Shown: in pieces, positions 1 to 64,000 of the stretch
How positions within the stretch are numbered: position 1 is the stretch's first letter
How the letters are laid out: every line of letters begins with the position of its first letter
IMG/VR virus record: IMGVR_UViG_3300037400_004297
Coordinates: 1 to 64,000 of that record
DNA length: 64,000 nt
Source of the DNA: a virus
Taxonomy: Duplodnaviria > Caudoviricetes
Direction: 5' to 3' (one strand)
The notes under the pieces: model-generated
Seen by the model: the letters and a program-made list of their open reading frames with translations, nothing else
The model's database searches: none
Told to the model about the DNA's origin: nothing
Translations under genes and position numbers: made by a program

Positions 1-850
1 GATTTGCTTTCCAGTGTATGGTGATGTTGAGGTTGAACACATCGATTATGAGACAGGTGAGGTTACATATACAACAGAAAAGCAAATCATAGACTATAGT
101 GGTGATTTCTTCTATTTTAACAGTGCAAAACTTGCTAGTGCGTATGGCGACAACGACTATTCTACTGGTAAAAAACTGAAAACGAAGAGAAAGCAAGCAG
201 TACTTGAGGACATTGCTTATTCTATAAACGATTTCCTTGATAGACAGGACAGTGGAGAGATACCATATCCAATGTGTTTCATATGGGATTCAATTGGGTC
301 TATACAATCATTCAAGTCTCTTGAGAGCAAGAGTACTAATAATATGTTTGATGCTGGTGCTATATCGCAGGCTTTCAATAATATAATAAACAATAGAATA
401 CCATCTTCAAAAAGCATGGGTTCTGAGTATACAAATACATTCTTCTGTGTCAATAAGATTTGGAACGATTCAATGAACTCAATGGGTGGAGTGCCATCTA
501 TAGAATTGAAAGGTGGTAAAACATTCTTCTATGGAGCACGACTTATTATGCATCTTGGAGGTATTGGAAAGGCTGCAACTAAGAAGCTTACAGCAACAGC
601 AAAGGGTGAAACGTACAATTATGGCATTACCACAAAGATTAGGACAACAAAGAACCAACTTCCAACACCTTGGAATGTAACCTATGAGGGAGAAATGTCT
701 TGTGTACATAGCGGGCTTGTTAACCCTAATAAACTTGATGATTACAAGAAGACCTATATGAAGGATATACTTACAAGACTTGAGGAAAATGGTGGAAAGG
801 ATGTAACAGAGTCAGATATCCAATTTGCGGAGGAAGCAACAGATGAGTGA
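1..850 (+). CDS. recA: RecA/UvsX-like recombinase, C-terminal part (5' truncated by window edge)
   Basis: Frame is open from the window start. Walker-B-like FIWDSIGS, CVNKIW, and LKGGKTFFYGARLIMHL resembling the RecA GG-AL-FY motif. Confidence 0.8.
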   Translation, partial: ICFPVYGDVEVEHIDYETGEVTYTTEKQIIDYSGDFFYFNSAKLASAYGDNDYSTGKKLKTKRKQAVLEDIAYSINDFLDRQDSGEIPYPMCFIWDSIGSIQSFKSLESKSTNNMFDAGAISQAFNNIINNRIPSSKSMGSEYTNTFFCVNKIWNDSMNSMGGVPSIELKGGKTFFYGARLIMHLGGIGKAATKKLTATAKGETYNYGITTKIRTTKNQLPTPWNVTYEGEMSCVHSGLVNPNKLDDYKKTYMKDILTRLEENGGKDVTESDIQFAEEATDE

Positions 851-1175
851 GTTGAAAACACCTTATGAATTATTTGGTATTGAGTGTGGTAAGGGGTGGA
901 AGTCCCTTTACCAACCGATACTTGATAAAGTTGAAGAAATAAATAAGGAAACAGATGATAAAATCTTCATAACCCAGGTTAAGGAGAAATTTGGAAGGCT
1001 TGAGGTTTATCTAAGTAGATATACTGATGAACTTATGAGGATGAAAAACGAGGCTTCTGAGAAGTCTAGTCATATTTGCGAGGAATGTGGTAAGCCAGCA
1101 GAGACTATAATTGTTGGCGGTTGGTATTACCCATTATGTAATGATTGTTATGAGAAACATTTAAAAAAAAATTAG
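843..1175 (+). CDS. Hypothetical phage protein with C-terminal CxxC...CxxC
   Basis: Start at ATG 843 overlapping the upstream stop; QVKEKFGRL and CEECG...CNDC motifs. Confidence 0.6.
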   Translation: MSELKTPYELFGIECGKGWKSLYQPILDKVEEINKETDDKIFITQVKEKFGRLEVYLSRYTDELMRMKNEASEKSSHICEECGKPAETIIVGGWYYPLCNDCYEKHLKKN

Positions 1176-1178
1176 TTT

Positions 1179-2090
1179 ATGATTAAGAGTTATATTAAAA
1201 CGTTTACTCCAGAAGAAGCTTTGGATATTGTTATGAATCATAACGAGAACTATAGAAAGCTAAACCAAACAAAAGCCTTAGAATATGCTAAGGTTATGAA
1301 GGCTGGAAAGTGGGAAGAGGAAAATGGTGAGACCATTGGTTTTTATGAGAACGGTAATTTGGCTAATGGTCAGCACAAGTTGTATGCAATGAGTAAAGCT
1401 GGTGTAAGTCTGACTTTCCTGGTTGTTGAAGGAATAAAGAACAATGCCACAACAACAATTGATGTTGGCTTCAAGAGAAGTTCAGAAGATGCCATAAGGT
1501 ATACGTTAAGGGATACTGGAAAAGAGTTTATTCATGGAGCATTCTCAATAACAAAACAGGTTATGCAATTGAGAAAACAATGTAAGCTGAATGAACAGTC
1601 TCCTTATAAGGTAGGACTTACTGAATTGGAAGTAAGAGAAGATTGCTTGGATGACATTGATGGATATAACGAAGCTGCTTTGTTTGGCAAACAAATAAAG
1701 AAAGAAAGTAAAGTTATTAAGACAAATGAAGCTGGTTCTATTTATTATTATCTGACGCATGATATGGAAATAAATCCTTGGTATGTTAAGGACTACTTTA
1801 ATAAGCTTCTCTCTGCTGCTAGGAATGATAAAACAATATTCAATACCACTATAACAAACCTTTCAATGAAAGTAAAAAGTAGTGATAGATATGATGAGCT
1901 AATATGGGGGTGGAACTCATATATCAGGGGTAATACAACAAGAAGATGCCCATATTCAGGATGGTTTGAACGTCCTAATAATAAGGCTTTTTATACTAAA
2001 GACACAGTTGGAGAATTTAACAACTGCATTGGTGTAGGATTAACTGAAGAAGAAGCGTCAGAGGCTGTTCTAGTACGTGAAATTAGTTAG
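1179..2090 (+). CDS. ParB/Srx-like (DGQHR-type) domain protein
   Basis: LANGQHKLYA resembles the (D/N)GQHRL motif of ParB/Srx-fold phage proteins. Confidence 0.5.
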   Translation: MIKSYIKTFTPEEALDIVMNHNENYRKLNQTKALEYAKVMKAGKWEEENGETIGFYENGNLANGQHKLYAMSKAGVSLTFLVVEGIKNNATTTIDVGFKRSSEDAIRYTLRDTGKEFIHGAFSITKQVMQLRKQCKLNEQSPYKVGLTELEVREDCLDDIDGYNEAALFGKQIKKESKVIKTNEAGSIYYYLTHDMEINPWYVKDYFNKLLSAARNDKTIFNTTITNLSMKVKSSDRYDELIWGWNSYIRGNTTRRCPYSGWFERPNNKAFYTKDTVGEFNNCIGVGLTEEEASEAVLVREIS

Positions 2091-2094
2091 AAAT

Positions 2095-2126
2095 AAAAGA
2101 AGGTTAGGAAAGCTCCTAACCTTTTA
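2095..2126. terminator. Bidirectional intrinsic terminator
   Basis: aggttagga-aagc-tcctaacct hairpin, A-rich 5' side and T-rich 3' side, between convergent genes. Confidence 0.8.
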
Positions 2127-4629
2127 TTATACGATTTAATATGTCGTTGAATTTTTTAGATTCGGCTTTTAAACCAGCAGCCTCTCTGTCAGCAATGCCG
2201 CCTATCTTGTCTTTAGCACTTGTTATAATGTTGTTAACAATAAGTTCCATACCAATTTTCTCAGCATGCTCATGTGACTCAGAAAGTCTGTTTGCAAATA
2301 TTTCTTTTGCTTCATGATATGTGGTCATTTTATTACTAATGCCACGTTTCTGGTTGGCATTATCCATGTCGAATGAATCTGTATTGTCTCCATGAACTTC
2401 AACTAATACGTATAGTTCCCCAACATTTTCATTTTTAGGTTCATAGCACATTCTGCAAAGATAACAGTCCATTTTTATTGGCATACCTTCATCGTCCAAC
2501 ACGTCTCCGTGTCTTCCACAAGGGCATTTATAATAAAGTCTTTTTTTCAGTGTAGGACCGTTTTTGTCGAACATATCAGTATATTGTTCAGGATTTGTTG
2601 TTTCACTATCATTTACATATGGTTTAGGGTTGTATTTAACATGTATACCGTCGCCTGTTTTGTGTAAAGGTACAAGTTGTTTAGAACCGTCATATTCCCC
2701 TTTACCACGTTCACTTTTATCTCTCACGATGTAGTTTAATTTTCTTCCTGTAGGTACGTATGTATCCTCTAGTCTATTATATAGTTCAGAACTAACCGCA
2801 AAGAATCTTCTTGCAATTGCACCAGAAGAGCCGCCAGTATCATCTGCACCAAGTGTTCCAACATTCATTGTAGATGCATTAATGATTATATTCTTAATTT
2901 TAGTGAAGTTAAGGTTTCTACAAGTATATGCTGCCGTGCTTATGCCTACTAATTTTAAATCACCAACAAACTCATCGAAAGCATCCAAAAGCCATTGACC
3001 TATGAAGTCCCCCTCTTCATTAAGTCTTATAAATTTAGCTCTAAATGCATTAGGTGTGTTCTTTATAACATTAAGGTCTTGTTTATCGAATATGTCTGCA
3101 AAATTATTTGAATAAATTAACATAGAAAGATTTTCTCTTGCTCCTTTAGGCTTAGATAAAGGTTTGTTAGGGCCTATTTTTCTCACAGCTTCATCTATAT
3201 ATTCATTTAACACCCTTCCAAGAAGTGACCTATTTTCTCCCATATTATCATCATTATTATTAGGCTTTTTTGCTTTCCAATTTGGTTCTGATAGGATGTT
3301 ATTTTTTGAAGGCGTGCCAAGTCTGTTGAATAGTCCTTTTAATGGCGTTAGATTGTCTTGGCTATTAAGTTTTTTAAACCATTTTTGTGATGTTTTCGGG
3401 TTTTCAAGAAGTGCTCCAGCCATATTCCCTGGATTAATAAGATGCATCTTTATGACCTTGAACATTGCAGCGAGAAGGTCTGGGTCTTTATGGGCTGTCT
3501 GCCACATCATATGAAGGTTAGAGTTCTTTTTGTGAAGGCCTTCATAGTTATGTTCAGAACCCCTTGCGTAACAAGCATAACCAACAAGGCATTCATTCCA
3601 GGCAGGGCATCTGTGTGCTGTTGTAAAGTTTATAACAAGTGTATCTTCAGGAAGTTTAGAGTTACCATATGTATACATAGCAGTAGGCATCTTAAACTCA
3701 TACCCGAATTTACTGTTAAGCATTTTATTGAACATAGCTTTAAAGTATAGGTTCTTAAGGTCTGCAAGTGCTTTCTTATCACCATTCTTTGCCATATCAG
3801 CCATTTCGCCATATGTAGGGTTATGTTTTTCGTCTTCGAAATGGTGACCTTGTCTTGTTCCAGTTTTGAAATATCTGAATATTTCTTCATCAGATACGTT
3901 TGTAAGGTCTAGATTTTCAATATCATAACCAACGACCTTATTGGCAGGCATAAATTGCCTTGTTGTTTCACCTTTTTTGTTCTTCTTCTCTGGAGTATCT
4001 TCTGGCTTTGTGTTCATAAGAGTTTCTTCGGTGTCATACACATAGTTACCGTTTTCATCTTTTTTAACAGAGCCATCGTCATTTGTAAGTGGTTTCAAGG
4101 TTCTGTAGTTAGTACCAAATGGAGTATAGTTTATACCAGCATCCTTAGCTCTTGATTGGTCATAAGCTGGGGTTAATGAGAACTTATCTGCCATATCTAA
4201 ATACCTTCTTAAGCCACTATAGCCACCGTATTTCTTCATAATCTCTTTTTTTCTATCAGACGGCGTGCTAGGATTAGTCCACTCATTATAATCCATTAAA
4301 GCCTGTTTTAGTTCCCCACTCATAGTTCCAACTGCTTTCTCATATGAACCTTTTACATCGTCCCTATTAAGAATAGCATCTGCTTCTGCTTTACGTTGTG
4401 TATTTTTATCTAGATTTATACCAATATTTTTAGCAGTATTAGAAAAAGTCTCTTTTTCGTCATTTGTAAGACTATCGTAATATTTTTGGAAAGTGTTACC
4501 AAGCTCTCTTTTAGCTGCTTTTGTTGAGGATGAATCTCCTTTTATTTTTTCATTGAGAATGTTTGCATTTGTTCCATGAAACATTTCATTAACAACGTCT
4601 TTTATGAATATATCTATATTTTTTTCCAT
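2116..4629 (-). CDS. Large Gp88-like (Fe-S/radical-SAM-like) domain protein with long N-terminal extension
   Basis: GNSKL...RCPAWNECLVGYACYA, FIRLNEEGDF, AYTCR and C-terminal CPC...CYLCRMC match my recollection of the Gp88-family motif order. Confidence 0.5.
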   Translation of the reverse strand: MEKNIDIFIKDVVNEMFHGTNANILNEKIKGDSSSTKAAKRELGNTFQKYYDSLTNDEKETFSNTAKNIGINLDKNTQRKAEADAILNRDDVKGSYEKAVGTMSGELKQALMDYNEWTNPSTPSDRKKEIMKKYGGYSGLRRYLDMADKFSLTPAYDQSRAKDAGINYTPFGTNYRTLKPLTNDDGSVKKDENGNYVYDTEETLMNTKPEDTPEKKNKKGETTRQFMPANKVVGYDIENLDLTNVSDEEIFRYFKTGTRQGHHFEDEKHNPTYGEMADMAKNGDKKALADLKNLYFKAMFNKMLNSKFGYEFKMPTAMYTYGNSKLPEDTLVINFTTAHRCPAWNECLVGYACYARGSEHNYEGLHKKNSNLHMMWQTAHKDPDLLAAMFKVIKMHLINPGNMAGALLENPKTSQKWFKKLNSQDNLTPLKGLFNRLGTPSKNNILSEPNWKAKKPNNNDDNMGENRSLLGRVLNEYIDEAVRKIGPNKPLSKPKGARENLSMLIYSNNFADIFDKQDLNVIKNTPNAFRAKFIRLNEEGDFIGQWLLDAFDEFVGDLKLVGISTAAYTCRNLNFTKIKNIIINASTMNVGTLGADDTGGSSGAIARRFFAVSSELYNRLEDTYVPTGRKLNYIVRDKSERGKGEYDGSKQLVPLHKTGDGIHVKYNPKPYVNDSETTNPEQYTDMFDKNGPTLKKRLYYKCPCGRHGDVLDDEGMPIKMDCYLCRMCYEPKNENVGELYVLVEVHGDNTDSFDMDNANQKRGISNKMTTYHEAKEIFANRLSESHEHAEKIGMELIVNNIITSAKDKIGGIADREAAGLKAESKKFNDILNRIIKG

Positions 4630-4678
4630 AATTAAAATATAATTAATATGAGTTTTTTAAAAATAAATATCAAATAAA

Positions 4679-4711
4679 TTTGCAATTTTAACTTTTTTTA
4701 TATATCTTTGC
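4679..4711 (+). promoter_or_regulatory. Bacteroidota sigma-ABfr-type promoter
   Basis: tttg at about 4679 and TATCTTTG at 4703-4710, directly upstream of the ATG at 4715. Confidence 0.7.
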
Positions 4712-4714
4712 ACT

Positions 4715-5884
4715 ATGAAGCAGCCAATAAAAAAAAGAATAGCCACAGCAAATGGAATAGATACTGAAAAGCAAGTCTATACACTAATTGTGGATGGCAA
4801 TAACCTACTTAAAATGTCATCTGTTGATAAGAGAATGAATAATAATGGAGAGGAATATGGCGCAGTCCTCGTTTTTATAAGAAAGCTTGGTGAGGTGCTG
4901 CTGAAAAAAGATTTTGACTATTGCATAGTATCATGGGATGGAACTGGCTCAGGAGTAATGAGATATAGGGTTTATCCAGAATATAAAGCAAACCGTGATA
5001 AACACTATGAATTAATCGAAGGTAAAACAGATTATGACAAATATATAGAGAATTACGCTAAGAAGATACTTCAAAACAGAAGAAAGAAAGAAACAGTAAG
5101 GAAAGAGACCGATGATGAATCATTCAAAAGGCAGAAAGATATCATTCAGGATATTCTGGAAGAACTCTGTATAAGACAATATGAATTTGATGATGTTGAG
5201 GGTGATGATATAGTAGCTTACTATGTTAAACACAAAAACCCTAAGGAAAGGGTTGTTATAATGTCATCAGACAGGGATATGACTCAGCTAATATCCGATA
5301 CTGTCATAATATGGAATCCCAGGGATAAGAAGTTTATAACTGCTGACAATTCTATAAAAGAGCTTGGAATAACGCACGAGAATATCGTTCTTGAGAAGAT
5401 GCTTTGTGGTGATGTATCAGACAACATAAAAGGGGTTAAGGGGCTTGGTGAACAAACGCTTATTAAGTATTTCCCAGAAATTGTTGGTAACAAAATAGAT
5501 ATTAACGTCATAATAAAACGTTCAAAAGAGATTCTAGAGGAAAGGAAACAAAATAAGAAACCTCCACTGAAAGTGCTTAATAACATAATAGATGGTGTTA
5601 CAGAAGGTTGTCAGGGGGACAAATTGTATGAGATTAACAAGCAAATAATAGACTTATCAGAGCCACTTATAACAGACGAAGCTAGTGAATATCTTAGAGA
5701 ACGTTTGTATGCCCCTATAGATACAGACGAAAGGAGTGCTAAGAACGCTTATAAGATAATAGAGAATAATGGAATGTACGACTTGCTGGATGAAAAGAAA
5801 TTCGGTGATATTCTTGCCCCTTATAGCCGTATTATATTAATGGAGGGTAGAAGATATGCTAAATATCAAGCAGAGAGTAAATGA
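4715..5884 (+). CDS. 5'-3' exonuclease / flap endonuclease (PolI N-terminal or T4 RNase H-like)
   Basis: LIVDGNN, SWDG, YPEYKANR, EGDDIVA, SSDRDMTQL, GDVSDNIKGVKGLGE motifs. Confidence 0.92.
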   Translation: MKQPIKKRIATANGIDTEKQVYTLIVDGNNLLKMSSVDKRMNNNGEEYGAVLVFIRKLGEVLLKKDFDYCIVSWDGTGSGVMRYRVYPEYKANRDKHYELIEGKTDYDKYIENYAKKILQNRRKKETVRKETDDESFKRQKDIIQDILEELCIRQYEFDDVEGDDIVAYYVKHKNPKERVVIMSSDRDMTQLISDTVIIWNPRDKKFITADNSIKELGITHENIVLEKMLCGDVSDNIKGVKGLGEQTLIKYFPEIVGNKIDINVIIKRSKEILEERKQNKKPPLKVLNNIIDGVTEGCQGDKLYEINKQIIDLSEPLITDEASEYLRERLYAPIDTDERSAKNAYKIIENNGMYDLLDEKKFGDILAPYSRIILMEGRRYAKYQAESK

Positions 5885-6221
5885 AATAAATTTGGAAAAT
5901 CCAACTATAGATGATGTTAAGTATAAGTCCATAAAGAACCTTTATACAAAACTTAAGGTTGGTAGAAAGTATAAGGAAATGAAAAGACTTAAATTGATAA
6001 TGTCATTCTTGCCTTCCATGATTACAAAGAATAATTATGTGATAATAGAAAAGGCTGTTCTAAACCCAGATGGACTACAAGTTATAATTGGAACAAGAGA
6101 AGGGTGTTACAGATATAAGTTCGAGGAATATGCTATAAATAAATATCCTGCTCATGGTGGGACACCATTGGCTAATAGGTATTTACTAACAGATTTTTAT
6201 GAATATTTCGATACAAAATAA
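5856..6221 (+). CDS. Hypothetical protein
   Basis: 121-aa ORF in operon context; start uncertain. Confidence 0.5.
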   Translation: MLNIKQRVNEINLENPTIDDVKYKSIKNLYTKLKVGRKYKEMKRLKLIMSFLPSMITKNNYVIIEKAVLNPDGLQVIIGTREGCYRYKFEEYAINKYPAHGGTPLANRYLLTDFYEYFDTK

Positions 6222-6228
6222 ATATGGT

Positions 6229-6257
6229 AAAAGGTGACTCAAATAGTCACCTTTTTT
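6229..6257 (+). terminator. Intrinsic terminator
   Basis: aaaaggtgact-caaat-agtcacctttttt hairpin with T-tract. Confidence 0.75.
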
Positions 6258-6269
6258 GTATTTATAGGT

Positions 6270-6596
6270 ATGAGAAAGATATTTGGTTTAATAATTGGAT
6301 TAATGGTTCTCTCATGTACTCCTAAGATTACTGAGGGTGTTGAAAAGGGGGACAAAATGGTAAATACAATGAAAGGTAAATATTCAATCGCTCAGTTTGA
6401 TTCAATGTGTGTTGCCGACACCCTCCCACGCTCTTTGAATGAGTGGAAACGTCTTGGTGTGAAGGATTATGAGAGTCATCAAAGAACCTACCTTTATCTG
6501 TACATGAAAACAAACGGAAGAAATGAAAGTGTGTATAAGGTTGAGGACACAAGTGATGACAGTGTTAAAATAATTAAGAGAATAACAACTGATTAA
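6270..6596 (+). CDS. Predicted lipoprotein
   Basis: MRKIFGLIIGLMVLS-C lipobox-like signal; ATG 6270 follows a TATTTATA motif. Confidence 0.6.
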   Translation: MRKIFGLIIGLMVLSCTPKITEGVEKGDKMVNTMKGKYSIAQFDSMCVADTLPRSLNEWKRLGVKDYESHQRTYLYLYMKTNGRNESVYKVEDTSDDSVKIIKRITTD

Positions 6597-6598
6597 CT

Positions 6599-7222
6599 AT
6601 GAATTATGGATTTATACCATCGAAAATGGATGGTACTGAGGTGAAATTCAAGGAAATTAAGGATTTCGAAATACCAGAGGAATATTCTTACAAGAAATAT
6701 CTTCCTGATGTAATCAATCAGGGAAATAACCCAATATGCGTCCCATGTTCTTTGTCAGCCTATATAAATTGGTCTATTAATACTGACACTGGAGAAAATA
6801 AGGTTGATAATGAAGTTGACCTAAATGAGATATATGACAGCAGAACAACAGATGGTAACGATGGAATGACATTTAAGGATGCCTTGAAGTTTCTTAAGCA
6901 CGAAGGTGTTGAAACAAAGGATGGCGTTGAAACAATAGATAGATATGCAATGGTTGGTGCTGTCATTACATTGAAACAAGCGCTTATACTTAACGGTCCA
7001 TGTGTTGGCGCTCTCCCAGTATATAATTCATATGCGTATGATTTTTGGAGCAAAATGGCTGGCGATAATCTTGAAGGTGGACATGCAGTATCAATAGTTG
7101 GATATAACAAAGATGGATTCATTATCAGGAACTCTTGGGGAAAGGGTTATGGTGATAATGGTTATTCTTTAATGCCATATGATGATTTCGGTGTGTTTAT
7201 GGAGATTTGGACTATTTATTAA
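6599..7222 (+). CDS. Papain-like (C1) cysteine peptidase
   Basis: QGNNPICVPCS (oxyanion Q, catalytic C), GGHAVSIVGY (His), IRNSWG (Asn). Confidence 0.88.
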   Translation: MNYGFIPSKMDGTEVKFKEIKDFEIPEEYSYKKYLPDVINQGNNPICVPCSLSAYINWSINTDTGENKVDNEVDLNEIYDSRTTDGNDGMTFKDALKFLKHEGVETKDGVETIDRYAMVGAVITLKQALILNGPCVGALPVYNSYAYDFWSKMAGDNLEGGHAVSIVGYNKDGFIIRNSWGKGYGDNGYSLMPYDDFGVFMEIWTIY

Positions 7223-7235
7223 CTAAAAGGATATT

Positions 7236-8387
7236 ATGGTTTTAACAGAAGATATGAAATCACTGTTCCGCACAGTGAGAACACTACTTGGTGCTCCTAT
7301 TAGAATTGTTCAATTGGAGGATGAACAGCTTTGTGACCTTCTCGATGTTGCTATAGGTGACTACTCAGAGAAGGTACAGAACTGGGTTCTTGAGACCCAG
7401 TGGCTTAACATACAGAGCAAGGGACAGATACAGTTCCAGAACGCCAATGAGCTTGCGTATGCAATGACCGTTCGTACAATGGACTGGTCTCGTGACTATT
7501 CATACTGGTTCTCACGTGAGGTTGGACTACAACAGAGAGGTAATTATGAACTAAAGAAGGACTTCTTTCAGGTTGAAAGGGGCAAGCAAGTTTATGTCAT
7601 TCCAGCAGGAAGGGAGATAAATAAGGTAATGTATGTAACTCCATCAACCACAAAGGCAGCACTCTACGGAAACCTTGGCACTCTTGATACTGGTATTGGC
7701 GGTGGATTCGGACAATACGGTAACATGGGTAACGGTATGGGTCTTACAGGATTCTATGTTGGTTCAGCATATGATACTGCACTTATGGCAGCAGACCTTA
7801 AGTATAAAAACTCACTTCTCAGGGGTGATTTAGCTTATAAGGTGACAGCAGGACCTAATGGAACACACCTTGTACACCTTATGTCAACTCCTGGCTCTCC
7901 AAATATGGTTGGCGGTGTATCTGCCGATGATACCTGGGGATGGAATAGGTATGCAAGCTGTTATGTGTGGTATACCTATTATGATGTATCTGGTTCAGAT
8001 GATGCAGCAGACCTTTGCATGCTTGAGAACAAGGATGATGTGATAATCACACCAGACCAAGTTCCATTGGATAAAATGAAGTATGAACTGATGAACAATC
8101 CTACACAACAAATTATAAGAAGGCTATTGGTTGCAGAGGCTAAGATATTGCTTGGTATTATAAGAGGTACGTATAGCGGTACTGTGAAGATACCTGATGC
8201 GGAAATGCAGATGGATTATAATATGCTTCTTGACCAAGGAAAGAGTGAAAAGGAGACAGTGCTTAATGAGTTGAAGGAGAGGCTTGAGAGGATGTTACCT
8301 TGGAATCTGATTAAGAACCAGGTGGACATGAATGATAGTCTCATAAAGGTATTGAAGAATAAGCCACTTGGATTGTTTGTGAGATAA
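7236..8387 (+). CDS. Putative neck protein (T4 gp13-like)
   Basis: LGAPIRIVQLEDEQL..L..A N-terminus and AEAKILLGIIRG...MDYNMLLDQG C-terminus, typical of large-myovirus neck proteins. Confidence 0.7.
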   Translation: MVLTEDMKSLFRTVRTLLGAPIRIVQLEDEQLCDLLDVAIGDYSEKVQNWVLETQWLNIQSKGQIQFQNANELAYAMTVRTMDWSRDYSYWFSREVGLQQRGNYELKKDFFQVERGKQVYVIPAGREINKVMYVTPSTTKAALYGNLGTLDTGIGGGFGQYGNMGNGMGLTGFYVGSAYDTALMAADLKYKNSLLRGDLAYKVTAGPNGTHLVHLMSTPGSPNMVGGVSADDTWGWNRYASCYVWYTYYDVSGSDDAADLCMLENKDDVIITPDQVPLDKMKYELMNNPTQQIIRRLLVAEAKILLGIIRGTYSGTVKIPDAEMQMDYNMLLDQGKSEKETVLNELKERLERMLPWNLIKNQVDMNDSLIKVLKNKPLGLFVR

Positions 8388-9283
8388 TGAAAGTAGATAA
8401 TAAACTTGTAGAGAGTGTTGTTAGAGAGGTAATATTGGAATATGGCGGGGTATCAGACGAAATACTGAATCTCGCAAATAAGATATTTTCTGAAATAACA
8501 TCTGATTATAATGGTTACATGTACGACTGGAGACCTGTGGATTATTACATGGGGCTTGATGGTTGTGACCTTGTGAAAAGAATGCCATTACAGTTTGATA
8601 ATAATGAATATGTTGATGAGGTAAATATACGACTTTTTGGATATTATTCAAGGAAGACAAATTTCAATGAAGCTTTGAATTATCTTAAATCAAAGGGACT
8701 TGCTGGAGTATCTTATTCTTACAGTAGAAAAATGGTTAAACTTTTTATACCTTATCCAACAGATGGCAACTTACCTGATGATGTTAAGACGTGGCTTATA
8801 TCTAGTCTAAACCACGAAATAAAACATGGGCTACAGTTTGTAAAACAGTCACATGCTTTAGGCAAGAAAGGTAGACAGTATGCATTCGACAAAAATTATG
8901 ATGCGTCTGTATCTGACACTAACCAAAGTGAATTTGGTGATGATACAGGTACTGCTGAATGGATAAAGCGTTGCTACTATACATTGTGCTATGATGAAAT
9001 AGATGCAAGGTTGCAGTCTTTATATGTGGAATATTCTAAATATGGTGATTTAAATAAGTGTGAATCGTATAAGGATGTTAGATATGCCACACAAATGTAT
9101 CAAATGCTGTTAATGACAATGATAAAGCCAGAGCTTAGTAAGAGATTTGATTATCTTGTTAGGAAGATTTTTGATAACAGATTGAATGCAAAATCTTTCC
9201 TTAAACTTTGCCAGAGAGGTGTAAACAGGTTTAATGAACACATGAGAAGGATAGTTGGAAGGGTTAATATTGAGAGAAAATAA
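8387..9283 (+). CDS. Hypothetical protein with HExxH motif (possible Zn metallopeptidase)
   Basis: LNHEIKHG plus downstream DEIDARL glutamate. Confidence 0.5.
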   Translation: MKVDNKLVESVVREVILEYGGVSDEILNLANKIFSEITSDYNGYMYDWRPVDYYMGLDGCDLVKRMPLQFDNNEYVDEVNIRLFGYYSRKTNFNEALNYLKSKGLAGVSYSYSRKMVKLFIPYPTDGNLPDDVKTWLISSLNHEIKHGLQFVKQSHALGKKGRQYAFDKNYDASVSDTNQSEFGDDTGTAEWIKRCYYTLCYDEIDARLQSLYVEYSKYGDLNKCESYKDVRYATQMYQMLLMTMIKPELSKRFDYLVRKIFDNRLNAKSFLKLCQRGVNRFNEHMRRIVGRVNIERK

Positions 9284-9328
9284 TCGGGATAAATCTTGTT
9301 TATCTCGATTTTTTTATATATCTTTGCA
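9282..9328 (+). promoter_or_regulatory. Terminator hairpin fused to Bacteroidota promoter
   Basis: aatcgggataaa-tcttg-tttatctcgatt hairpin, T-tract, then TATCTTTG. Confidence 0.75.
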
Positions 9329-9349
9329 TATATTAATATTTTTTAACAT

Positions 9350-10789
9350 ATGAGTGAGAATTTAACAAATGGTAAATTTTTAGAGAATCTATATAAGCGA
9401 TTTCCAGATATTAAGTATGATTTTTCAGAAGCCGAATATATTGATAGTAAAACGCACATGAAAGTTATATGTCACGAAAAAGATTGTAATGGTATTGAGC
9501 ATGGAAGCTGGATGATAAGGCCATACAATCTGTATAGTGGATATGGATGTCCTAAATGTGCAGCCGAAAAACATAGACAGGAACGTAGAATGCCATATGA
9601 ACAGTATTGCAAGTTAGTATCAGAAAAGTATGGTGACGTATATGAAGTGGATAAAACATCTTACGAAGATAAGTTCAATAGATTAAAAATATTGTGTAAG
9701 AAGCATAATAAATATTTTGAAACGAATAGCAGGTTATTCCCAAGATTTAATTCACATAAATGTCCTGATTGTATTAAGGAAGATTTGGAGTGTAGTGGTG
9801 TAGATAGCAGTTTATCTACTGCGAATGACATCAATAGTTTTGATGATGAAGTGTGGGTTGATATACCAGGCTTTGAAGGAAAATATCAATGCAGTTCTGA
9901 AGGAAGATTTAGAAGAATAAATAGAAAGAATAGAGTTGGTAATAAAATTAGCGATTTAATTCTTAAAGTTAATTTTACAAGGAGAGCTGGTCAGATATCT
10001 CTAGACGGTAAAACCTATGTTGCTCATAGAATCATATATGAAACATTTCATAAAGTTAATCTAATAAGTGGATACACTTCTACAATAGACCATATAGATA
10101 ATAATGTTAGGAACAACAGAATTTCAAATTTGAGACTTGGTGGCACTATAAGTGAGAATATGTTAAATAACAAGCTTACTATTGCTAGACTATCAGCAAG
10201 AGGTGGGGCTGTTGGTATTTCACCTATATTTGATTTTGAAAAATTGGAAGGGGAAAAATGGGTTGATATAATAGGTTATGAAGATTCTTATATGGTTTCT
10301 AATTTTGGTAGGGTTGTAGCAAAAGATAGAACTCTTGTTGAAAAAAACACTGGTAAGAAGAGACTTAAGAAAGGACATCTAATGCGTCAAGCAATTAAAT
10401 ATGGACAATATTATACAGTTGGGCTTGTAGATGGTAATAGAATACGTAAGACACATTATACTCATAGATTGGTTTATGAAAGCTTTAATGGTAGAATAAA
10501 AGAAGGAAACCAAGTAGACCATATAGATTCCAATTCGTTAAACAATAGATTGGATAATCTTAGAGAAACAAGTCCTTTAGAAAATGTTAGAAATCCTAAT
10601 TCTTTATCTAAAAGAACTATACAAGTTAGGAAAGTGAATTTGCTTGGTGAAACATTGGCTATTTATGATTCTATTAAAGAAGCTGGCATAAAAAATAATA
10701 TTAAACCTGGATTAATTTCAAGATGGCTTAATGAAAATAATAGGCAGAAAAATAATAAGTTGAGGGGGTTTTATTTAATTAAAGTATAA
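9350..10789 (+). CDS. HNH homing endonuclease with tandem NUMOD4-HNH units and N-terminal Zn-binding repeats
   Basis: Two NUMOD4 motifs (WVDIPGFEGKY, WVDIIGYEDSY), two HNH motifs (DHIDNNVRNNRISNL, DHIDSNSLNNRLDNL), GCPKC and CPDC. Confidence 0.85.
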   Translation: MSENLTNGKFLENLYKRFPDIKYDFSEAEYIDSKTHMKVICHEKDCNGIEHGSWMIRPYNLYSGYGCPKCAAEKHRQERRMPYEQYCKLVSEKYGDVYEVDKTSYEDKFNRLKILCKKHNKYFETNSRLFPRFNSHKCPDCIKEDLECSGVDSSLSTANDINSFDDEVWVDIPGFEGKYQCSSEGRFRRINRKNRVGNKISDLILKVNFTRRAGQISLDGKTYVAHRIIYETFHKVNLISGYTSTIDHIDNNVRNNRISNLRLGGTISENMLNNKLTIARLSARGGAVGISPIFDFEKLEGEKWVDIIGYEDSYMVSNFGRVVAKDRTLVEKNTGKKRLKKGHLMRQAIKYGQYYTVGLVDGNRIRKTHYTHRLVYESFNGRIKEGNQVDHIDSNSLNNRLDNLRETSPLENVRNPNSLSKRTIQVRKVNLLGETLAIYDSIKEAGIKNNIKPGLISRWLNENNRQKNNKLRGFYLIKV

Positions 10790-10906
10790 ATAATATAAAC
10801 ATGGGATAAGTTATATTATTCAAAGAAGGAAATGTTAAATGATATAAAACATTATTCATATTTTAAGAATCTGGAGGAAATGTTGTGTGAGGCTAGCACT
10901 AAATAA

Positions 10907-10962
10907 TGTTAAATAATCGGGGTAATGTTTGGTTATCTCGATTTTTTTATGTATCTTTGCAC
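10907..10962 (+). repeat. 56-bp direct repeat copy A (terminator-promoter cassette) left of the IscB module
   Basis: 53/56 identical to 12729-12784; contains tttg (10928-10931) and TATCTTTG (10952-10959). Confidence 0.9.
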
Positions 10963-10963
10963 C

Positions 10964-11140
10964 AACTAATCTGGTATGATTAGCTTAAGCCCTTCGAGGG
11001 CTACGTTGAGGGAGAATATATAGGCACTTTGGAGTTGTTACCCAAGCCCCAAACCATGCGGCTAGCGAGAATGTCTTTCTAGTGAAAACCTCCAACCAAC
11101 ATTAGCGATGGGTACACAACGTCATTTATTTGACGGTTTA
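10964..11140 (+). ncRNA. IscB omegaRNA scaffold lacking a cis guide; tracrRNA-like, with 5' anti-repeat at 10964-10980
   Basis: OmegaRNA-like motifs TAGCTTAAG-[agccct-tcg-agggct]-CTACGTT, GAATATATAGGCAC, AACC..AACATTAGCGATGGGT; possible pseudoknot tacccA/tgggta; 3' hairpin cgtca-tttatt-tgacg. The first 17 nt are complementary to the array repeat. Confidence 0.85.
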
Positions 11141-11162
11141 CAACATTTTTAAATTAAAAGCA

Positions 11163-12437
11163 ATGGTTTATGTATTAAACAAGGATGGCAAACCCATAAT
11201 GCCAACGACAAGACACGGAAAAGTTAGGAGGCTTTTGAAGGAAGGGAAAGCCCACGTGGTTTCTACCGTTCCTTTTACAATCCAGCTTGACTATATTTCT
11301 GGTGAGAACCTACAAGAAATAAATCTTGGGGTTGACACTGGTTCTAGGTACATAGGCTTGTCTGCATCTACATCTTCTAAGGAGCTTTATGCTGCGCAGG
11401 TAGAACTTCGTAGTAAAGAGATTCCAGACCTTATTCTTTCTAGGCGTGAGTCTAGAAGAACTAGACGCAACAGAAAAACTAGGTACAGAAAGCCACGTTT
11501 TGATAATAGGAAAAGACCAAATGGCTGGTTAACTCCTACATCAAGAAACAGATTTGATGAACATATGAAAGCTATTCAGCGTGTCTATAAAATTCTACCT
11601 GTTTCTAACATAACCATTGAGATTGCTCCGTTTGATATCCAGAAACTAAAGAATCCAGGGATTCAAGGTGAAGAGTACCAACATGGTGAGTTGTTTGGTT
11701 TTGAAAACGCCAGAGAATACGCTTTAATTAGGGATAGGCACGAGTGCCAGCATTGTCACGGTAAAAGTGGATGCAAAACACTTCACGTACACCATATTCA
11801 ATACAGGTCACAAGGCGGTACTGATGCAGTTGGAAATCTTATCACATTGTGTGAGGATTGCCATAATAAACTACATAATGGTGAATTTGAACTTAACTTA
11901 AAAAAGATTACTAGCTTCAAAAACCAAACATCAGTATCGACAATCGGTAAACCTGTGTTCTGGAAGGCAAAGGAACTGTATGGTAATGTTAAGACTACGT
12001 ATGGCTACATAACCAAAACTAACCGCTTAAGGGGTGGAATTGAGAAGTCCCATACTAGTGATGCATTTGTTATGGCTGGCAACTTGAATGCTGACAGGTT
12101 TGGTGGATTCTACCAGTATAAGCTTAACAGAAGACATACTAGGTCTCTACATAAGCAACTTCCAAAGAAAGGTGGCATACGAGCAGCAACCACTGCCACC
12201 CATACAATAGGTAATAGTGGCTTGCAGAAGGGAGATTTGGTTCTCTGGAATGGGATGAAGTGCTTTATTAGTGGAAGCTCACATAATAGGCTATACTTGA
12301 AAGATATTAATGGTAATCTTCTGACAAGAAAACAAAATGATAACGGTAAGATGATATCTTTTACTGTAAGAACTGCTGATGTGAAATTCCTAAGAAGGAT
12401 GCACGGGAGTCATTTGCTCCAGTTTACTCGTGAATAA
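11163..12437 (+). CDS. iscB: IscB RNA-guided endonuclease (PLMP/RRXRR, split RuvC, bridge helix, HNH)
   Basis: MVYVLNKDGKPIMP; RuvC-I LGVDTGS; RRESRRTRRNRKTRYRKPRFDNR; RuvC-II ITIEIAPFD; HNH CQHC..HVHHI..GGTD..NLITLCEDCHNKLH; RuvC-III KSHTSDA. Start placed at ATG 11163 (424 aa). Confidence 0.95.
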   Translation: MVYVLNKDGKPIMPTTRHGKVRRLLKEGKAHVVSTVPFTIQLDYISGENLQEINLGVDTGSRYIGLSASTSSKELYAAQVELRSKEIPDLILSRRESRRTRRNRKTRYRKPRFDNRKRPNGWLTPTSRNRFDEHMKAIQRVYKILPVSNITIEIAPFDIQKLKNPGIQGEEYQHGELFGFENAREYALIRDRHECQHCHGKSGCKTLHVHHIQYRSQGGTDAVGNLITLCEDCHNKLHNGEFELNLKKITSFKNQTSVSTIGKPVFWKAKELYGNVKTTYGYITKTNRLRGGIEKSHTSDAFVMAGNLNADRFGGFYQYKLNRRHTRSLHKQLPKKGGIRAATTATHTIGNSGLQKGDLVLWNGMKCFISGSSHNRLYLKDINGNLLTRKQNDNGKMISFTVRTADVKFLRRMHGSHLLQFTRE

Positions 12438-12488
12438 GAGATAAGTGGAGTTTTTAATCATTTCGTCGATTCTTTGTTCAAAATATGC

Positions 12489-12722
12489 ATTGTATCAGAT
12501 TAGTTTTTAATATTATTAGATTTCTGGAATCGGTATTTATCGTAGACTTACCCACCCTTTATATATAATGATGAGTCAGGTTCTGAATGATTAATTGTAT
12601 CAGATTAGTTTTTTATATTATTAGATTTCTGGAAAAAGAGATATATCAATAATAACGCTGCCAATTGTATCAGATTAGTTTTTTATACCAGAACACACAT
12701 ATGAAATTGTATCAGATTAGTT
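12489..12722 (+). CRISPR. Degenerate CRISPR-like mini-array, 4 repeats with core ATTGTATCAGATTAGTT
   Basis: R1 12489-12529 and R2 12594-12634 (41 bp, 1 mismatch), R3 12664-12687 (24 bp), R4 12706-12722 (17 bp). Unique intervening sequences of 64, 29 and 18 nt. Confidence 0.8.
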
Positions 12723-12728
12723 AATTTT

Positions 12729-12784
12729 TGTTAAATAATCGAGGTAATGTTTGGTTATCTCGATTTTTTTATGTAATTTTGCAC
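12729..12784 (+). repeat. 56-bp direct repeat copy B (terminator for IscB/array, promoter for the next cassette)
   Basis: aatcgaggtaa-tgtttgg-ttatctcgatt hairpin + T7 + TAATTTTG; 53/56 identical to 10907-10962. Confidence 0.9.
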
Positions 12785-12799
12785 TCGAAATAATAAAAT

Positions 12800-13075
12800 G
12801 TGTACGTTATGACAAGAGAACAAGCTAAACAGATTCTTCTCAAGAGCATTGAGAAGGAGATAAAAAAATATGGTGAGGATACTGTCGCAGTGATGTCACC
12901 TATGCCAGGCAAGAACTTCTGGACATATAAAGAGTATAAGGATGCTGTTATTAATGACACTGACCTTGATGGCTGTGAGGATTCTAATCCTATCGATTCT
13001 CTTATCAGGTATGATGAATATCGTTTGGAGCGTGGCATGGAGAGTATGGTTGATAAGTTTTTAAAGGAGAAGTAA
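12800..13075 (+). CDS. Hypothetical protein
   Basis: 91-aa ORF directly after the promoter cassette. Confidence 0.6.
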   Translation: MYVMTREQAKQILLKSIEKEIKKYGEDTVAVMSPMPGKNFWTYKEYKDAVINDTDLDGCEDSNPIDSLIRYDEYRLERGMESMVDKFLKEK

Positions 13076-13076
13076 T

Positions 13077-13379
13077 ATGAGTAATTTGATGATTCTAATT
13101 CTAGTATGGGTAGTAGGCATTATTATTACCTTATTCATTCTCTATAAACAAAATGATAAGATAACACTTAGCGATGCACTATTGGTGCTGTTCTTCTGGT
13201 GGTTTTATTTAATATTCTTCATCAGTATGTGGTTGACCGTATGTGTTGAATGGATTTATGATAACACCAGGGACATAGTATTATTTGAGAAGAAGAAAGC
13301 CCCAAGGTGTAACAAGAAAACAAAGTTCCAGGAAACTATGGATAAACTGGAGAAACAAGTTGAAAATTTTAAAAAGTAA
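13077..13379 (+). CDS. Hypothetical membrane protein
   Basis: Two hydrophobic segments followed by a basic C-terminus. Confidence 0.6.
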   Translation: MSNLMILILVWVVGIIITLFILYKQNDKITLSDALLVLFFWWFYLIFFISMWLTVCVEWIYDNTRDIVLFEKKKAPRCNKKTKFQETMDKLEKQVENFKK

Positions 13380-13398
13380 CATTATAACATTTTAAACA

Positions 13399-15435
13399 AT
13401 GAAAAAGCTTTTATGGATTATGTGTGCAATGCTGGTCGGTATGTCAGCATATGCAAGTGAGACTAACGACACCATTATTAACAAGTCACTTGACGAGTTT
13501 ACGGTAACGTCGTTCTATCGTAGTTCCACCCCAATTCTGGGTAGCACTTTGAATTCACAGTCATTGATTTCTGCAAACTATGGTCAAGAGCCTTCTTGGC
13601 TGTTAGCAAACATGCCTTCCATCTTTGCATTCAGTGACAATGGTACTGATTTCGGTTATGGCTATTTCCGTATTCGTGGACTTGACCAGACTAGAATAAA
13701 TGTAACTCTTGATGGAATGCCTTGGAATGAGGCTGAGGATTTTGGCTGTTATTTCGCTAATAGCCCTGATATTTTAGCAGACGCTGGCAGTGTTGAAGTT
13801 GGACGTGGTACAAGCACCTATAACCCTGGTACTGCATCGTATGGTGGAAGTGTAAACATTAACTCTGTTGACCTCAAAAAGGACACTGAATCATATGCAA
13901 TGTTTGGTGGTGGTAGTTTTGCATCATTTAAGACATCTGTCAATATTAATACAGGTCTTATGGGTAAGTGGGCTATGCATGTACGTGCAACAATGTCAGA
14001 AACTGATGGCTATCGTGAGCATAGTTCAAATAAATCTAAGTCACTTGGCTTTAAGCTTGGTTATTTCATTAATGATAAGAGTTCAATTGACCTGCTGTCA
14101 ATCACTGGATATCACAAGAACGGACAGGGATATATTGGTGGCACAATGGAGGAGCTTGCGAAGAATCGTAAGATGAATGGCTGTAGTGAATATGAGGACG
14201 ATAATTTCTTCCAGACGGTAAATAAGCTTACCTATAATAGTTGGTTTGGTGATAAGGTATTGTTTACATCTTCATTGTATTGGAGTATGCTTCGTGGAGA
14301 GTATCGTTTTGATTTAGACAATTATCTGTTGCGAATGGAGGATTTTCCAGCGCAAACTGGCATGGTGTATAACTATGGGCTTATTCACCACAGCTATGGT
14401 GGTAATGCAGCAGCACGTTATTACATCAACGACGGCTCAATTACATTAGGTACTAACATCTATAAGTTCGAGCGTGAGCATTATCTTGATGACCGTAATG
14501 TTGATAAGGCTAAGAATATCACACCTGCTGACTACTATGACAATCGTGGACATAAGATGAGCTATGAGGCATTCATTAATGCGAAGAAGTCATTTGGCAA
14601 TTTCACACTGTCTGCTAATGTTCAATATCGTGGTGTTAAGTTCTGGTATGTTGACCTTATGAATCCATTAGTTAACTTTGATGAGAATACAACTTGGAAC
14701 TTCATTAATTTTGGTGCTGATGCAAGTTATAAGATTGGAAGTCATAATGAGTTATATCTGAAGTACGCACGTGCTCACCGTGAACCGACACGTACAGATA
14801 TGTTTGGTGGAAATGAATGGTATGTTGGTTCACTTACAACAACAGATGCTGAGGTTTCAAATGATATTGAATTTGGTTGGAATATTGCTGCAAAGAAGAT
14901 TAATGCTAATGTAAACCTGTTTGGAATGTTCTTTGAGAACGAGCGTTCACTTACTGGTACACTTGGTTTAAACGGTCTTCCTGAGCATGAGAAGGCTGAT
15001 AACAGTCATCGTATGGGTATTGAGTTATTCGTTGATTATGAGCCTTTTAGTAAGTTCCATATCGTTAATAACTCGTCTTTCTCTAATAATAAGGTAAAGA
15101 CTGAGACCTATGGAACTAAAAGTCATGTATTAACTCCTAATTGTACGTTCAACCAGGCGTTTGAGTGGCGTGATAACAAGTGGAGTGCTGGGGTAGAGTG
15201 GAAATATCGTAGTCATATGTACATTGATATGGCAAATGAGTTCCGTGTCCCTGACCTGTGGCAGCTTAATCTCTATGGTAGTGTTACCCTTGGCAATTTC
15301 ATCGTCAGTGGGCATGTTAATAACATTACCAATCGTGACAATATGCAGACAGGTGTGCTAACCAATACCAACAAGGCACGTTTCATGCCTGATGCGCCAA
15401 CTAACGTGTTTGCTTCGGTGAAGTACATGTTCTAA
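13399..15435 (+). CDS. TonB-dependent outer-membrane receptor (Bacteroidota vitamin-uptake type)
   Basis: Signal peptide; LDEFTVTS TonB-box-like; plug motifs FRIRGLDQTRINVTLDGMP and GRGTS..G..GGSVNI; C-terminal NNITNR...PTNVFASVKYMF ending in aromatic F. Confidence 0.9.
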   Translation: MKKLLWIMCAMLVGMSAYASETNDTIINKSLDEFTVTSFYRSSTPILGSTLNSQSLISANYGQEPSWLLANMPSIFAFSDNGTDFGYGYFRIRGLDQTRINVTLDGMPWNEAEDFGCYFANSPDILADAGSVEVGRGTSTYNPGTASYGGSVNINSVDLKKDTESYAMFGGGSFASFKTSVNINTGLMGKWAMHVRATMSETDGYREHSSNKSKSLGFKLGYFINDKSSIDLLSITGYHKNGQGYIGGTMEELAKNRKMNGCSEYEDDNFFQTVNKLTYNSWFGDKVLFTSSLYWSMLRGEYRFDLDNYLLRMEDFPAQTGMVYNYGLIHHSYGGNAAARYYINDGSITLGTNIYKFEREHYLDDRNVDKAKNITPADYYDNRGHKMSYEAFINAKKSFGNFTLSANVQYRGVKFWYVDLMNPLVNFDENTTWNFINFGADASYKIGSHNELYLKYARAHREPTRTDMFGGNEWYVGSLTTTDAEVSNDIEFGWNIAAKKINANVNLFGMFFENERSLTGTLGLNGLPEHEKADNSHRMGIELFVDYEPFSKFHIVNNSSFSNNKVKTETYGTKSHVLTPNCTFNQAFEWRDNKWSAGVEWKYRSHMYIDMANEFRVPDLWQLNLYGSVTLGNFIVSGHVNNITNRDNMQTGVLTNTNKARFMPDAPTNVFASVKYMF

Positions 15436-15454
15436 TTGGTTAATAATAGTTAAA

Positions 15455-15503
15455 AAATGAGGTAATCGTTTGGTTATCTCATTTTTTTTATGTAAATTTG
15501 CAG
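15455..15503 (+). promoter_or_regulatory. Terminator-promoter cassette
   Basis: aatgaggtaa-tcgtttgg-ttatctcatt hairpin, T-tract, TAAATTTG. Confidence 0.75.
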
Positions 15504-15524
15504 GTGAAATAAAATTAATTAATT

Positions 15525-16019
15525 ATGTTAGTTTGGGCTTTTAATAAAAATAATAAATCATTTAAATTGTGCGGAACATATGAGACATTGTTTTGGACAG
15601 ATAGAATGGGGTGCAAAGAAAGTAGTGTTTATATAAATGAATGCGACTACGAACTACCTAAAGATGTAGTAGATGCTTATTTTTCTGATTTGCTTTTTAA
15701 CCCCTTTACTGAATACAAATTTATTGTGAATAAGGAGAAATATGAGAAATATAATAGTTTCGGAGATTTTCCAACCACATACTTGGGTACTGTCTGTATT
15801 GTAGATGATAACAACAAAGTACTAAATGATAGACTTTATTCCCAATCAAATAATCCAAAAATAAGCATTTTAGAAAAATTTTTCGAATGTATTGGATATA
15901 AAGTTGAAATTTATAGACTTAATTACAATATGGAAAAAGAAATGAAAGAAAAAGGGTACGAACCTGTGTACTATTATGGAAGTGGTAGAGGTTGTGCATT
16001 ATTTGTTAAAAAGGTATGA
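15525..16019 (+). CDS. Hypothetical protein
   Basis: 164-aa ORF after the promoter cassette. Confidence 0.55.
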   Translation: MLVWAFNKNNKSFKLCGTYETLFWTDRMGCKESSVYINECDYELPKDVVDAYFSDLLFNPFTEYKFIVNKEKYEKYNSFGDFPTTYLGTVCIVDDNNKVLNDRLYSQSNNPKISILEKFFECIGYKVEIYRLNYNMEKEMKEKGYEPVYYYGSGRGCALFVKKV

Positions 16020-17104
16020 AAATAGGACTTTGTTTTGGTGGATATTGTCCAATGCATCGTGGGCATTTGGATGGCATTATGAGAGCCAAGAAGGAGAATG
16101 ACTTGGTTTTTGTATTTGTGTGTGGCTATGACAATGAGCCTCGTGCTGGAAACATTAACCTCACACTCAAAGAACGTGCTGCAATTGTTCGTAAAATATT
16201 CCGCAATGATGAGATTATCAAGGTTGAGGTGATTAACGATACTGAACTTGGCATTGATGAGAGCATGAGTGAAAACAACTGGGTTGTATGGCAAACTGCT
16301 GTGTCTAAGATATTAGACAAGCACGATGCAATGCATTATGGTGATAAAATTACCTGGTATGTTGCCGAGCCTATGTACAAGGAAATGCTGGAGAAACATA
16401 ATATGTTCAAGGCTGATGTAACTCTCATTGATAAGGTAGTGCCAGTGAGTGGAACTGCAATACGTGAAAACCCATTGAAATACTGGAAGTACATTGTCAG
16501 GGAATATCGTAATAACCTGTGCAAGAACATTCTCATTACTGGAACAGCTTCTGAGGGTAAGACAACGCTAGTACGTGACATATCAACGTATTTTGGCATC
16601 AACCATTCTGAGGAATATGGTCGTGATGACCTGCTTGCCAAGTGTAAGAGTGATACAGACCTTACTGCTGATGATTTCGTTGACTTCCTGATTGGTCAGA
16701 GTCTGGATATGCGCAAGCGTATTGCCAATAATGACAATGGCGTGTTTATTTCAGATACTGACAATTTGGTTACGCTAATGTATGCATTGGCATATACTGA
16801 AGACCCAAATGTACCAATCACAAAGGAGGAATATGATAATAAGGTACTTCCAGTAGCAAAGGCTCTTGAGGGTCGTGTAAAGTGGGACAAGATATATTTG
16901 TTACCACCAATGAATAAGTTCGTTGATGACGGTAGCAGGTATATGAAACAGGCTTCCATTGATGAAAGGGTTGCCAATTTCTCAAAACTATCAGCGTTAT
17001 TAAAGGATTTTGGATTGTATGACAAGGTAGAAATACTTTCTGGTGATTTCAAATCCAATTTTGAAAAAGTAAAAGACTATATCAACGGTTTATATAATGA
17101 GTAA
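16016..17104 (+). CDS. nadR: NadR-like bifunctional NMN adenylyltransferase / ribosylnicotinamide kinase
   Basis: FGGYCPMHRGH (HxGH), VSGTAIR, P-loop GTASEGKTT, EEYGR, ISDTD, FVDDGSR. Confidence 0.88.
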   Translation: MKIGLCFGGYCPMHRGHLDGIMRAKKENDLVFVFVCGYDNEPRAGNINLTLKERAAIVRKIFRNDEIIKVEVINDTELGIDESMSENNWVVWQTAVSKILDKHDAMHYGDKITWYVAEPMYKEMLEKHNMFKADVTLIDKVVPVSGTAIRENPLKYWKYIVREYRNNLCKNILITGTASEGKTTLVRDISTYFGINHSEEYGRDDLLAKCKSDTDLTADDFVDFLIGQSLDMRKRIANNDNGVFISDTDNLVTLMYALAYTEDPNVPITKEEYDNKVLPVAKALEGRVKWDKIYLLPPMNKFVDDGSRYMKQASIDERVANFSKLSALLKDFGLYDKVEILSGDFKSNFEKVKDYINGLYNE

Positions 17105-17717
17105 ATATCTCTCGTTTGGAGGCATTTTCCTAGCCTTAGGACTGCTTTTGCAGGTGGTGACGTACATTGTTACCAATGACACGTTTTTGTCGCTTATAAG
17201 CGGAATGTGTGGTGTTATATCAGTCGTATTATGCAGTCAGAGGAGTATGCATTTCTATACTTTTGGATTCATACAGCTCTTTACATATGTTTATCTATGC
17301 TGGGAACAGAAGTTGTACGCTGAGATTGCAGAGAATGTTTTCTATTTTGTAACTATGCTATATGGGATATACGAGTGGAATAACCATTTGGCAAACGATA
17401 AGGTTGAAACCAAGTCATTGGGTATTAACTGGTATACCGTTCTTGGTGTTACCATATGTGCTTGTGGTGGTGTCTGGAGCGTGTTGTTACATACTGATGA
17501 CACACAACCATTTATGGATGCCATAACGACAGTTCCTGCGTTTACTGCTCAGATATTGATGATTTTAAGATTCAAGGAGAGTTGGTATTATTGGTTGTTT
17601 ATTGACCTTGGTTGTATTGTTATGTGGTGGAATGCAGAGAATTACTGTATGGTAATGCAGTATATATTCTGGTCTATGAATTGTATATATGGTTTAACTA
17701 AATGGAATAAAATATGA
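17097..17717 (+). CDS. pnuC: PnuC-family nicotinamide riboside transporter
   Basis: Multi-TM protein; FYFVTMLYGIYEW, PFMDAITT, AQILMILRFKESWYYW; adjacent to NadR. Confidence 0.88.
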   Translation: MSKYLSFGGIFLALGLLLQVVTYIVTNDTFLSLISGMCGVISVVLCSQRSMHFYTFGFIQLFTYVYLCWEQKLYAEIAENVFYFVTMLYGIYEWNNHLANDKVETKSLGINWYTVLGVTICACGGVWSVLLHTDDTQPFMDAITTVPAFTAQILMILRFKESWYYWLFIDLGCIVMWWNAENYCMVMQYIFWSMNCIYGLTKWNKI

Positions 17718-29900: not shown

Positions 29901-31011
29901 ATTATCATTTAAAATTAAACAACCGTTAACCAATCGTTTCAAATCTTATACGCCAGTTCCAAGATTAATAAAAGTTCTTCCATATCCTGTGGATGGATAT
30001 GATGGTATAAGTTATGTAAAAACATTTGCACCAAGTGATAGTACAGATGATGTTCCATGCAAGACTGATAATATTTATACTGGAGCAATAGATAGAGTTA
30101 AAATTTTTGATTTTAATGACCACATGAACGTTAGAAATGAACTTAGTTTCATTGACTTAATGTTTGGACATAATTGTTTCATACAAGTACCAGATGGAAT
30201 TTGGTACACATGGGCACCTGAAATTAATGGAAGAGAACGAACTGGTAATTTCTTCTATAAAGATGGGAGTGGAGAACTAATTACTACTGATAGCAATGAG
30301 TTTCAGGCTATAACCTATAATATTGTAGGACTTGGGGCTAAAAATGGTCTAGATGGACTAAAGATGTTCACAATTCTTGTAGAAAGAATATATAAGAGTA
30401 CAGACGAAGATGGATTAGAAAAAGATTTGCATGCTTTTGAATTTGGTGATTTATATGACATTAGAGATATCTATCTAAAAGTTACAGTTGATAATGACGG
30501 AGATTGGAATTATATAATCAAGAAAACAGAAACAACTGATGAGGGTGAAACTACTGTTATTAAGTATATACAAACAATTTCGTTTGACCTTTATTTTCCA
30601 CCTGAAGAAGACCCTAATGATAGAGCCTGTGAAAATATAGGTGTAAAAAATGTGTTAAATAAGCTTGTAGAATATTCAGTTGTTTTCATCGACCCTAATG
30701 ATGATAGTAAAATTTATGAAGCAACTACAAGTGCTTGTGCTATTAATCCTGAAACTAATCAATGCGAATATGATGTGAGTGGTACTTCTGCTGTAGTTGT
30801 GAGAGTAAAAGCTGATTGTCCTGAAGAAATGAAATATCTTGGTAGTGATGAATGGATGGATAATAGAAGGTGCTACATTAAAGTTAGAACTAGTTCTGGC
30901 TTTACATATAAAACAGCCACATTTAAATTATACATGATTAATAATCAAGTACTCCCTGAAGATGAAGGAGGTAAAAAAGTTACCAAAGCCCAAATAGAAG
31001 GCTTACAATAA
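23947..31011 (+). CDS. Very large putative virion structural (tail/baseplate-associated) protein
   Basis: 2354-aa ORF in the structural cluster after the baseplate genes; N-terminal carboxypeptidase-regulatory-like GRVLAN..GIPNAKVS; internal hydrophobic segment. Confidence 0.65.
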   Translation: MEKNFRIHTNIISDTFLNVNMQQDFDFLEILSLKLRQKDAYRLHSSNYGVVVGRVLANDAFGIPNAKVSVFIERDTNDDSTLRNIYPYSETMSKDSSGRRYNLLPDYSDDDCYRVVGTFPRKRYLLDDDVQLEVYEKYWKYTTVTNHAGDYMLFGVPSGGHQIHVDIDLSDIGILSQKPHDFIFKGHNIEEFDSASQFKESANLDSLVQIISQNKATNVYPFWGDAENGIAAITRCDIQVNYKFEPTCVFMGAIVSDNEGNSIGHKCAPEEDNGMNSQLVAGEGTIEMIRKTKDGLVEEFPIKGNALIDGDGVWCYQIPMNLDYVGTDEYGNVVPTDNPQKGLPTRTQVRFRFSKRETGKEGVSTHTAKYLVPMNPILDETSVVPKTEVSTGVEMEKMYNFGSNTPQSCFRDLYWNNVYSVKNYIPKVQVAHRAYAPNYGALKGSNLVDNQNSIPFNKLRIDLPFVYMIVCIIYTMIVWIVTIINAIICIVNIVLGFFAALKSICLPWPLSICPFEWFLGWIPDYIGCIPLSAGVSEGNIAYYPGCWCGDYGGCPEDMEGKCEPSKDSDELMDKIQRNLALDFKIIKLDFYQDWLNGTLYMPLWYWRKRKKKTFLFGLFSSSAKNEFCSCNKTYSRLKTYVTCSMSYSNNSLRFEDTDGDEDEERWHKKRRSSVRYNNGLIKPVENKDGLTAYYYVAYQPTTDDPISAPIEQRKERFQIAVLYATDIILLGNLNEDNLYGIPQFFKALPSTTANVPPIATIAESTSDSDSDDMANDDSINNASDVGTTITTGMDWNNDGDEDTPAYQKGLFIDLGCTWAATRPKSCVNVERISEFGMNPDMTYSVAYSNGVNDVSYGVMSNDGFITKLELDDMDNRATFATLNHIGFIPQDYQDSINSYTTQVQDETTGYLVPKFKYIYPVDLDGRSNRIMERYKGSFGQAMYDEADEAYISFRLGAEKLDKDKNLEGRIRHFYHSGSNYYEMPLYNNSFYFYFGVNNGKTAIDKFNSLFYAPCFQNSKAPFSFNLDYAGKAYCDDPYKKSNPTEASEASKAYNGHAYIRFTSEDIITPFSYKLYDESDNIVIEEDDMYDTDFVIGGVITSDGIEMNDIIGKVKYHTEPFASTNNRYGENGLTNQKYTLEIIDANGKKITERVELKVSKISANCRTVGLGAKFYDDTTTRIDYICNDENEFYGMLKISSFNVDGSLYYITAATGYDYDRDGDEDEYNGNTGEYLVVVSGENVKITATDSEVVRRADAVIRVSSTSVDSEGKKLTQDCMCDSDNKSSSGQTITIADGGEGPVTYVFTGRSDIAALTNPLGDYREYANQKEVSFFVYQPSSFVVSITQLCTEDGHQKEVEDNTSSEIVSISNGNNFNLYLNTMPVKFMIGTLSDSPDATIGNNSLFYRSSLVTNPKGDGLSGWYGVHQEDSYRWDLVLKANERIWGDFVKINGSITNHNTKGEILEYKFNKMFSLAKGAYITGSSSRYSLSITGSQGLTLWRAVLPDYTKATNGKINLYKLTEASQASCPAQYPMIVGKNYLGITGDGPQFNTVGYESQDGFATGFYFAAFTKNGGYTSDTKTSSYIKIMRAPSYAKVTPWNQAGEKRIGKDDKAYDPEWVERYKPAHTNYSSYLPYLRAMTVDRRIDFDLVLFTPTSNSINLYKKIDGVKIDERTGEEIPVKIDDGREYMWRCGRIKGTVYGGVEMSYDADYNIISAKTEVNISTETATATRNNRLEYSYEFNDMDRDAKTYYNIPTETIWEEDAYGTQKYVKDETEGSPTYGQMIPVVDDNGNPVYEDGKEPKPGQILKRFYEATFAGKDIRNYFWSTFNKERLTKEADNEKTNKIDSPDEKLDRYIYKYPSGCTMYNGDFNRDSVVVNNNYPTARYIDIGRIMPSYDYGLYIQSCCYGIKANYNEDKTITAETTGGDSIEFEMVQSSPISFAGNNTNADSIATFLLGDIMGCNGFYSRSGNTDGYALFKCNTISLSFKIKQPLTNRFKSYTPVPRLIKVLPYPVDGYDGISYVKTFAPSDSTDDVPCKTDNIYTGAIDRVKIFDFNDHMNVRNELSFIDLMFGHNCFIQVPDGIWYTWAPEINGRERTGNFFYKDGSGELITTDSNEFQAITYNIVGLGAKNGLDGLKMFTILVERIYKSTDEDGLEKDLHAFEFGDLYDIRDIYLKVTVDNDGDWNYIIKKTETTDEGETTVIKYIQTISFDLYFPPEEDPNDRACENIGVKNVLNKLVEYSVVFIDPNDDSKIYEATTSACAINPETNQCEYDVSGTSAVVVRVKADCPEEMKYLGSDEWMDNRRCYIKVRTSSGFTYKTATFKLYMINNQVLPEDEGGKKVTKAQIEGLQ

Positions 31012-31029
31012 ACAAATAAAATTAAAAAA

Positions 31030-34000
31030 ATGACAAGTAATAAAATATTCCTTGAAAGGTGTAAGAGCAAACAGTCTAACAATACAAGTAGTGGACTTAA
31101 CGTAGAATTGAAGGGTAACAGGAAGCTGTTACCCCTTGATGGCGTTAGCAAAGTAATAAGTCTCATGGAGCAATACACTGAAGAGCGTGAAAAATGCAAT
31201 AAAATAAGGCTTACTTGCCAGGTTAATACTATTTGTTCTAATGTACTTTTCAATAGAATATCAGAAGTTGTAAAATATGAAGGTAGTAAGGATGTTGTTT
31301 TTCTAAATTACGGAATTGGTGGGAGCGCACCATTCGGGGGAGACCAATTATGTAAAACAACAGGAGGCACTACATATAAACCAGCTAGTATGGATTTTTG
31401 GAGTGGCTCTACGATTGCGTGGCAGAGTATAGATGGTGACGTTATAACACAGCAAGCAGATACTCCTATTTCACAAATTGTTTCAGATAGTATTACTACA
31501 TGCGCCCCTATTTCAGGAAAAGTAACTCATATAACTAACGCCATAAGAGATACTGAATTATCAAGGAATGATAAAGAGGATGGTAGCGGAGAACATTTTG
31601 TATATCATTGTGGGCTTGATATCCTTAACAATCATTTAATTAGAAGTAATACTTTCAAGTGTATTTGCAGACTTCCAGACAATTTTAATCATGAGTACAC
31701 AGCTTTCAATACAATAGCTGACCTTATGAGAGATAATTCTGGAAATAAAGTAATAGAGAAAGTATATTTTCCTGCTGATTCTGGTGTTGCTGATGGTGTT
31801 AAATTATTGTCTCTTCACACATACTTGTATGATGATATTCTCTCATTTAAAAGGGCAAAAAAAGAAAGATTAATAGAAAAATATAACGGTTGGTTTGGCT
31901 TTGAAAATAAATCAAAGATAAAAACATATGCTGATTTTGCTAATAAAGACCCAAAGGATTTGAGAATAGAAAGACCAATAATGTATATGAGTGGTGGTGA
32001 TTTCGTTGAAATGTACCCAGGTCATGACTTATATAGCTTTGTTCCAAAATACAACAAGTATAGGAACAGAATGGAGAAAAACTGGAATTATTGTATTACT
32101 TATCCTAGTTCTTCTACAACAAATGGATTTGATGATATAATAGAGACAAATGGTGGCATCAATTCTCTTAAAGCAATATATTTTGACGAAAACACAAGAG
32201 CAGATAGTGGAGCTATTCAGCTTGTAATTTACAGTAAATCGATGCACGGCTTAAAACCTGGTGATAGGGTAAATATTTATAACACCAGAGATATAGAACA
32301 GTATTGGATTGAAGATGAAAATGGAAATAGGATTTCTGATTATTACGACACCGAAGATGAGGTCTCTAGTTTGAAGGCATCATTAGGACTAAAATACAAT
32401 GATTTATTCATAAAGAACAAGATAAAAACTACCACAACTAAAATAATTGACAACGCTGAGGTAGATGAAATAGCTGATAAATTTATATTTACAGTATTTA
32501 ATCAGGGTGTTCAGATTAGTTCAAACTGGGTTAAAATTACAAATGAGGAGACTTTTAGCGCTAATACTAGAACATTCACCATGACCAATGAATCACCAAA
32601 CGTGTATCGTGATGATAAATTTAACAGATATTATGTAGTTGGAAGAGGTGATAACAGATATGTTAATGTTGACCCTAATGCACAGAACATATCGTATAAA
32701 AAAGTTGTCAATGGTATAGAATGTGATTACTACGTAAGAATATTTTCAAGACTACCTAATTTCAGGTTTTCTAGTGCTGATACATCTTCAGAGTATGCTG
32801 TGTATAACAAAGAAAGTGGAGAAAGCCCTTTAGAAATATATCAAAAGCCAGGATATGATTTTGAAAGCCATGTTAGCAGATTAGCGTTTTCTAAAAACAT
32901 ATATGGTGATGAAATTGGTGAAATAGTTTTTACCGATGACATAGATTTATCTAACATTCATGACAATCTTGGCAGACCGCTTAGTGAGGTATTCCTTACA
33001 ATAGTTAAAAATAATAGGGGTTATAAGGAATGGTATGGCTTTGATTATAAAGATGATAGTTGGAAGCCTGAAAACATATCTGCTGATACAGTAGAATTTT
33101 CTCATTGTTTTGGTAGAATAACATGTGGGTTGGAGCTATCTGATGAATCAATAGATGACCCTAATACTAATAACATAAAAATAATAACAAATGTGCGTGA
33201 AGAGTTCCGTGTTGGTTATCCTTGCGGTAGTATAAACCCTGGAAGGCACGTAGAAAATCTTAGAAATCAAGAAATATCATTTTATGATGACTCACATTAT
33301 TATGGGGATTTGTGTTGTTATGACAATTTTAATGCAATAGAACAAAGTATACAGTCATTCCTTCACAGGTTTAATACAGCACAGCGTGAAGCCATTGATT
33401 CAAAATCTGAAAGTTTTTTTAGTGGATTTAATTATGATGAAATAGAGAAGGATGATTATGATAGTGGTGGTGAATTTAAAATAAAAGCATATGAAGAGTC
33501 TGGATGTAACTCAAAACCTGAAGGATACTATTATATCCCTCACTACAGAATTCCTGTAAAATCATTTGGGAAAATAAATACAATTATGCCAGAATTTCTT
33601 ACCATCATGTCTATTGTAAGAGGAGAGGGTAATACTGCTATTATAACGACTCTTGAATATCACTTCTTAACTCCAGGTGATAAGTCCATTATTTATGACC
33701 AGGAGAATAATAAGTATTATTACCTAACAACAATACCAGGAGAAAAAAATAATGATAGGGTATTCACTTGTAATATTTATGATGAAAAGGGCAATTATGC
33801 TGATGGTATAGATGGCGATAATATAGGAGATTATAAACTGTTTAAGATAGATAACCTTGGAGTACCTTCATACGCTCATTTACTAAAAGATGGAACATGT
33901 AGATATATATGGAGGGATATAGTAAATAATGGCTCTATGGATAGTGAGGATGGTCTTGAGGTTTATCCATTCACAAATGGTGCTTTCTATATTAATAAAA

Positions 34001-34140
34001 AAATTGACTTATTTCTAAGAAGGCAAGACCCATATAACAATTATGGACTTTATGCTGAGGAAGATATTGATGTAGATGGAGTTGCACCTCCAATAGAAGG
34101 TAAAAATGATTATTTTAGTGAGGAAGAGATAAAATGTTAA
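31030..34140 (+). CDS. Large putative virion structural protein
   Basis: 1036 aa, structural operon context. Confidence 0.6.
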   Translation: MTSNKIFLERCKSKQSNNTSSGLNVELKGNRKLLPLDGVSKVISLMEQYTEEREKCNKIRLTCQVNTICSNVLFNRISEVVKYEGSKDVVFLNYGIGGSAPFGGDQLCKTTGGTTYKPASMDFWSGSTIAWQSIDGDVITQQADTPISQIVSDSITTCAPISGKVTHITNAIRDTELSRNDKEDGSGEHFVYHCGLDILNNHLIRSNTFKCICRLPDNFNHEYTAFNTIADLMRDNSGNKVIEKVYFPADSGVADGVKLLSLHTYLYDDILSFKRAKKERLIEKYNGWFGFENKSKIKTYADFANKDPKDLRIERPIMYMSGGDFVEMYPGHDLYSFVPKYNKYRNRMEKNWNYCITYPSSSTTNGFDDIIETNGGINSLKAIYFDENTRADSGAIQLVIYSKSMHGLKPGDRVNIYNTRDIEQYWIEDENGNRISDYYDTEDEVSSLKASLGLKYNDLFIKNKIKTTTTKIIDNAEVDEIADKFIFTVFNQGVQISSNWVKITNEETFSANTRTFTMTNESPNVYRDDKFNRYYVVGRGDNRYVNVDPNAQNISYKKVVNGIECDYYVRIFSRLPNFRFSSADTSSEYAVYNKESGESPLEIYQKPGYDFESHVSRLAFSKNIYGDEIGEIVFTDDIDLSNIHDNLGRPLSEVFLTIVKNNRGYKEWYGFDYKDDSWKPENISADTVEFSHCFGRITCGLELSDESIDDPNTNNIKIITNVREEFRVGYPCGSINPGRHVENLRNQEISFYDDSHYYGDLCCYDNFNAIEQSIQSFLHRFNTAQREAIDSKSESFFSGFNYDEIEKDDYDSGGEFKIKAYEESGCNSKPEGYYYIPHYRIPVKSFGKINTIMPEFLTIMSIVRGEGNTAIITTLEYHFLTPGDKSIIYDQENNKYYYLTTIPGEKNNDRVFTCNIYDEKGNYADGIDGDNIGDYKLFKIDNLGVPSYAHLLKDGTCRYIWRDIVNNGSMDSEDGLEVYPFTNGAFYINKKIDLFLRRQDPYNNYGLYAEEDIDVDGVAPPIEGKNDYFSEEEIKC

Positions 34141-37100
34141 ATTACAGCGTTAAATTAGGCGAGAATAGCCTAAAGAGAGATGAATTGGTTTGGAGCGAAA
34201 AATACATCGCCCCAGACCTTTCATTTGTTTCTGGAGTAACTAGTCAGCATTATCACATAGATAAGCATGATAAAATAGCAGCATCTATAGGGTATAAAAG
34301 TAACTTCTCTACACTTAAAGTTGATTCACAAAACGTCACAAGAAATGGTTTCGTAAAAATTAGTGGTAAAAGATATCCAATTAAAAAAGATAGTTTTATC
34401 AATAAAGCCACTGGTAAAAAACAGACATATTGGTATTCTGATATCAATGGTGTGTTCTATTATATATATCCTATTGATAATGATACAACCATTCCTGAAG
34501 GCTCTAAAATAACAATAAAAAATTGGCTAAAAGATGAATGGAGTCAAGACGATAATGGAGAATATCATGTTGATGTTGTAGAAGGTGATGTTGAAGCCAC
34601 TGTAATAAATGGTGAGCTTTCGCTTGACACAATAGTATGGATTGAAGATGGAACTGTAACTATTGATGGAGAGAAATATATATACGATAGATTTGATGGC
34701 GGTATTAAATATTATGAAGGTGGTTTGACATTATCTGGCGAAGAAATAACAAAATGTGATGGAATAACATATAACTACTTTGAAAACGAATCTGATTACA
34801 TCTATGTAACAAAATTTGTTCTTACAAAATATGAGGATAAGAGTGTTGATTTTGATAGGATTGGTTTTGCTTCATATTATTATTTCATCGATTACAAAAA
34901 CAATTATTATCAAATTAGCCAAAGTGGTTCATCAGCTGTAAGTGGAAGTACATTACAATATGTATGCGTTGTAGATGAAAATATATATACTGTGTCAGGA
35001 AACTCTGACTTACCAACTAGAATTAGTGAACTTAAAGATACTGATTCATATGTAAAGATAGATGATAATGAGTTCAACGTTCAATATTTAGTACAAAATG
35101 CAAACATTGGAGATGAATTAGCAATATATTTGTCAGATGATTCACATAATTTTTCTGTTGGCGATAAAATTTCTCTTGTAATAGATAATGCTGAGCATAA
35201 TATAGTTCAACTTTATACTATGACTGGTACAGCAAATACTGACTCAACAAGTGGGGAAAATTATGTTGAAAAATTTGTTCTATATAACGGAGAAAAACAT
35301 AATGCAGTAGAAAAGATATGTAATGTTGTTAATATAGGTAATACATTTTACGATGTATCATATCCAAACGGCATTGAAAATGGAAAGGATGCTCTTGTCA
35401 ATATAGATGGAGGATTTGTTCCTATGAAAATAATGAAAATTCAAGAAGAAGGAACAACTCTTCAGAGATATGGATACGTAGTGTTAGATGTAAAAGACGA
35501 TGAAACTGGTGTTATAAAACAAAGTGCAACTACTGCAAATTATGAAGCAACTTTCTTCAGTGGTGTTACCATTGATGGAAAATCATATAGGGTATATGAT
35601 AATGGAGATGGGAATGAATACATATACACCGATAAAGCAATACCAGTAGAGTTTACTATAGATTCAATACTTGGAAGTTCTTTGTTAATTTGTAAGCCTA
35701 ATCTTAATGGCTATGAGTTCAATGATGAGTTTAGGGATGAGATATCAACCAATCTTTGTGAATTTATAAACTCCAGGCAATCAGAAGTAAAAGTATATTC
35801 GCAAAACAACGCCTTTGGGACAAGACACATCACTCATGAAATTGGATTTATAGGTAACGATTTGCCAACATCATCGGATGATTATGAAAATATAATTGAT
35901 AACCTCACTCTATTTGCAAATAGTGGATATATACAATTGTCACTTCCTTTGGTAATGGACGTGGCATTAAATGGTATGCAAGAAGACACTGTTAAACGAG
36001 ATTTATATGATGTGGAAAAAGAAAAGGCTATAAATCCTATAGTTGATATGGAAAAAGATGTGTATGTGCCAAAATACATAAATAATAATAAAGAGTATAC
36101 TGGCTCAGAAACAATCTTTAGTCCTATAAATGAGATAGAAGTTAATCTTCATTTTAGAACAAGGAATAAAGATAACTGGAAAGTTAATGAAGGGTATAAT
36201 AACCCTACTGTGTCAGGTACTATGGATAACTGGTTTTGTACAGACTATTTTCCGTATAGTGGTATGGTAAGTAACTCAGGATGCGCAAATGTGTTACAGA
36301 ACAGTTCAGACCTTATGGGGTTATTATGGTTTGAGGATGATGACGTATTCTATCAAAGGGACAATATATCTAAGTCATTCCTCAGATTCTCTTATTATGA
36401 TTCTACAGACCCCAATACACAATCTCTTTTGGCGACATCAACAGTGTTTATGGATGAACACGCAATGTTTAAAAAATATATAAATAATGCTAGAAGAAAT
36501 ATAAATAATTTTGCTAGAATAACAGATGAGCCAAAAGAAATTACTGAAAATGAAGTGGTAAAATACAAAGGCTCTCTAATGAATAGAGGCTCTATTTTAA
36601 CTGAATATTATGGTAAATATGATAAAGCCAAAAAGGATTATGAAAGTGATGATTTTACAGGAAATACTCATGATGAAAAAGATAGAAGAAATGCAATTAG
36701 TGGCGACACTATGAGGGTAAGTTCTAGATTCACTATAAGAAACAAATACGAAACGGACACATCTTCAGAAGGATTTTATCTTTATATGTTCAGAGAATAT
36801 TCAGAAAATTTGCATCCGAAACCTATTTATATGAAAGTTGAATTTAACCATGCTGGAGTTGGTAGGACAATACCTTTCATTATACCAATGAAATGGTCTA
36901 ACCCTAATTTAAGTGGTGAATGCCATCCAGTAGATTCTATAAAATTATCTGGTGAAACAGATAATGTAAAAGATATAGATATATTGAAAGAAGGTTATCC
37001 GTTATCATTTGTATATGCACAAACATATATACCACTATATGCGGTGTATGATTTTAAGAATAAAGAATATGGATATGTATTTGACAAGAGGTATGTTACA

Positions 37101-37256
37101 GTAGAGGATGACAAAATAAGGCTTAACTTATTTGAACTTAAGATAAAAGACGAGAATACAGCAAACAATTCAGATAGGGCTAATGTTAGAAATAACACTA
37201 TTAGTAAGGGAGTAATAGACGTAGATACACAATTTGGAGGCAATGAGAGTAATTAG
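34134..37256 (+). CDS. Large putative virion structural protein
   Basis: 1040 aa, overlaps neighbours in the operon. Confidence 0.6.
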   Translation: MLNYSVKLGENSLKRDELVWSEKYIAPDLSFVSGVTSQHYHIDKHDKIAASIGYKSNFSTLKVDSQNVTRNGFVKISGKRYPIKKDSFINKATGKKQTYWYSDINGVFYYIYPIDNDTTIPEGSKITIKNWLKDEWSQDDNGEYHVDVVEGDVEATVINGELSLDTIVWIEDGTVTIDGEKYIYDRFDGGIKYYEGGLTLSGEEITKCDGITYNYFENESDYIYVTKFVLTKYEDKSVDFDRIGFASYYYFIDYKNNYYQISQSGSSAVSGSTLQYVCVVDENIYTVSGNSDLPTRISELKDTDSYVKIDDNEFNVQYLVQNANIGDELAIYLSDDSHNFSVGDKISLVIDNAEHNIVQLYTMTGTANTDSTSGENYVEKFVLYNGEKHNAVEKICNVVNIGNTFYDVSYPNGIENGKDALVNIDGGFVPMKIMKIQEEGTTLQRYGYVVLDVKDDETGVIKQSATTANYEATFFSGVTIDGKSYRVYDNGDGNEYIYTDKAIPVEFTIDSILGSSLLICKPNLNGYEFNDEFRDEISTNLCEFINSRQSEVKVYSQNNAFGTRHITHEIGFIGNDLPTSSDDYENIIDNLTLFANSGYIQLSLPLVMDVALNGMQEDTVKRDLYDVEKEKAINPIVDMEKDVYVPKYINNNKEYTGSETIFSPINEIEVNLHFRTRNKDNWKVNEGYNNPTVSGTMDNWFCTDYFPYSGMVSNSGCANVLQNSSDLMGLLWFEDDDVFYQRDNISKSFLRFSYYDSTDPNTQSLLATSTVFMDEHAMFKKYINNARRNINNFARITDEPKEITENEVVKYKGSLMNRGSILTEYYGKYDKAKKDYESDDFTGNTHDEKDRRNAISGDTMRVSSRFTIRNKYETDTSSEGFYLYMFREYSENLHPKPIYMKVEFNHAGVGRTIPFIIPMKWSNPNLSGECHPVDSIKLSGETDNVKDIDILKEGYPLSFVYAQTYIPLYAVYDFKNKEYGYVFDKRYVTVEDDKIRLNLFELKIKDENTANNSDRANVRNNTISKGVIDVDTQFGGNESN

Positions 37257-40005
37257 TAAGAAAATATCATTGGAAGATTTCACATCAAGATTACCAGGTA
37301 TTGTGCCAGCATATATGGTGAATGGTGATAATAAACCATATTATTTTAATGAAGAATCACTTAAGTCTAGGAAATACGAATTTCCTAGCAATTATGGTAT
37401 GATTCCAATGAATATAGCTATTCCAGGAAATTTATCAGTACCAATATTAACTGATACTACAAGGTGTCTTTCATGGAGTACCATAAGTGATTGGTATTAT
37501 TTCTTTACTAACTATTACCACCTGTTAAATGATTGGGGACGTTGCTGTTTGAAATATAACAGTGCTGTTGAATACTATTCATATGAATCAAAAAATGGCT
37601 ATGCAGACCAAATGGTATATGGTACTGATGAGGATGTGTATAAGGAGCTTGATAAAACGTTCATAGAACGAGGTGGTAAAGTGGCTGAAATAGAGATTGA
37701 TGATGAAAATGAAAAAGCACACACTAAACGTACAGATAATGGTATGTTTGAGTGGATTTGTGATAATATAATTCCAAGCTTAGAAATACCAGGAGAACTT
37801 GTTGATGCTTGGCATTGTAATAAACTTTACTATCCTGATATAATAAAATGGAGGAGTTGGTTTCAAAAAAGAGAAAAATATGATTCTCTTAATAGCTGTT
37901 CTGATACTATTGACTGTTGTGATTGTGAAGAATATTTTAAAAGGGGGGGAGATAAAATGAGAGACCTTTTGAATGATTTCAAACTACCTAACATAGATTT
38001 CAGCAGTACCATAACCCCAACAATTGGCTGTATTGACGAAGCTGTGCAGTTTACTAAAAACGAATGTGAAACAGCTATTGAAATGCCAATTTCATTACAG
38101 GTATCTATTGATGATATGGGAGAATTCAGTATTCTTTCTAAAGAGTATGAACTTGGAATTGATTACAGAACAGCAAGATATGGTGATAGTACAAATACTA
38201 ATCATGGTACTGTTATTTCAATAGATGGCGAATCTATGAAGTTGAAAAGTGGCAGTGGGTTTACTTTTAATTCAACTTATATGGAGAAAAAATTCAGTAA
38301 GGACGATTGGGTTGTAAATTCTGGTAATTCTAAGGCATTTTCTGATAATTCTAAGGCAATTTCTGCTGAAACATACGATGGCACAATAATATATCCTTTG
38401 GAAGAAGACGTTAATACTATATATTATCAATCTGGAACAACCCGTTTCTTTTATGGCTTTGACGATAATTGGCATCGTCAAATTGGTAACAATGAGGATG
38501 ATGTTAGAGAAAAAATTAAAAAATATCTTCCAATTGAAGAGGTTGATGAAGTTCTTATTGATGATACTTTATATGACGTTTTACATGAGGAATTCTATAG
38601 TGTGGATAGTGCAAGCACGGAAAGTGGCAAAACATATTGTGTGTATAGGGAAGAATATACAAATACCCCTTATACAATATGGAATAACAGAAAAGTATAT
38701 GCCGAATCTAAGCCACAAAGTAAGGACGAATTTTTCTTTTTCCCATTTTTTACGTCTGGAGAAAATAATGGTGTAAAATGGTTTCCAAGAGAAAGAAGTA
38801 GTAATACCAAATTAGCTGATTTCATACTCTATGAAGGGTCGATGACACTAGTATCTAGCGGTGATACCAGAATTAGTGGTATTTGCTATAATGACGATGG
38901 TATTATGTATCTAATTAAATATGGCGAAGGCGAAAATGTGTATTATATTGATGAAAATGGTGATTTAGCCGTAGATAGTAACTATAAAGTTTCTGGTGAA
39001 AGTATAATGTATTCAAATCAAACAATAAAAGTGTATGAAGCTGGTATAATTACTGGAAAAACTTCATCAAAACTTTATGACCTTCGCTCCAATAGTCTAT
39101 TAACAGATGATACTGGAGAAGTTATTCAAGGAAGATATGATGTATCAGGAAAAACAAATCATCAGCCGTCACAAGGCGATGCACTTGACCTGATTTATGA
39201 GGTTGGTAACACTGCAAATATTGTTCCTTTTAATGAGGCAGGAAAAGATTGCTACTATGGGGATATAATAACAAGTATGGTATTCTATCATGAAGACTAT
39301 GAAGGAAACGTAATTGATGACACAGAGAAAAATTGGGCTGAGTTTAATAATTCTCTAAGTGCAATAGTTGCTTCAGAATCTGCTGCTAGTGGTATGGTTA
39401 TTAGTGGATACGCACAATCAGACATTTATTGTGACATTGAATATTTAATTGGTGCAACACTAAGTGGCGTTTCTGAAACAATTCAATATAGTGGTGACAC
39501 GCTATTTGTAGGCACTAAATACAGCCCAATAGACGACAGTATACATAGTAAAGGAGTTAAGCATAAAGAAACTGTTAGGTTCAAAAAGAAAGATGTACTA
39601 TATAAGCTTTCAAAGGGTGTTGACGGACAAATACCAACCACATTTAATACAGTTTCAGCCAATAGCTTATGCTATCCAGTTACAGTATATGAACTAGACC
39701 AGGATATGACTGAGATTAATTCAGGATATGGTAATAAATATCAATATGCGCTTGCAGATTTTGAATTGACACTACCACAAACGAATGATGGCTGGAGTGG
39801 CTATACAAGTGCAACACAAATATTTCCAGTTTTCAGGCAAGAATATATGCTAGGTAGTGCTGTAATGCAAAACATTGATGTCGATATTTATATAGACAGA
39901 GGAATAAATGCAGCATTTGAAAAACATTTGAAACTTGGTGAAGTAACTAGTATGGAAGCACTTGAACAATATTCAAACGGTTACTTTAAGATGATGGATA
40001 ACTAA
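37243..40005 (+). CDS. Large putative virion structural protein
   Basis: About 920 aa; C-terminal DIYIDRGINAAFEKHLKLGE; operon context. Confidence 0.6.
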   Translation: MRVISKKISLEDFTSRLPGIVPAYMVNGDNKPYYFNEESLKSRKYEFPSNYGMIPMNIAIPGNLSVPILTDTTRCLSWSTISDWYYFFTNYYHLLNDWGRCCLKYNSAVEYYSYESKNGYADQMVYGTDEDVYKELDKTFIERGGKVAEIEIDDENEKAHTKRTDNGMFEWICDNIIPSLEIPGELVDAWHCNKLYYPDIIKWRSWFQKREKYDSLNSCSDTIDCCDCEEYFKRGGDKMRDLLNDFKLPNIDFSSTITPTIGCIDEAVQFTKNECETAIEMPISLQVSIDDMGEFSILSKEYELGIDYRTARYGDSTNTNHGTVISIDGESMKLKSGSGFTFNSTYMEKKFSKDDWVVNSGNSKAFSDNSKAISAETYDGTIIYPLEEDVNTIYYQSGTTRFFYGFDDNWHRQIGNNEDDVREKIKKYLPIEEVDEVLIDDTLYDVLHEEFYSVDSASTESGKTYCVYREEYTNTPYTIWNNRKVYAESKPQSKDEFFFFPFFTSGENNGVKWFPRERSSNTKLADFILYEGSMTLVSSGDTRISGICYNDDGIMYLIKYGEGENVYYIDENGDLAVDSNYKVSGESIMYSNQTIKVYEAGIITGKTSSKLYDLRSNSLLTDDTGEVIQGRYDVSGKTNHQPSQGDALDLIYEVGNTANIVPFNEAGKDCYYGDIITSMVFYHEDYEGNVIDDTEKNWAEFNNSLSAIVASESAASGMVISGYAQSDIYCDIEYLIGATLSGVSETIQYSGDTLFVGTKYSPIDDSIHSKGVKHKETVRFKKKDVLYKLSKGVDGQIPTTFNTVSANSLCYPVTVYELDQDMTEINSGYGNKYQYALADFELTLPQTNDGWSGYTSATQIFPVFRQEYMLGSAVMQNIDVDIYIDRGINAAFEKHLKLGEVTSMEALEQYSNGYFKMMDN

Positions 40006-40027
40006 TTTATAAAAAAAATATAATAAA

Positions 40028-40939
40028 ATGGCAATTGGAGCATACGGTACGACAATTCCTATAAACATAGCTAACCCTGATATTCCAAACCTTGTTGACA
40101 TATCATATTGCTATCATGAAAAAAGGTCATTTGACTCTTTGAGTAATGCTAATTTCAAACACCTTGATTCAGCAATACTTACTCAAGCAAGAAGGGATAA
40201 AGAAAATGGAGATTTTGACGAAATAACTGAGGGTATGTACAACCTTCAGTTACCTCTTAGTGAATTCAATAAAAAGGGATTCTACACTGTATATATTAAG
40301 CCAAAGGAAATAGAGGCTGTAATTACTGATGTAGGTTCTCTAACAGCATTTCCAAATGTTAGAGGACTTGTTGTTGACAGTGCAAGTATAGATGGTCCTA
40401 CCAGGGAAAAGGCACTTACCAACAATGGGCTTGTTGGGTATAGGATAATATATATTTCTGATGCAGGAGCAAGACAGGATTACTATAGGATAATCACTAG
40501 CAATAACAGGTGCGAACCAGTTGTTCAAGCTCCTAATTCTTCAAGTGATAAGTCGTATACATATAGATATGAAGATGCTAGTCCTCTTACGTTTATTACT
40601 GTATCTCCATCATCAGCGCCAACGTTTAAGGAGAATGCAACACCATTCATTGGTAAGCCAACTCAGAAGATATTGCTTGTGAACACATATTTCGAGCCAA
40701 TCATGCTTGATATAGAAATGACAACTCATGATGCTGATACAATAAGTTATATGCTTGAAAATAGTCAACTCAGAGACCTTGATAATGGTCTTGTTACGAC
40801 GTTTAACGACAAAAACGAGATTTATAATCAAAAAGAATTCTACACATTGAAGGATGAATATACAGGAAAGCCTGTATATGAGGTTGGTAAGAATATAAGT
40901 GGAAATATAGATTTTAGTCAAACCATTGAAGATAAATAA
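40028..40939 (+). CDS. Putative structural protein
   Basis: 303 aa in the structural operon. Confidence 0.6.
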   Translation: MAIGAYGTTIPINIANPDIPNLVDISYCYHEKRSFDSLSNANFKHLDSAILTQARRDKENGDFDEITEGMYNLQLPLSEFNKKGFYTVYIKPKEIEAVITDVGSLTAFPNVRGLVVDSASIDGPTREKALTNNGLVGYRIIYISDAGARQDYYRIITSNNRCEPVVQAPNSSSDKSYTYRYEDASPLTFITVSPSSAPTFKENATPFIGKPTQKILLVNTYFEPIMLDIEMTTHDADTISYMLENSQLRDLDNGLVTTFNDKNEIYNQKEFYTLKDEYTGKPVYEVGKNISGNIDFSQTIEDK

Positions 40940-40956
40940 TGAAATATTAAAAGAAA

Positions 40957-43900
40957 ATGGGATTAATCAAATCACATAGCAACTACGTTTTAAAGAAAGA
41001 CCATCAGTTGGTTGGGGACGGAAAGATATACGAAAGAGATATAACTACAATTGGTGCAACTAATCAGTTCGCACCTGGTCAAACCCCAATATACAGGAGT
41101 GGTAACTTCGTTATCACAGTTCGTGATGATAGCAGAACCACAAATCAGTATAATACACAGAAATGGGAGCAAAGCATTAGTGGTGATAACTGGACTTTGC
41201 AATCTATTTCTGGTATGGTTTCTTCTGATGAATATCAGGATGATACTAAGATAATACTGAAGAATGACTATTATGACTTTAGAGAATTTGCTTATTATGG
41301 TTCTCTTACTGAACTATTCAGGTCTTCAATAAACGATTTGCTCGACAGATTCCCTGGCGAGCTTTACTGCATTTCTGGAAACTCTGGCTCTACGGACGGA
41401 GCTGTCTTTTATGAGTCTTCATATACTGAGGATTTCGAGGCAATAGTAAGCTCTTTCAGGCTTGGCGGTGGTAGCATGTATGAAGTGTCAAACCCATATG
41501 GTATTGATATTCATTCAGAAAAATTACCAATGGGAGCAAACCCATTAAAATATTTTGCTGAAGATGGGTGGAAAAACTATGAAATAATTGATGGTAATGG
41601 TAATAAAACTGAAATTACTAACTGGAGTGTTGTAAATTACAGTGGGTGCAGTATAGGAACTCAAATTGCTACAATAACTATTGATGGGCTTGGAGAAATT
41701 TATGCATATATTGGAGAAGGTGGAAATATAGTATATCTACACGATGATAGAATTAATGATAAGCACATGCGCCCTAAACAGCCTATAATAAATCAGTTTT
41801 TGAGTGGGTGTAATGATTTACAGAGAATTATGTTCAACATGGACACAAATCCTATGTATAAGTCAACATTCTCTGTAATTGGCGAAGATGACTTTGGCTA
41901 TACTAGAAGTCTAGAAGAATTTATATACCCAACATCTGCTGGTGGCTATAATCCAAGCACGGACACTTATTTCATCAATAGACTAGTAAAAATAGGTGAC
42001 TTCTATGATGAAAATCTTACTGACAATTTATGGCGTTCAATGACTCATGAGGCTATCAAAAATTTTGATTGGTCTTTTACACGTGAATATGACGAAAATG
42101 CAGAGGAAGAACATACAGATGGCGGTCAAAAAATACAAAAAGCAATAAGGATTTTTGCAAGAGAATTTGATGAGCAGAAAAAATATATTGACAATATAAA
42201 AAATACTGGAAGATTAACCTATGATGAAAGAGGTAATATTCCAGACTATTTCCTTACTGATATTTGTGAAGATGATGGATGGGATATCAAATCTGTAATA
42301 CCATATGGTCTTATTGAAAGATATATTTCTGGTATTAGTGCTGGAACTGAAGTAGGAAATGAAATTTATGAAAGCATCTCTGGTGATACTTATCAATTTC
42401 TGAATAGTGGGTCAACTGGAATGTTCAAGCGTGAATATTCACAGAGTTCTGTGTCTGCTGTTACACCTTATACTTCATCAGTAAAACAATCGCTTAAAAA
42501 TGGGTTCTTTGTGGTTTGTGATGGAGAAGGCGCATCTGTTGGAGATGAGTGTCTTGATAAATGGTATTCCGAAAAAGACGAAGATGACGAAACACATTAC
42601 AATATAAGACCAGTAGCAGAAAACGAGGATGTGTATACTACTATGTTTGATAGTGGTAGAATAGAGTATAGAATCAAACCTTATTTTGATGATGATAAAA
42701 AATACACATACCTAGACGTTAATAACGAATTCCTTAAGAGACTAAAGCTTAATTCAAGGGCTATCTGGAGACATAAAGGAACTATTGAGGGTATAGAAAT
42801 GGTTCTTGGTTTATTTGGTCTTAAAAGTAGTAGATGGCTTGACAGAAATGAGAGTTGCAAATATTCGAAAAATGCTGATTATGAGATAACAGAATATTCT
42901 CAATTCACTACTAGAATTGAAGACAACTGGGATACAATACATCAGATGTATCACATTGACTGGATTAACTCTACTAAGACAATAACATACGATAACAGGT
43001 CAACTTCTAACTATACACTTGAAGGTAATATGGGGTATTCGTACACTCCATATCAGGGTATTCCTGTGTCATATAGAGACCCATATCCAGAAGAATATAC
43101 AGGTGATGGTATTCCTCCTAGATATTTATATCCTAATTTCAATAAAGGAGAACAACTGGACGGCAATCCATACTTCCAGATGAATGGTGGATGGCTTGCA
43201 AAGACAATAAGTGGTTCTACTGAGTGGGAATACAACTTCCAGTTTGATGTAGATAACAACATAGTCTATAATGTTGTTGAAAAAAACCCCGCCACTTCAG
43301 GACTTTCTGGAACATTTGCTGTTGATAATCATAAGTTATATAAGGAGACAATTAGAAGCATTAGAAAAGTAGAAAATCTATCAGAGTTACTTAGTCTATC
43401 ACAATCAGAACTCTATGATGGTATAGTGTGTTATGTTACAAATGTAAGCGATAGAATCGCTGTTATTGATGGAGAAGTATTTAATATAGAGCTTGAAACC
43501 GTAAATGGCGAACAAAAAGAGTATGTGGTTTTAACTAAGAAAGAAGGATTTATTAAAGTAGGAGAACATTATTTTGATGAAAGTGTTGTAGTATACGATG
43601 AAAACGGATATTCATCACCTTATTCTCTTGATGATAAATTAGATGGATATGAGGTTAAAGCTTATATAAAGTGTACTAATGGAGATGATTTCATTTGTAC
43701 TAATGGAGATGATTTCATTTGTAAGAGTGGAGAATCTGAAGAATATAGTATTACTTCTTTCTCAAGAATTGATGAAAGTGATATTGGAAGTGGGTATACC
43801 AATTATTTCATTTTGAATGATGTCACATTCTCTAATATAATGGCAAACAAACAATCAATTGACGGTTGGAGAAGACTTCTAAGCAATGAGCCAGAATACC

Positions 43901-44730
43901 TTAGGATAAATACAATTTCCAACTATTATAAAGGAAATAATGGTCATAATGGTAACATGTCATACGATAGTGGTCATGAATACTTTACATACCTAAACAG
44001 AATATTCAAATATGCTACTGACAATGATTTGTTTGATAGCAGGTGCTATCCTGGAGGACTTGCCGAAGCATATGATGATTCGACCTATATAAGTGGTGAC
44101 ACACTACTTGGATTTAGCGGTCTGATAGATTCAAATGAAGAAATAAAGGATTATGATAAGTTCCTATCTGCTGACACAAAAATACACTATTTTGGAAACT
44201 ATAAAATACCAGAATATGATATAGTTAACAAAGATTATAATGTAGTTAGTGGGTCTATATCAAGTATGACAGAAGCATTAAATGCCAAAATGATATATAA
44301 TTCCTTAGAAGATGAAAGTAAAAAACCATATACAATAGTAAACAAGATAAATAGTATAAACATATTTGGTTATGAAAATAAATATGAGGATGGGGCATGG
44401 GAAAAGTTTTATGGCGAAATCAATCCATGTCCGTCATATTATTCAATAAATAGTGGTATTACAAATGGTATTACAACAAAAAGGGAAATTAAACCAGAAT
44501 GGGGTTCTACAATGGGAAAACTTAAGGATGATGTCACCAATCAAATTGTTAACAACAAGAGACTAAAAATTAAGTTCAACATGAAGAATAAATTTGCCTC
44601 AAAGTATGGGCAGGAAGAACTTAAATATGTTGATGAAATTATAATGAATTATTTAACACAGATGATACCTTCTACAACAATATTAGAGGTAGAATATAAC
44701 TTCTGTGATAAATTTACTACTGAGTGTTAA
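40957..44730 (+). CDS. Putative tail/baseplate structural protein
   Basis: 1257 aa; RHKGTIEGIEMVL motif reminiscent of baseplate-wedge proteins; C-terminal YLTQMIPSTTIL. Confidence 0.6.
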   Translation: MGLIKSHSNYVLKKDHQLVGDGKIYERDITTIGATNQFAPGQTPIYRSGNFVITVRDDSRTTNQYNTQKWEQSISGDNWTLQSISGMVSSDEYQDDTKIILKNDYYDFREFAYYGSLTELFRSSINDLLDRFPGELYCISGNSGSTDGAVFYESSYTEDFEAIVSSFRLGGGSMYEVSNPYGIDIHSEKLPMGANPLKYFAEDGWKNYEIIDGNGNKTEITNWSVVNYSGCSIGTQIATITIDGLGEIYAYIGEGGNIVYLHDDRINDKHMRPKQPIINQFLSGCNDLQRIMFNMDTNPMYKSTFSVIGEDDFGYTRSLEEFIYPTSAGGYNPSTDTYFINRLVKIGDFYDENLTDNLWRSMTHEAIKNFDWSFTREYDENAEEEHTDGGQKIQKAIRIFAREFDEQKKYIDNIKNTGRLTYDERGNIPDYFLTDICEDDGWDIKSVIPYGLIERYISGISAGTEVGNEIYESISGDTYQFLNSGSTGMFKREYSQSSVSAVTPYTSSVKQSLKNGFFVVCDGEGASVGDECLDKWYSEKDEDDETHYNIRPVAENEDVYTTMFDSGRIEYRIKPYFDDDKKYTYLDVNNEFLKRLKLNSRAIWRHKGTIEGIEMVLGLFGLKSSRWLDRNESCKYSKNADYEITEYSQFTTRIEDNWDTIHQMYHIDWINSTKTITYDNRSTSNYTLEGNMGYSYTPYQGIPVSYRDPYPEEYTGDGIPPRYLYPNFNKGEQLDGNPYFQMNGGWLAKTISGSTEWEYNFQFDVDNNIVYNVVEKNPATSGLSGTFAVDNHKLYKETIRSIRKVENLSELLSLSQSELYDGIVCYVTNVSDRIAVIDGEVFNIELETVNGEQKEYVVLTKKEGFIKVGEHYFDESVVVYDENGYSSPYSLDDKLDGYEVKAYIKCTNGDDFICTNGDDFICKSGESEEYSITSFSRIDESDIGSGYTNYFILNDVTFSNIMANKQSIDGWRRLLSNEPEYLRINTISNYYKGNNGHNGNMSYDSGHEYFTYLNRIFKYATDNDLFDSRCYPGGLAEAYDDSTYISGDTLLGFSGLIDSNEEIKDYDKFLSADTKIHYFGNYKIPEYDIVNKDYNVVSGSISSMTEALNAKMIYNSLEDESKKPYTIVNKINSINIFGYENKYEDGAWEKFYGEINPCPSYYSINSGITNGITTKREIKPEWGSTMGKLKDDVTNQIVNNKRLKIKFNMKNKFASKYGQEELKYVDEIIMNYLTQMIPSTTILEVEYNFCDKFTTEC
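43672..43723 (+). repeat. 24-bp perfect in-frame tandem duplication
   Basis: tgtactaatggagatgatttcatt x2 + tgta, encoding CTNGDDFI twice. Confidence 0.95.
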
Positions 44731-44731
44731 A

Positions 44732-46051
44732 ATGGCAGAAATAAGACATAAAGTCATAGGTGCAGGTGAAAGTGATACCAATCCAATTATTGTTAATCTT
44801 GACTGTGAAACAAGTGCTGGAACAATTTCTTGGGTTGGAAGAGAGATACTGTCTGGTGATTGTGGATGTAATAAGTACTATGATAATAGATATTATACAG
44901 AGATAAGCGGAGAAACAGGATACGTTAAGACGCATACTTGGGAAGATGCTACAGTATATTATAAAAGTAAACTAGACTGCCCATCAGAAGAAGACGAGAC
45001 GTGTTCTGAATATTTCTGCTCTGACCTTTCTGCTTATGCTGTTCCGTCTCATGTAAAAGAAGGTTTTAGTGGTACTATTGAAATACATTATGATTATTTT
45101 TTAACTAGTGTAAATGAACATGAAAAAATATGTAGTAGAGAAAAAATAACTGGAGTTGATGTCATAAAATACCCAGATGATATAGCTAACAATAGTTATA
45201 CATTTAAAGTTTGTAATGATTGTCCTTGCAGTGGCTCACAAAAGACTATATTTTTTACTACATATAAAGATGATGGGACTTGTACTGAGAAGACAACTAT
45301 AGAGTTATCTGTATATACTAGTACAAATGAAGTGTCATGGAAAAAGGAAACAATCAGTGTTATTTATTCATTTGTAAAAACTAAGACAAATGAAGATTGT
45401 ACCACTAAAAAAACATCTGGAAGTATTTCTGAAAATTGGGAAATACCACAGTGTGTTCCAAAAGAATTAGATGAAAAATATTGTTGTAAAGACAATATTA
45501 TTACTTCTGGTATAACTGTTGATAATGTTATTAGAAAACTTGGATTTACACCAGATGAATATAATACTATAATGTATAACGGAGAAGATGTTGATACTGG
45601 AACCACTATTGAATATTCAGTTGTGCAAAAAGCAAAAACAACAGGCGAATGCCAAAGTACATGTGAAAATAAGACAACATACTGCGTTGATTCAGGTTCA
45701 GTTAAAGTATACTACAATGTAAATGGAAAATGGGTAATTGAGGATGACCCTAGTGAACCTGTAGTCCCTGAAGAAGGTGGCAAGGATATGATTAAGTTAA
45801 CATTTAGTGGCACAGTAACAACAATTCTTAGTGATTGTAGTGCATATACTAGCGATTTCTCCAGAGAAATAAAATTTGATGTACCGCATTGTGATATAAA
45901 AAAAACATCAGCACCATATGTTTACTACTTTGAAGATAATAAAATAACATACAATTACAAACAGCAATGCAAAGGTTGCCACACCATAACTCCTACAGAA
46001 GGTGGATGTAATTCTATGCCAAAATTTTCAGCAACAACAGCACCTCTTTGA
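44732..46051 (+). CDS. Cys/Thr-rich hypothetical protein (possible fibre or adhesin)
   Basis: About 440 aa with many Cys, at the distal end of the structural operon. Confidence 0.55.
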   Translation: MAEIRHKVIGAGESDTNPIIVNLDCETSAGTISWVGREILSGDCGCNKYYDNRYYTEISGETGYVKTHTWEDATVYYKSKLDCPSEEDETCSEYFCSDLSAYAVPSHVKEGFSGTIEIHYDYFLTSVNEHEKICSREKITGVDVIKYPDDIANNSYTFKVCNDCPCSGSQKTIFFTTYKDDGTCTEKTTIELSVYTSTNEVSWKKETISVIYSFVKTKTNEDCTTKKTSGSISENWEIPQCVPKELDEKYCCKDNIITSGITVDNVIRKLGFTPDEYNTIMYNGEDVDTGTTIEYSVVQKAKTTGECQSTCENKTTYCVDSGSVKVYYNVNGKWVIEDDPSEPVVPEEGGKDMIKLTFSGTVTTILSDCSAYTSDFSREIKFDVPHCDIKKTSAPYVYYFEDNKITYNYKQQCKGCHTITPTEGGCNSMPKFSATTAPL

Positions 46052-46641
46052 TTATGATTAAAATTAATGGTTTTGAAAACAAATTTATTCTTGACCTCAA
46101 TGTAAATCCAGTAGATGAGCATGAGCTTACTGTTATTTCAAATGATGATGGTGAGGAGCTATCTTGGGGTGTTGAACTAGTTTCATTGAATGAAATTAGT
46201 GTTATGAAGCATTCTGGAAATAAATTATCAATTAATCTTGATGTAAATACCCTAAATAAAGACGGGTTTATACTACTAAGAAATTACAATAAAGAAAGAT
46301 TAGTGGTAGAAATAATACATAACGAAGAACTTTCAAGAGAAAAAGAATATACTTTTAAATTTGAAAACGAAAAAGTAGAAGGTAAAAAGATTACAATAGA
46401 CATATTATCACAGGAAGAGTCAAAAGAAATGTCTTGGGCTTGCACATATGATGGTAGACCTCTTAAGTATTCAATTTCTCCAAAACGTTCTGACAAGAGT
46501 GAAAAAGTAGAAATAGTATTATTATCCCCAGTATCTAATGAATTTAAATCTATAATTGAATTTACACAAGATAAAAGTGATAAAATTATTAAGCTTAAAT
46601 TAACTCAAAATAGAGATAATATTACAATAAAAACTGATTAA
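46048..46641 (+). CDS. Hypothetical protein (possible Ig/BACON-like beta domains)
   Basis: Beta-strand-like pattern ending IEFTQ..S.K.I.LKLTQ. Confidence 0.45.
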   Translation: MIMIKINGFENKFILDLNVNPVDEHELTVISNDDGEELSWGVELVSLNEISVMKHSGNKLSINLDVNTLNKDGFILLRNYNKERLVVEIIHNEELSREKEYTFKFENEKVEGKKITIDILSQEESKEMSWACTYDGRPLKYSISPKRSDKSEKVEIVLLSPVSNEFKSIIEFTQDKSDKIIKLKLTQNRDNITIKTD

Positions 46642-46666
46642 CCAGCTAGTAGTTAATCAGTTTTTC
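46630..46666. terminator. Bidirectional intrinsic terminator
   Basis: aaaactgattaac-cagctagta-gttaatcagtttt between convergent genes. Confidence 0.85.
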
Positions 46667-47476
46667 TTTATTTTCTGCAAGGTCTTCAATAGATTCTATC
46701 TCCATATCGTACAATCCATAGTCAGACTCAATGTCATGGAAGTTGTATTTCCATTCTCCGTCCACAAGTTCCCATACAGCGAATCCATGTTGCGTAATTG
46801 TTTCACCAAATGTTTGTTGCACCAAAGAGCCTGGATATACTATTTCAACATCACCTCTTTTCAACACTTGTCTTTTATGTATGTGACCAGCCATAACCAT
46901 ATCACACCCAGTAAAGTCATCAGTGTCTAGTCCACTATCCATGACGCTTCCGTTATTTAGTGTAGCACCAATAATAGTTCCGTGATATAAGCCAATTACA
47001 GTATTATCAGGTTTTTGTTCAAGTGAGTCCTCAATATCTGGTTTCCTGTAATCCTCGTGTATTGAATATAAAGCCCAGGTAACGTTATCATCTATTACGC
47101 ACCCACTTTCATATCCAAGCGCCATATCTAGGAATCTACAGTTTTCAAAATTTGCTGTCTGAAATATTCCTGTCAATGTATCTGTTCTAGTGGTGTTGCT
47201 AACAACCATATCATGGTTTCCACTAATTACCACAACAGTTGCTATGTCTTGTAGTTTTCTCAGGAAGATGCTAGTGAAAATTATTAGTTCATTGCTAATT
47301 GTGTTCTTCTGATTTACAATATCACCTGCAAGTAGTATCCTTACTTCATCTTTTTCATAATGGCTTGCGATTTCTTCACACATCTGTATGAATTTCTCCA
47401 ATTGCTCCCCATATTCCTCATGCCTGACAAAATTGTGAATGTGTATGTCGGCTGCGTGAATAATACATTTAATCAT
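46646..47476 (-). CDS. SbcD/Mre11/gp47-like metallophosphoesterase nuclease
   Basis: ADIH, AGD, SGNHD, YHG, AGHIH, YPGS metallophosphoesterase motifs. Confidence 0.9.
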   Translation of the reverse strand: MIKCIIHAADIHIHNFVRHEEYGEQLEKFIQMCEEIASHYEKDEVRILLAGDIVNQKNTISNELIIFTSIFLRKLQDIATVVVISGNHDMVVSNTTRTDTLTGIFQTANFENCRFLDMALGYESGCVIDDNVTWALYSIHEDYRKPDIEDSLEQKPDNTVIGLYHGTIIGATLNNGSVMDSGLDTDDFTGCDMVMAGHIHKRQVLKRGDVEIVYPGSLVQQTFGETITQHGFAVWELVDGEWKYNFHDIESDYGLYDMEIESIEDLAENKEKLINY

Positions 47477-47843
47477 TTTGATATTTTTCTAATAATTTAG
47501 TTACATCATTGTAAATAGTACCAAAGTCTGAAAGCATATTTGATTCTAAATTAAGCCAAAATCCAGAACCTTGTGGTGTTCTACCCCATACGAATAGGCA
47601 TTTTCCATTACCGTGAAGCATGTCGTTTACAGTAATACATTTTGGAACTCTAATTATGTTACCTTGTGTTATTACATTTTCCCAAAATATGCCACACATG
47701 TTTTTCTCTGCCAAATATTTAGAAAATGGCTTAATCCAATGGGTTGACATAATCTTGATATATATGTTGAAACCACTGGCTCTGGACGCTTTCCTTAAGA
47801 TTTTCAGACCATGCATATAGTCTTCTTTGGCTTTTTTATTCAT
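47469..47843 (-). CDS. Hypothetical protein
   Basis: Start placed at MNKK, just after a minus-strand TATCTTTG promoter. Confidence 0.55.
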   Translation of the reverse strand: MNKKAKEDYMHGLKILRKASRASGFNIYIKIMSTHWIKPFSKYLAEKNMCGIFWENVITQGNIIRVPKCITVNDMLHGNGKCLFVWGRTPQGSGFWLNLESNMLSDFGTIYNDVTKLLEKYQND

Positions 47844-47929
47844 TTGAACGGTTTTTGTGCAAAGATATAGAAAAAATGTTAAAAAACAAAGTTTGAATAG
47901 ATATTTATTTCTATAAAGCACTAAAAAAT

Positions 47930-48574
47930 ATGGTAATACTTATTGATAATGGGCATGGTTCACAAGTTTTGGGCAAGCAATCTCCAATACTTGATGATTC
48001 AATAAAAATCGGTGGTGAATTTACTGAAAAAGGTAGGTTCAAGGAATGGAAATATACACGAGTCATATCGCATCTTATCGTTAATGAACTTACAGATATG
48101 GGATATGATGCAAGACTGGTTACACCAGAGGATGGAGATGCTTCATTGGCTGAAAGAATTAGAAGAATCAATACAATTTGCAACAAGGAAGGCGCATCAA
48201 ATGTTTTACTAATTTCAGTACATGCAAACGCTGTTGGTGATAGTTCAAAATGGATGGAAGGAAAGGGTTGGGAAGCCTATACCACAAGGGGAGAAACAAT
48301 TTCAGATACTTTGGCTGATTTCCTTTATAAGAGGGCTTACAGTAATATCAAAGGAAGGAAGATAAGAGAGGATTGGACTGATGGTGATAGAGATAAAGAA
48401 GCTGATTTTTATATCATAAAGAAAGCAAAATGTGCAGCAGTATTGACAGAAAACTTTTTCTATGATAACAAGGATGACCTTAGATATCTTACATCAGACG
48501 AGGGAGTTCATGCTGTTGTAAGATTACACATTGAAGGAATAATTGACTTTATTAACTATAAGGAAGGAAAATAA
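47930..48574 (+). CDS. N-acetylmuramoyl-L-alanine amidase (Amidase_3), endolysin
   Basis: ILIDNGHG, E, ISVHANA, GWEAY, AAVLTENFFYDN. Confidence 0.92.
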   Translation: MVILIDNGHGSQVLGKQSPILDDSIKIGGEFTEKGRFKEWKYTRVISHLIVNELTDMGYDARLVTPEDGDASLAERIRRINTICNKEGASNVLLISVHANAVGDSSKWMEGKGWEAYTTRGETISDTLADFLYKRAYSNIKGRKIREDWTDGDRDKEADFYIIKKAKCAAVLTENFFYDNKDDLRYLTSDEGVHAVVRLHIEGIIDFINYKEGK

Positions 48575-48576
48575 GT

Positions 48577-48741
48577 ATGGGAAGAAAATTTAGTGAAGAT
48601 GAGGTTTCATGGTCATGCATTGAAAAATATAATGACTATAGTAAAGTATGCTGGTACATGCGCAAAAATGGTATACCAACATACAGATTATATGGTAAAG
48701 ACTGTAAGGAAATGGAAATAAAAACAGATTGGGACTGTTAA
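48577..48741 (+). CDS. Small hypothetical protein (54 aa)
   Basis: Read by hand (MGRKFSEDEVSW...WDC); fills the gap between the amidase and a terminator. Confidence 0.5.
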   Translation: MGRKFSEDEVSWSCIEKYNDYSKVCWYMRKNGIPTYRLYGKDCKEMEIKTDWDC

Positions 48742-48750
48742 AGAATTATA

Positions 48751-48801
48751 AAAGATTGGGTTAACACTTGGTTAATCCGATTTTTTTTTGTACTTTTGCA
48801 G
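48751..48801 (+). promoter_or_regulatory. Terminator-promoter cassette
   Basis: gattgggttaac-acttg-gttaatccgatt hairpin, T-run, TACTTTTG. Confidence 0.7.
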
Positions 48802-48825
48802 CAGAAATCAAAATACGTATATAAT

Positions 48826-49131
48826 ATGTGTAAGAAAAGTTGTTTAGAATGCAAGAACTACAAGTGGAGTGAAACCAAGGTTGTGGGTAGGAAATGGGAA
48901 TGTGATGGTATGATATCTGTTCCTGTTTATAAGGAGATACCATCCCATTGTGACGTTCACCCACGATACTTCAAGAAGTGGTGGAAGGAAAATGGGCATA
49001 AGCGCAGAAAAGATGATGACTACGTAGAGCCTAAGTGCTATGAGTCTACAGAGTTAGCAAAGTCTCTTGACGAAATGATTAATATTGCTCAGGAGCTTCT
49101 CGATGATATAAAGAAAAAGAAAGGTGAATAG
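48826..49131 (+). CDS. Hypothetical Cys-containing protein
   Basis: ORF after the promoter; start at MCKKSC. Confidence 0.55.
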   Translation: MCKKSCLECKNYKWSETKVVGRKWECDGMISVPVYKEIPSHCDVHPRYFKKWWKENGHKRRKDDDYVEPKCYESTELAKSLDEMINIAQELLDDIKKKKGE

Positions 49132-49576
49132 TATGAAGTACGTTGATTTTACCAATGCAAAGAAAGGTGACATCATATTTCAGCCAAACTATGAAGGGTC
49201 TCTTGGACAAATCTACATGTTTGATTGTGTTAAGAATAACCTCATTTATTGGCTATGCTCATTTGATATAGACAGAAACCAGTTCTCTGTATCTGATGGA
49301 AAAACTCATATAGGGTGGGCTGATGAGACACGTGAGAAGTATATGTATAGGAATGCTACCAATAGTGAACAATGTCTTCTTTTAGCAATGATGGAGAAGT
49401 TCGGATATTATTTCGACTTAGACGATAACGAGCTTAAGAATGATGACGTGCCAGAGGTTGGTAAACCAAAAATTACTTGGGATGACGAAGAAAATCATGT
49501 GATGGAGGTTAAAGGACTTAACAGGAATCAGCATTTCATCATAGAACAATTATTTAAGAGTTGGGACAATGGGTAA
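49124..49576 (+). CDS. Hypothetical protein
   Basis: 150-aa ORF in an accessory cassette. Confidence 0.55.
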   Translation: MNSMKYVDFTNAKKGDIIFQPNYEGSLGQIYMFDCVKNNLIYWLCSFDIDRNQFSVSDGKTHIGWADETREKYMYRNATNSEQCLLLAMMEKFGYYFDLDDNELKNDDVPEVGKPKITWDDEENHVMEVKGLNRNQHFIIEQLFKSWDNG

Positions 49577-49713
49577 ATATTCATGGGACACCAATTCAAG
49601 TATGTATTGGCTAGAAGAATGGGTTACAATAGAGAAGAAACGCCAGGACTGGTTCAAGCGTGTCTGTGAATATGCACTTGCATTTGGCAAATCGATACGA
49701 AAAATAAATAACT

Positions 49714-50541
49714 ATGTGTAAATTTTGTGACTCCAATAAGGAGAAGAGAGTGATGTCATATGACAATCATGACTCAATGAATATTTATTGCGGACAGTAT
49801 CAAGGTGTTAGCGTGACAGCAAACCTTTCAATGAAAGGTAATATGTTAGCACTAGCTGGTTCTGGTAGTTACCGTTCTCGTTCTGATTGTTATTATGAGG
49901 ATGAGGGGCTTGATTGTGACAGTGAGGGTGCTGAAAATAGTCCAGAGAATTATATCAAGATTGAGTATTGCCCATTCTGTGGCAAGAAGCTTGATAGTAC
50001 TGAATATGAGAAAAGAAAAACCAAGGATGAACTTGATTTCTTGAAGTATAAGTTAAAAGATACGGAGGAGAAAATCAGCAGGCTTGGACTCCACGCATAT
50101 TTCACTTTTGTTGCTAAGGGCGATAAGTACGAGAAAGCCAAGAGTATGGTTTGGAAAGATTTTCATGCTGACTGTAAACTAATTCCAATCACACTTGATA
50201 CAATTCTCAAGGAGTTTGGTAACCTCAAAGTACACATACAATATGGCATAATGGATGAGTATGGGTACTTTAGAGGCAGTTATGACCCATGCCCCATGTT
50301 TAATTCAAAGGAAGGCATTAAGTTTAATGGTGCATCATTTGGTGAGTTTCACGGAAAGACGTATTCTATTACCAATGATGACTACGAAATGTTTATTAAT
50401 ATGGGACTCATAAAAGGCAATAAAACTAAACTCAATAAGATGGTAGAGAAGAACTCCAAGCTTAAAGAGGGGGCTGAGAAAATGAAAAAGAAGATTAAGA
50501 GTCTCGAAGTGAAACTAAAAGAGTATAAAAATGGGAAATAA
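49714..50541 (+). CDS. Hypothetical protein with CxxC...YCPFCG zinc ribbon and coiled coils
   Basis: MCKFC and IEYCPFCGKKL motifs. Confidence 0.6.
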   Translation: MCKFCDSNKEKRVMSYDNHDSMNIYCGQYQGVSVTANLSMKGNMLALAGSGSYRSRSDCYYEDEGLDCDSEGAENSPENYIKIEYCPFCGKKLDSTEYEKRKTKDELDFLKYKLKDTEEKISRLGLHAYFTFVAKGDKYEKAKSMVWKDFHADCKLIPITLDTILKEFGNLKVHIQYGIMDEYGYFRGSYDPCPMFNSKEGIKFNGASFGEFHGKTYSITNDDYEMFINMGLIKGNKTKLNKMVEKNSKLKEGAEKMKKKIKSLEVKLKEYKNGK

Positions 50542-50887
50542 GATATTAGGAGTATACAGGATTACGTATCCTGGCTATAACAACACCTCTCAGGTGAAGA
50601 ATCTCATTTCACATGATGACTACACTACGTCATACAAGATGTGGAATAGTAAAAAGCAGGAGCTTGAGACTGAGCTTGCCGATTTAAACAAGAAAAAGCA
50701 TCCAGACCGTGCTGCTGAAATAAAAAATGAGATTGGTGCTATCAAGGCTAAATTACATGATATGTTCGGTGATGAGTTTTTCACTGACCAATCTCCATTG
50801 TGGCTATCTCATAAAACTGGCGGTAACATGTTCCTGTCAGCATGGCAGGGTGGTGTAATTGAAGTTAAACTTGAAAAATTAGATTAA
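50531..50887 (+). CDS. Hypothetical protein
   Basis: 118-aa ORF overlapping the upstream gene. Confidence 0.55.
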   Translation: MGNKILGVYRITYPGYNNTSQVKNLISHDDYTTSYKMWNSKKQELETELADLNKKKHPDRAAEIKNEIGAIKAKLHDMFGDEFFTDQSPLWLSHKTGGNMFLSAWQGGVIEVKLEKLD

Positions 50888-51922
50888 CTATTGCAAATAG
50901 ACTTCATCGATTTGTCGGGCATTTCTAAGATGCTCGACAATTGCTTTATATCCACCTTTCTGAAATAGTGAGGATGGGTCTTCATCACCACCTACAGGTA
51001 TATATCTTACCTTACCATATAGTCTTCCATGATTAAGAAGCTTATATGTCTCCTTAACCGTCTGGAATGCGTCACTATCAAGGAATATGTTGATATGGGC
51101 ATTAGCCTTCGTTACAAGCTCCCAGTAAAGCTTGTAATCGGTGTCTAGTGCCTTTCCTAGCAATGGTATAGAGTTTGGAACTACGATGTGGTCAAATGCA
51201 CCCTCTACCAGTGTTATGTCTGCATCCCACTGTACTCTTTCCTCGTTGAATATAATATTTTTCTTCTCAGCCCTTGGGTTTGCATATTTACTTCTCTCAA
51301 AGTTAGGGTTCTTTGGTAGATAGTCTCTTCCTACCCAGTAGTTGAGTTCACCCAATGCGTCATACGAAGGTATGATTATTCTGAATGAATATTTTTTCTT
51401 ATCAGGCTCTTCTTCCTTCTGTGTATACCCAATTTTATACTTATCTATGATATCCCATCCGACACCTCTTTCGTGGAGATATTTTGCAGCATAATATCCT
51501 TTACGGTCATCTTTCTTTAGTAATTTGAATGTATCAGGGAACTTCAGTTCTTCCTTGCTAATGATTGAGGTGTCAATATTAAAGTCACCATTGTTAAAGT
51601 GAATCTTGTAAAGGTCACTTTCATGTATGGAACGTATTGCCTCCTTGTATTCTGCAAGAAGGGTGTCATTACCGTACATTTTTATAAGCTTGATAATTGA
51701 ACCTCTCATAGGCTCACCCATTGAGGAGCATTTCCAGCACTGGAAAACCTGTTTCTGAAGGTTTACAGCAAGGTTGTGTTTCCTTGCTTCCATGCTGCCA
51801 TCTCTGTCTATACAACAAGGACATGGGAACTCCAACTCCAGGTTGTGTTCACTGAATCCATTCTTTGCTTCACCTAAGAATGAAGCCAGTATATTGTATA
51901 ATTTTTCAAGCTCATGTATCAT
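50888..51922 (-). CDS. DNA primase (Zn finger + TOPRIM)
   Basis: CPCC...QCWKC; YLHERG; RIIIP; GRD; KYAN; LVEGAFD; LGK; FLDSDA. Confidence 0.9.
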   Translation of the reverse strand: MIHELEKLYNILASFLGEAKNGFSEHNLELEFPCPCCIDRDGSMEARKHNLAVNLQKQVFQCWKCSSMGEPMRGSIIKLIKMYGNDTLLAEYKEAIRSIHESDLYKIHFNNGDFNIDTSIISKEELKFPDTFKLLKKDDRKGYYAAKYLHERGVGWDIIDKYKIGYTQKEEEPDKKKYSFRIIIPSYDALGELNYWVGRDYLPKNPNFERSKYANPRAEKKNIIFNEERVQWDADITLVEGAFDHIVVPNSIPLLGKALDTDYKLYWELVTKANAHINIFLDSDAFQTVKETYKLLNHGRLYGKVRYIPVGGDEDPSSLFQKGGYKAIVEHLRNARQIDEVYLQ

Positions 51923-52000
51923 ATCTGCAAATATATGGTAATTTTATGAGAAAAACAAATTTTTAAAGATATTTATTTGTAATAAAAGCGTTTTTTAATT

Positions 52001-52339
52001 ATGGCAAAGAAACTAATTAGACTTACAGAATCAGACCTTCACAGAATTGTTAAAGAATCTGTACAGCATATACTAAAGGAAATGATTGGTGGTACATCAG
52101 ATGATGAATGGTTAAGCGGTGCTGATGATGAAGATGACTATAACAATAGGGAGTCATCGCTGTTAGATAAGCAATTCTATAAAGGGGAAGGTGCTATGGA
52201 TTATCATCCACAGCGCAACAGAAGTACACTAATGGGTGATGATTTTGCGTCTTCGTATGCAAAATACCCAATGTTTAATGATAAAGATAAAATAGACAGT
52301 GTTACAAAATATCCAAGAAAAAGATTTGGGTTTAACTAA
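52001..52339 (+). CDS. Hypothetical protein with IRLTESDLHRIVKESV N-terminal motif
   Basis: Motif shared with other ORFs in this window. Confidence 0.65.
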   Translation: MAKKLIRLTESDLHRIVKESVQHILKEMIGGTSDDEWLSGADDEDDYNNRESSLLDKQFYKGEGAMDYHPQRNRSTLMGDDFASSYAKYPMFNDKDKIDSVTKYPRKRFGFN

Positions 52340-52362
52340 GGATTAAATGACAGATATTAACT

Positions 52363-52635
52363 ATGGCAACTAAGAAATTTAAGGACAGTGATATACTGAA
52401 GGCTATGGCTATGCACCTTGACGAGGATTCTGTTGTGTTTGGTGCTAATGGTCACTATGCCGTTGGTGGTTATTATGACATCACCAAGGTAAGTAGTGTG
52501 TTCGGTGATAAGGATTACAATTCACAGGATGCAATAGACGCTGCTGATTCAACTGACGCAGCAGAAAAATATAGAACAAATAACGATGAGCTTGATGAGG
52601 GACTTCAAAAGGCTATTTGGATGAAAAATTTATAA
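52363..52635 (+). CDS. Hypothetical acidic protein
   Basis: 90-aa ORF. Confidence 0.55.
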   Translation: MATKKFKDSDILKAMAMHLDEDSVVFGANGHYAVGGYYDITKVSSVFGDKDYNSQDAIDAADSTDAAEKYRTNNDELDEGLQKAIWMKNL

Positions 52636-52642
52636 TTGAGGT

Positions 52643-53827
52643 ATGGAATTAGAAGCAAAAAAGAAAACCCCAAGAGCAAGAGAAGGCTTTAATAAGATAA
52701 TAGATATTTTTTCCAATTCTAAGCCTGGTACTTTTATTACACTTTGTTATCTTAGTTCTGCTAACATACCAAAGACCCTTACAGGAAAAAACATTGATGT
52801 AGATAAATTTGGCACAGATATTGATAACAACTTATCTCCTGGAACTGAAGCATATAAAACGTTGAAGGCATACCAGCAGGGTGGTGCAAGTAATAAAAAC
52901 AAAATACCAGTTGGCGTTATAAAGAGTTCAATAATACAGTTTCACTTCCAGAACGAGGAAGGTTATGGGAAAAAATATGGGGAATTTAAAGATAAAGTTA
53001 ATGGCATATTAAGTGATTATGGTGCTGAACCAATAGTAGACCGTGATGTAAAGCACGACGAGACACAAACCTTTGGAAAGGGTGGTGTTTCAGTCGGCTC
53101 TACTGATAATACACAGGGAAAAATGTATACCCACCAGAATGGTGCTACTGCTAATTATTTGAGCACATATTACTATTTGCTGAATAGTGATGGTAATATA
53201 TTCTCAAGAATTGGAAAAGAAGCAATCAATCAGATATTACCAAAAAAATCTGGACCTATGGGGGTTAGTGCTTTAAAGAAAATAAATGCAACTGATGAAC
53301 AAATAGCCAGATACATTGAAGAAATAAAACAATGCAATTTCAGCGTATTGAAATTAATGTACGATTCAATACTTTGGGTTTCTGCAACATCTCCAGAAGG
53401 CTATAAGACATTTGCTATCAATGACAGTCTTGCAGATAAAATTGGAAGTGGCAGCTATGTTGTTAACATAAATCCGTCACAATTTGTAAAACTTGCAAAT
53501 AGTAGATATGAAAATTCGTATAAACCATTAAGACCAGGTGATGAAAACAGAATAAAACACGATTTGGATTACTTTAAGGGTGTTTCTATGTCTAATGAGT
53601 CTAAATTATTCAATTCTTTTGGTAAGTTAGTTATGGAGTCAAAAAACAAAAAGCAAAGGATGAGGCTTACTGAGTCAGAACTGAAGCAGGTTATTAAAGA
53701 GGCATCATTGAATATTCTAAAGAATATGTTGTCAGAAGGGAGACCATTTAAAAACAATCAACACTACACACATTTTGCTGTAAGCAAGAAAAATGGTAAA
53801 ATACTCAATGGTTGGGATTATAAGTGA
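52643..53827 (+). CDS. Hypothetical protein; frame continues 61 codons past its TGA
   Basis: Internal MRLTESELKQVIKE motif; same-frame open extension 53828-54013. Confidence 0.6.
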   Translation: MELEAKKKTPRAREGFNKIIDIFSNSKPGTFITLCYLSSANIPKTLTGKNIDVDKFGTDIDNNLSPGTEAYKTLKAYQQGGASNKNKIPVGVIKSSIIQFHFQNEEGYGKKYGEFKDKVNGILSDYGAEPIVDRDVKHDETQTFGKGGVSVGSTDNTQGKMYTHQNGATANYLSTYYYLLNSDGNIFSRIGKEAINQILPKKSGPMGVSALKKINATDEQIARYIEEIKQCNFSVLKLMYDSILWVSATSPEGYKTFAINDSLADKIGSGSYVVNINPSQFVKLANSRYENSYKPLRPGDENRIKHDLDYFKGVSMSNESKLFNSFGKLVMESKNKKQRMRLTESELKQVIKEASLNILKNMLSEGRPFKNNQHYTHFAVSKKNGKILNGWDYK

Positions 53828-54024
53828 TATGACCCTGAAGAACTCAGGCATTTTAAAGAAGATTATTTCAATGTTGATTTAAGGGATTATGGTTTCGACC
53901 CTAAAAATTGTAGAATACTTACCTATAAGTATTTAGTAAGAAACGGTTTAAACCCAGATGACAATTCAAACTGGGCTAATAACGATGAAGCAAATGCCGA
54001 TTTTGTTGGATAAGTTAATTTAAT

Positions 54025-55563
54025 ATGAAAAAAAATATTGTTATCGTACACTATAATACTCCTTACCTTACTGGGTGTTTGGTAAGGAGTATTAATTTAT
54101 TCGTAAAGGACGCTGTTATCTACATTTTTGATAATAGTGATAAATGCCCGTTTACTGCTGAATTTGACAATGTGACTATATTTGACAATACTAAAGGGAA
54201 GATAATAGATTTTGATAGATGGCTAGAAAATTACCCTAGAAAAAAATTATCAAATGGTAAAGTTAATGGATGGGGTAGTGCTAAGCATTGCTATAGTGTT
54301 GAGAAATGCATGGAACTTATTGGTGACAACTTTTTTTTATTGGATTCTGACATACTTCTGAAATGTGATATCTCAGAATTGGCTGATGATAAATATATAT
54401 ACGTTGGAACAGTTGAGGTTCAGCCAAAATCAACAATTAACAGGGTGATTCCATATCTATGTTATATAAATGTCAAAATGTGTATGGAAAATGATATTCA
54501 TTATTTTGATGATAATTACATGCACGGTCTTGCTAATAATGTAAAGAACCCATATTCTGACAGATACGATACTGGTTCTGGGTTTTATATCAACGCATCA
54601 AAATTACCACATAATGAAGTAGATATCAACAAATATATGATACACTATGGTCATGGTTCTTGGAATAAGAAAGGATATCATTATTATTGTACACCAGAAG
54701 AATGGACCGCACTAAATAAAAGATACTGGACTAATGAAATGAATAAAAATGTTGTATACACCTGTATAATTGGAGAATATGATGACATAATAGAGCCATC
54801 ATTTATTACACCTGGTTTCGATTACATATGTTTTACTGATAATCCAAAATTGGAGAGTAGTATATGGGATATAAAACCAATTCCAGAAAATGAGACACTT
54901 TCTACTTTACCTGGAGTTAAACGCCAAAGGTTTATAAAGATTAGACCAGATATATTTTTGAAGGAGTACGAGCTTTCAATATGGGTCGATGGTAATGTCA
55001 TAATACAAGGTAACTTAAATGAATTTCTATCACCTGTGATTGAGGAAGATTGTTCAGTGTATGTACCAAAGCACCCATCAAGAAATTGTATTTATGCGGA
55101 ATCAAAGGTAGTATTAGCAATGAAGAAAGATGTGGGTAATAACGTAAACCCTCAAATGGATAGGTATAAAATAGAGAAGTTTCCAGAAGGTTATGGTTTA
55201 TTACAGAGTAACATCCTAGTAAGAAAGCACAATAATGAAGATTGTATAAAATTAATGAAGGAATGGTCTAATGAGGTAATTAACTGTTCTCATAGAGACC
55301 AATTATCATTTAATTATTGCTCTTGGAAACATCAGGATGTTAAGGTAAAATACCTTGACGAAAAAATATATTCATCAAAATGGTTTCACTGGATGGGAAT
55401 TCACACTAGTAAACGTAAAGTAGTTAATACAGATAAAGTATACCATAAGGAAAGATTTAATGCTGTAATGTCAGAACAAAAATCAAATGATAAGAGGGAA
55501 AAACTAAGGAAACTTTTGAATGATAGTAAAAAAATTAATACGTTCAATGTGATGATATATTAA
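54025..55563 (+). CDS. Two-domain glycosyltransferase (GT-A/GT2-like + DUF616-like)
   Basis: VIVHYN..IFDNS..LLDSD (DxD); second domain VYTCIIGEYD, ICFTDN, SIWVDGN, HPSRNCIY, RDQLSFNY. Confidence 0.78.
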   Translation: MKKNIVIVHYNTPYLTGCLVRSINLFVKDAVIYIFDNSDKCPFTAEFDNVTIFDNTKGKIIDFDRWLENYPRKKLSNGKVNGWGSAKHCYSVEKCMELIGDNFFLLDSDILLKCDISELADDKYIYVGTVEVQPKSTINRVIPYLCYINVKMCMENDIHYFDDNYMHGLANNVKNPYSDRYDTGSGFYINASKLPHNEVDINKYMIHYGHGSWNKKGYHYYCTPEEWTALNKRYWTNEMNKNVVYTCIIGEYDDIIEPSFITPGFDYICFTDNPKLESSIWDIKPIPENETLSTLPGVKRQRFIKIRPDIFLKEYELSIWVDGNVIIQGNLNEFLSPVIEEDCSVYVPKHPSRNCIYAESKVVLAMKKDVGNNVNPQMDRYKIEKFPEGYGLLQSNILVRKHNNEDCIKLMKEWSNEVINCSHRDQLSFNYCSWKHQDVKVKYLDEKIYSSKWFHWMGIHTSKRKVVNTDKVYHKERFNAVMSEQKSNDKREKLRKLLNDSKKINTFNVMIY

Positions 55564-55583
55564 AAATGGTTAATATATTGAAG

Positions 55584-55633
55584 AAAATCGGGACAATGCT
55601 TGTATGTTCCGATTTTTTTATGTAAATTTGCAG
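55584..55633 (+). promoter_or_regulatory. Terminator-promoter cassette
   Basis: aaaatcgggaca-atgcttgta-tgttccgatttt hairpin, T-run, TAAATTTG. Confidence 0.72.
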
Positions 55634-55661
55634 CAGATTTCAAATAAATGTAATAAAGACT

Positions 55662-56063
55662 ATGTACACAGGTATTTTTTTACTCATCGTTGGTTTGGTC
55701 ATCTTTGCCATTTTTGTGCCGATGCACAATGAAGAAAAGATTGTCGAGAAAGCTGAAAGTAAGTCTCATATGGCTGCATTCTATCACGTTCTTGCTAAAC
55801 TATGTTCTGGCAACTACAAGGGTTATAACAGCACCGATAGTGAGAATGACGCAATGAAAGAGTTCCTTACACGAAAGACGGTGTATGATACTCATCCTAT
55901 TGGCTCGTATTTTAAGATGCGAAAAGAACTTGGTGAAATTCTCAAGATTGGTGGTAATTTCCACAATTACAGTATGAGCTTCAATTTTGGTGAAGTTGGA
56001 ACTGGTATTGCTGTGATGGTAGTGTTTGCAATTGTAGTAACATTAGGAGTAATGTACTGTTAA
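55662..56063 (+). CDS. Hypothetical membrane protein
   Basis: N- and C-terminal hydrophobic helices. Confidence 0.6.
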   Translation: MYTGIFLLIVGLVIFAIFVPMHNEEKIVEKAESKSHMAAFYHVLAKLCSGNYKGYNSTDSENDAMKEFLTRKTVYDTHPIGSYFKMRKELGEILKIGGNFHNYSMSFNFGEVGTGIAVMVVFAIVVTLGVMYC

Positions 56064-56110
56064 TAATGAACTGGCTAATTGTATTGTATACCGTTGGCTC
56101 TATACTTATA

Positions 56111-56144
56111 AAAAAAGCGAGGCTCTTTTCAGGGTCTCGCTTAT
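56111..56144. terminator. Bidirectional intrinsic terminator
   Basis: aagcgaggctct-tttc-agggtctcgctt between convergent genes. Confidence 0.75.
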
Positions 56145-56917
56145 TCATGATTTATGTATGTGGTTCTATGTTCCACTCTATCCCAATATAAAACATTGTA
56201 GTCCACCACAATGGCATTTCCAGGTTCATTCTTAGCACTTAGTTCTTCTACCTTGAATGACAACTCTCCATGCTTCTGCATATTTAAATGACCTAGTACT
56301 GCCACGTAAGCATCACAAGCATCAAAGTTCTCTTTCTTAAGTTCGCCTTTCTTGTCATATAGCCATTCTATGTCAGGAAATAATTCTGACACTTTGCCCT
56401 GGATAACCGTTTTCTTATCTATTGTCCAAGGATAGCCTCCGAAAAGAACGAGTTTACACTCTTTTATTTCCTTCATTATCTTATTGTAAGGATATTGTTT
56501 CTCATCTTTACCGTACTTTCTGATAGACATAAGTTCTGGGAAAGAATACTCCCTGGCATTGTACGATGATATGTACTCTGGAACAATTCCTAGAATGTTA
56601 TAAACACAATCGGATACCATTCCATTAAATCTAAGGAGTGTAGATACAGTATTCACATTATTAGACCTCAATAGAGGCTCTTCTATTATAACTTCATCAA
56701 TTCCAAAATCCTTATATTTTAACAAGAATTCCTCAAATATCTTTTTCTTGAGGAACAATTGTTCAATTCCCTTAATTTTACCAGGGACTTTTGGGTTTAT
56801 GTGAGTTAGCTCTGCTATTTTACCATAATCAGAGCCATCATCTATCAAAATACAAACACCAATAGTTTGAGTTGAGACATCTAAACCCATTGCTATCTTA
56901 TTTCCATTACTATCCAT
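56141..56917 (-). CDS. RuvC-like Holliday junction resolvase
   Basis: MGLDVST..IG; VIIEEP; ENFDACDA acidic triad. Confidence 0.8.
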   Translation of the reverse strand: MDSNGNKIAMGLDVSTQTIGVCILIDDGSDYGKIAELTHINPKVPGKIKGIEQLFLKKKIFEEFLLKYKDFGIDEVIIEEPLLRSNNVNTVSTLLRFNGMVSDCVYNILGIVPEYISSYNAREYSFPELMSIRKYGKDEKQYPYNKIMKEIKECKLVLFGGYPWTIDKKTVIQGKVSELFPDIEWLYDKKGELKKENFDACDAYVAVLGHLNMQKHGELSFKVEELSAKNEPGNAIVVDYNVLYWDRVEHRTTYINHE

Positions 56918-57022
56918 AGTATATTAATATTATATAACAAAATATAATATTTGGCCAATAATATTTAAATATTTTTTAGTAAATTATTTTGTTTTTTAAT
57001 ATTTTTTATATATCTTTGCAAT

Positions 57023-57328
57023 ATGGAAGAAGAAAAGAAAGAATTAACTATTGAAGAAAGAGTTAAAAAACTCGAAGATAACGAAATAATTAATTATACT
57101 CCTTATCTTAGAATGATGGTTTTTGATTTGCAAAATGAGAATCGAAAGCTTACTGAAAGATTAAACAAGTACGAATACCTTTTCAACAACCTTGAGAGTA
57201 GACTTAATGATTTGGAAATATATAAGGTTGACAGGATAAGAGAGGATTGCATGTGTTCGGTTAGTACATTAATACAAAACATTTCGTCAGACTATATTAA
57301 TAACTATACAATAGCAGGAACTTCATAA
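57023..57328 (+). CDS. Hypothetical coiled-coil protein
   Basis: Follows a TATCTTTG promoter just upstream of the start. Confidence 0.55.
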   Translation: MEEEKKELTIEERVKKLEDNEIINYTPYLRMMVFDLQNENRKLTERLNKYEYLFNNLESRLNDLEIYKVDRIREDCMCSVSTLIQNISSDYINNYTIAGTS

Positions 57329-57329
57329 T

Positions 57330-57698
57330 ATGGAGAGATTGTATTTAAAGCCCTCGTTGTGTAAGGCAATTGCCGAGTACTGCGAGGTTAATGGGATTGA
57401 AGACATCAATGCTTTTGCTAATAGGTGCGCAACGCAAGGGTTAAGTATAATCAAATATGGTGTATCACCAGGTGATAACATTGATAGAGAAAATAAAGGT
57501 ATTAAAGATTTTAAAAATGAGAGACAAACCAGAAAAAAGAAAGAACCTGGCTCAGAAAATAAAAGAGAACAGAAGAGCCAAGAAGCTCCAGTTGAACGAC
57601 CTGGTAGCAGAGAAGAAGACAGTAACAAAAAAGAAGAAAAAAAGAGCAATATAACTGTCAGAAAAATTCGTATAATTAAAAAGGATAAGAATGATTAA
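57330..57698 (+). CDS. Hypothetical protein, charged C-terminus
   Basis: 122-aa ORF. Confidence 0.55.
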   Translation: MERLYLKPSLCKAIAEYCEVNGIEDINAFANRCATQGLSIIKYGVSPGDNIDRENKGIKDFKNERQTRKKKEPGSENKREQKSQEAPVERPGSREEDSNKKEEKKSNITVRKIRIIKKDKND

Positions 57699-60063
57699 CG
57701 TAGGTAAAAAGTCAAAGATACATCTTCATTGGAAGGTTTCACCATATGACTACAGTAAGGACAAACTTAATTCTATAGAGGTAGCTGCTAGTAAGAAATA
57801 TGGTCTCCCAAGGGACAAAGTGAAGGTTATACCAGAGTTCATGGTTATTGATAGTGATGGTAAAGAGATTTCAATGAATGAAGAAATCATTCAGAACATT
57901 CAAGACCCAGTGTTTCAAGTCCAACTTTTTAAGGAATGGCTTGAATTGAACAAGGTAACTGACTGTGACTTTGATTTAATAAAAAAAATAGACTCAGAGA
58001 TAAATGCGAAAATTGATTACCAGATTTACGACAAGTATAAGAGGTATAGTATTAAATGGATACGCTGGGATAATTTCCTTAGCTATGGAGGAGGCAATGT
58101 TTTTGATTTTACCAATATTGGAAAACTAGTACTCCTAAGCAGTGAACCAGCTAATCAGGGAGGTAAGACTACATTTTGTATAGACCTCATCAGATTCTTA
58201 CTATTTGGTACTAATGCACGTTATAAAACACAGGCAGAACTATTTAATTCATACATTCCAGAAGCCACGTCTATGTCGGCAGAAGGGTGTATTACAATTG
58301 ATGGGATTGACTATATCATAAAGAGAACTATTTCACGTCCAGCACTTGAAAGAAGAAGTGATAAAAGTAAAACAACTCAAAAGGTTGAATATTATAAGAT
58401 TGTTGGCGAGAATAAGGAGACTCTTGAAGAATATGTTGATGACCAGCAGGAAGAGAATAGTGTTCAGACAAATAAAGTAATTAAGGAGGCTATAGGTCGT
58501 GAGAGTGATTTTGACTTGATAATGTCAATAACGGACAAAACTCTTGATGACTTAATTGAGAAGAAAGAAACTGAGAGGGGGAGACTTCTTGCAAGATGGA
58601 TTGGTTTGTTACCAATAGAAGAAAAAGATAAGATTGCAAGGGAGAAGTTTAATCAGGAAGTTAAACCTTTCCTATTGTCTAACAGATATAATACTGAAAC
58701 TCTTTCACAGGAGATAGAAGCATATGACATCACAATCAAAACGCTTAAGAATAATATCAAGAAATATAAGGCTGAAAATAAATCGCTTGATAAGGAAATC
58801 GAGACTCTTGAGAGGAATAAATCAGCTTTGTTATCTTCTAAAAAAACTATTGACGGAGACATATTAAAGATAGATATAACCACACTCACAAAAAAGTATA
58901 ACGATTGCGTAGAGGATGGTAAAAAAAAGAAAAAAAACTTAGAAGATATTGATATCGAACTGAAAAAAATTGGTGATGTCAGTTTCTCTGTTGAAGAATA
59001 CGATAAGCTCCAGGAAAGATTTACAAAGTTGTCTGTTGATTATACATCTTCCATTGAAAAGTATAAAACCGTTGACCATAATATTAAACATCTTAAATCA
59101 AGTGAAATTTGCCCTACTTGCGGTAGGAAACTTGATAATGTTGATAATACAGCAAAGATAGCTGAACTTGAAAAAGAACTTGCTAGAATAAAAGAAGATG
59201 GTGCTAAGATACATAAAGAGCGTGATGAGGTGTCAGTACAACTCGAAAAAATGAAAGAAAGTAGAGAGTTGTATACTAAGAAAACCTCTATGATGATGCA
59301 GAAATCTGCTCTTGAAGTTAATATAGAACGTCTTAGAAGTGAGTGCCTTGGTCATAAACAACTGATGAAAGAGTATAACGATAATAAAGAGGCCATCAAT
59401 AAAAACAACAGTATAGACCTTGAAATACGTAATACAGAGGTAATCATCAACGGTAAAAGGAATGCCAGGGATACAAACGTTTCCCACATTTCAAGTGGAG
59501 AGAGTGATATAAAGACTTGTGAAAAGGAAATTGCAGACAGGAAAGACGTTATAAAAAAGATAAAGGAAGAAGAAATATTAATCAAAAACTGGAAGATATA
59601 TATTGAACTTGTTGGAAAGAACGGTATATCAAAAATGGTATTAAGAAGGACACTTCCAATTATTAATGCAAAACTTTCTAGACTTCTTAACGATGTGTGC
59701 GATTTTGATGTAGAAGTTGGTATTGACGCAAAAAACGATGTTACATTCTATTTAATAAAGGACGGAGTGTATAAGAACCTTCACGGTGGAAGTGGGTTTG
59801 AACTTACAGCATCAGCATTGGCATTAAGAGCTGTGCTTGCTGATATGTCAACCATTCCTAAGTGTAATATGGTTGTTTGGGATGAGGTTTTTGGTAGGAT
59901 AGCAAAAGATAATTATGATAGTTTAAAGAATTTAGTTGTTAAAATATCAGAAAGTTATGATTCCATAATTTTAATTTCACATCTTGATGAAATAAGAGAC
60001 TGGTGTCAAAACCATATAGTAGTAGAAAAAAATAATAATGTCAGTAAAATTTTATTAAAATAG
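57691..60063 (+). CDS. SbcC/Rad50/gp46-like ATPase
   Basis: Walker A NQGGKTT; coiled coil with Zn hook CPTCG; signature-like LHGGSG; Walker B VWDE; H-loop LISH. Confidence 0.9.
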   Translation: MINVGKKSKIHLHWKVSPYDYSKDKLNSIEVAASKKYGLPRDKVKVIPEFMVIDSDGKEISMNEEIIQNIQDPVFQVQLFKEWLELNKVTDCDFDLIKKIDSEINAKIDYQIYDKYKRYSIKWIRWDNFLSYGGGNVFDFTNIGKLVLLSSEPANQGGKTTFCIDLIRFLLFGTNARYKTQAELFNSYIPEATSMSAEGCITIDGIDYIIKRTISRPALERRSDKSKTTQKVEYYKIVGENKETLEEYVDDQQEENSVQTNKVIKEAIGRESDFDLIMSITDKTLDDLIEKKETERGRLLARWIGLLPIEEKDKIAREKFNQEVKPFLLSNRYNTETLSQEIEAYDITIKTLKNNIKKYKAENKSLDKEIETLERNKSALLSSKKTIDGDILKIDITTLTKKYNDCVEDGKKKKKNLEDIDIELKKIGDVSFSVEEYDKLQERFTKLSVDYTSSIEKYKTVDHNIKHLKSSEICPTCGRKLDNVDNTAKIAELEKELARIKEDGAKIHKERDEVSVQLEKMKESRELYTKKTSMMMQKSALEVNIERLRSECLGHKQLMKEYNDNKEAINKNNSIDLEIRNTEVIINGKRNARDTNVSHISSGESDIKTCEKEIADRKDVIKKIKEEEILIKNWKIYIELVGKNGISKMVLRRTLPIINAKLSRLLNDVCDFDVEVGIDAKNDVTFYLIKDGVYKNLHGGSGFELTASALALRAVLADMSTIPKCNMVVWDEVFGRIAKDNYDSLKNLVVKISESYDSIILISHLDEIRDWCQNHIVVEKNNNVSKILLK

Positions 60064-60112
60064 CCACAAACTTCATGTTATCTGTATTTATATTAAAATA
60101 TTTGATATAGGT

Positions 60113-61126
60113 ATGAGTAAAAAAAGAGTTTTTACGTTTGAAGAGTGCTTAGAAATAGCAAAAAAATATAATAGAAAAGTAGATTTTAAAAATGGCGATA
60201 GGTCGTGTTTTAATTATTCTAGAAATATGGGGTGGTATGATGAAATAACTTCACACATAAAAACAGCACCACATAAAACTAGAACTTATGAAGAAGTATG
60301 TGATTCGGCTAAAAAATACAATTCTAGAATGGAATTTAAAAATAATGATGTAGCAAACTATTGTTATGCAGTAACGCATGGGTGGTTAGACAATGTATGT
60401 GCTCATATGAAGCCAAAAGGTGATATGTTTAAAAGGTGTATATACGTTTATGAATTACCAAATAAAACGTGCTATATTGGACTTACATATGATATTGATA
60501 AACGTGATAAACAACATAGAGACCCAACAACATTATCTTCTGTTAGGAAATACTGTGAAGATGCTGGTATAACAATCCCTAAACCAATTGTATTGACAGA
60601 ATTTTTATCTTCTTGTGAAGCGTCTAAAAAAGAAGGAGAAATATTATGTGAATATAAAAAAAATGGATGGAAATGTTTAAATAAAGCTAAAACTGGTAGT
60701 CTTGGGGGTAGAAAACACAATTTTTCTAAGGGAGAAATCACTAAAGAGTTTTGTATTGAAATAGCTAAAAAATATAGAAACATATCGTCATTTCATAGTA
60801 AACACCAAAATTTATATCGTATTATCAAGGATAATGGGTGGCTTGAAGAAATAAAAAACTCAGCATTTGACCTTGAAGAGTTAAAAAGAATAAAGAGCGA
60901 ACAAATATCCAAAAGAATGAAAGGTAAAAGACCAGCAATCATCCATGATAATAGTAAACCAGTTTTTCAATATACGTTAGATGGTAAATTTATAAAACGT
61001 TTTAATTCGCAAAAACAAGCTGCTATGGCTCTTGGTCATCCTAAATCTATTAGTGATATAGGTAGGTGTTGCTCTGGTAAACTTAAGACTTGTCTTGGGT
61101 TTATGTGGAAATATAATAGTGTTTAA
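60113..61126 (+). CDS. GIY-YIG homing endonuclease with NUMOD/IENR-like C-terminus
   Basis: CIYVYE...CYIGLT..R..QH..E..LN; C-terminal KPVFQYTLDGKFIKRFNS..AA. Confidence 0.82.
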   Translation: MSKKRVFTFEECLEIAKKYNRKVDFKNGDRSCFNYSRNMGWYDEITSHIKTAPHKTRTYEEVCDSAKKYNSRMEFKNNDVANYCYAVTHGWLDNVCAHMKPKGDMFKRCIYVYELPNKTCYIGLTYDIDKRDKQHRDPTTLSSVRKYCEDAGITIPKPIVLTEFLSSCEASKKEGEILCEYKKNGWKCLNKAKTGSLGGRKHNFSKGEITKEFCIEIAKKYRNISSFHSKHQNLYRIIKDNGWLEEIKNSAFDLEELKRIKSEQISKRMKGKRPAIIHDNSKPVFQYTLDGKFIKRFNSQKQAAMALGHPKSISDIGRCCSGKLKTCLGFMWKYNSV

Positions 61127-61135
61127 CTTAAAACT

Positions 61136-61852
61136 ATGAATCAATATGCAAATGATTTTACACATACAGTCAGGCTATATTATGATGACTTAAAGAAAAC
61201 AAAACCACTTACGAGAGCCAGAGAGAAGCGTCTCATAAGGCTCTCCAAGAGAGGTGACACAAAAGCTAGAAATGAACTGCTTGAAGCGAATCTTAAATTT
61301 GTTTTTGACGTGGCAAAAAGATACTCTGGCAGGGGTGTTCCAATGGGTGACTTGATTTCAGAAGGTAATATGGGTTTAATAAAAGCCATAGAAAAATTTG
61401 ATGAGAGAAACGATGTTAAATTTATATCATATGCTGTATGGTGGATAAGGCATTCTATATTGGATGCTATTCAGAAGAAGAAATTAACTGAGTTCGTTGA
61501 GGTTGAAAATGGTGTCAGTAATGATAAAACAATATCTAATATGCTTGTAGATGAAGAGGATGATATTTGTGATAGTTTTCAATCTCCAGTAAGGGAAGAT
61601 ATTTTCTCCACTGAGAATACAATTTTACAAAACAATCTCTTAGGTAAAATGTTTGGTGGACTCTCCAAGAGAGAAATGACAGTAATATTGGATTATTTCG
61701 GGATGGAAGGTCGTGACAAAAAGAATCTAATAGAAATTGGTAAAGAACTTGGAATAACAAGCGAAAGAGTCAGACAGATTAAGCTTAATGCAATAAGGAA
61801 AATGCGTTCAAGTGCAATGATGTTTGATAATTTGGAGGAAATTATGATTTAA
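61136..61852 (+). CDS. Phage sigma70-family RNA polymerase sigma factor
   Basis: NLKFV..VAKRY, DLISEGNMGLIKAIEKFD, KFISYAVWWIR (region 2); IGKELGITSERVRQI (region 4). Confidence 0.92.
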   Translation: MNQYANDFTHTVRLYYDDLKKTKPLTRAREKRLIRLSKRGDTKARNELLEANLKFVFDVAKRYSGRGVPMGDLISEGNMGLIKAIEKFDERNDVKFISYAVWWIRHSILDAIQKKKLTEFVEVENGVSNDKTISNMLVDEEDDICDSFQSPVREDIFSTENTILQNNLLGKMFGGLSKREMTVILDYFGMEGRDKKNLIEIGKELGITSERVRQIKLNAIRKMRSSAMMFDNLEEIMI

Positions 61853-61882
61853 ATAATATTTATTATTAATAATACAGTAAAT

Positions 61883-62203
61883 ATGGCTAAGAATAAAACC
61901 ACGAAAAAAGTAAAAAAAGCAGAAACCGTTCAGAAAATTGATACAAAGCCTGAGGTAACACAGGAAGAATTTGAAGCTCCTGTTGACCCAATTATAGAAG
62001 ATAATACAGAACCAATAGTAGAGGTAATGAACGGTGACCCAGCAGTATTGGTTGAATCAGAGCAAGAAATACAGGAAGAAGCTGAACCAGAGGAAGAGGC
62101 TGTACCTGTTGAGGATATGATTCACGAGGAAACTAAGCAAGACCCAGGAATGTTCAGACGTATGTTTGGATATATTTGGAACGGTCAAGAAGTAGATTAT
62201 TAA
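61883..62203 (+). CDS. Hypothetical acidic protein
   Basis: Glu-rich 106-aa ORF. Confidence 0.6.
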   Translation: MAKNKTTKKVKKAETVQKIDTKPEVTQEEFEAPVDPIIEDNTEPIVEVMNGDPAVLVESEQEIQEEAEPEEEAVPVEDMIHEETKQDPGMFRRMFGYIWNGQEVDY

Positions 62204-62208
62204 GAAAT

Positions 62209-62805
62209 ATGGAGGAAATGAACATCACAAAGAAGATGCTTGCAAAACTTAGAGAGAACAGAGACAGGCAGGCACGTGAAGCAGCCGAACAATTTGTAGT
62301 TGAGGCTAAGGAGGAAGATAATTTCCTCACTAGGTCAAAAACTCTTATGGAAGAAGCTGTTAGAGATAATAAAAAAAAAATCTTGACAGAGGAAAGTAAT
62401 TCTTCTGAGGAAGAAGAGTCAGAGGATTCTGCACATGAAAATTATTTTGAGATTCGCCCAAACACACCACAGTTCGGTGATGTGAGAGTATCCCAGGAAG
62501 AGGTGCTTAAAAAGACCATTGGAGAAAATATTTCAATGGATGAGGGTGCTCTAAAGTATTATCCAGATTCTGAGGATATGACACTTGAAGGTGATATTAA
62601 AAGCCTTAATTTGTCATTCCAGTTCAGATATAATGACCCATCTGGTCAGGGTGTATACATTTGGGCAGAGGCAATGCAGTTGACTGAAGAGAATACGAGG
62701 ACTATAGGAAAGCTAAGAAATGCATTCCTTAACTGGAAAGATTCAATTACACAGGATGGTGACCTTATGCAAAAGCTTAAAAAAGCAGCAAATAAGGAAA
62801 AATAA
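62209..62805 (+). CDS. Hypothetical protein
   Basis: Start placed at MEEMNITK. Confidence 0.6.
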   Translation: MEEMNITKKMLAKLRENRDRQAREAAEQFVVEAKEEDNFLTRSKTLMEEAVRDNKKKILTEESNSSEEEESEDSAHENYFEIRPNTPQFGDVRVSQEEVLKKTIGENISMDEGALKYYPDSEDMTLEGDIKSLNLSFQFRYNDPSGQGVYIWAEAMQLTEENTRTIGKLRNAFLNWKDSITQDGDLMQKLKKAANKEK

Positions 62806-62811
62806 CAATAC

Positions 62812-62839
62812 AAGAGGTAGCAGTGATGCTACCTTTTTT
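62812..62839 (+). terminator. Intrinsic terminator
   Basis: aagaggtagca-gtga-tgctacctttttt. Confidence 0.8.
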
Positions 62840-62867
62840 ATTGTTATGTGATATTTATAAGAAAATA

Positions 62868-63092
62868 ATGTATTATATGAAGATGATTAATGAAAGTAGA
62901 ATAGACCAGATTATATCTGAAGAAATAAGCAAGGCAGATGTTGATAGGGCAGTTACCAGCAAATTGGCATCTTCGTATGATTCAAGGGAGTTCAAGAAGG
63001 CTGTGAAGGAGATTGTTGCAGACGCAATTGAAGACCTGTACAGAACTCTCTTCAACAGAAGTAGCAGTTGGAGAGGAGGAGTTGTGAGATAA
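62868..63092 (+). CDS. Small hypothetical protein
   Basis: INESRIDQIISEEI motif; follows TATTTATA. Confidence 0.6.
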   Translation: MYYMKMINESRIDQIISEEISKADVDRAVTSKLASSYDSREFKKAVKEIVADAIEDLYRTLFNRSSSWRGGVVR

Positions 63093-63454
63093 TGAAAATA
63101 ATATATATTAATGAAAATAGAATCCCAGAAATAAAACGTCTGATAGACGAATCTAGCGAAAAAATTTCATTTCTTCTTTTTTTTGAACAGATAAGGGATT
63201 TCATAAAGGGTCTGCTTGAAGACCCAATTAATACAAAACCTAGTCAGATACTTAGAGACAGGGGACTTCACAACGGAAAACTCAGGAAGATGTTGCGTGA
63301 TGCAAATATCATAAAGATGAGTGAGAAGATAGATGAGCCTCACAGTGAAGAGACTGGAGAAATAGAATCAAGGTACTACATATCATATAAAGTGCCTAAG
63401 AAGGACTTCAAGAAGAAAGTAAGGAGATTATATCAGAAGATATTTGAATCATAA
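63092..63454 (+). CDS. Hypothetical protein
   Basis: TAATG stop-start overlap at 63090-63094. Confidence 0.6.
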   Translation: MKIIYINENRIPEIKRLIDESSEKISFLLFFEQIRDFIKGLLEDPINTKPSQILRDRGLHNGKLRKMLRDANIIKMSEKIDEPHSEETGEIESRYYISYKVPKKDFKKKVRRLYQKIFES

Positions 63455-63480
63455 AATAACAAAGAAAAACTTAATAGATA

Positions 63481-63651
63481 ATGAAAGAGATTGATGCAAT
63501 ACTTGGATACTATCAGTTTGACCCTGACAGTACTATGGTGAAAAAGGATGAAAACTATAAGGATGAAACTTTTCAGATTTCAAAGGTAGACGAAAAAGTG
63601 CTGTCTCCTTTCAAAGAAGAAAAAGAGGAAGAAAATGACCATGAAGGTTAA
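63481..63651 (+). CDS. Small acidic hypothetical protein (56 aa)
   Basis: Read by hand: MKEIDAILGYYQF...DHEG*. Confidence 0.5.
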   Translation: MKEIDAILGYYQFDPDSTMVKKDENYKDETFQISKVDEKVLSPFKEEKEEENDHEG

Positions 63652-63666
63652 TATATATCCATATAT

Positions 63667-64000
63667 ATGAGTAAACAACTAATAAGATTAACAGAGCATG
63701 ATTTACACATACTCGTTGAGGATACTGTAAAGCAGTACCTTACTGAGTTTGGACCGTCATGGGCTGGTATTAAGAACTCATTAGGAGGAATTGGTAAGGG
63801 TAATTGGTATCTTGGTCAGACGTACAAGACTGGTAAGTTTGCGTCTCAGTTCAATAAGTATGCAAAACAAGCTCAAGACTCTCTTGCACAGTTGAAAAAC
63901 ATAGCTAACCAAACAAGTAACAAAGAGATTGCTGATGAAATAACAAATACTAGTAGGATGTTAGGTAAAGCATCTACTGGCTTTGCAAAGATGGCAAAAA
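63667..64000 (+). CDS. Hypothetical protein with IRLTEHDLH motif (3' truncated)
   Basis: MSKQLIRLTEHDLHILVEDTVKQYLTE..., open to the window end. Confidence 0.6.
   Translation, partial: MSKQLIRLTEHDLHILVEDTVKQYLTEFGPSWAGIKNSLGGIGKGNWYLGQTYKTGKFASQFNKYAKQAQDSLAQLKNIANQTSNKEIADEITNTSRMLGKASTGFAKMAK

Follow-up and report, generated by a model that had tools for sequence, protein, structure and literature searches.

A phage-borne IscB cassette whose omegaRNA is probably divided between a scaffold and a downstream array of guide units

IscB is the small ancestor of Cas9. In the one-piece OMEGA systems (HEARO, RF02033; OgeuIscB, PDB 7UTN/7XHT) a protein with a PLMP/RRXRR domain, a split RuvC and an HNH domain is encoded 3' of an omegaRNA core that includes a pseudoknot strand and central hairpins. 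The cassette described here, from the window (the whole 64,000-nucleotide stretch that was analysed) on a cattle-rumen megaphage contig, shares all of these features. It differs from the one-piece systems in that the region upstream of the gene lacks the guide, the first stem's 5' strand and the inner hairpins, in that it has neither TnpA nor the behaviour of a multi-copy insertion sequence, and in that its guides would be supplied in trans from an array.

CRISPR-associated IscBs have already been published (Altae-Tran et al. 2021, as reported in citing papers; DelIscB, Zhang et al. 2025, PMC12660989; PMC11610941; PMC10734217). In these systems, as in the window, a nuclease of IscB size is accompanied by a noncoding RNA whose anti-repeat pairs with the repeats of a neighbouring array, the first omegaRNA stem has become a repeat/anti-repeat duplex, and adaptation genes are not needed at the locus. 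The 16-nt guide of DelIscB (PMC12660989) lies in the range of the candidate guides of the window, about 16–20 nt. The differences concern layout and context. The DelIscB array is upstream of the reading frame, in the same noncoding RNA region as the scaffold, whereas the array of the window is downstream of the gene and some 1.5 kb away from the anti-repeat; for the published systems CRISPR arrays are described, whereas the clade to which the window belongs has repeats of 15–18 nt and irregular spacers of 13–164 nt; and the clade, unlike the published systems, is phage-borne. Its closest solved relatives are IscBs of the OgeuIscB type. The identity reported between DelIscB and OgeuIscB itself is only 28%, so that, judged from this value, an independent origin is likely. 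The combination of a split scaffold with a downstream irregular array was not found in the literature searched. The principle of an IscB with a repeat and an anti-repeat is known, and the system of the window is likely to be an independent, phage-borne variant of it.

Two further comparisons are instructive. Type II CRISPR-Cas9, including the compact II-D Cas9d, has the same dual-RNA logic, in which the anti-repeat at the 5' end of a structured scaffold is paired to a guide-plus-repeat RNA, and also has several guides per locus. Whereas type II loci have a REC lobe, cas1/cas2/csn2 and a regular array, the protein here, at 424 aa, has no REC lobe, no Cas1 was found in three genomes, and the array is irregular. 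In TranC, the intermediates between TnpB and Cas12 whose omegaRNA is functionally split, a one-piece transposon guide RNA has likewise given rise to a tracr-like and a cr-like RNA, but the nuclease belongs to the TnpB/Cas12 family and the guide is at the 3' end; such splitting is reported to have arisen more than once (PMC13565253; bioRxiv 10.64898/2026.03.27.714800).

The cassette reads, in order on the plus strand, promoter, scaffold, iscB, repeat array and terminator, with every element at the position originally predicted. A terminator hairpin with a 12-pair stem (10915–10943) and its T-run (feature 10915–10949) end the preceding unit, which carries a homing-endonuclease gene. They overlap a Bacteroidota-type promoter read from the sequence (10928–10959), with a −33 box TTTG at 10928–10931, a 20-nt spacer and a −7 box TAnnTTTG at 10952–10959. 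With the consensus and the distance from box to start that are usual for Bacteroides promoters, transcription is predicted to begin at about 10964–10966. The tracr-like, shortened scaffold (10964–11140) begins with the anti-repeat (10964–10980) and is followed by intact iscB (11163–12437), the array, and a closing terminator (12737–12772; hairpin 12737–12765), after which comes the promoter for the next gene. The stretch from the cassette's own promoter to the end of the array has no predicted terminator. Internal promoters within the array were considered and set aside, as the TAnnTTTG motif occurs 6 times against 5.0 expected and is not enriched. Direct repeats of 63 nt flank the cassette, the upstream terminator hairpin belonging to one copy and the module 12722–12784 being the other; their interpretation as a target-site duplication was rejected, since they are ordinary terminator-plus-promoter modules that also border unrelated genes. 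Of the proposal that the cassette lies on a phage of Bacteroidota, the phage part stands; the host is plausible, with the promoter type as its sole basis, and the TonB receptor gave no lead to the host.

Directly 5' of iscB, positions 10969–11120 match the HEARO family with 52.5 bits (E = 4.5e-9). The gathering score is 83, and the deficit arises mainly because the first stem-loop comprises 6 nt inside its closing pairs, compared with 46 nt in the model, while two stem-loops are shortened. One-piece relatives, in which the full first stem is present, score 116–140 bits. Their HEARO alignments show how the parts correspond: the strand that matches the anti-repeat closes the first stem and is followed at once by the conserved UAGC pseudoknot strand, and the guide lies directly 5' of the strand to which the repeat corresponds. 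Upstream of iscB in the window, the 3' strand of the first stem is kept, and its 5' strand and the inner hairpins are missing. No cis guide precedes the first stem here, and with 5 nt from the end of the −7 box to the anti-repeat there is no room for one if transcription starts where predicted. The box lies about 4–10 nt 5' of the anti-repeat in every lineage. The scaffold core is near-invariant across eight lineages, with compensatory changes in two hairpins.

Pairing between repeat and scaffold is as first proposed: all 17 positions of the repeat pair with the first 17 nt of the scaffold, 14 by Watson–Crick and 3 by G-U pairs, with a duplex energy of −17.7 kcal/mol, where shuffled repeats give −3.7 ± 1.8. 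At least six related lineages, each found on cattle or rumen megaphage contigs, share the layout, and the repeat and anti-repeat differ, in step with each other, among those with the same architecture (L001, L002/L149, L085, L155 and L087/L157). Arrays pair with their own anti-repeats at −14.8 to −19.9 kcal/mol. Covariation was assessed by a permutation test. None of the other permutations, out of 720 for six anti-repeat types, does as well as the cognate assignment, so that the homologous loci do show the covariation whose absence would have spoken against the original prediction. Compensatory changes on both sides of the duplex, for example from G-C to U-A and from C-G to U-A, are seen among the window, L001 and L002. 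Where a non-Watson–Crick pair is fixed throughout an array it is always G-U and never A-C, which fits pairing of plus-strand RNA; a stricter rule, that every non-Watson–Crick pair is G-U, was dropped because single repeat copies contain A-C mismatches, and some contain A-A. The correspondence has other irregularities. The array of L085 pairs better with the anti-repeat of L155 than with its own, and L147 combines an array of the window type with an anti-repeat of the L002 type, leaving one C-A mismatch. Co-folding yields the trans duplex in five of five lineages (ddG −14 to −20 kcal/mol). A weak cis hairpin of 4–6 bp at the 5' end of the scaffold competes with it and, in two of the five, is the minimum-energy structure of the scaffold taken alone.

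The array contains four exact 17-nt repeats on the plus strand, starting at 12489, 12594, 12664 and 12706, and the inverted copy with three mismatches at 10964–10980 is the anti-repeat itself. Repeat matches number five, against 0.67 expected, a count reached by none of 100 shuffles. Each unit consists of a T-tract (U in the RNA), a variable filler, a candidate guide of about 16–20 nt and the repeat. Unit 1 (12469–12505) thus comprises the candidate guide immediately before 12489 and the repeat 12489–12505; units 2 (12574–12610) and 3 (12644–12680) end with repeats 12594–12610 and 12664–12680. The shortest spacers, of 18–25 nt, leave at most about 19 nt for a guide after the T-tract, as in unit 4 (12687–12722, last repeat 12706–12722), where a 25-nt spacer holds the T-tract and about 19 nt. 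Relatives have 3–10 units. Start-to-start spacing is 105, 70 and 42 here and ranges from 35 to about 180 in relatives; this irregularity indicates that the array is not of the CRISPR type. Nor is there a regular CRISPR array adjoining the scaffold on its upstream side, and the repeats and spacers, as read, bear no sign of construction by Cas1-Cas2. The designation of the array as CRISPR is accordingly not upheld. The guides themselves turn over rapidly: sister lineages have repeats in common but almost no guides, and L147 and L148, two contigs whose IscB is identical to that of the window, both carry one extra unit directly after unit 3.

The protein has an N-terminal PLMP/RRXRR domain and an HNH-interrupted RuvC (Pfam RRXRR, E = 2e-62; HNH, E = 1.4e-10), and OgeuIscB structures match it at E of about 1e-56. 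In an alignment with the IscB chain 11hr_A, Asp58 of RuvC-I, the glutamate of RuvC-II, His210/His211 of HNH and the HxxD motif are conserved; these correspond to the catalytic residues of OgeuIscB. The reading frame is intact in all lineages, with 79 to 100% identity. The clade, which recurs across many samples and contigs, forms a separate, long-branched IscB group of 424–425 aa. Its nearest relatives outside are at most 56% identical, and those examined have one-piece omegaRNAs; because the tree is unrooted, the nesting of the clade inside the one-piece IscBs is an interpretation. Cas9-type chains match over the RuvC/HNH core only, at E = 1e-12 or weaker. The suggestion that this protein is an intermediate between IscB and Cas9 therefore finds no support: a separate IscB branch points to a split parallel to that of Cas9.

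No Cas1 was detected in three genomes (G000, G001 and the complete 412-kb G002), nor any match to the Y1 transposase TnpA (PF01797), and the predicted absence of tnpA and cas1 is thus borne out, including in a complete relative. Each of these genomes has one copy of IscB, and the repeats are confined to the IscB locus, also in the 412-kb genome, which is rated 100% complete. The context is not that of a multi-copy IS200/IS605 element with TnpA. The cassette is missing from otherwise syntenic phages and is found at another site in the 412-kb phages. Homing into an empty site was considered and rejected, as the IscB-free syntenic loci L101, L142 and L105–107 match no guide.

Searches for targets were negative throughout their scope. 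BLAST found no protospacer for any spacer in the 76.6-kb contig of the window or in the related loci retrieved, and the array of the window has no target in four megaphage records, two of them rated complete. Matches never rose above chance level when whole arrays were compared with GenBank phages, when IMG/VR was scanned six times for exact 18-mers, or when a five-unit array was compared with 401 genomes from the family to which a rumen Prevotellaceae MAG belongs. Such chance-level matches fell in a tape-measure-like reading frame, unrelated VapE and SLT proteins, collagen-like repeats and AT-rich stretches, and included one self-hit.

Taken together, covariation, guide turnover and the homology between the anti-repeat and the first stem's 3' strand in one-piece omegaRNAs favour the original view of an omegaRNA in two parts, a tracr-like scaffold and guide-plus-repeat units acting in trans from beyond the gene, and we consider it probable that this is a phage-borne IscB nuclease whose omegaRNA is divided between two RNAs. 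A single promoter would start transcription at the anti-repeat, and one transcript probably covers scaffold, iscB and array, ending at the terminator 12737–12772. Homology and covariation identify the repeat as what was once the 5' strand of the first stem, the strand directly after the guide in one-piece omegaRNAs; by pairing with the 5' end of the scaffold it rebuilds that stem in trans, as crRNA does with tracrRNA. IscB, its catalytic residues intact, may bind the two-RNA complex and then cleave guide-matching DNA beside a TAM. The array would be a source of several guides, replaced rapidly from one near-identical phage to the next with neither cas1 nor tnpA present, and the likely use would be against competing mobile elements or host DNA. 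The start site, processing and loading are predictions from the sequence.

Covariation proves pairing alone, and the repeats could instead be regulatory RNA sites that pair at the 5' end of their own transcript or a different one, affecting the stability or translation of iscB or acting as a sponge for the scaffold, with IscB guided otherwise or not at all. That no target was found for any putative guide, and that scaffold and array are probably on one transcript, would agree with this. We regard it as unlikely, however: regulation does not need 3–10 copies, each behind a unique and rapidly replaced sequence; the repeat is exactly the strand that comes after the guide in one-piece omegaRNAs; a scaffold that starts at the anti-repeat has no other source of guides; and IscB is conserved with its catalytic residues intact.

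A DNA-level role, in which the cassette would move by way of the 17-nt copies, as terminal inverted repeats or recombination sites, has the attraction that the inverted copies at 10964–10980 and 12706–12722 bound the cassette exactly and that the cassette is lacking in otherwise syntenic phages and lies elsewhere in the 412-kb phages; ends bound by one protein would co-evolve, and such concerted evolution would resemble covariation. It appears quite improbable, since the cassette has no transposase or recombinase and the genomes no Y1 transposase, non-Watson–Crick positions held constant throughout an array are G-U and never A-C, the left copy belongs to the structure of the omegaRNA, the internal copies with their unique spacers would have no role, and neighbouring cassettes have the same terminator–promoter borders without such repeats. 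IS200/IS605 elements, moreover, are not known to use terminal inverted repeats. We give very little credence to the notion of a decaying remnant, in which IscB has lost the 5' part of its omegaRNA and the repeats are debris of rearrangement. The HEARO score under the gathering threshold, the irregular spacing and the degeneracy of some repeat copies are what decay might leave, but decay does not account for a reading frame intact in every lineage, a near-invariant scaffold core with compensatory changes, the covariation of repeat and anti-repeat, or the persistence of the clade across many samples and contigs.

If the split-omegaRNA model holds, the IscB family has seen more than one split of a one-piece transposon guide RNA into scaffold and exchangeable guides, and this one took place in a virus and without adaptation genes. 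A bolder reading, which is possible but which we hold only tentatively, is that rumen megaphages keep a fast-evolving, multi-guide IscB that is independent of Cas1/Cas2, gains and loses units by a route that leaves irregular spacers, and cuts the DNA of rival phages or of the host. Were this reading true, the locus would be an independent, living replay of the passage from omegaRNA to crRNA plus tracrRNA, and its 424-aa nuclease would be naturally programmable by a short trans RNA of roughly 35 nt. The split-omegaRNA model, if correct, would bear on the origin of tracrRNA and crRNA and offer a 424-aa nuclease that accepts short guides in trans through a 17-nt handle, and IscB would join the RNA-guided nucleases carried by huge phages.

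The region from 10500 to 13200 of the window reads as a single compact unit on the plus strand. A predicted terminator hairpin (10915–10943, plus strand) overlaps a Bacteroidota-type promoter on the same strand, read from the sequence as a TTTG element (10928–10931) and a TAnnTTTG box (10952–10959) 20 nt apart; the call at 10928–10959 follows the Bacteroides promoter consensus. The scaffold, a structured plus-strand RNA beginning at 10964, matches the Rfam model of the IscB omegaRNA (HEARO, RF02033) at 10969–11120 with 52.5 bits (E = 4.5e-9). This score falls short of the gathering threshold of 83, chiefly owing to a reduced first stem-loop, which has 6 nt inside the closing pairs versus 46 nt in the model; a later hairpin is likewise shortened. 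The iscB gene (11163–12437, plus strand; 424 aa) is identified by Pfam (RRXRR, E = 2e-62; HNH, E = 1.4e-10) and by matches to IscB structures (E about 1e-56). Alignment to IscB chain 11hr_A shows that the RuvC-I Asp, the HNH His pair, the RuvC-II Glu and the HxxD motif are kept. Past the gene lie four exact plus-strand copies of a 17-nt repeat (12489, 12594, 12664 and 12706) and a closing terminator (12737–12765, plus strand); terminator prediction gives no other between the two hairpins. The scaffold opens with the 17-nt anti-repeat (10964–10980), an inverted copy of the repeat with three mismatches, and the repeat sequence has five matches in the window versus 0.67 expected. As plus-strand RNA, repeat and anti-repeat pair at 17 of 17 positions (14 Watson-Crick, 3 G-U), with a duplex energy of −17.7 kcal/mol versus −3.7 ± 1.8 for shuffled repeats. 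Every part of the cassette that had been described at the outset is therefore present, as is its pairing.

Searches of IMG/VR, JGI metagenomes and a 5.8-billion-protein collection for IscB homologues yielded a narrow clade at least 79% identical to the window protein, with the next relatives at 56% or less. All members come from cattle or rumen samples, on contigs of up to 412 kb. The clade is monophyletic (100/100 support) on a long branch (0.92); because the tree is unrooted, we can only infer that it is nested inside the one-piece IscBs, in which guide and scaffold form one RNA. All distant relatives tested for HEARO (L003, L004, L025 and L052) have the full one-piece RNA, at 116–140 bits, and the distant loci examined contain no downstream repeats that pair with the upstream region, except for an unrelated tandem 12-mer in L039. 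In bacterial and archaeal species genomes, IscB copies occur only at 57% identity or less, often in multiple copies, as expected for IS elements.

All clade members have the same cassette layout, with repeat and anti-repeat sequences that vary by lineage. The window has four repeat copies, and the related loci L001, L002, L149, L085, L155, L087 and L157 have 7, 3, 3–4, 9, 7–9, 10 and 8–9, respectively. Cognate pairings, averaged over array copies, reach −14.8 to −19.9 kcal/mol, versus mostly −4 to −15 for non-cognate ones, and the true assignment is the single best of the 720 possible between six arrays and six anti-repeats (−103 versus a mean of −64). Repeats thus pair with the anti-repeat of their own lineage, the covariation that the original prediction had singled out as a check. 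Individual pairs have changed on both sides: where the window has G-C (repeat position 10, anti-repeat position 8), L001 has U-A, and where it has C-G (repeat position 8, anti-repeat position 10), L002 has U-A. In the 18-nt repeat of L001 the sole variable base is the single bulged base of the duplex. L085 looks, from its sequence, as though caught in mid-change between pairings: anti-repeat position 8 is A, which four repeats match with U, while five others retain an A complementary to the U of the sister lineage L155. Non-Watson-Crick pairs fixed throughout an array are all G-U, which is sensible only for plus-strand RNA; a stricter rule, with G-U as the sole non-standard pair, does not hold, since A-C mismatches occur, confined to single repeat copies.

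When the scaffold is co-folded with one guide and repeat, a trans duplex forms in five of five lineages (ddG −14 to −20 kcal/mol). For the scaffold alone, the weak cis hairpin that this duplex displaces is the lowest-energy fold in only two of the five. Elsewhere the scaffold core is nearly invariant across aligned lineages, apart from compensatory changes in hairpin 1 (C-G versus U-A, window against all others, alignment columns 27/37) and in the 3′ hairpin (GUC/GAC versus ACC/GGU in L002/L149, columns 159–172).

Where the guide lies is suggested by the one-piece relatives. Their HEARO alignments open with an 8-bp stem whose 3′ strand is immediately 5′ of the conserved UAGC pseudoknot strand. 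The window keeps this junction with only the anti-repeat upstream of it, so that the repeat corresponds to the 5′ strand of the first omegaRNA stem. In published IscB–omegaRNA complexes such as those of OgeuIscB, that strand directly follows the guide, which would place the guide 5′ of each repeat. The same first-stem duplex has been described for DelIscB (PMC12660989). The −7 box ends 5 nt before the anti-repeat, which, for the start site inferred, would leave no room for a cis guide on the scaffold. Across the family, the shortest spacers measure 18–25 nt; that of unit 4 in the window is 25 nt, of which about 19 nt are left after a T-tract, comparable to the 16-nt guide reported for DelIscB (PMC12660989). 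TAnnTTTG boxes are not enriched within arrays (6 found versus 5.0 expected), which favours a single transcript; this would run from promoter to terminator and then be processed.

The guides themselves turn over rapidly. L147 and L148, from other samples, encode an IscB identical to that of the window, and their arrays hold the window's four units plus an extra one (32-nt spacer and repeat) between units 3 and 4. The pairs L002/L149, L085/L155 and L087/L157 have repeats in common and almost no guides, L087 and L157 having one diverged guide common to both; across the fetched loci no spacer is shared between lineages. Gain and loss of units is thus far more rapid than change in the protein, and related phages with the same layout but largely different spacers, for which a search had been proposed, were found. 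No guide targets were found, only chance-level matches, in the window's own 76.6-kb contig, the fetched loci, GenBank phages or IMG/VR exact 18-mers, nor for the window array in four megaphage records or for the five-unit array in 401 genomes of the family of a rumen Prevotellaceae MAG; for guides as short as about 16 nt, a known TAM would be required to tell true matches from chance in large databases. A role against competing elements, as put forward in the original prediction, is a hypothesis.

Several loci show irregularities. L147 (500–2500) combines the window-identical IscB and window-type array with an anti-repeat and upstream flank of L002 type, so that the duplex contains one C-A mismatch; the combination stems either from natural recombination at the cassette or from chimeric assembly. 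A solitary 18-nt repeat-like copy with the extra base seen in L001 lies outside the array in L002 (2683–2700), about 100 nt upstream of the cassette promoter, and a further copy in L149 (4067–4083), past the array terminator and directly 3′ of the next gene's promoter, has no room for a guide. L091 (1579–1960) has the same IscB as L087 and diverges from it 63 nt past the stop codon, entering an unrelated minus-strand gene, which reflects either another genomic context or a break in the assembly.

The cassette is flanked by 63-nt direct repeats (10900–10962 and 12722–12784; 90% identical), the only two occurrences in the window. A target-site duplication is ruled out, since L001 contains three terminator-plus-promoter modules of this type and, in the syntenic, IscB-free L101, such a module stands in the corresponding position ahead of an unrelated small gene. 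The flanks are copies of the standard intergenic element of these phages, in which a promoter comes after a terminator hairpin. The cassette sits between a gp13-like gene and a TonB-receptor gene in the window, L001, L085, L087 and L155; in L157 gp13 again precedes it, with a different gene on the other side, L101, L142 and L105–107 have the gp13-to-receptor synteny without it, and the 412-kb phages carry it at a distance of about 125 kb, close to a poly(A)-polymerase-family gene. The gp13–receptor region is a variable island of cassettes bounded by terminator–promoter modules. Its content (8387–13400 in the window; L098–L146) varies between genomes of roughly 410-kb rumen phages. Directly upstream of the IscB cassette is a 479-aa homing-endonuclease-like gene (NUMOD4 and HNH_3; 9350–10789), with a 62–63% identical copy in the same position in the IscB-free L101 and L142. 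The phage-encoded TonB-dependent receptor (13399–15435; Plug domain) has no close relative in a peptide-pattern scan of 185,579 species genomes. Neither Cas1 nor a Y1 transposase was found in the window's contig or in the related phage genomes G001 and G002, the last of which is rated complete (412 kb; CheckV 100%), in agreement with the reported lack of tnpA and cas1. IscB is single-copy in all three, and the repeats are confined to the cassette locus.

The principle of an IscB with repeat and anti-repeat is already known. CRISPR-array-associated IscBs were reported in 2021, and DelIscB, one of them, has been engineered; its array precedes the ORF, in one ncRNA region with the scaffold, and its repeat/anti-repeat hairpin can be truncated to give a single guide (PMC12660989, PMC11610941, PMC10734217). 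An analogous omegaRNA split in TnpB, TranC, is published (cited in PMC13565253). In contrast to DelIscB, the window array follows iscB; unlike the CRISPR-associated IscBs, the window's clade has mini-repeats comprising the pairing strand only, irregular spacers and a megaphage carrier. DelIscB is reported to be 28% identical to OgeuIscB, whereas the closest solved relatives of the window IscB are of OgeuIscB type. The system probably arose independently, in a separate IscB branch. No description of a downstream-array, mini-repeat IscB in megaphages was found in the literature searched, which covered the 2021 study through papers citing it.

Covariation, guide turnover and stem homology together support the dual-RNA reading put forward in the original prediction, and a split scaffold served by trans guide/repeat units is likely. 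Its two labels fare less well. Irregular spacers and mini-repeats do not justify "CRISPR", and "Cas9 intermediate" is at odds with the separate IscB branch and with matches to Cas9-type chains that are restricted to the RuvC/HNH core and no better than E = 1e-12. The system of these phages is a parallel to the dual-RNA design of Cas9 and not a step toward it.

Follow-up and report, generated by a model that had tools for sequence, protein, structure and literature searches.

A phage IscB whose omegaRNA is probably split into an anti-repeat-led scaffold and separate guide units behind the gene

The DNA analysed here, a 64,000-nt stretch of the virus record IMGVR_UViG_3300037400_004297 (hereafter the window), carries in front of an iscB gene an omegaRNA that appears to begin at its anti-repeat, which raises the question of where the nuclease would obtain its guide. 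The answer that we favour, and consider probable, is that this is a phage-domesticated IscB that has a split omegaRNA and, like Cas9, receives its guide on a second RNA segment. The 424-residue protein has the build of an IscB, with the PLMP, RuvC-I and bridge-helix region (Pfam RRXRR, 2e-62 over residues 2-175), an inserted HNH domain (1.4e-10) and the catalytic residues. The IscB chain of PDB entry 11hr matches it at E 8.5e-57 with the GVDTG, E, HH...N and H..D motifs aligned, so that the RuvC D/E/H-D and the HNH residues are all in register, and the same search recovers OgeuIscB (7UTN, 7XHT) at E 5.4e-56. The gene appears from these alignments to be intact and to encode a nuclease with its catalytic motifs; at 424 aa the protein is IscB-like and has no REC lobe of the type II Cas9 kind. 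Each of the genomes G000, G001 and G002 (complete, 412 kb) gives a single RRXRR match, that is, one iscB per genome, and the Y1 transposase TnpA (PF01797) has 0 matches in the three; with the same gene neighbours recurring in loci L101-L106, this is not the context of an IS200/IS605 transposon. The nearest bacterial relatives (L121-L165, on genome contigs, 42-51% identity) are multi-copy in Firmicutes, their hosts being Tissierella, Youngiibacter and Erysipelotrichaceae RD49 (more than 15 copies); such multiplication is typical transposon behaviour, as opposed to the single fixed phage copy.

Upstream of the gene, Infernal aligns 10969-11120 to the Rfam family HEARO (RF02033) at 52.5 bits (E 2.9e-9). 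The sequence-only reading had predicted just such a match, lacking the 5' strand of the first stem, and in the alignment P1 is indeed collapsed from 46 to 6 nt inside the stem (AUC-6 nt-GAU, 3 bp), and only 5 nt are left of the 27 that form the distal part of another stem. These two reductions account for the low score: the gathering score of HEARO is 83 bits, at a level that includes a P1 hairpin with its 5' guide, and no match of 83 bits or more exists anywhere in the window. The only two relatives scored, L003 and L004, which have a full cis P1, reach 125.6 and 140.2 bits. Of P1, the window scaffold retains the 3' strand and the junction, with TAGCTTAAG at 10981-10989 directly 3' of the anti-repeat; at the other end it closes with a terminal hairpin (11120-11135) that shows two compensatory pairs in L002. 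As judged from this alignment, the scaffold RNA is homologous to IscB omegaRNA but truncated. A gapped duplex scan near the scaffold found no plausible 5' strand in cis, in agreement with the earlier claim that this strand is absent. The best site upstream (-17.9 kcal/mol) lies 1.35 kb away inside an HNH gene, and was rejected as it is not conserved and draws on bases ahead of the predicted start. The free 5' end of the scaffold (10966-10983) can fold into a 6-bp hairpin, CUAAUC-UGGUAU-GAUUAG, which takes in the junction and the final pairs of P1 and carries no guide. This potential is kept in four of the five lineages described below, and its ACUAA part in all five; the hairpin may be a placeholder or may protect the 5' end.

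What sets the 5' end of this RNA? The -7 box, which is TATCTTTGCA without variation in the five lineages, and the anti-repeat behind it lie where the sequence-only reading had put them, letter for letter (Table 1), and a -33-like TTTG (10928-10931) sits inside the loop of the terminator that precedes them. Cassettes of hairpin, T-run and TAnnTTTG precede genes elsewhere in the same genome, and the terminator cassette is also found at 9282, 12737, 15455, 48751 and 55584. At the cassette at 4693 an ATG (4715) stands 5 nt after the box G; the gene encodes a 5'-3' exonuclease whose Pfam domain begins at residue 24, and on this account we take the ATG as the start codon. A second ATG, a candidate start codon, stands 5 nt after the box at about 57023 (cassette 57002). 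With so short a distance to the ATG, transcription there should begin no more than 5 nt past the box, and this points to leaderless mRNAs at both cassettes. For the scaffold we infer a start at about 10964, the base five after the box G being A10964, the first paired one. All five lineages have an A at position +5 (CACCA, CGCCA, CACTA, CAACA and CATCA), and the predicted duplex extends to this base in each. The anti-repeat-side RNA would begin about 5 nt past the box, which leaves no space between promoter and anti-repeat for a guide of about 16 nt together with its partner strand of 8-17 nt. Read-through from upstream would need to pass the terminator, yet would still meet no partner strand. 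T-runs followed by TAnnTTTG, often behind a hairpin, occur in the window at 4693, 9309, 10942, 12764, 15482, 48781, 55613 and 57002, and at 70821 of the genome.

A partner strand is present on the far side of iscB. Downstream of the gene, four direct repeats with the core ATTGTATCAGATTAGTT start at 12489, 12594, 12664 and 12706; they are 41, 41, 24 and 17 nt long and spaced 105, 70 and 42 nt from start to start. Their common 17-nt core pairs with the anti-repeat at every position in all four repeats (14 Watson-Crick pairs and 3 G-U), with a duplex energy of -18.3 kcal/mol (shuffled repeats give -4.1 +/- 1.7), and no other site between 8001 and 15000 pairs with the anti-repeat at 14 or more of 16 positions. 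The three mismatches at the DNA level are T:G or G:T, which become G-U pairs in + strand RNA only, as had been proposed; with both RNAs taken from the - strand the same duplex drops to -13.1 kcal/mol. Taking the 16 nt in front of each core as a candidate guide gives four units (Table 1), all of which land on the anti-repeat in co-folding, with a net gain of 11-19 kcal/mol. The array differs from the regular spacing and constant length of type II CRISPR in that its spacing is irregular (36-152 nt in relatives), and the shortest start-to-start spacings (36-42 nt) leave just ~18-25 nt ahead of the next core, which fits short guides. Promoter, anti-repeat, scaffold, iscB, the four repeats and a terminator form one 1.9-kb unit, and the closing element (12737-12765) is identical to the one upstream of the promoter (10915-10950). 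A run of 4-9 T follows every core but the last of each array (12505-12512 and 12610-12618 in the window, with equivalents in L001, L101 and L103), and may mark the end of the mature unit RNA.

Table 1. Features of the IscB locus, in window coordinates
Feature	Position	Strand	Basis and remarks
Intrinsic terminator, 12-bp hairpin and T-run	10915-10950 (terminator scan 10915-10943)	+	Terminator scan; ends upstream unit
-7 box TATCTTTG, Bacteroidota-type	10952-10959	+	Sequence; invariant in 5 lineages; predicted start ~10964
Anti-repeat AACTAATCTGGTATGAT	10964-10980	+	3' strand of stem P1, 5' end of scaffold; 17/17 pairs with repeats
omegaRNA scaffold	10981-11135	+	Pseudoknot strand, nexus, stems; HEARO RF02033 match
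iscB	11163-12437	+	424 aa; Pfam RRXRR and HNH; catalytic motifs present
Unit 1	12473-12529	+	Candidate 16-nt guide 12473-12488; core 12489-12505; tail to 12529
Unit 2	12578-12634	+	Candidate guide 12578-12593; core 12594-12610; tail to 12634
Unit 3	12648-12687	+	Candidate guide 12648-12663; core 12664-12680; truncated tail
Unit 4	12690-12722	+	Candidate guide 12690-12705; core 12706-12722 only, no tail
Terminator hairpin and T-run	12737-12772 (terminator scan 12737-12765)	+	Terminator scan; closes unit

The arrangement belongs to one small group of proteins. Among 5.8 billion proteins searched, a tight clade stands out with five clusters at 100, 90, 82, 82 and 79% identity, the next relative being at 56%, and scanning collections of viruses, metagenomes and genomes with the protein as guide supplied about 150 loci, with DNA for five lineages of the clade (the window; L001/L021/L022; L002; L101/L102; L103-L108). 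In all relatives examined at or below 56% IscB identity (~40 distinct loci, upstream folds), P1 is folded in cis in the canonical layout of guide, GUCAAUAA..., inner hairpins and ...UUAUUGAC/UAGCC. The account of the canonical junction given in the sequence-only reading proved right: ...UUAUUGAC/UAGCCUAAG, with its 5' partner GUCAAUAA upstream, occurs in every such relative, and the window has the 3' strand and junction only. Since all of these relatives are canonical, it is this one clade that has secondarily lost the guide and the 5' strand in cis. A search for extra repeat copies at the canonical relatives gave no array-like cluster, the 12-nt search window being too long for their 8-bp basal stem.

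The five lineages have a common layout, and from GATTAGC onward their scaffolds are 97-99% identical (IscB 79-100%); the sole variable stretch of the RNA gene in the five-lineage alignment is the anti-repeat, 13-17 nt between box and scaffold, and it varies in step with the lineage's own repeats. The anti-repeat AACUAAUCUGGUAUGAU goes with the repeat AUUGUAUCAGAUUAGUU in the window (4 copies), AAACUAAUAUGAUACGAU with AUUGUAUCAyUAUUAGUUU in L001 (one bulged base, 7 copies), GACUAAUUUAGUACGAU with AUUGUACUrrAUUAGUU in L002 (3 copies), AAACUAAACAACAUGAU with AUUGUGUUGwUUAGUUU in L101 (9 copies) and AAACUAAUCACAUGAU with AUUGUGUGAUUAGUUU in L103 (10 copies). Cognate duplexes reach -18.3 to -21.3 kcal/mol as against mostly -5 to -17 for non-cognate ones, the exception being the L002 repeats on the window anti-repeat (-18.6 kcal/mol). 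Where repeats of one array differ, the change affects the bulged base in L001 and keeps the pair as G-U in L002, and one variant in L101 is an A-A mismatch, present in 5 of its 9 repeats. The + strand duplex is the more stable one in all five lineages, which confirms that the G-U pairs fix the orientation of the array, and the co-variation of repeat and anti-repeat shows, as the earlier reading had suggested, selection on RNA pairing and not a simple inverted repeat in DNA.

The same data bear on two further explanations. The arms flank a gene of a transposon family and could in principle act as DNA, as sites for recombination or as transposon ends; we give this scarcely any likelihood, as mismatches are tolerated only as + strand G-U in five lineages, one arm faces many, there is no Y1 transposase and iscB is present in one copy per genome. 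The second explanation is decay: the omegaRNA would have lost its guide end, and the repeats, which erode from 41 and 41 to 24 and 17 nt, are irregularly spaced and have no adaptation genes with them (Cas1, PF01867, the only adaptation gene searched, has 0 matches in G000, G001 and G002), would be leftovers of no present function. A relic of this kind seems to us quite improbable, given a scaffold that is 97-99% conserved, an intact iscB, and perfect co-variation in five lineages whose arrays have no spacer in common. Arrays are identical within a lineage and between lineages have only repeat-level matches of up to 36 nt; arrays therefore change their content more quickly than the protein changes its sequence. 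In at least one unit, unit 8 of L101, the guide position holds repeat tail only, which, like the irregular spacing, counts against the guide reading.

How would such a system work? We propose that the scaffold RNA, transcribed from the host-type promoter, would begin at about 10964 with the 3' strand of P1 (the anti-repeat) and so carry neither a guide nor the P1 5' strand. Both would come from the units downstream of iscB, in each of which a guide of about 16 nt precedes the 17-nt repeat core. Pairing of core and anti-repeat would rebuild P1 and put the guide at its canonical omegaRNA position, and IscB would then cut guide-matching DNA beside a target-adjacent motif. In structure, P1 corresponds to the repeat:anti-repeat duplex of Cas9 (PMC12339737), and IscB functions with 16-nt guides (PMC12660989). 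It is the anatomy of the locus, together with the co-variation, that argues for a guide function of the units.

Whether two RNA molecules are involved is a separate matter. Scaffold, iscB mRNA and array could form one long transcript in which P1 arises by long-range pairing within the same molecule, a rearranged cis omegaRNA instead of a two-RNA system. This is in keeping with terminators found only ahead of the promoter and past the array (the scan shows none on the + strand between 10915-10943 and 12737-12765), and with arrays that hold no conserved internal -7 box, TAnnTTTG occurring in just 3 of the 7 L001 repeats. However, each locus has one anti-repeat for 3-10 repeats, so that most units could pair only with the scaffold of another molecule, and we consider the single-molecule arrangement rather unlikely, though it keeps an appreciable share of the probability. 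It differs from guide delivery by a second RNA in RNA biogenesis only. Of the earlier claim that there is no cis guide, the essential part holds, there being, with the predicted start, neither room for one nor a partner strand nearby; to speak of pairing in trans would go further than the data, as scaffold, iscB and array may be one primary transcript.

Searches for targets found no protospacer for any of 33 guides. The arrays match GenBank phages at E 0.2 at best, the guides have no target in the window's own 76.6-kb record or in any of the loci, and 34 guides, allowed up to 3 mismatches, gave 49 matches in G000, G001 and the 412-kb G002, compared with 24-48 for shuffled guides. Exact 18-20-mers of four guides gave one match in IMG/VR, an 18-mer in a contig of 52% GC with lambda-type O and P replication genes, which we take as chance. 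Three arrays, each compared with 401 Prevotellaceae genomes, gave mostly AT-rich or repeat-tail matches and no target; one 20-nt match spans the repeat tail and the start of a spacer and lies inside a conserved gene, and matches near contig ends, checked as possible host CRISPR arrays, are not arrays. Spacer 3 with the adjoining tail (12635-12663) matches Prevotellaceae DNA (L171-L174) at 79-80% over 44-53 nt; the match was read in L171 (G061) only, where it lies on the antisense strand of a coding region whose translation, by eye, resembles the part of RecJ with the DHH motif. With an exact core of only 16 nt, the match is at chance level and not significant.

The absence of targets, and the fact that both pairing partners flank the ORF within one unit, would also suit a different function, in which pairing of the 5' end with the 3' repeats regulates the iscB mRNA (its stability, circularisation or translation) instead of delivering guides. 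We regard such regulation as improbable: the pairing falls exactly at the canonical P1 position and ends at the same GAU/UAGC junction, the arrays are hypervariable between lineages and yet their repeats track the anti-repeat, and a regulatory site has no need of 3-10 copies with differing upstream sequences.

How does a split omegaRNA of this kind compare with known systems? A CRISPR-associated IscB was reportedly described by Altae-Tran et al. in 2021, in Science 374:57. By its combination of IscB, repeat array and an anti-repeat on an omegaRNA-like scaffold, the window system falls into this class. DelIscB, a CRISPR-associated IscB that has been engineered, has array and anti-repeat together upstream of the ORF in one ncRNA (PMC12660989; PMC10734217). 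The two have in common the PLMP-RuvC-HNH build, a HEARO-type scaffold with anti-repeat, and repeats with spacers as the guide source. In contrast to DelIscB, whose array lies upstream in the same ncRNA as the anti-repeat (PMC12660989), the array of the window lies behind the ORF, 1.5 kb away, the predicted promoter fires at the anti-repeat, the spacing is irregular (42-105 nt, and 36-152 nt in relatives), only the 17-nt core is needed and kept, the scaffold is shortened and the carrier is a jumbo phage. An IscB with anti-repeat and array is therefore already published; the layout of the window, with a promoter at the anti-repeat and the array behind the ORF, is new.

With the canonical IscB-omegaRNA of IS200/IS605 elements (OgeuIscB, 7UTN and 7XHT) the window has in common a homologous protein (E about 1e-56) and a scaffold that is homologous from the P1 3' strand on, including the GAU/UAGC junction, but it lacks a guide in cis, the 5' strand of P1 and the distal portion of one stem, and the phage gene is single-copy, keeps a fixed synteny and has no TnpA with it. 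The likeness to the crRNA:tracrRNA of type II Cas9, including the compact Cas9d (PMC12339737), lies in the two-part guide logic, a repeat:anti-repeat duplex corresponding to P1, a tracr-like RNA with its own promoter and an array on the same strand. The differences from type II are, besides the missing REC lobe, the lack of cas1, cas2 or csn2 (Cas1 alone having been searched), the irregular array, a pairing core of 17 nt and a scaffold that is still omegaRNA-sized (about 157-172 nt). A parallel is offered by TranC, summarised in PMC13565253 as TnpB-to-Cas12 intermediates with a split omegaRNA; there too a one-piece transposon guide RNA is split into tracr-like and crRNA-like parts, but in the TnpB/Cas12 nuclease lineage and not in IscB/Cas9.

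The carrier is a large rumen phage, and a jumbo phage at that: the sister record G002 has 412,514 bp and is rated complete, while the window's own record (76.6 kb) is rated 34% complete. We put forward tentatively, as a possibility with less than even chances, that jumbo phages of rumen Bacteroidota have made a transposon IscB their own, as a two-RNA nuclease resembling Cas9, with an array renewed quickly without Cas1-Cas2, and so have taken an independent route from omegaRNA to tracrRNA plus crRNA. The quick renewal is suggested by the lack of any spacer common to lineages with 79-90% identical IscB. The locus would represent a natural, strongly co-varying case in the IscB/Cas9 lineage of a single omegaRNA becoming a tracr-like RNA and crRNA-like units, in a phage and without adaptation genes, and it makes testable how the splitting of P1 arose and how guides are swapped without Cas1-Cas2. 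As a candidate tool it is very compact: the nuclease has 424 aa, the scaffold ~157-172 nt, and the guide RNAs would be short and separate. The phage might use the system to compete with other phages, to act on its host or for homing.

A minor observation concerns the origin of the split. At L002:2640-2700, in the 412-kb G002, there is an extra repeat unit, ATTGTACTAATATTAGTT, which pairs with the anti-repeat of that lineage at -17.6 kcal/mol with one bulge; it lies upstream of the terminator-promoter cassette, directly after the stop codon of the upstream gene, and TGTAGCGTTAATA is locally duplicated there. The unit could be what is left of the 5' strand that once lay in cis, the cassette then occupying the former P1 loop, and it hints that the split arose when a terminator-promoter cassette took over that loop.

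In L101-L106 the cassette lies, as it does in the window, between a gp13-like 383-aa gene and the gene of a 678-aa Plug-domain protein. The gp13-like gene directly adjoins the cassette on its 5' side in these loci, while in the window a 298-aa gene with no assigned function (8387-9283) and a NUMOD4/HNH_3 homing-endonuclease gene (9350-10789) lie between the two; from these extra genes it appears that the site collects mobile nuclease genes. Just downstream, 13399-17104 encodes the 678-aa Plug-domain outer-membrane receptor and a nicotinamide-nucleotide adenylyltransferase (PHROG 3462, 1e-62), the latter consistent with the NAD+ genes reported in gut jumbo phages (PMC11662467).

Follow-up and report, generated by a model that had tools for sequence, protein, structure and literature searches.

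A CRISPR-like repeat array at a phage iscB locus that probably supplies guides to a two-part omegaRNA

In a 64,000-nt stretch of phage DNA (Duplodnaviria; Caudoviricetes; positions 1 to 64,000 of the IMG/VR record IMGVR_UViG_3300037400_004297), referred to here as the window, the gene of an IscB nuclease is followed by a short series of direct repeats that differ in length and share a 17-nt core. This arrangement raises the question of whether the repeats form an array that provides IscB with guides, and if so, how such guides could be joined to the omegaRNA. The iscB gene (11163–12437, + strand) encodes a 424-aa protein containing the PLMP, RuvC, bridge helix and HNH motifs. Pfam searches identified the RRXRR (2.1e-62) and HNH (1.5e-10) domains, and the OgeuIscB structures matched the protein with an E-value of 8e-57, the PLMP, RuvC and HNH motifs being aligned. 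The dN/dS values within the clade of its close relatives were 0.07–0.09, which indicates strong purifying selection. The gene proved to be single-copy, with one RRXRR match per record in G000 and G001, which are about one-third complete, and in G002, which is rated complete; no match to the Y1 transposase TnpA (PF01797) was obtained in these three records. In four of the six loci compared below, iscB is located between a T4 gp13-like gene and a TonB-receptor gene. This IscB has the appearance of a domesticated nuclease and not of an active insertion sequence. The record from which the window was taken is 76.6 kb long and rated 34% complete, thus the phage genome is probably well over 200 kb.

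The surroundings of the cassette showed some further variation. The segment between the gp13-like gene and the IscB unit (8387–10789) contains two genes that are absent from this position in the related loci L081, L272 and L274: a 298-aa ORF without Pfam match and a gene for a 479-aa homing-endonuclease-like protein with NUMOD4 and HNH_3 domains. Their absence from the relatives suggests that a second mobile nuclease was inserted beside the cassette. On the other side, the gene of a TonB-dependent receptor with a Plug domain (13399–15435) adjoins the cassette, as it does in L081, L272 and L274, and no close relative of the receptor protein was found in the genome collection searched.

The 17-nt core ATTGTATCAGATTAGTT occurs in four exact copies on the + strand, starting at 12489, 12594, 12664 and 12706. 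Repeats 1 (12489–12529, core 12489–12505) and 2 (12594–12634, core 12594–12610) are 41 nt long and differ by one mismatch, repeat 3 (12664–12687, core 12664–12680) has 24 nt in common with them, and the terminal repeat 4 (12706–12722) is exactly the 17-nt core; it is also the point from which the sequence is again homologous to L081. They enclose spacers of 64 nt (spacer 2, 12530–12593), 29 nt (spacer 3, 12635–12663) and 18 nt (spacer 4, 12688–12705), all on the + strand. Thus, the repeat and spacer lengths given by an earlier interpretation made without database searches (the sequence-only reading), whose definition of spacers is kept here, were confirmed. The stretch between the iscB stop codon and repeat 1 (12438–12488, + strand) is a leader or a first spacer, the last ~16 nt of which could be a first guide; given that its counterpart in L081 and L272 is only 13–14 nt long, this stretch may be a leader and not an acquired spacer. 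With up to three mismatches allowed, the core was found five times in the 64-kb window against 0.67 expected, and none of 100 shuffles reached this number; the sole match besides the four repeats is a reverse complement at 10964–10980. Tandem Repeats Finder reported no repeat in the 12300–12900 region, in keeping with the expectation of the sequence-only reading that standard finders would overlook the array. A −7-like box (TAGATTTC/G or TAGTTTTG) is present 3′ of some repeats only, and the idea of promoters located within the repeats, in the style of type II-C systems, is speculation.

The array forms the 3′-end of a single unit composed of a terminator, a −7 box, the omegaRNA scaffold, iscB, the array and a second terminator. 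A terminator scan located an intrinsic terminator hairpin followed by a T-run at 10915–10943 (+ strand), which ends the upstream transcription unit, and another intrinsic terminator at 12737–12765 (+ strand), which ends the omegaRNA-iscB-array unit. The −7 consensus of Bacteroides promoters is TAnnTTTG, and a box of this Bacteroidota type, TATCTTTG, lies at 10952–10959 on the + strand. As predicted from this consensus box, transcription would start approximately 4–7 nt 3′ of it, at the segment complementary to the repeat core. The next −7 box after the array terminator is at 12774–12781. The combination of a terminator hairpin, a T-run and a TAnnTTTG promoter recurs between genes of the window (9276–9328, 10907–10962, 12729–12784 and 15433–15502). 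It is also present in the related phages and marks the ends of segments exchanged between them. The 56-nt near-identical direct repeats flanking the unit were considered as ends of a mobile element and rejected, as they are copies of this general terminator-promoter cassette, which occurs at least four times in the window.

The reverse complement of the core at 10964–10980 (+ strand) constitutes a 17-nt anti-repeat at the predicted 5′-end of a tracr-like omegaRNA. It is preceded by the −7 box at a distance of 4 nt, reaches precisely to the TAGCTTAAG junction and occupies the position held in canonical omegaRNAs by the 3′ strand of the guide-adaptor hairpin. The omegaRNA (HEARO) scaffold itself was detected at 10969–11120 (+ strand) by Rfam model RF02033 with 52.5 bits (E 7e-9), a score that does not reach the gathering score of 83, as both the first hairpin and an inner stem are shortened. 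HEARO RNAs normally have a first stem that encloses approximately 46 nt in the Rfam alignment, while the window has 3 bp with a 6-nt loop at this place. Since the anti-repeat is 4 nt from the −7 box and abuts the TAGCTTAAG junction, the predicted scaffold retains only the 3′ strand of the guide-adaptor hairpin and has no room for a cis guide. Canonical phage relatives show the order guide, cis hairpin and TAGCCTAAG, as seen in the canonical ones among about 20 loci whose upstream sequence was inspected, out of 110 with the junction motif. Seven of the canonical loci were scored against HEARO and gave 86–140 bits, and none of the 110 loci has an array. In L013, two tRNA genes are located directly 3′ of a canonical phage IscB (4284–4515).

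The core and the anti-repeat can pair along their entire length (17/17 positions, 14 Watson–Crick and 3 G-U pairs) with a predicted energy of −17.7 kcal/mol. None of 2000 shuffled cores formed an equally stable duplex (mean −3.65, best −14.8 kcal/mol), and the duplex was retained in three loci when a guide-plus-core RNA was cofolded with the scaffold. The part of the repeats that does not change is therefore exactly the segment pairing with the 5′-end of the omegaRNA, which bears out the link between the array and the IscB locus proposed in the sequence-only reading. In the OgeuIscB structure, a 14-bp guide adaptor hairpin joins the guide to the nexus, and the authors equated this hairpin with the repeat:anti-repeat duplex of Cas9 (PMC9640706). 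As the core would supply the missing 5′ strand of the hairpin, the sequence just 5′ of each core would come into the guide position.

Six distinct loci of this type, including the window, were collected from IMG/VR, JGI, ENA and Logan, and bovine rumen samples were the source of several. According to protein searches, their IscB proteins form a tight clade with 79–100% identity, and the next relatives show at most 56%. The five related phage lineages share the layout of the window with 3–10 downstream repeats: four in the window, five in L271, seven in L081 (= L001 = L082), three in L002, nine in L272 (= L273) and ten in L274 (to L277). All six loci follow the same plan, in which the box TATCTTTG is followed after 3–7 nt by the anti-repeat, then by the scaffold, iscB and the downstream array, and in all six the terminal repeat consists of the core only and leads into the terminator-promoter cassette. 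Among approximately 155 more distant IscB loci (45–56% identity), none had such an array. A further sequence, L278 (1609–1960), encodes the same IscB protein as L274 and diverges from it right after the first repeat, with a minus-strand gene where L274 has its ten repeats; either a variant that lacks the array or a break in the assembly could account for this.

Comparison of these loci revealed that only the core is conserved within the arrays and that it co-varies with the anti-repeat in the five related lineages. Five different core/anti-repeat pairs were found among the six loci, forming duplexes of 16–19 bp with own-pair energies of −13 to −22 kcal/mol, some of them with one bulge or mismatch. 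As synonymous divergence between the lineages is 0.6–1.8, the agreement between core and anti-repeat is maintained rather than passively inherited. All 43 copies (38 downstream and 5 upstream) lie on the omegaRNA strand, before a terminator. The distance between cores was irregular in every locus, ranging from 14 to 134 nt, so the irregular spacing noticed in the window, unlike that of arrays built by Cas1-Cas2, is a family trait, and no match to Cas1 (PF01867) was found in the record of the window and two relatives, one of which is a 412-kb record rated 100% complete. Given that the first spacers of L081 and L272 are just 13–14 nt long, not every unit need be a guide.

The same comparison bears on the proposal that the array erodes to the core. 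The 24-nt extension of the long repeats in the window contains TATTAGATTTCTG, and the same piece is present 3′ of some L272 repeats; for this reason, a repeat of ~40 nt is probably ancestral, of which the core alone would have been kept. Erosion to the core is thus a fair description, and a terminal repeat reduced exactly to the core, first noticed in the window, is found in every lineage. The graded shrinkage along the array did not hold as a general feature, because the relatives intersperse core-only and longer repeats. The suggestion that the 64-nt spacer represents two spacers with a lost repeat found no support: it contains no remnant of the core, it is identical in L271, and spacers of the relatives reach 134 nt. 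The proposed guide in this spacer is its 3′ ~16 nt.

The closest relative of the window provided a view of array turnover. L271 encodes the same IscB protein, and only 2 substitutions separate the two sequences in the ~1740 nt corresponding to 11057–12799, while L271 has one extra 49-nt core-plus-spacer unit between the third and fourth repeats of the window, aligning near repeat 3. Because one whole-unit indel stands against two substitutions, unit turnover appears to outpace the accumulation of point mutations; recombination between identical cores would be the simplest route. In the part 5′ of ~11056, L271 resembles L002, which places a recombination breakpoint inside the omegaRNA; in direct comparison, its anti-repeat differs from that of the window at four positions (three aligned substitutions and one gap column). 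Compared with the 10900–13400 region of the window, L271 is a mosaic, with an L002-like 5′ part of the omegaRNA and downstream genes that are 5–7% diverged. Since just 2 substitutions were found in the ~11057–12799 segment despite this divergence of the downstream genes, the IscB-array cassette seems to have been exchanged recently between phages.

In L271 (400–545, three units) and in L002 (2688–2760, two units), the 3′ region of the gene before the omegaRNA promoter harbours a second mini-array, which likewise pairs with the anti-repeat. The anti-repeat of L271 pairs perfectly with its upstream mini-array and more weakly with the downstream cores (−13.6 kcal/mol, one C-A mismatch). The window has no upstream array, and its anti-repeat fully matches the downstream cores. 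In the sequence-only reading, spacers identical across distant relatives would have spoken for a fixed structural RNA or a regulatory repeat; the array comparison showed that spacers differ between relatives, and none shared between lineages was found. Unalignable spacers alone do not prove turnover, given the high divergence between the lineages. In L274 (4492–4582), neighbouring spacer-plus-repeat units (families D4 and D5) are 74–84% alike over 43–45 nt, spacers included, which suggests that some units may arise by tandem duplication followed by divergence.

We consider it likely, with a probability of roughly 75%, that the repeats form a CRISPR-like guide array lacking Cas1/Cas2 and serving the phage-borne IscB, whose omegaRNA is split into two RNAs. 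This reading is built on the anatomy of the locus, the pairing, the covariation, the unit indel, the selection acting on IscB and the lack of Cas1 and TnpA matches in the records searched. One promoter, represented by the −7 box at 10952–10959, would produce a transcript that starts with the 17-nt anti-repeat, runs through the omegaRNA scaffold and iscB, carries the array last and ends at the 12737–12765 terminator. Each array unit would consist of a guide followed by the 17-nt core, and the core and the anti-repeat, located on separate molecules, would together restore the guide-adaptor hairpin, which is formed in cis in canonical omegaRNAs. The ~16 nt immediately preceding the core would thereby enter the guide position of IscB, guide length and use being deduced from the geometry of the hairpin. 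As only the 3′-end of the spacer and the core would matter, the spacer length and the rest of the repeat would be free to vary or decay, and recombination between cores would lead to the gain or loss of units. RNA processing, DNA cleavage, the targets and the origin of new spacers are the steps of this scheme that we infer.

The complementarity between the two segments could also be explained in the opposite sense, with 10964–10980 being an ordinary cis guide joined to the nexus after deletion of the adaptor hairpin, and the repeats being its DNA targets in a cluster of cleavage or recombination sites around the cassette. The 17-nt length and the 5′ position of the segment would suit an IscB guide (PMC9640706), the polarity of the complementarity would be the same for an RNA:DNA hybrid, and in L002 and L271 copies occur on both sides of the locus. 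However, the side on which the TAM is expected (+ strand, immediately before the core) varies more than any other part of the units and has no common motif, and the 43 copies are without exception co-oriented with the omegaRNA and situated in transcribed 3′ regions before terminators. Moreover, the phage would target its own genome, the adaptor hairpin is kept in every canonical relative, and the core and the anti-repeat maintain a G-U-tolerant pairing, not the exact identity. Taken together, we regard this explanation as unlikely.

If the array provides guides, protospacers might be expected, and the sequence-only reading had proposed a search for targets with a shared flank. No target and no common flank was found for the guide segments in the databases searched: altogether 34 guides gave no protospacer in their own record, two related phage records, INPHARED, the collected loci and five exact-word scans of IMG/VR. 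The four spacers of the window had no match longer than 14 nt in their own 76.6-kb record, and the arrays of the window and L081 gave only chance-level matches in INPHARED (E at least 0.2). In the exact scans of IMG/VR, a 20-mer of spacer 3 had 0 matches and an 18-mer of spacer 4 had 1 match without extension; two L081 16-mers had 99 and 11 matches, of which only the self match extended past the word, and two L272 18-mers had 2 and 0 matches without extension. Against G000, G001 and G002 (599 kb in all), the 34 guides gave 4 one-mismatch matches, where 1.3 were expected from shuffled guides, and 16 two-mismatch matches, where 19.7 were expected, that is, no signal. Against all collected loci (2 Mb), the 34 guides gave self matches with the exception of one L274 guide (4854–4873), which has a 16/17-nt match in L062, L065, L067 and L069 (E 0.2 in 2 Mb). 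This match lies approximately 1–2 kb upstream of IscB in a different IscB-phage family and is the sole near-match outside the guide's own array. Homing was considered as well and rejected, since the 'empty-site' junction around the cassette contains no match to any guide. The null result of the target searches is weak, since single matches of ~16-nt guides in large collections are indistinguishable from chance.

The empty target searches would be in accordance with decaying or purely regulatory repeats, such as the remnant of an old array or of an omegaRNA 5′-end, an RNA sponge, or an antisense element titrating the scaffold, in which the sequences between the cores have no guide function. Truncated repeats with irregular spacing, the absence of adaptation genes and the adjacent L274 units that look like diverged duplicates can be accounted for in the same way. 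On the other hand, strong purifying selection acts on IscB, and with an omegaRNA that lacks a cis guide, the nuclease needs guides from elsewhere. Furthermore, the cores are kept exact within each array and, between lineages with saturated synonymous sites, change in step with the anti-repeat, arrays of 3–10 units persist in every lineage and always end at a terminator, and a whole unit was inserted or deleted between nearly identical cassettes. For these reasons, decay or a purely regulatory role appears improbable as the explanation of the tract. Least probable is a true CRISPR array loaded by a host type II adaptation machinery, the phage repeat mimicking that of the host: an ancestral repeat of at least 41 nt would have a CRISPR-like length, but spacers of 14–134 nt do not resemble integrase-measured ones, the exact core gave 23 scattered single matches and never an array in a collection representing 185,579 prokaryote species by one genome each, which argues against mimicry of a host CRISPR repeat, and the Rfam CRISPR repeat match of the locus was at chance level (E 3.1).

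In a broader and less certain form, for which the odds are in our judgement slightly better than even, the guide-array reading would mean that a family of large Bacteroidota-type rumen phages domesticated IscB and independently made a crRNA/tracrRNA split, with a separate promoter for the scaffold and guide-plus-core units placed in the 3′ untranslated end of iscB and, for some of the phages, in that of the upstream gene as well, the units being turned over by recombination without Cas1-Cas2. IscB is regarded as the ancestor of Cas9, and the transition from a one-piece omegaRNA to crRNA plus tracrRNA is an open question. This phage clade appears to show the split state in nature, as the scaffold begins at the anti-repeat and the guide units would need only a 16–17-nt core, and its arrays change by whole units without adaptation genes. 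With a 424-aa nuclease, a ~160-nt scaffold and ~33-nt crRNAs, the system is compact and could show how dual-RNA guiding and arrays arise, as well as what a phage does with a multi-guide nuclease. If the domestication and the split are true, the clade would offer a living model of how tracrRNA and adaptation-free arrays originated, and the system would be a programmable weapon aimed by the phage at competitors or host elements.

It is known that IscB became associated with arrays several times independently (PMC10734277), and IscB/HEARO genes have been reported in viral contigs, where they were described as not CRISPR-associated (PMC9755519). In the literature covered, which is incomplete, no description turned up of a phage-borne IscB whose scaffold has a promoter of its own and whose array is downstream and core-only. 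The nearest known systems are the CRISPR-associated IscBs of Altae-Tran et al. 2021, as far as they are described in PMC12660989 and PMC10734277, an example of which is DelIscB. Both these and the phage system combine a small IscB nuclease, a HEARO/omegaRNA with an anti-repeat and a direct-repeat array, with no adaptation genes in the locus. In DelIscB, the one CRISPR-associated IscB that has been engineered, the array is upstream and belongs to the same non-coding RNA as the anti-repeat, and whether this RNA is split into two was stated to be unknown (PMC12660989). In contrast to this contiguous arrangement, the array of the window lies downstream of the ORF, approximately 1.5 kb from the scaffold, which has its own promoter at the anti-repeat, with a terminator and the promoter immediately before the anti-repeat; some relatives of the window also have an upstream array, which stands behind a terminator. 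The separate promoter of the scaffold and the distance of the array suggest pairing in trans or over a long range. The phage repeats trimmed to the 17-nt core, the irregular spacing and the large-phage carrier are further differences from CRISPR-associated IscBs.

Canonical OMEGA IscBs (OgeuIscB; PDB 7XHT, 7UTN) have the protein family, the domain order and the scaffold from the nexus onward in common with the window. OgeuIscB uses a guide of ~16–17 nt (PMC9640706), whereas the window has neither a cis guide nor a guide-adaptor hairpin, TnpA was not found, and the gene is single-copy and syntenic, unlike the multi-copy insertion sequences of the IS200/IS605 type. Huge-phage mini-arrays and CRISPR systems are similar in having a short array in a large phage without adaptation genes, but they use standard Cas effectors or those of the host, while here IscB would act with its own tracr-like omegaRNA. 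Type II CRISPR-Cas9 systems, especially II-C and II-D, resemble the phage locus in the position of the guide 5′ of the repeat, in the pairing of the repeat with the anti-repeat at the 5′-end of the scaffold, and in the possible co-transcription of the array with the effector. They differ from it in that the phage effector is a 424-aa protein without a REC lobe, cas1, cas2 and csn2 are missing, the spacers are not of fixed length (14–134 nt), and the duplex is only 16–19 bp long.

Follow-up and report, generated by a model that had tools for sequence, protein, structure and literature searches.

The megaphage DNA analysed here carries, side by side, genes for a full-length TonB-dependent outer-membrane receptor, a bifunctional NadR enzyme and a PnuC channel. 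We interpret these as a pathway across both membranes that would import a pyridine nucleoside and make NAD+, i.e. the known NARP3 system with an added outer-membrane gate, and assign this reading a probability of about 0.7. The identity of the three genes, the integrity of their motifs and fold, their conserved linkage and their phylogenetic placement are established. The window, meaning the whole stretch of 64,000 nucleotides that was analysed, is a piece of a Lak-related megaphage. It comes from an IMG/VR record that is a 76.6-kb virus fragment, and its closest named relatives are the Prevotella Lak megaphages. The source is likely a giant phage of the gut or rumen that infects Bacteroidota cells, with Bacteroidales as the likely host order.

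The coordinates of the receptor, NadR and PnuC genes are exact, and every gene lies on the + strand (Table 1). Bacteroides promoters follow the consensus TTTG-N19-21-TAnnTTTG. The motif TTTTTATGTAANTTTGCA matches exactly at the upstream cassette. The promoter motif occurs eight times in the window, compared with 0.07 occurrences expected by chance, and is shared by the receptor unit and the NadR-PnuC unit with an exact match at both. The upstream cassette is likely the start of the receptor-containing unit and the second copy is likely the start of the NadR-PnuC unit. Since a 164-aa ORF and a terminator/promoter cassette intervene between the receptor and NadR, the trio is split over two adjacent transcription units instead of sharing one. 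Within the second unit, the start of PnuC overlaps the stop of NadR by 8 nt.

Table 1. Annotated features of the NAD locus and its flanks, positions 12737 to 20048 of the window.
Feature	Coordinates	Strand	Evidence
Hairpin terminator (12737–12765) and Bacteroidota-type promoter	12737–12783	+	Terminator scan, sequence reading, motif match
Upstream promoter: TTTG, 20 nt, TAATTTTG	12750–12753, 12774–12781	+	Sequence reading
Two small ORFs, 91 aa and 100 aa	12800–13379	+	ORF list, translation
TonB-dependent outer-membrane receptor, 678 aa	13399–15435	+	Pfam Plug, alignment, AlphaFold2, tree
Second copy of hairpin and promoter cassette	15458–15502	+	Sequence; exact motif match 15485–15502
Second promoter: TTTG, 20 nt, TAAATTTG	15469–15472, 15493–15500	+	Sequence reading
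164-aa ORF, no assigned family; stop overlaps NadR start	15525–16019	+	
NadR-type bifunctional enzyme without HTH domain	16016–17104	+	Pfam, PHROG, NCBIfam, structure alignment
PnuC-family nicotinamide riboside channel, 206 aa	17097–17717	+	Pfam, NCBIfam, alignment to 4QTN
C10 cysteine peptidase with Spi-inhibitor pro-region	17714–18820	+	Pfam
Radical SAM gene	18817–19683	+	Conserved neighbour
Small ORF, then strong terminator closing the unit	19710–20018, 20022–20048	+	Terminator scan

The 91-aa and 100-aa ORFs sit between the upstream promoter and the receptor gene, and both are kept in close relatives (L092–L094 and L108). The 100-aa product is membrane-spanning, as judged by its hydrophobic stretches, and gave no match in Pfam, PHROG and NCBIfam scans. 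The 164-aa ORF, for which Pfam, PHROG, NCBIfam and Atlas searches gave no match, is a variable part of the locus: L092 and L093 have it, in L094 it has moved, and L095–L098 lack it. The C10 peptidase is an insertion within the unit and lies outside the NAD module; it is missing from all of the close relatives L092–L098, where the radical SAM gene is directly 3′ of PnuC. The radical SAM gene and the small ORF that follows it are conserved neighbours that probably belong to a separate system. Baseplate genes lie downstream of the NAD module, at 20115–22519.

The receptor contains a Pfam Plug domain (E 4.5e-09), a signal peptide (residues 1–19), a TonB-box-like segment LDEFTVTS (31–38) and a C-terminal Phe, and aligns with bacterial TonB-dependent receptors across its full length. 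Its AlphaFold2 model (pLDDT 89.4, pTM 0.86) has a plug and a barrel with roughly 22 strands; the closest PDB matches to this model were PqqU 9C4O (TM 0.80), YncD and FecA. The NadR protein has CTP_transf_like and AAA_28 domains, with the NMN adenylyltransferase at the N-terminus and the ribosylnicotinamide kinase at the C-terminus, and matched phrog_3462 at 1e-62 and TIGR01526 at 2e-55. It aligns end to end with the solved NadR 6GYE (7e-46) and its catalytic motifs are intact (HRGH, SGTAIR, GTASEGKTT, DTD and DDGSR). It also matched 1LW7, which we take to be the Haemophilus influenzae NadR structure (1.5e-21), and the solved NARP3 phage enzyme, probably 9X6F (3.5e-18). PnuC matched PF04973 at 1e-39, scored 123 bits (cut-off 42) with the nicotinamide riboside (NR) transporter model TIGR01528, and aligns with 4QTN. 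The originally described adjacency of the three genes was confirmed.

The clustering of receptor, NadR and PnuC is far beyond chance, and the linkage recurs across phage and bacterial loci. In 72 of 78 Bacteroidota loci, a receptor homologue (full length, 31–36% identity to the window receptor) lies directly upstream of a full-length NadR. A pnuC gene intervenes in 45 of these 72, invariably in the order receptor-pnuC-nadR, and no conserved neighbours other than nadR and pnuC were found in the bacterial receptor loci. That the receptor family almost always adjoins nadR, usually with pnuC between, supports the coherent two-membrane import-and-salvage module of the original prediction. The receptor occurs in 56 IMG/VR phage loci, and NadR lies no further than 8 kb away in 51 of them; NadR and PnuC are both present in 41 and PnuC only in one more. 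Speaking against the proposed pathway, no PnuC was detected beside the receptor and NadR in ten of the phage and 27 of the bacterial loci. The phage loci comprise three megaphage clades, including Lak and 634–735 kb phages, and the trio is present in the complete Lak-A1, B1 and C1 genomes and in LR756501, LR756502 and LR745206. Also against it, Lak phages have ∼5 kb of other genes between the receptor and NadR-PnuC, and in the window the receptor and NadR-PnuC belong to separate transcription units.

The bacterial operon, found in Chitinophaga, Hymenobacter, Mucilaginibacter, Flavobacterium, Dysgonomonas and others (L014–L091), clusters the same three families, and its receptor falls in the same clade as the window receptor; our literature search found no publication on it. 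Phage clades B and C retain the operon-type NadR and the operon gene order. Unlike the operon, the window clade has the order receptor, NadR, PnuC, with extra ORFs and a promoter between the genes, and its NadR-PnuC pair is of a Bacillota-like subfamily: NadR from the window and Lak clade falls with the Listeria and Streptococcus types, divided from the operon NadR by a 100%-supported split. Because the window-clade pair is of this different type, the receptor has been coupled to NR salvage twice, with genes of two origins.

TonB-dependent receptors are commonly used by phages as their own receptors. This, together with the separate transcription unit of the receptor in the window, would suit a protein that is not a transporter for this pathway but alters the outer membrane, acting in superinfection exclusion, masking receptors or serving as a decoy, its place near NadR-PnuC being historical. 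A change of surface receptors was also suggested in the original prediction; the outer-membrane proteins of huge phages have likewise been proposed to reshape the receptor landscape, and Lak phages encode OmpA- and OmpX-like proteins as well (10.64898/2026.10.24.761521). We nevertheless consider this improbable. The family is tied to nadR, usually with pnuC, in 72 of the 78 bacterial genomes, where exclusion would make no sense, and the linkage in phages survived the swap of the NadR-PnuC pair for one of other origin. In addition, 51 family-wide and ten clade-specific residues, the TonB-box-like segment and plug residues are conserved across three old phage clades, as expected of an active transporter.

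A carbohydrate substrate was also considered. The marine megaphage Mar_Mega_1 and LR745206 likewise encode a TonB-dependent receptor, which is the sole viral BFVD match to the window receptor model and was labelled 'TonB-dependent receptor (SusC)' and interpreted as a SusC sugar importer (PMC9723777). We rejected this reading for the family: the LR745206 receptor lies in phage clade C and is followed by PnuC and NadR, and the window receptor, at 678 aa and with neither a SusC-type NCBIfam match nor a SusD partner found, does not fit it.

The receptor tree was rooted on paralogous Bacteroidales receptors, six of eight of which lie behind a TPP riboswitch. The NadR-linked receptors formed a single clade with 100% support that includes the window receptor, which is not in the thiamine clade. 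The window receptor scored 295–344 bits against NadR-linked receptors and 150–198 bits against thiamine-type receptors. Ten clade-specific conserved residues separate the two groups, and 97% of these are retained in the window's phage clade. The NadR-linked family is the sister of the thiamine OMthi-type receptors located behind TPP riboswitches, so the receptor had been correctly described as of a type linked to pnu-family vitamin uptake.

Thiamine-type receptors are the closest paralogues of the family, and there is precedent for passage from such a receptor to a Pnu channel: OMthi-PnuT-TnrS3 of Bacteroides thetaiotaomicron combines a TonB-dependent receptor, a Pnu inner-membrane channel and a trapping kinase (PMC5613172), and some Pnu proteins transport thiamine (PMC6977713). 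The receptor and channel might then import thiamine or another vitamin in the manner of OMthi-PnuT, with NadR unrelated, but we regard this as very improbable. A TPP riboswitch governs the OMthi system, which also includes a thiamine pyrophosphokinase. No TPP riboswitch was found in the window, in eight bacterial NadR-linked loci or in L165 and L166, and a Pfam scan found no thiamine kinase or thiamine pyrophosphokinase among the locus proteins. The ten conserved receptor residues differ, the bit scores and the fully supported clade place the receptor with the NadR-linked group, and PnuC passes the NR-transporter model. With NadR adjacent and these marks of thiamine uptake missing, a thiamine-only locus with no link to NadR, the outcome the original prediction was set against, is not what we observed.

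In the proposed pathway, host RNA polymerase would read the two units from their Bacteroidota-type promoters. The receptor would be exported by Sec, inserted in the outer membrane and presumably energised by host TonB-ExbBD through its TonB box. It would then carry a substrate, probably NR but possibly NMN or NAD+, to the periplasm. NR would cross the inner membrane via PnuC, be trapped as NMN by the kinase domain of NadR and be converted to NAD+ by the adenylyltransferase domain. NR is small (255 Da) and the true ligand might therefore be NMN or NAD+, in which case a periplasmic nucleotidase would be needed; none was recognised in the locus. Uptake of NAD and NR by H. influenzae involves the OmpP2 porin, the periplasmic enzymes NadN and e(P4), PnuC and NadR; the outer membrane is passed via the porin, after which periplasmic breakdown of NAD+ or NMN yields NR. 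The module resembles that route in running from the outside to NAD+ and ending in PnuC and a bifunctional NadR, but it has a TonB-dependent receptor instead of the porin, and a periplasmic nucleotidase was not recognised. Of 401 sampled Bacteroidales genomes, only five yielded a full-length NadR. That nearly all sampled members of the likely host order lack the route, and that Bacteroidota use a TonB-dependent receptor to import thiamine, another small vitamin, would explain why the phage encodes all three steps.

As a putative benefit, infected cells would keep up their NAD+ pool, which could, by analogy with NARP3 of E. coli phages, counter NAD+-depleting (SIR2/TIR-type) defences and could also supply the phage's own NAD+-using enzymes. 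It is quite possible, though we would stop short of calling it probable, that the pathway works as proposed and mainly provides metabolic supply: a very large phage that takes long to complete its infection, and that consumes NAD+ through enzymes of its own, would be replenishing NAD+ in a host without NR salvage. An NAD+-dependent DNA ligase is encoded in four of five complete megaphage genomes, and in the relative L008 a ligase gene is directly 5′ of the receptor. NAPRTase-family genes are present in all five, the LR756501 copy being 1.7 kb upstream of the receptor. With these genes, a general supply role fits as well as counter-defence. The rarity of full-length NadR in Bacteroidales points the same way, and the same argument was made in a study of NAD in jumbo phages (PMC11662467). 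Against this, counter-defence was demonstrated for the same two enzymes in NARP3 (PMC13464706); both benefits can coexist.

NARP3 of Escherichia phage Bas30/TrudiRoth consists of the PnuC Bas30_87 and the NadR Bas30_86, for which NR import, NAD+ synthesis and defeat of Sir2-HerA were shown experimentally in August 2026 (PMC13464706). The window likewise has adjacent phage genes for PnuC and an HTH-less NadR with kinase and adenylyltransferase domains, and these are predicted to carry out the same conversions, from NR to NMN to NAD+. As PnuC plus NadR is now itself NARP3, the original description of the module as an alternative to known NARP pathways is outdated, and it is better regarded as an extended form of NARP3. 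With its two genes, NARP3 lacks an outer-membrane component, and it acts in Enterobacteriaceae, which NR probably enters through porins. The window, in contrast, has a dedicated TonB-dependent receptor, a probable Bacteroidota host and a megaphage carrier. A Lak receptor of the same kind is transcribed in gut metatranscriptomes, according to a preprint of October 2026 (10.64898/2026.10.24.761521). We found no paper tying a TonB-dependent receptor to NR uptake; the NARP3 study says nothing about TonB or the outer membrane, and both it and the preprint leave the link between receptor and NAD+ unmade (PMC13464706; 10.64898/2026.10.24.761521). The module described here would thus extend the two-gene NARP3 by a step at the outer membrane.

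The receptor, NadR and PnuC genes of this phage appear, from their sequences, to make up a three-component, two-membrane variant of NARP3 that is homologous to an undescribed Bacteroidota operon. All three genes lie at the coordinates given in the original prediction, and the putative import-and-salvage pathway it proposed for them is well supported by comparative evidence; we put the probability of the transport-and-salvage mechanism at roughly 70%. NARP3, the PnuC plus HTH-less NadR pathway of Escherichia and Salmonella phages named in August 2026, has been shown experimentally to import nicotinamide riboside (NR), make NAD+ and defeat Sir2-HerA (PMC13464706). The window has the gene pair that defines NARP3, a phage PnuC adjoining an HTH-less NadR. 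The module differs in adding an outer-membrane receptor, a step nowhere mentioned in the NARP3 paper (PMC13464706).

Coordinates of the module, its surroundings and related genes of LR756501 (window positions unless an accession is given)
Feature	Position	Strand	Description
18-nt motif copies	4695, 9311, 10944, 12766, 15485, 48783, 55615, 57003	+	contains Bacteroidota -7 element TAnnTTTG
RRXRR + HNH protein, IscB-like	11130-12437		HEARO RNA match upstream (Rfam)
TonB-dependent receptor	13399-15435	+	678 aa; Pfam Plug domain
ORF164	15525-16019	+	164 aa; between receptor and NadR; unannotated
NadR	16016-17104	+	362 aa; cytidylyltransferase-like and AAA_28 domains
PnuC	17097-17717	+	206 aa; TIGR01528, PF04973
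C10 (streptopain-family) cysteine peptidase	17714-18820	+	Spi-inhibitor pro-region; between PnuC and radical SAM gene
Radical SAM gene	18817-19683	+	3' of NadR/PnuC genes (C10 peptidase between, in the window)
Small Cys-rich ORF	19710-20018	+	after radical SAM gene
Strong terminator	20022-20048	+	end of second unit
TonB-like protein (L004)	LR756501.1 470226-470459	-	
NAPRTase-family gene (L004)	LR756501.1 430260-430955	-	

The plug of the receptor was matched by PF07715 at residues 58–150 (4.5e-09, Pfam), and across 60 homologues the plug residues R93, G94, Q97, R99, N101, G106, N110, E113 and D114 are invariant, as are residues of the barrel. The N-terminus is a Sec signal peptide, MKKLLWIMCAMLVGMSAYA/SE, and the C-terminus, ...KYMF, ends in a Phe, the aromatic type usual for outer-membrane barrel proteins. 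A TonB-box-like sequence, LDEFTVTS (31–38), fits the LxEVxV consensus conserved in homologues and falls within the disordered N-terminal segment of the AlphaFold2 model. That model (pLDDT 89.4, pTM 0.86) places the plug within a barrel of ∼22 long strands spanning residues 166–677. Foldseek aligned it over its whole length with PqqU, YncD and FecA (TM 0.78–0.82), the top match being the cofactor importer PqqU (TM 0.80), and the receptor profile matched solved TonB-dependent transporters from the plug through the last strand and C-terminus. As judged from sequence and model, the protein has the features of a TonB-dependent transporter: plug, 22-stranded barrel, signal peptide, predicted TonB box and C-terminal aromatic. 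Uptake through it is probably TonB-dependent, and gene linkage points to NR, NMN or NAD+ as the likely ligand.

NadR matched phrog_3462, ‘nicotinamide-nucleotide adenylyltransferase’, over its full length (1e-62) and TIGR01526 at 2e-55, and could be aligned end to end with the solved NadR structures 6GYE (7e-46) and 1LW7 and with the phage enzyme 9X6F. In alignments with 6GYE and 1LW7, GGYCPMHRGH of the adenylyltransferase domain (PF01467) falls on the HxGH motif and VSGTAIREN on SxTxxR; in the kinase domain (PF13521, 4e-19), GTASEGKTT, SDTD and VDDGSR align with the Walker A, Walker B and lid segments of 6GYE. The scores fall below the NCBI curated equivalog cut-offs (188 bits against 341 for TIGR01526; 129 against 201 for NF005988), and the protein is therefore a divergent member of the family; NadRs of the bacterial operons likewise score under the curated cut-off. 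The HTH domain is absent, the protein starting at the adenylyltransferase domain and the NF005988 alignment beginning at profile position 65. In this it resembles the NARP3 enzyme and L. lactis NadR, unlike enterobacterial NadR with its N-terminal HTH. PnuC scored 123 bits with TIGR01528, the NR-transporter model, whose cut-off is 42; it also matched PF04973 at 1e-39 and aligned with 4QTN over residues 6–206, the full-length helical core. Its specificity is presumably for NR, given the adjacent NadR.

Linkage of the three genes was surveyed with the receptor as anchor. Close metagenomic homologues of the receptor (48–99% identity) were all on megaphage-like contigs, where each sampled context contained the receptor, small ORFs, NadR, PnuC and often a radical SAM gene. 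Receptor-bearing viral contigs in IMG/VR reach 553 kb; 51 of 56 such loci have NadR in the 8-kb flank, 41 have both NadR and PnuC, and one more has PnuC only. The trio is present in the complete Lak-A1, B1 and C1 genomes and in LR756501, LR756502 and LR745206. Among named genomes, the closest are the ∼540-kb Prevotella Lak megaphages and these last three, ‘uncultured phage’ genomes of 634–735 kb. Bacteroidetes are the predicted hosts of these megaphages (PMC7162821).

The survey of prokaryotes, with one genome per species, gave 80 loci, two of which were phage-like contigs within MAGs. The other 78 are nearly all from Bacteroidota (Chitinophaga, Hymenobacter, Mucilaginibacter, Flavobacterium, Dysgonomonas and others), and their receptors align with that of the window over the full length at 31–36% identity. 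A full-length NadR lies directly 3′ of the receptor in 72 of these 78 loci and PnuC sits between the two in 45 of the 72, the order always being receptor–pnuC–nadR. No other operon gene, such as a periplasmic nucleotidase, was common to more than 12 of the 78. The three genes are a functional unit in bacteria, and one that megaphages have repeatedly kept.

A few receptor contigs had unexpected affiliations. The MAGs that contain L012, L016, L035 and L072 bear the names Clostridia, Staskawiczbacteria, Thalassovita and Bdellovibrionota. NadR and PnuC are present in L012, which is clearly megaphage-like, and in L072; the short L016 contig stops at the receptor and L035 has the receptor only. L016, L035 and L072 are probably binning errors or transfers. 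On a 109-kb contig of a ‘Bacteroidaceae’ MAG (L013, JAFXJY010000033.1), the receptor is basal to the Lak/window clade at 41% identity. This locus has no NadR or PnuC within 8 kb of the receptor and no NadR elsewhere in the same MAG; it represents a megaphage contig that was binned wrongly or else an orphan copy.

Bacteroides thetaiotaomicron takes up thiamine with a TonB-dependent receptor and a Pnu channel (OMthi/PnuT), and the module could have been one that carries thiamine only, with no functional link to NadR. To test this, the receptor profile was run on 151 sampled Bacteroidales genomes, 109 of which had a match, in two tiers. The rare tier (>800 bits) comprised three genomes, two with PnuC and NadR downstream; the third was the L013 copy, with neither gene. 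The widespread tier (350–520 bits, proteins of ∼750–850 aa) accounted for most of the 109. At eight sampled loci of this tier, a TPP riboswitch lay immediately upstream in six, a Pnu gene downstream in three and NadR in none; these are, by sequence and context, OMthi-type thiamine receptors (cf. PMC5613172). When the tree was rooted on them, all NadR-linked receptors, bacterial and from three phage clades, grouped in a single clade (SH-aLRT support 100%) that includes the receptor of the window. The window receptor scores 295–344 bits against NadR-linked receptors and 150–198 against the thiamine type. Ten positions (E111, D114, S156, N241, R359, D467, G471, F512, E515 and G523) are conserved in the NadR-linked clade and fixed differently in the thiamine clade; 97% are kept by the phage clade of the window.

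The OMthi/PnuT system has a TPP riboswitch upstream and a thiamine pyrophosphokinase, whereas the window locus lacks both: no TPP riboswitch was found at E<=1 in 10500–20500 and no thiamine pyrophosphokinase among the locus proteins (Pfam). The thiamine reading was rejected on the riboswitch search, the neighbouring genes and the rooted tree, which places the receptor outside the thiamine clade. Riboswitches of any kind were absent from the module and from ten bacterial NadR-linked loci; neither an NAD+ riboswitch (pnuC or nadA motif) nor another Rfam element was found in the module, the only real match being the HEARO/IscB RNA upstream.

The copy in LR745206 has been labelled a ‘SusC sugar importer’ (PMC9723777). 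A SusC/RagA type was rejected for our receptor, which has 678 aa against the ∼1000 aa, N-terminal extension included, of that type and for which no SusC-type NCBIfam model was listed. There was no SusD family match among the scanned neighbouring ORFs, a 91-aa ORF at 12800–13075 lying outside the scan. By size, models and neighbours, the SusC/carbohydrate label used for LR745206 and Mar_Mega_1 does not fit this receptor family.

The three phage clades of the receptor tree are A (the window, Lak and relatives), B (LR756501-like) and C (LR756502-/LR745206-like). Each is monophyletic and apart from the bacterial clade, with their branching order left unsettled by the receptor tree. The bacterial gene order is retained in clades B and C, whose NadR clusters with that of the Bacteroidota operons. 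In clade A, the order is receptor, NadR, PnuC; a 100%-supported split separates its NadR, which joins the Listeria and Streptococcus types, from the operon NadR, and its PnuC is just as far removed from that of the operons. A Bacteroidota-type receptor has so been partnered with an enzyme–channel pair of other origin. The arrangement in the window lineage arose either through replacement of the NadR–PnuC pair or through separate assembly of the parts; either way, selection retained the receptor alongside NR salvage. The trees were quick ones with SH-aLRT or FastTree support rather than exhaustive, and the origin of NadR was read from a representative search and cluster names, the word-index search having returned close phage relatives only.

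Plus-strand ORFs cover nearly the entire window, which is part of a linear IMG/VR virus record of 76.6 kb with an estimated completeness of 34%. TAG is recoded in Lak phages; the module showed no sign of recoding, the ORFs tiling the window under table 11 with 36 TAA, 7 TGA and 6 TAG stops. In the virus record, the NadR and PnuC genes overlap by 8 nt, and the start codons of NadR, PnuC, the C10 peptidase and the radical SAM gene all overlap the preceding stop. ORF164 had no match in Pfam, PHROGs, NCBIfam or ESM Atlas and is variable among close relatives. Beyond PnuC lie the C10 peptidase and the radical SAM enzyme, then baseplate genes.

A hairpin followed by TTTG-N20-TAnnTTTG, which we take to be the Bacteroides housekeeping promoter pattern, precedes the 12800 ORF and recurs between the receptor gene and ORF164. 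The window has eight copies of the 18-nt motif TTTTTAT(G/A)TAnnTTTGCA, where 0.07 would be expected. Every copy is upstream of some gene, the 5′–3′ exonuclease included, and none precedes the baseplate genes; the two copies inspected, at 12766 and 15485, are preceded by a hairpin. The motif probably marks a promoter class for the non-structural genes of the phage. We infer two adjacent units that would be transcribed by the host polymerase, one of ORF91, ORF100 and the receptor and one of ORF164, NadR, PnuC, the C10 peptidase, the radical SAM gene and a small ORF.

The C10 peptidase gene is missing in all seven close phage relatives (L092–L098), where PnuC adjoins the radical SAM gene, and is therefore a recent insertion. 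The radical SAM gene is also 3′ of the NadR/PnuC genes in more distant clade A phages and in LR745206 of clade C (L006, L009, L012, L101 and L109). Insertion sites of HNH/NUMOD4 homing-endonuclease genes around the module (9350–10789 and 22557–23690 in the window) differ among relatives L092–L097, and much of the local gene-order variation arises because of these insertions. Further upstream, the HEARO RNA match (10969–11120) scored 52.5 bits, which is under the gathering threshold, and 3′ of the IscB-like gene TTGTATCAGATTAGTT is present in four exact copies at 12490–12722 (span 10969–12722).

Full-length NadR was present in only 5 of 401 sampled Bacteroidales genomes, and most likely hosts therefore lack an NR-to-NAD+ route; the control genome, B. 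thetaiotaomicron, gave no strong NadR match. This order-level sample was used in place of the family of genome G003, which has 14 genomes only. A Prevotella count was unsuitable, since the genus group of the Prevotella-labelled genome of L037 also includes a Dysgonomonas; 3 of the 35 genomes in that group were positive. A stand-alone protein of ∼180 aa matching only the ribosylnicotinamide-kinase half of NadR was seen in a further 76 of the 401 genomes (within G052–G429) and may be a separate NR kinase. Even thiamine, a small vitamin, is known to enter Bacteroidota through TonB-dependent receptors (PMC5613172, PMC6977713). Carriage of all three genes by the phage would be explained by this import of a small vitamin together with hosts that mostly lack the route.

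LR756501, the 735-kb phage of locus L004, encodes a protein with a TonB C-terminal domain (E 5e-23). No TonB-like protein was found in the other four of five megaphage genomes, Lak included, and reliance of Lak-type phages on host TonB is therefore assumed. An NAPRTase-family gene 1.7 kb upstream of the receptor–PnuC–NadR cluster in LR756501 makes a larger NAD island. NAPRTase-family genes occur in all five megaphage genomes and an NAD+-dependent ligase in four; neither was found in the 76.6-kb record of the window, a fragment of a larger genome. NAD+ is clearly a managed resource for megaphages.

NAD+ restoration and escape from NADases have been demonstrated for Bas30_86/87 in E. coli only (PMC13464706). 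For the module described here, the pay-off would be counter-defence, general NAD+ supply or both, with about even odds that counter-defence is the main benefit. Both pnuC and nadR figure in the list of NAD genes of a jumbo-phage survey, which leaves TonB unmentioned (PMC11662467), and the main text of the Lak papers mentions none of the three genes. [quoted passage not shown] For no organism did we find a paper that ties NR uptake to a TonB-dependent receptor, nor did we find a description in the searchable literature of outer-membrane uptake of vitamin B3 forms in Bacteroidota.

A wider proposal, which we offer tentatively and with the odds somewhat against it, is that the receptor clade is the first dedicated Bacteroidota outer-membrane importer of a vitamin B3 form (NR, NMN or NAD+). 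Its capture by megaphages, at least once, would have been followed by a new pairing with NadR and PnuC of foreign origin, giving a complete supply from outside the cell to NAD+ and replication in hosts whose NAD+ is drained by Sir2/TIR-type defences; NARP3 would need a third, envelope-specific component where suitable porins are missing.

The module widens NARP3, described from enterobacterial phages, to Lak and its relatives, the largest phages known from gut and rumen, and suggests that the pathway must be fitted to the host envelope. That the receptor is still linked to NR salvage after a swap of enzyme and channel would be evidence of a working unit. For the receptors themselves, gene context predicts a pyridine-nucleoside ligand for a TonB-dependent family, and the sister pair of NadR-linked receptor and OMthi thiamine receptor offers a clean system for the study of specificity.
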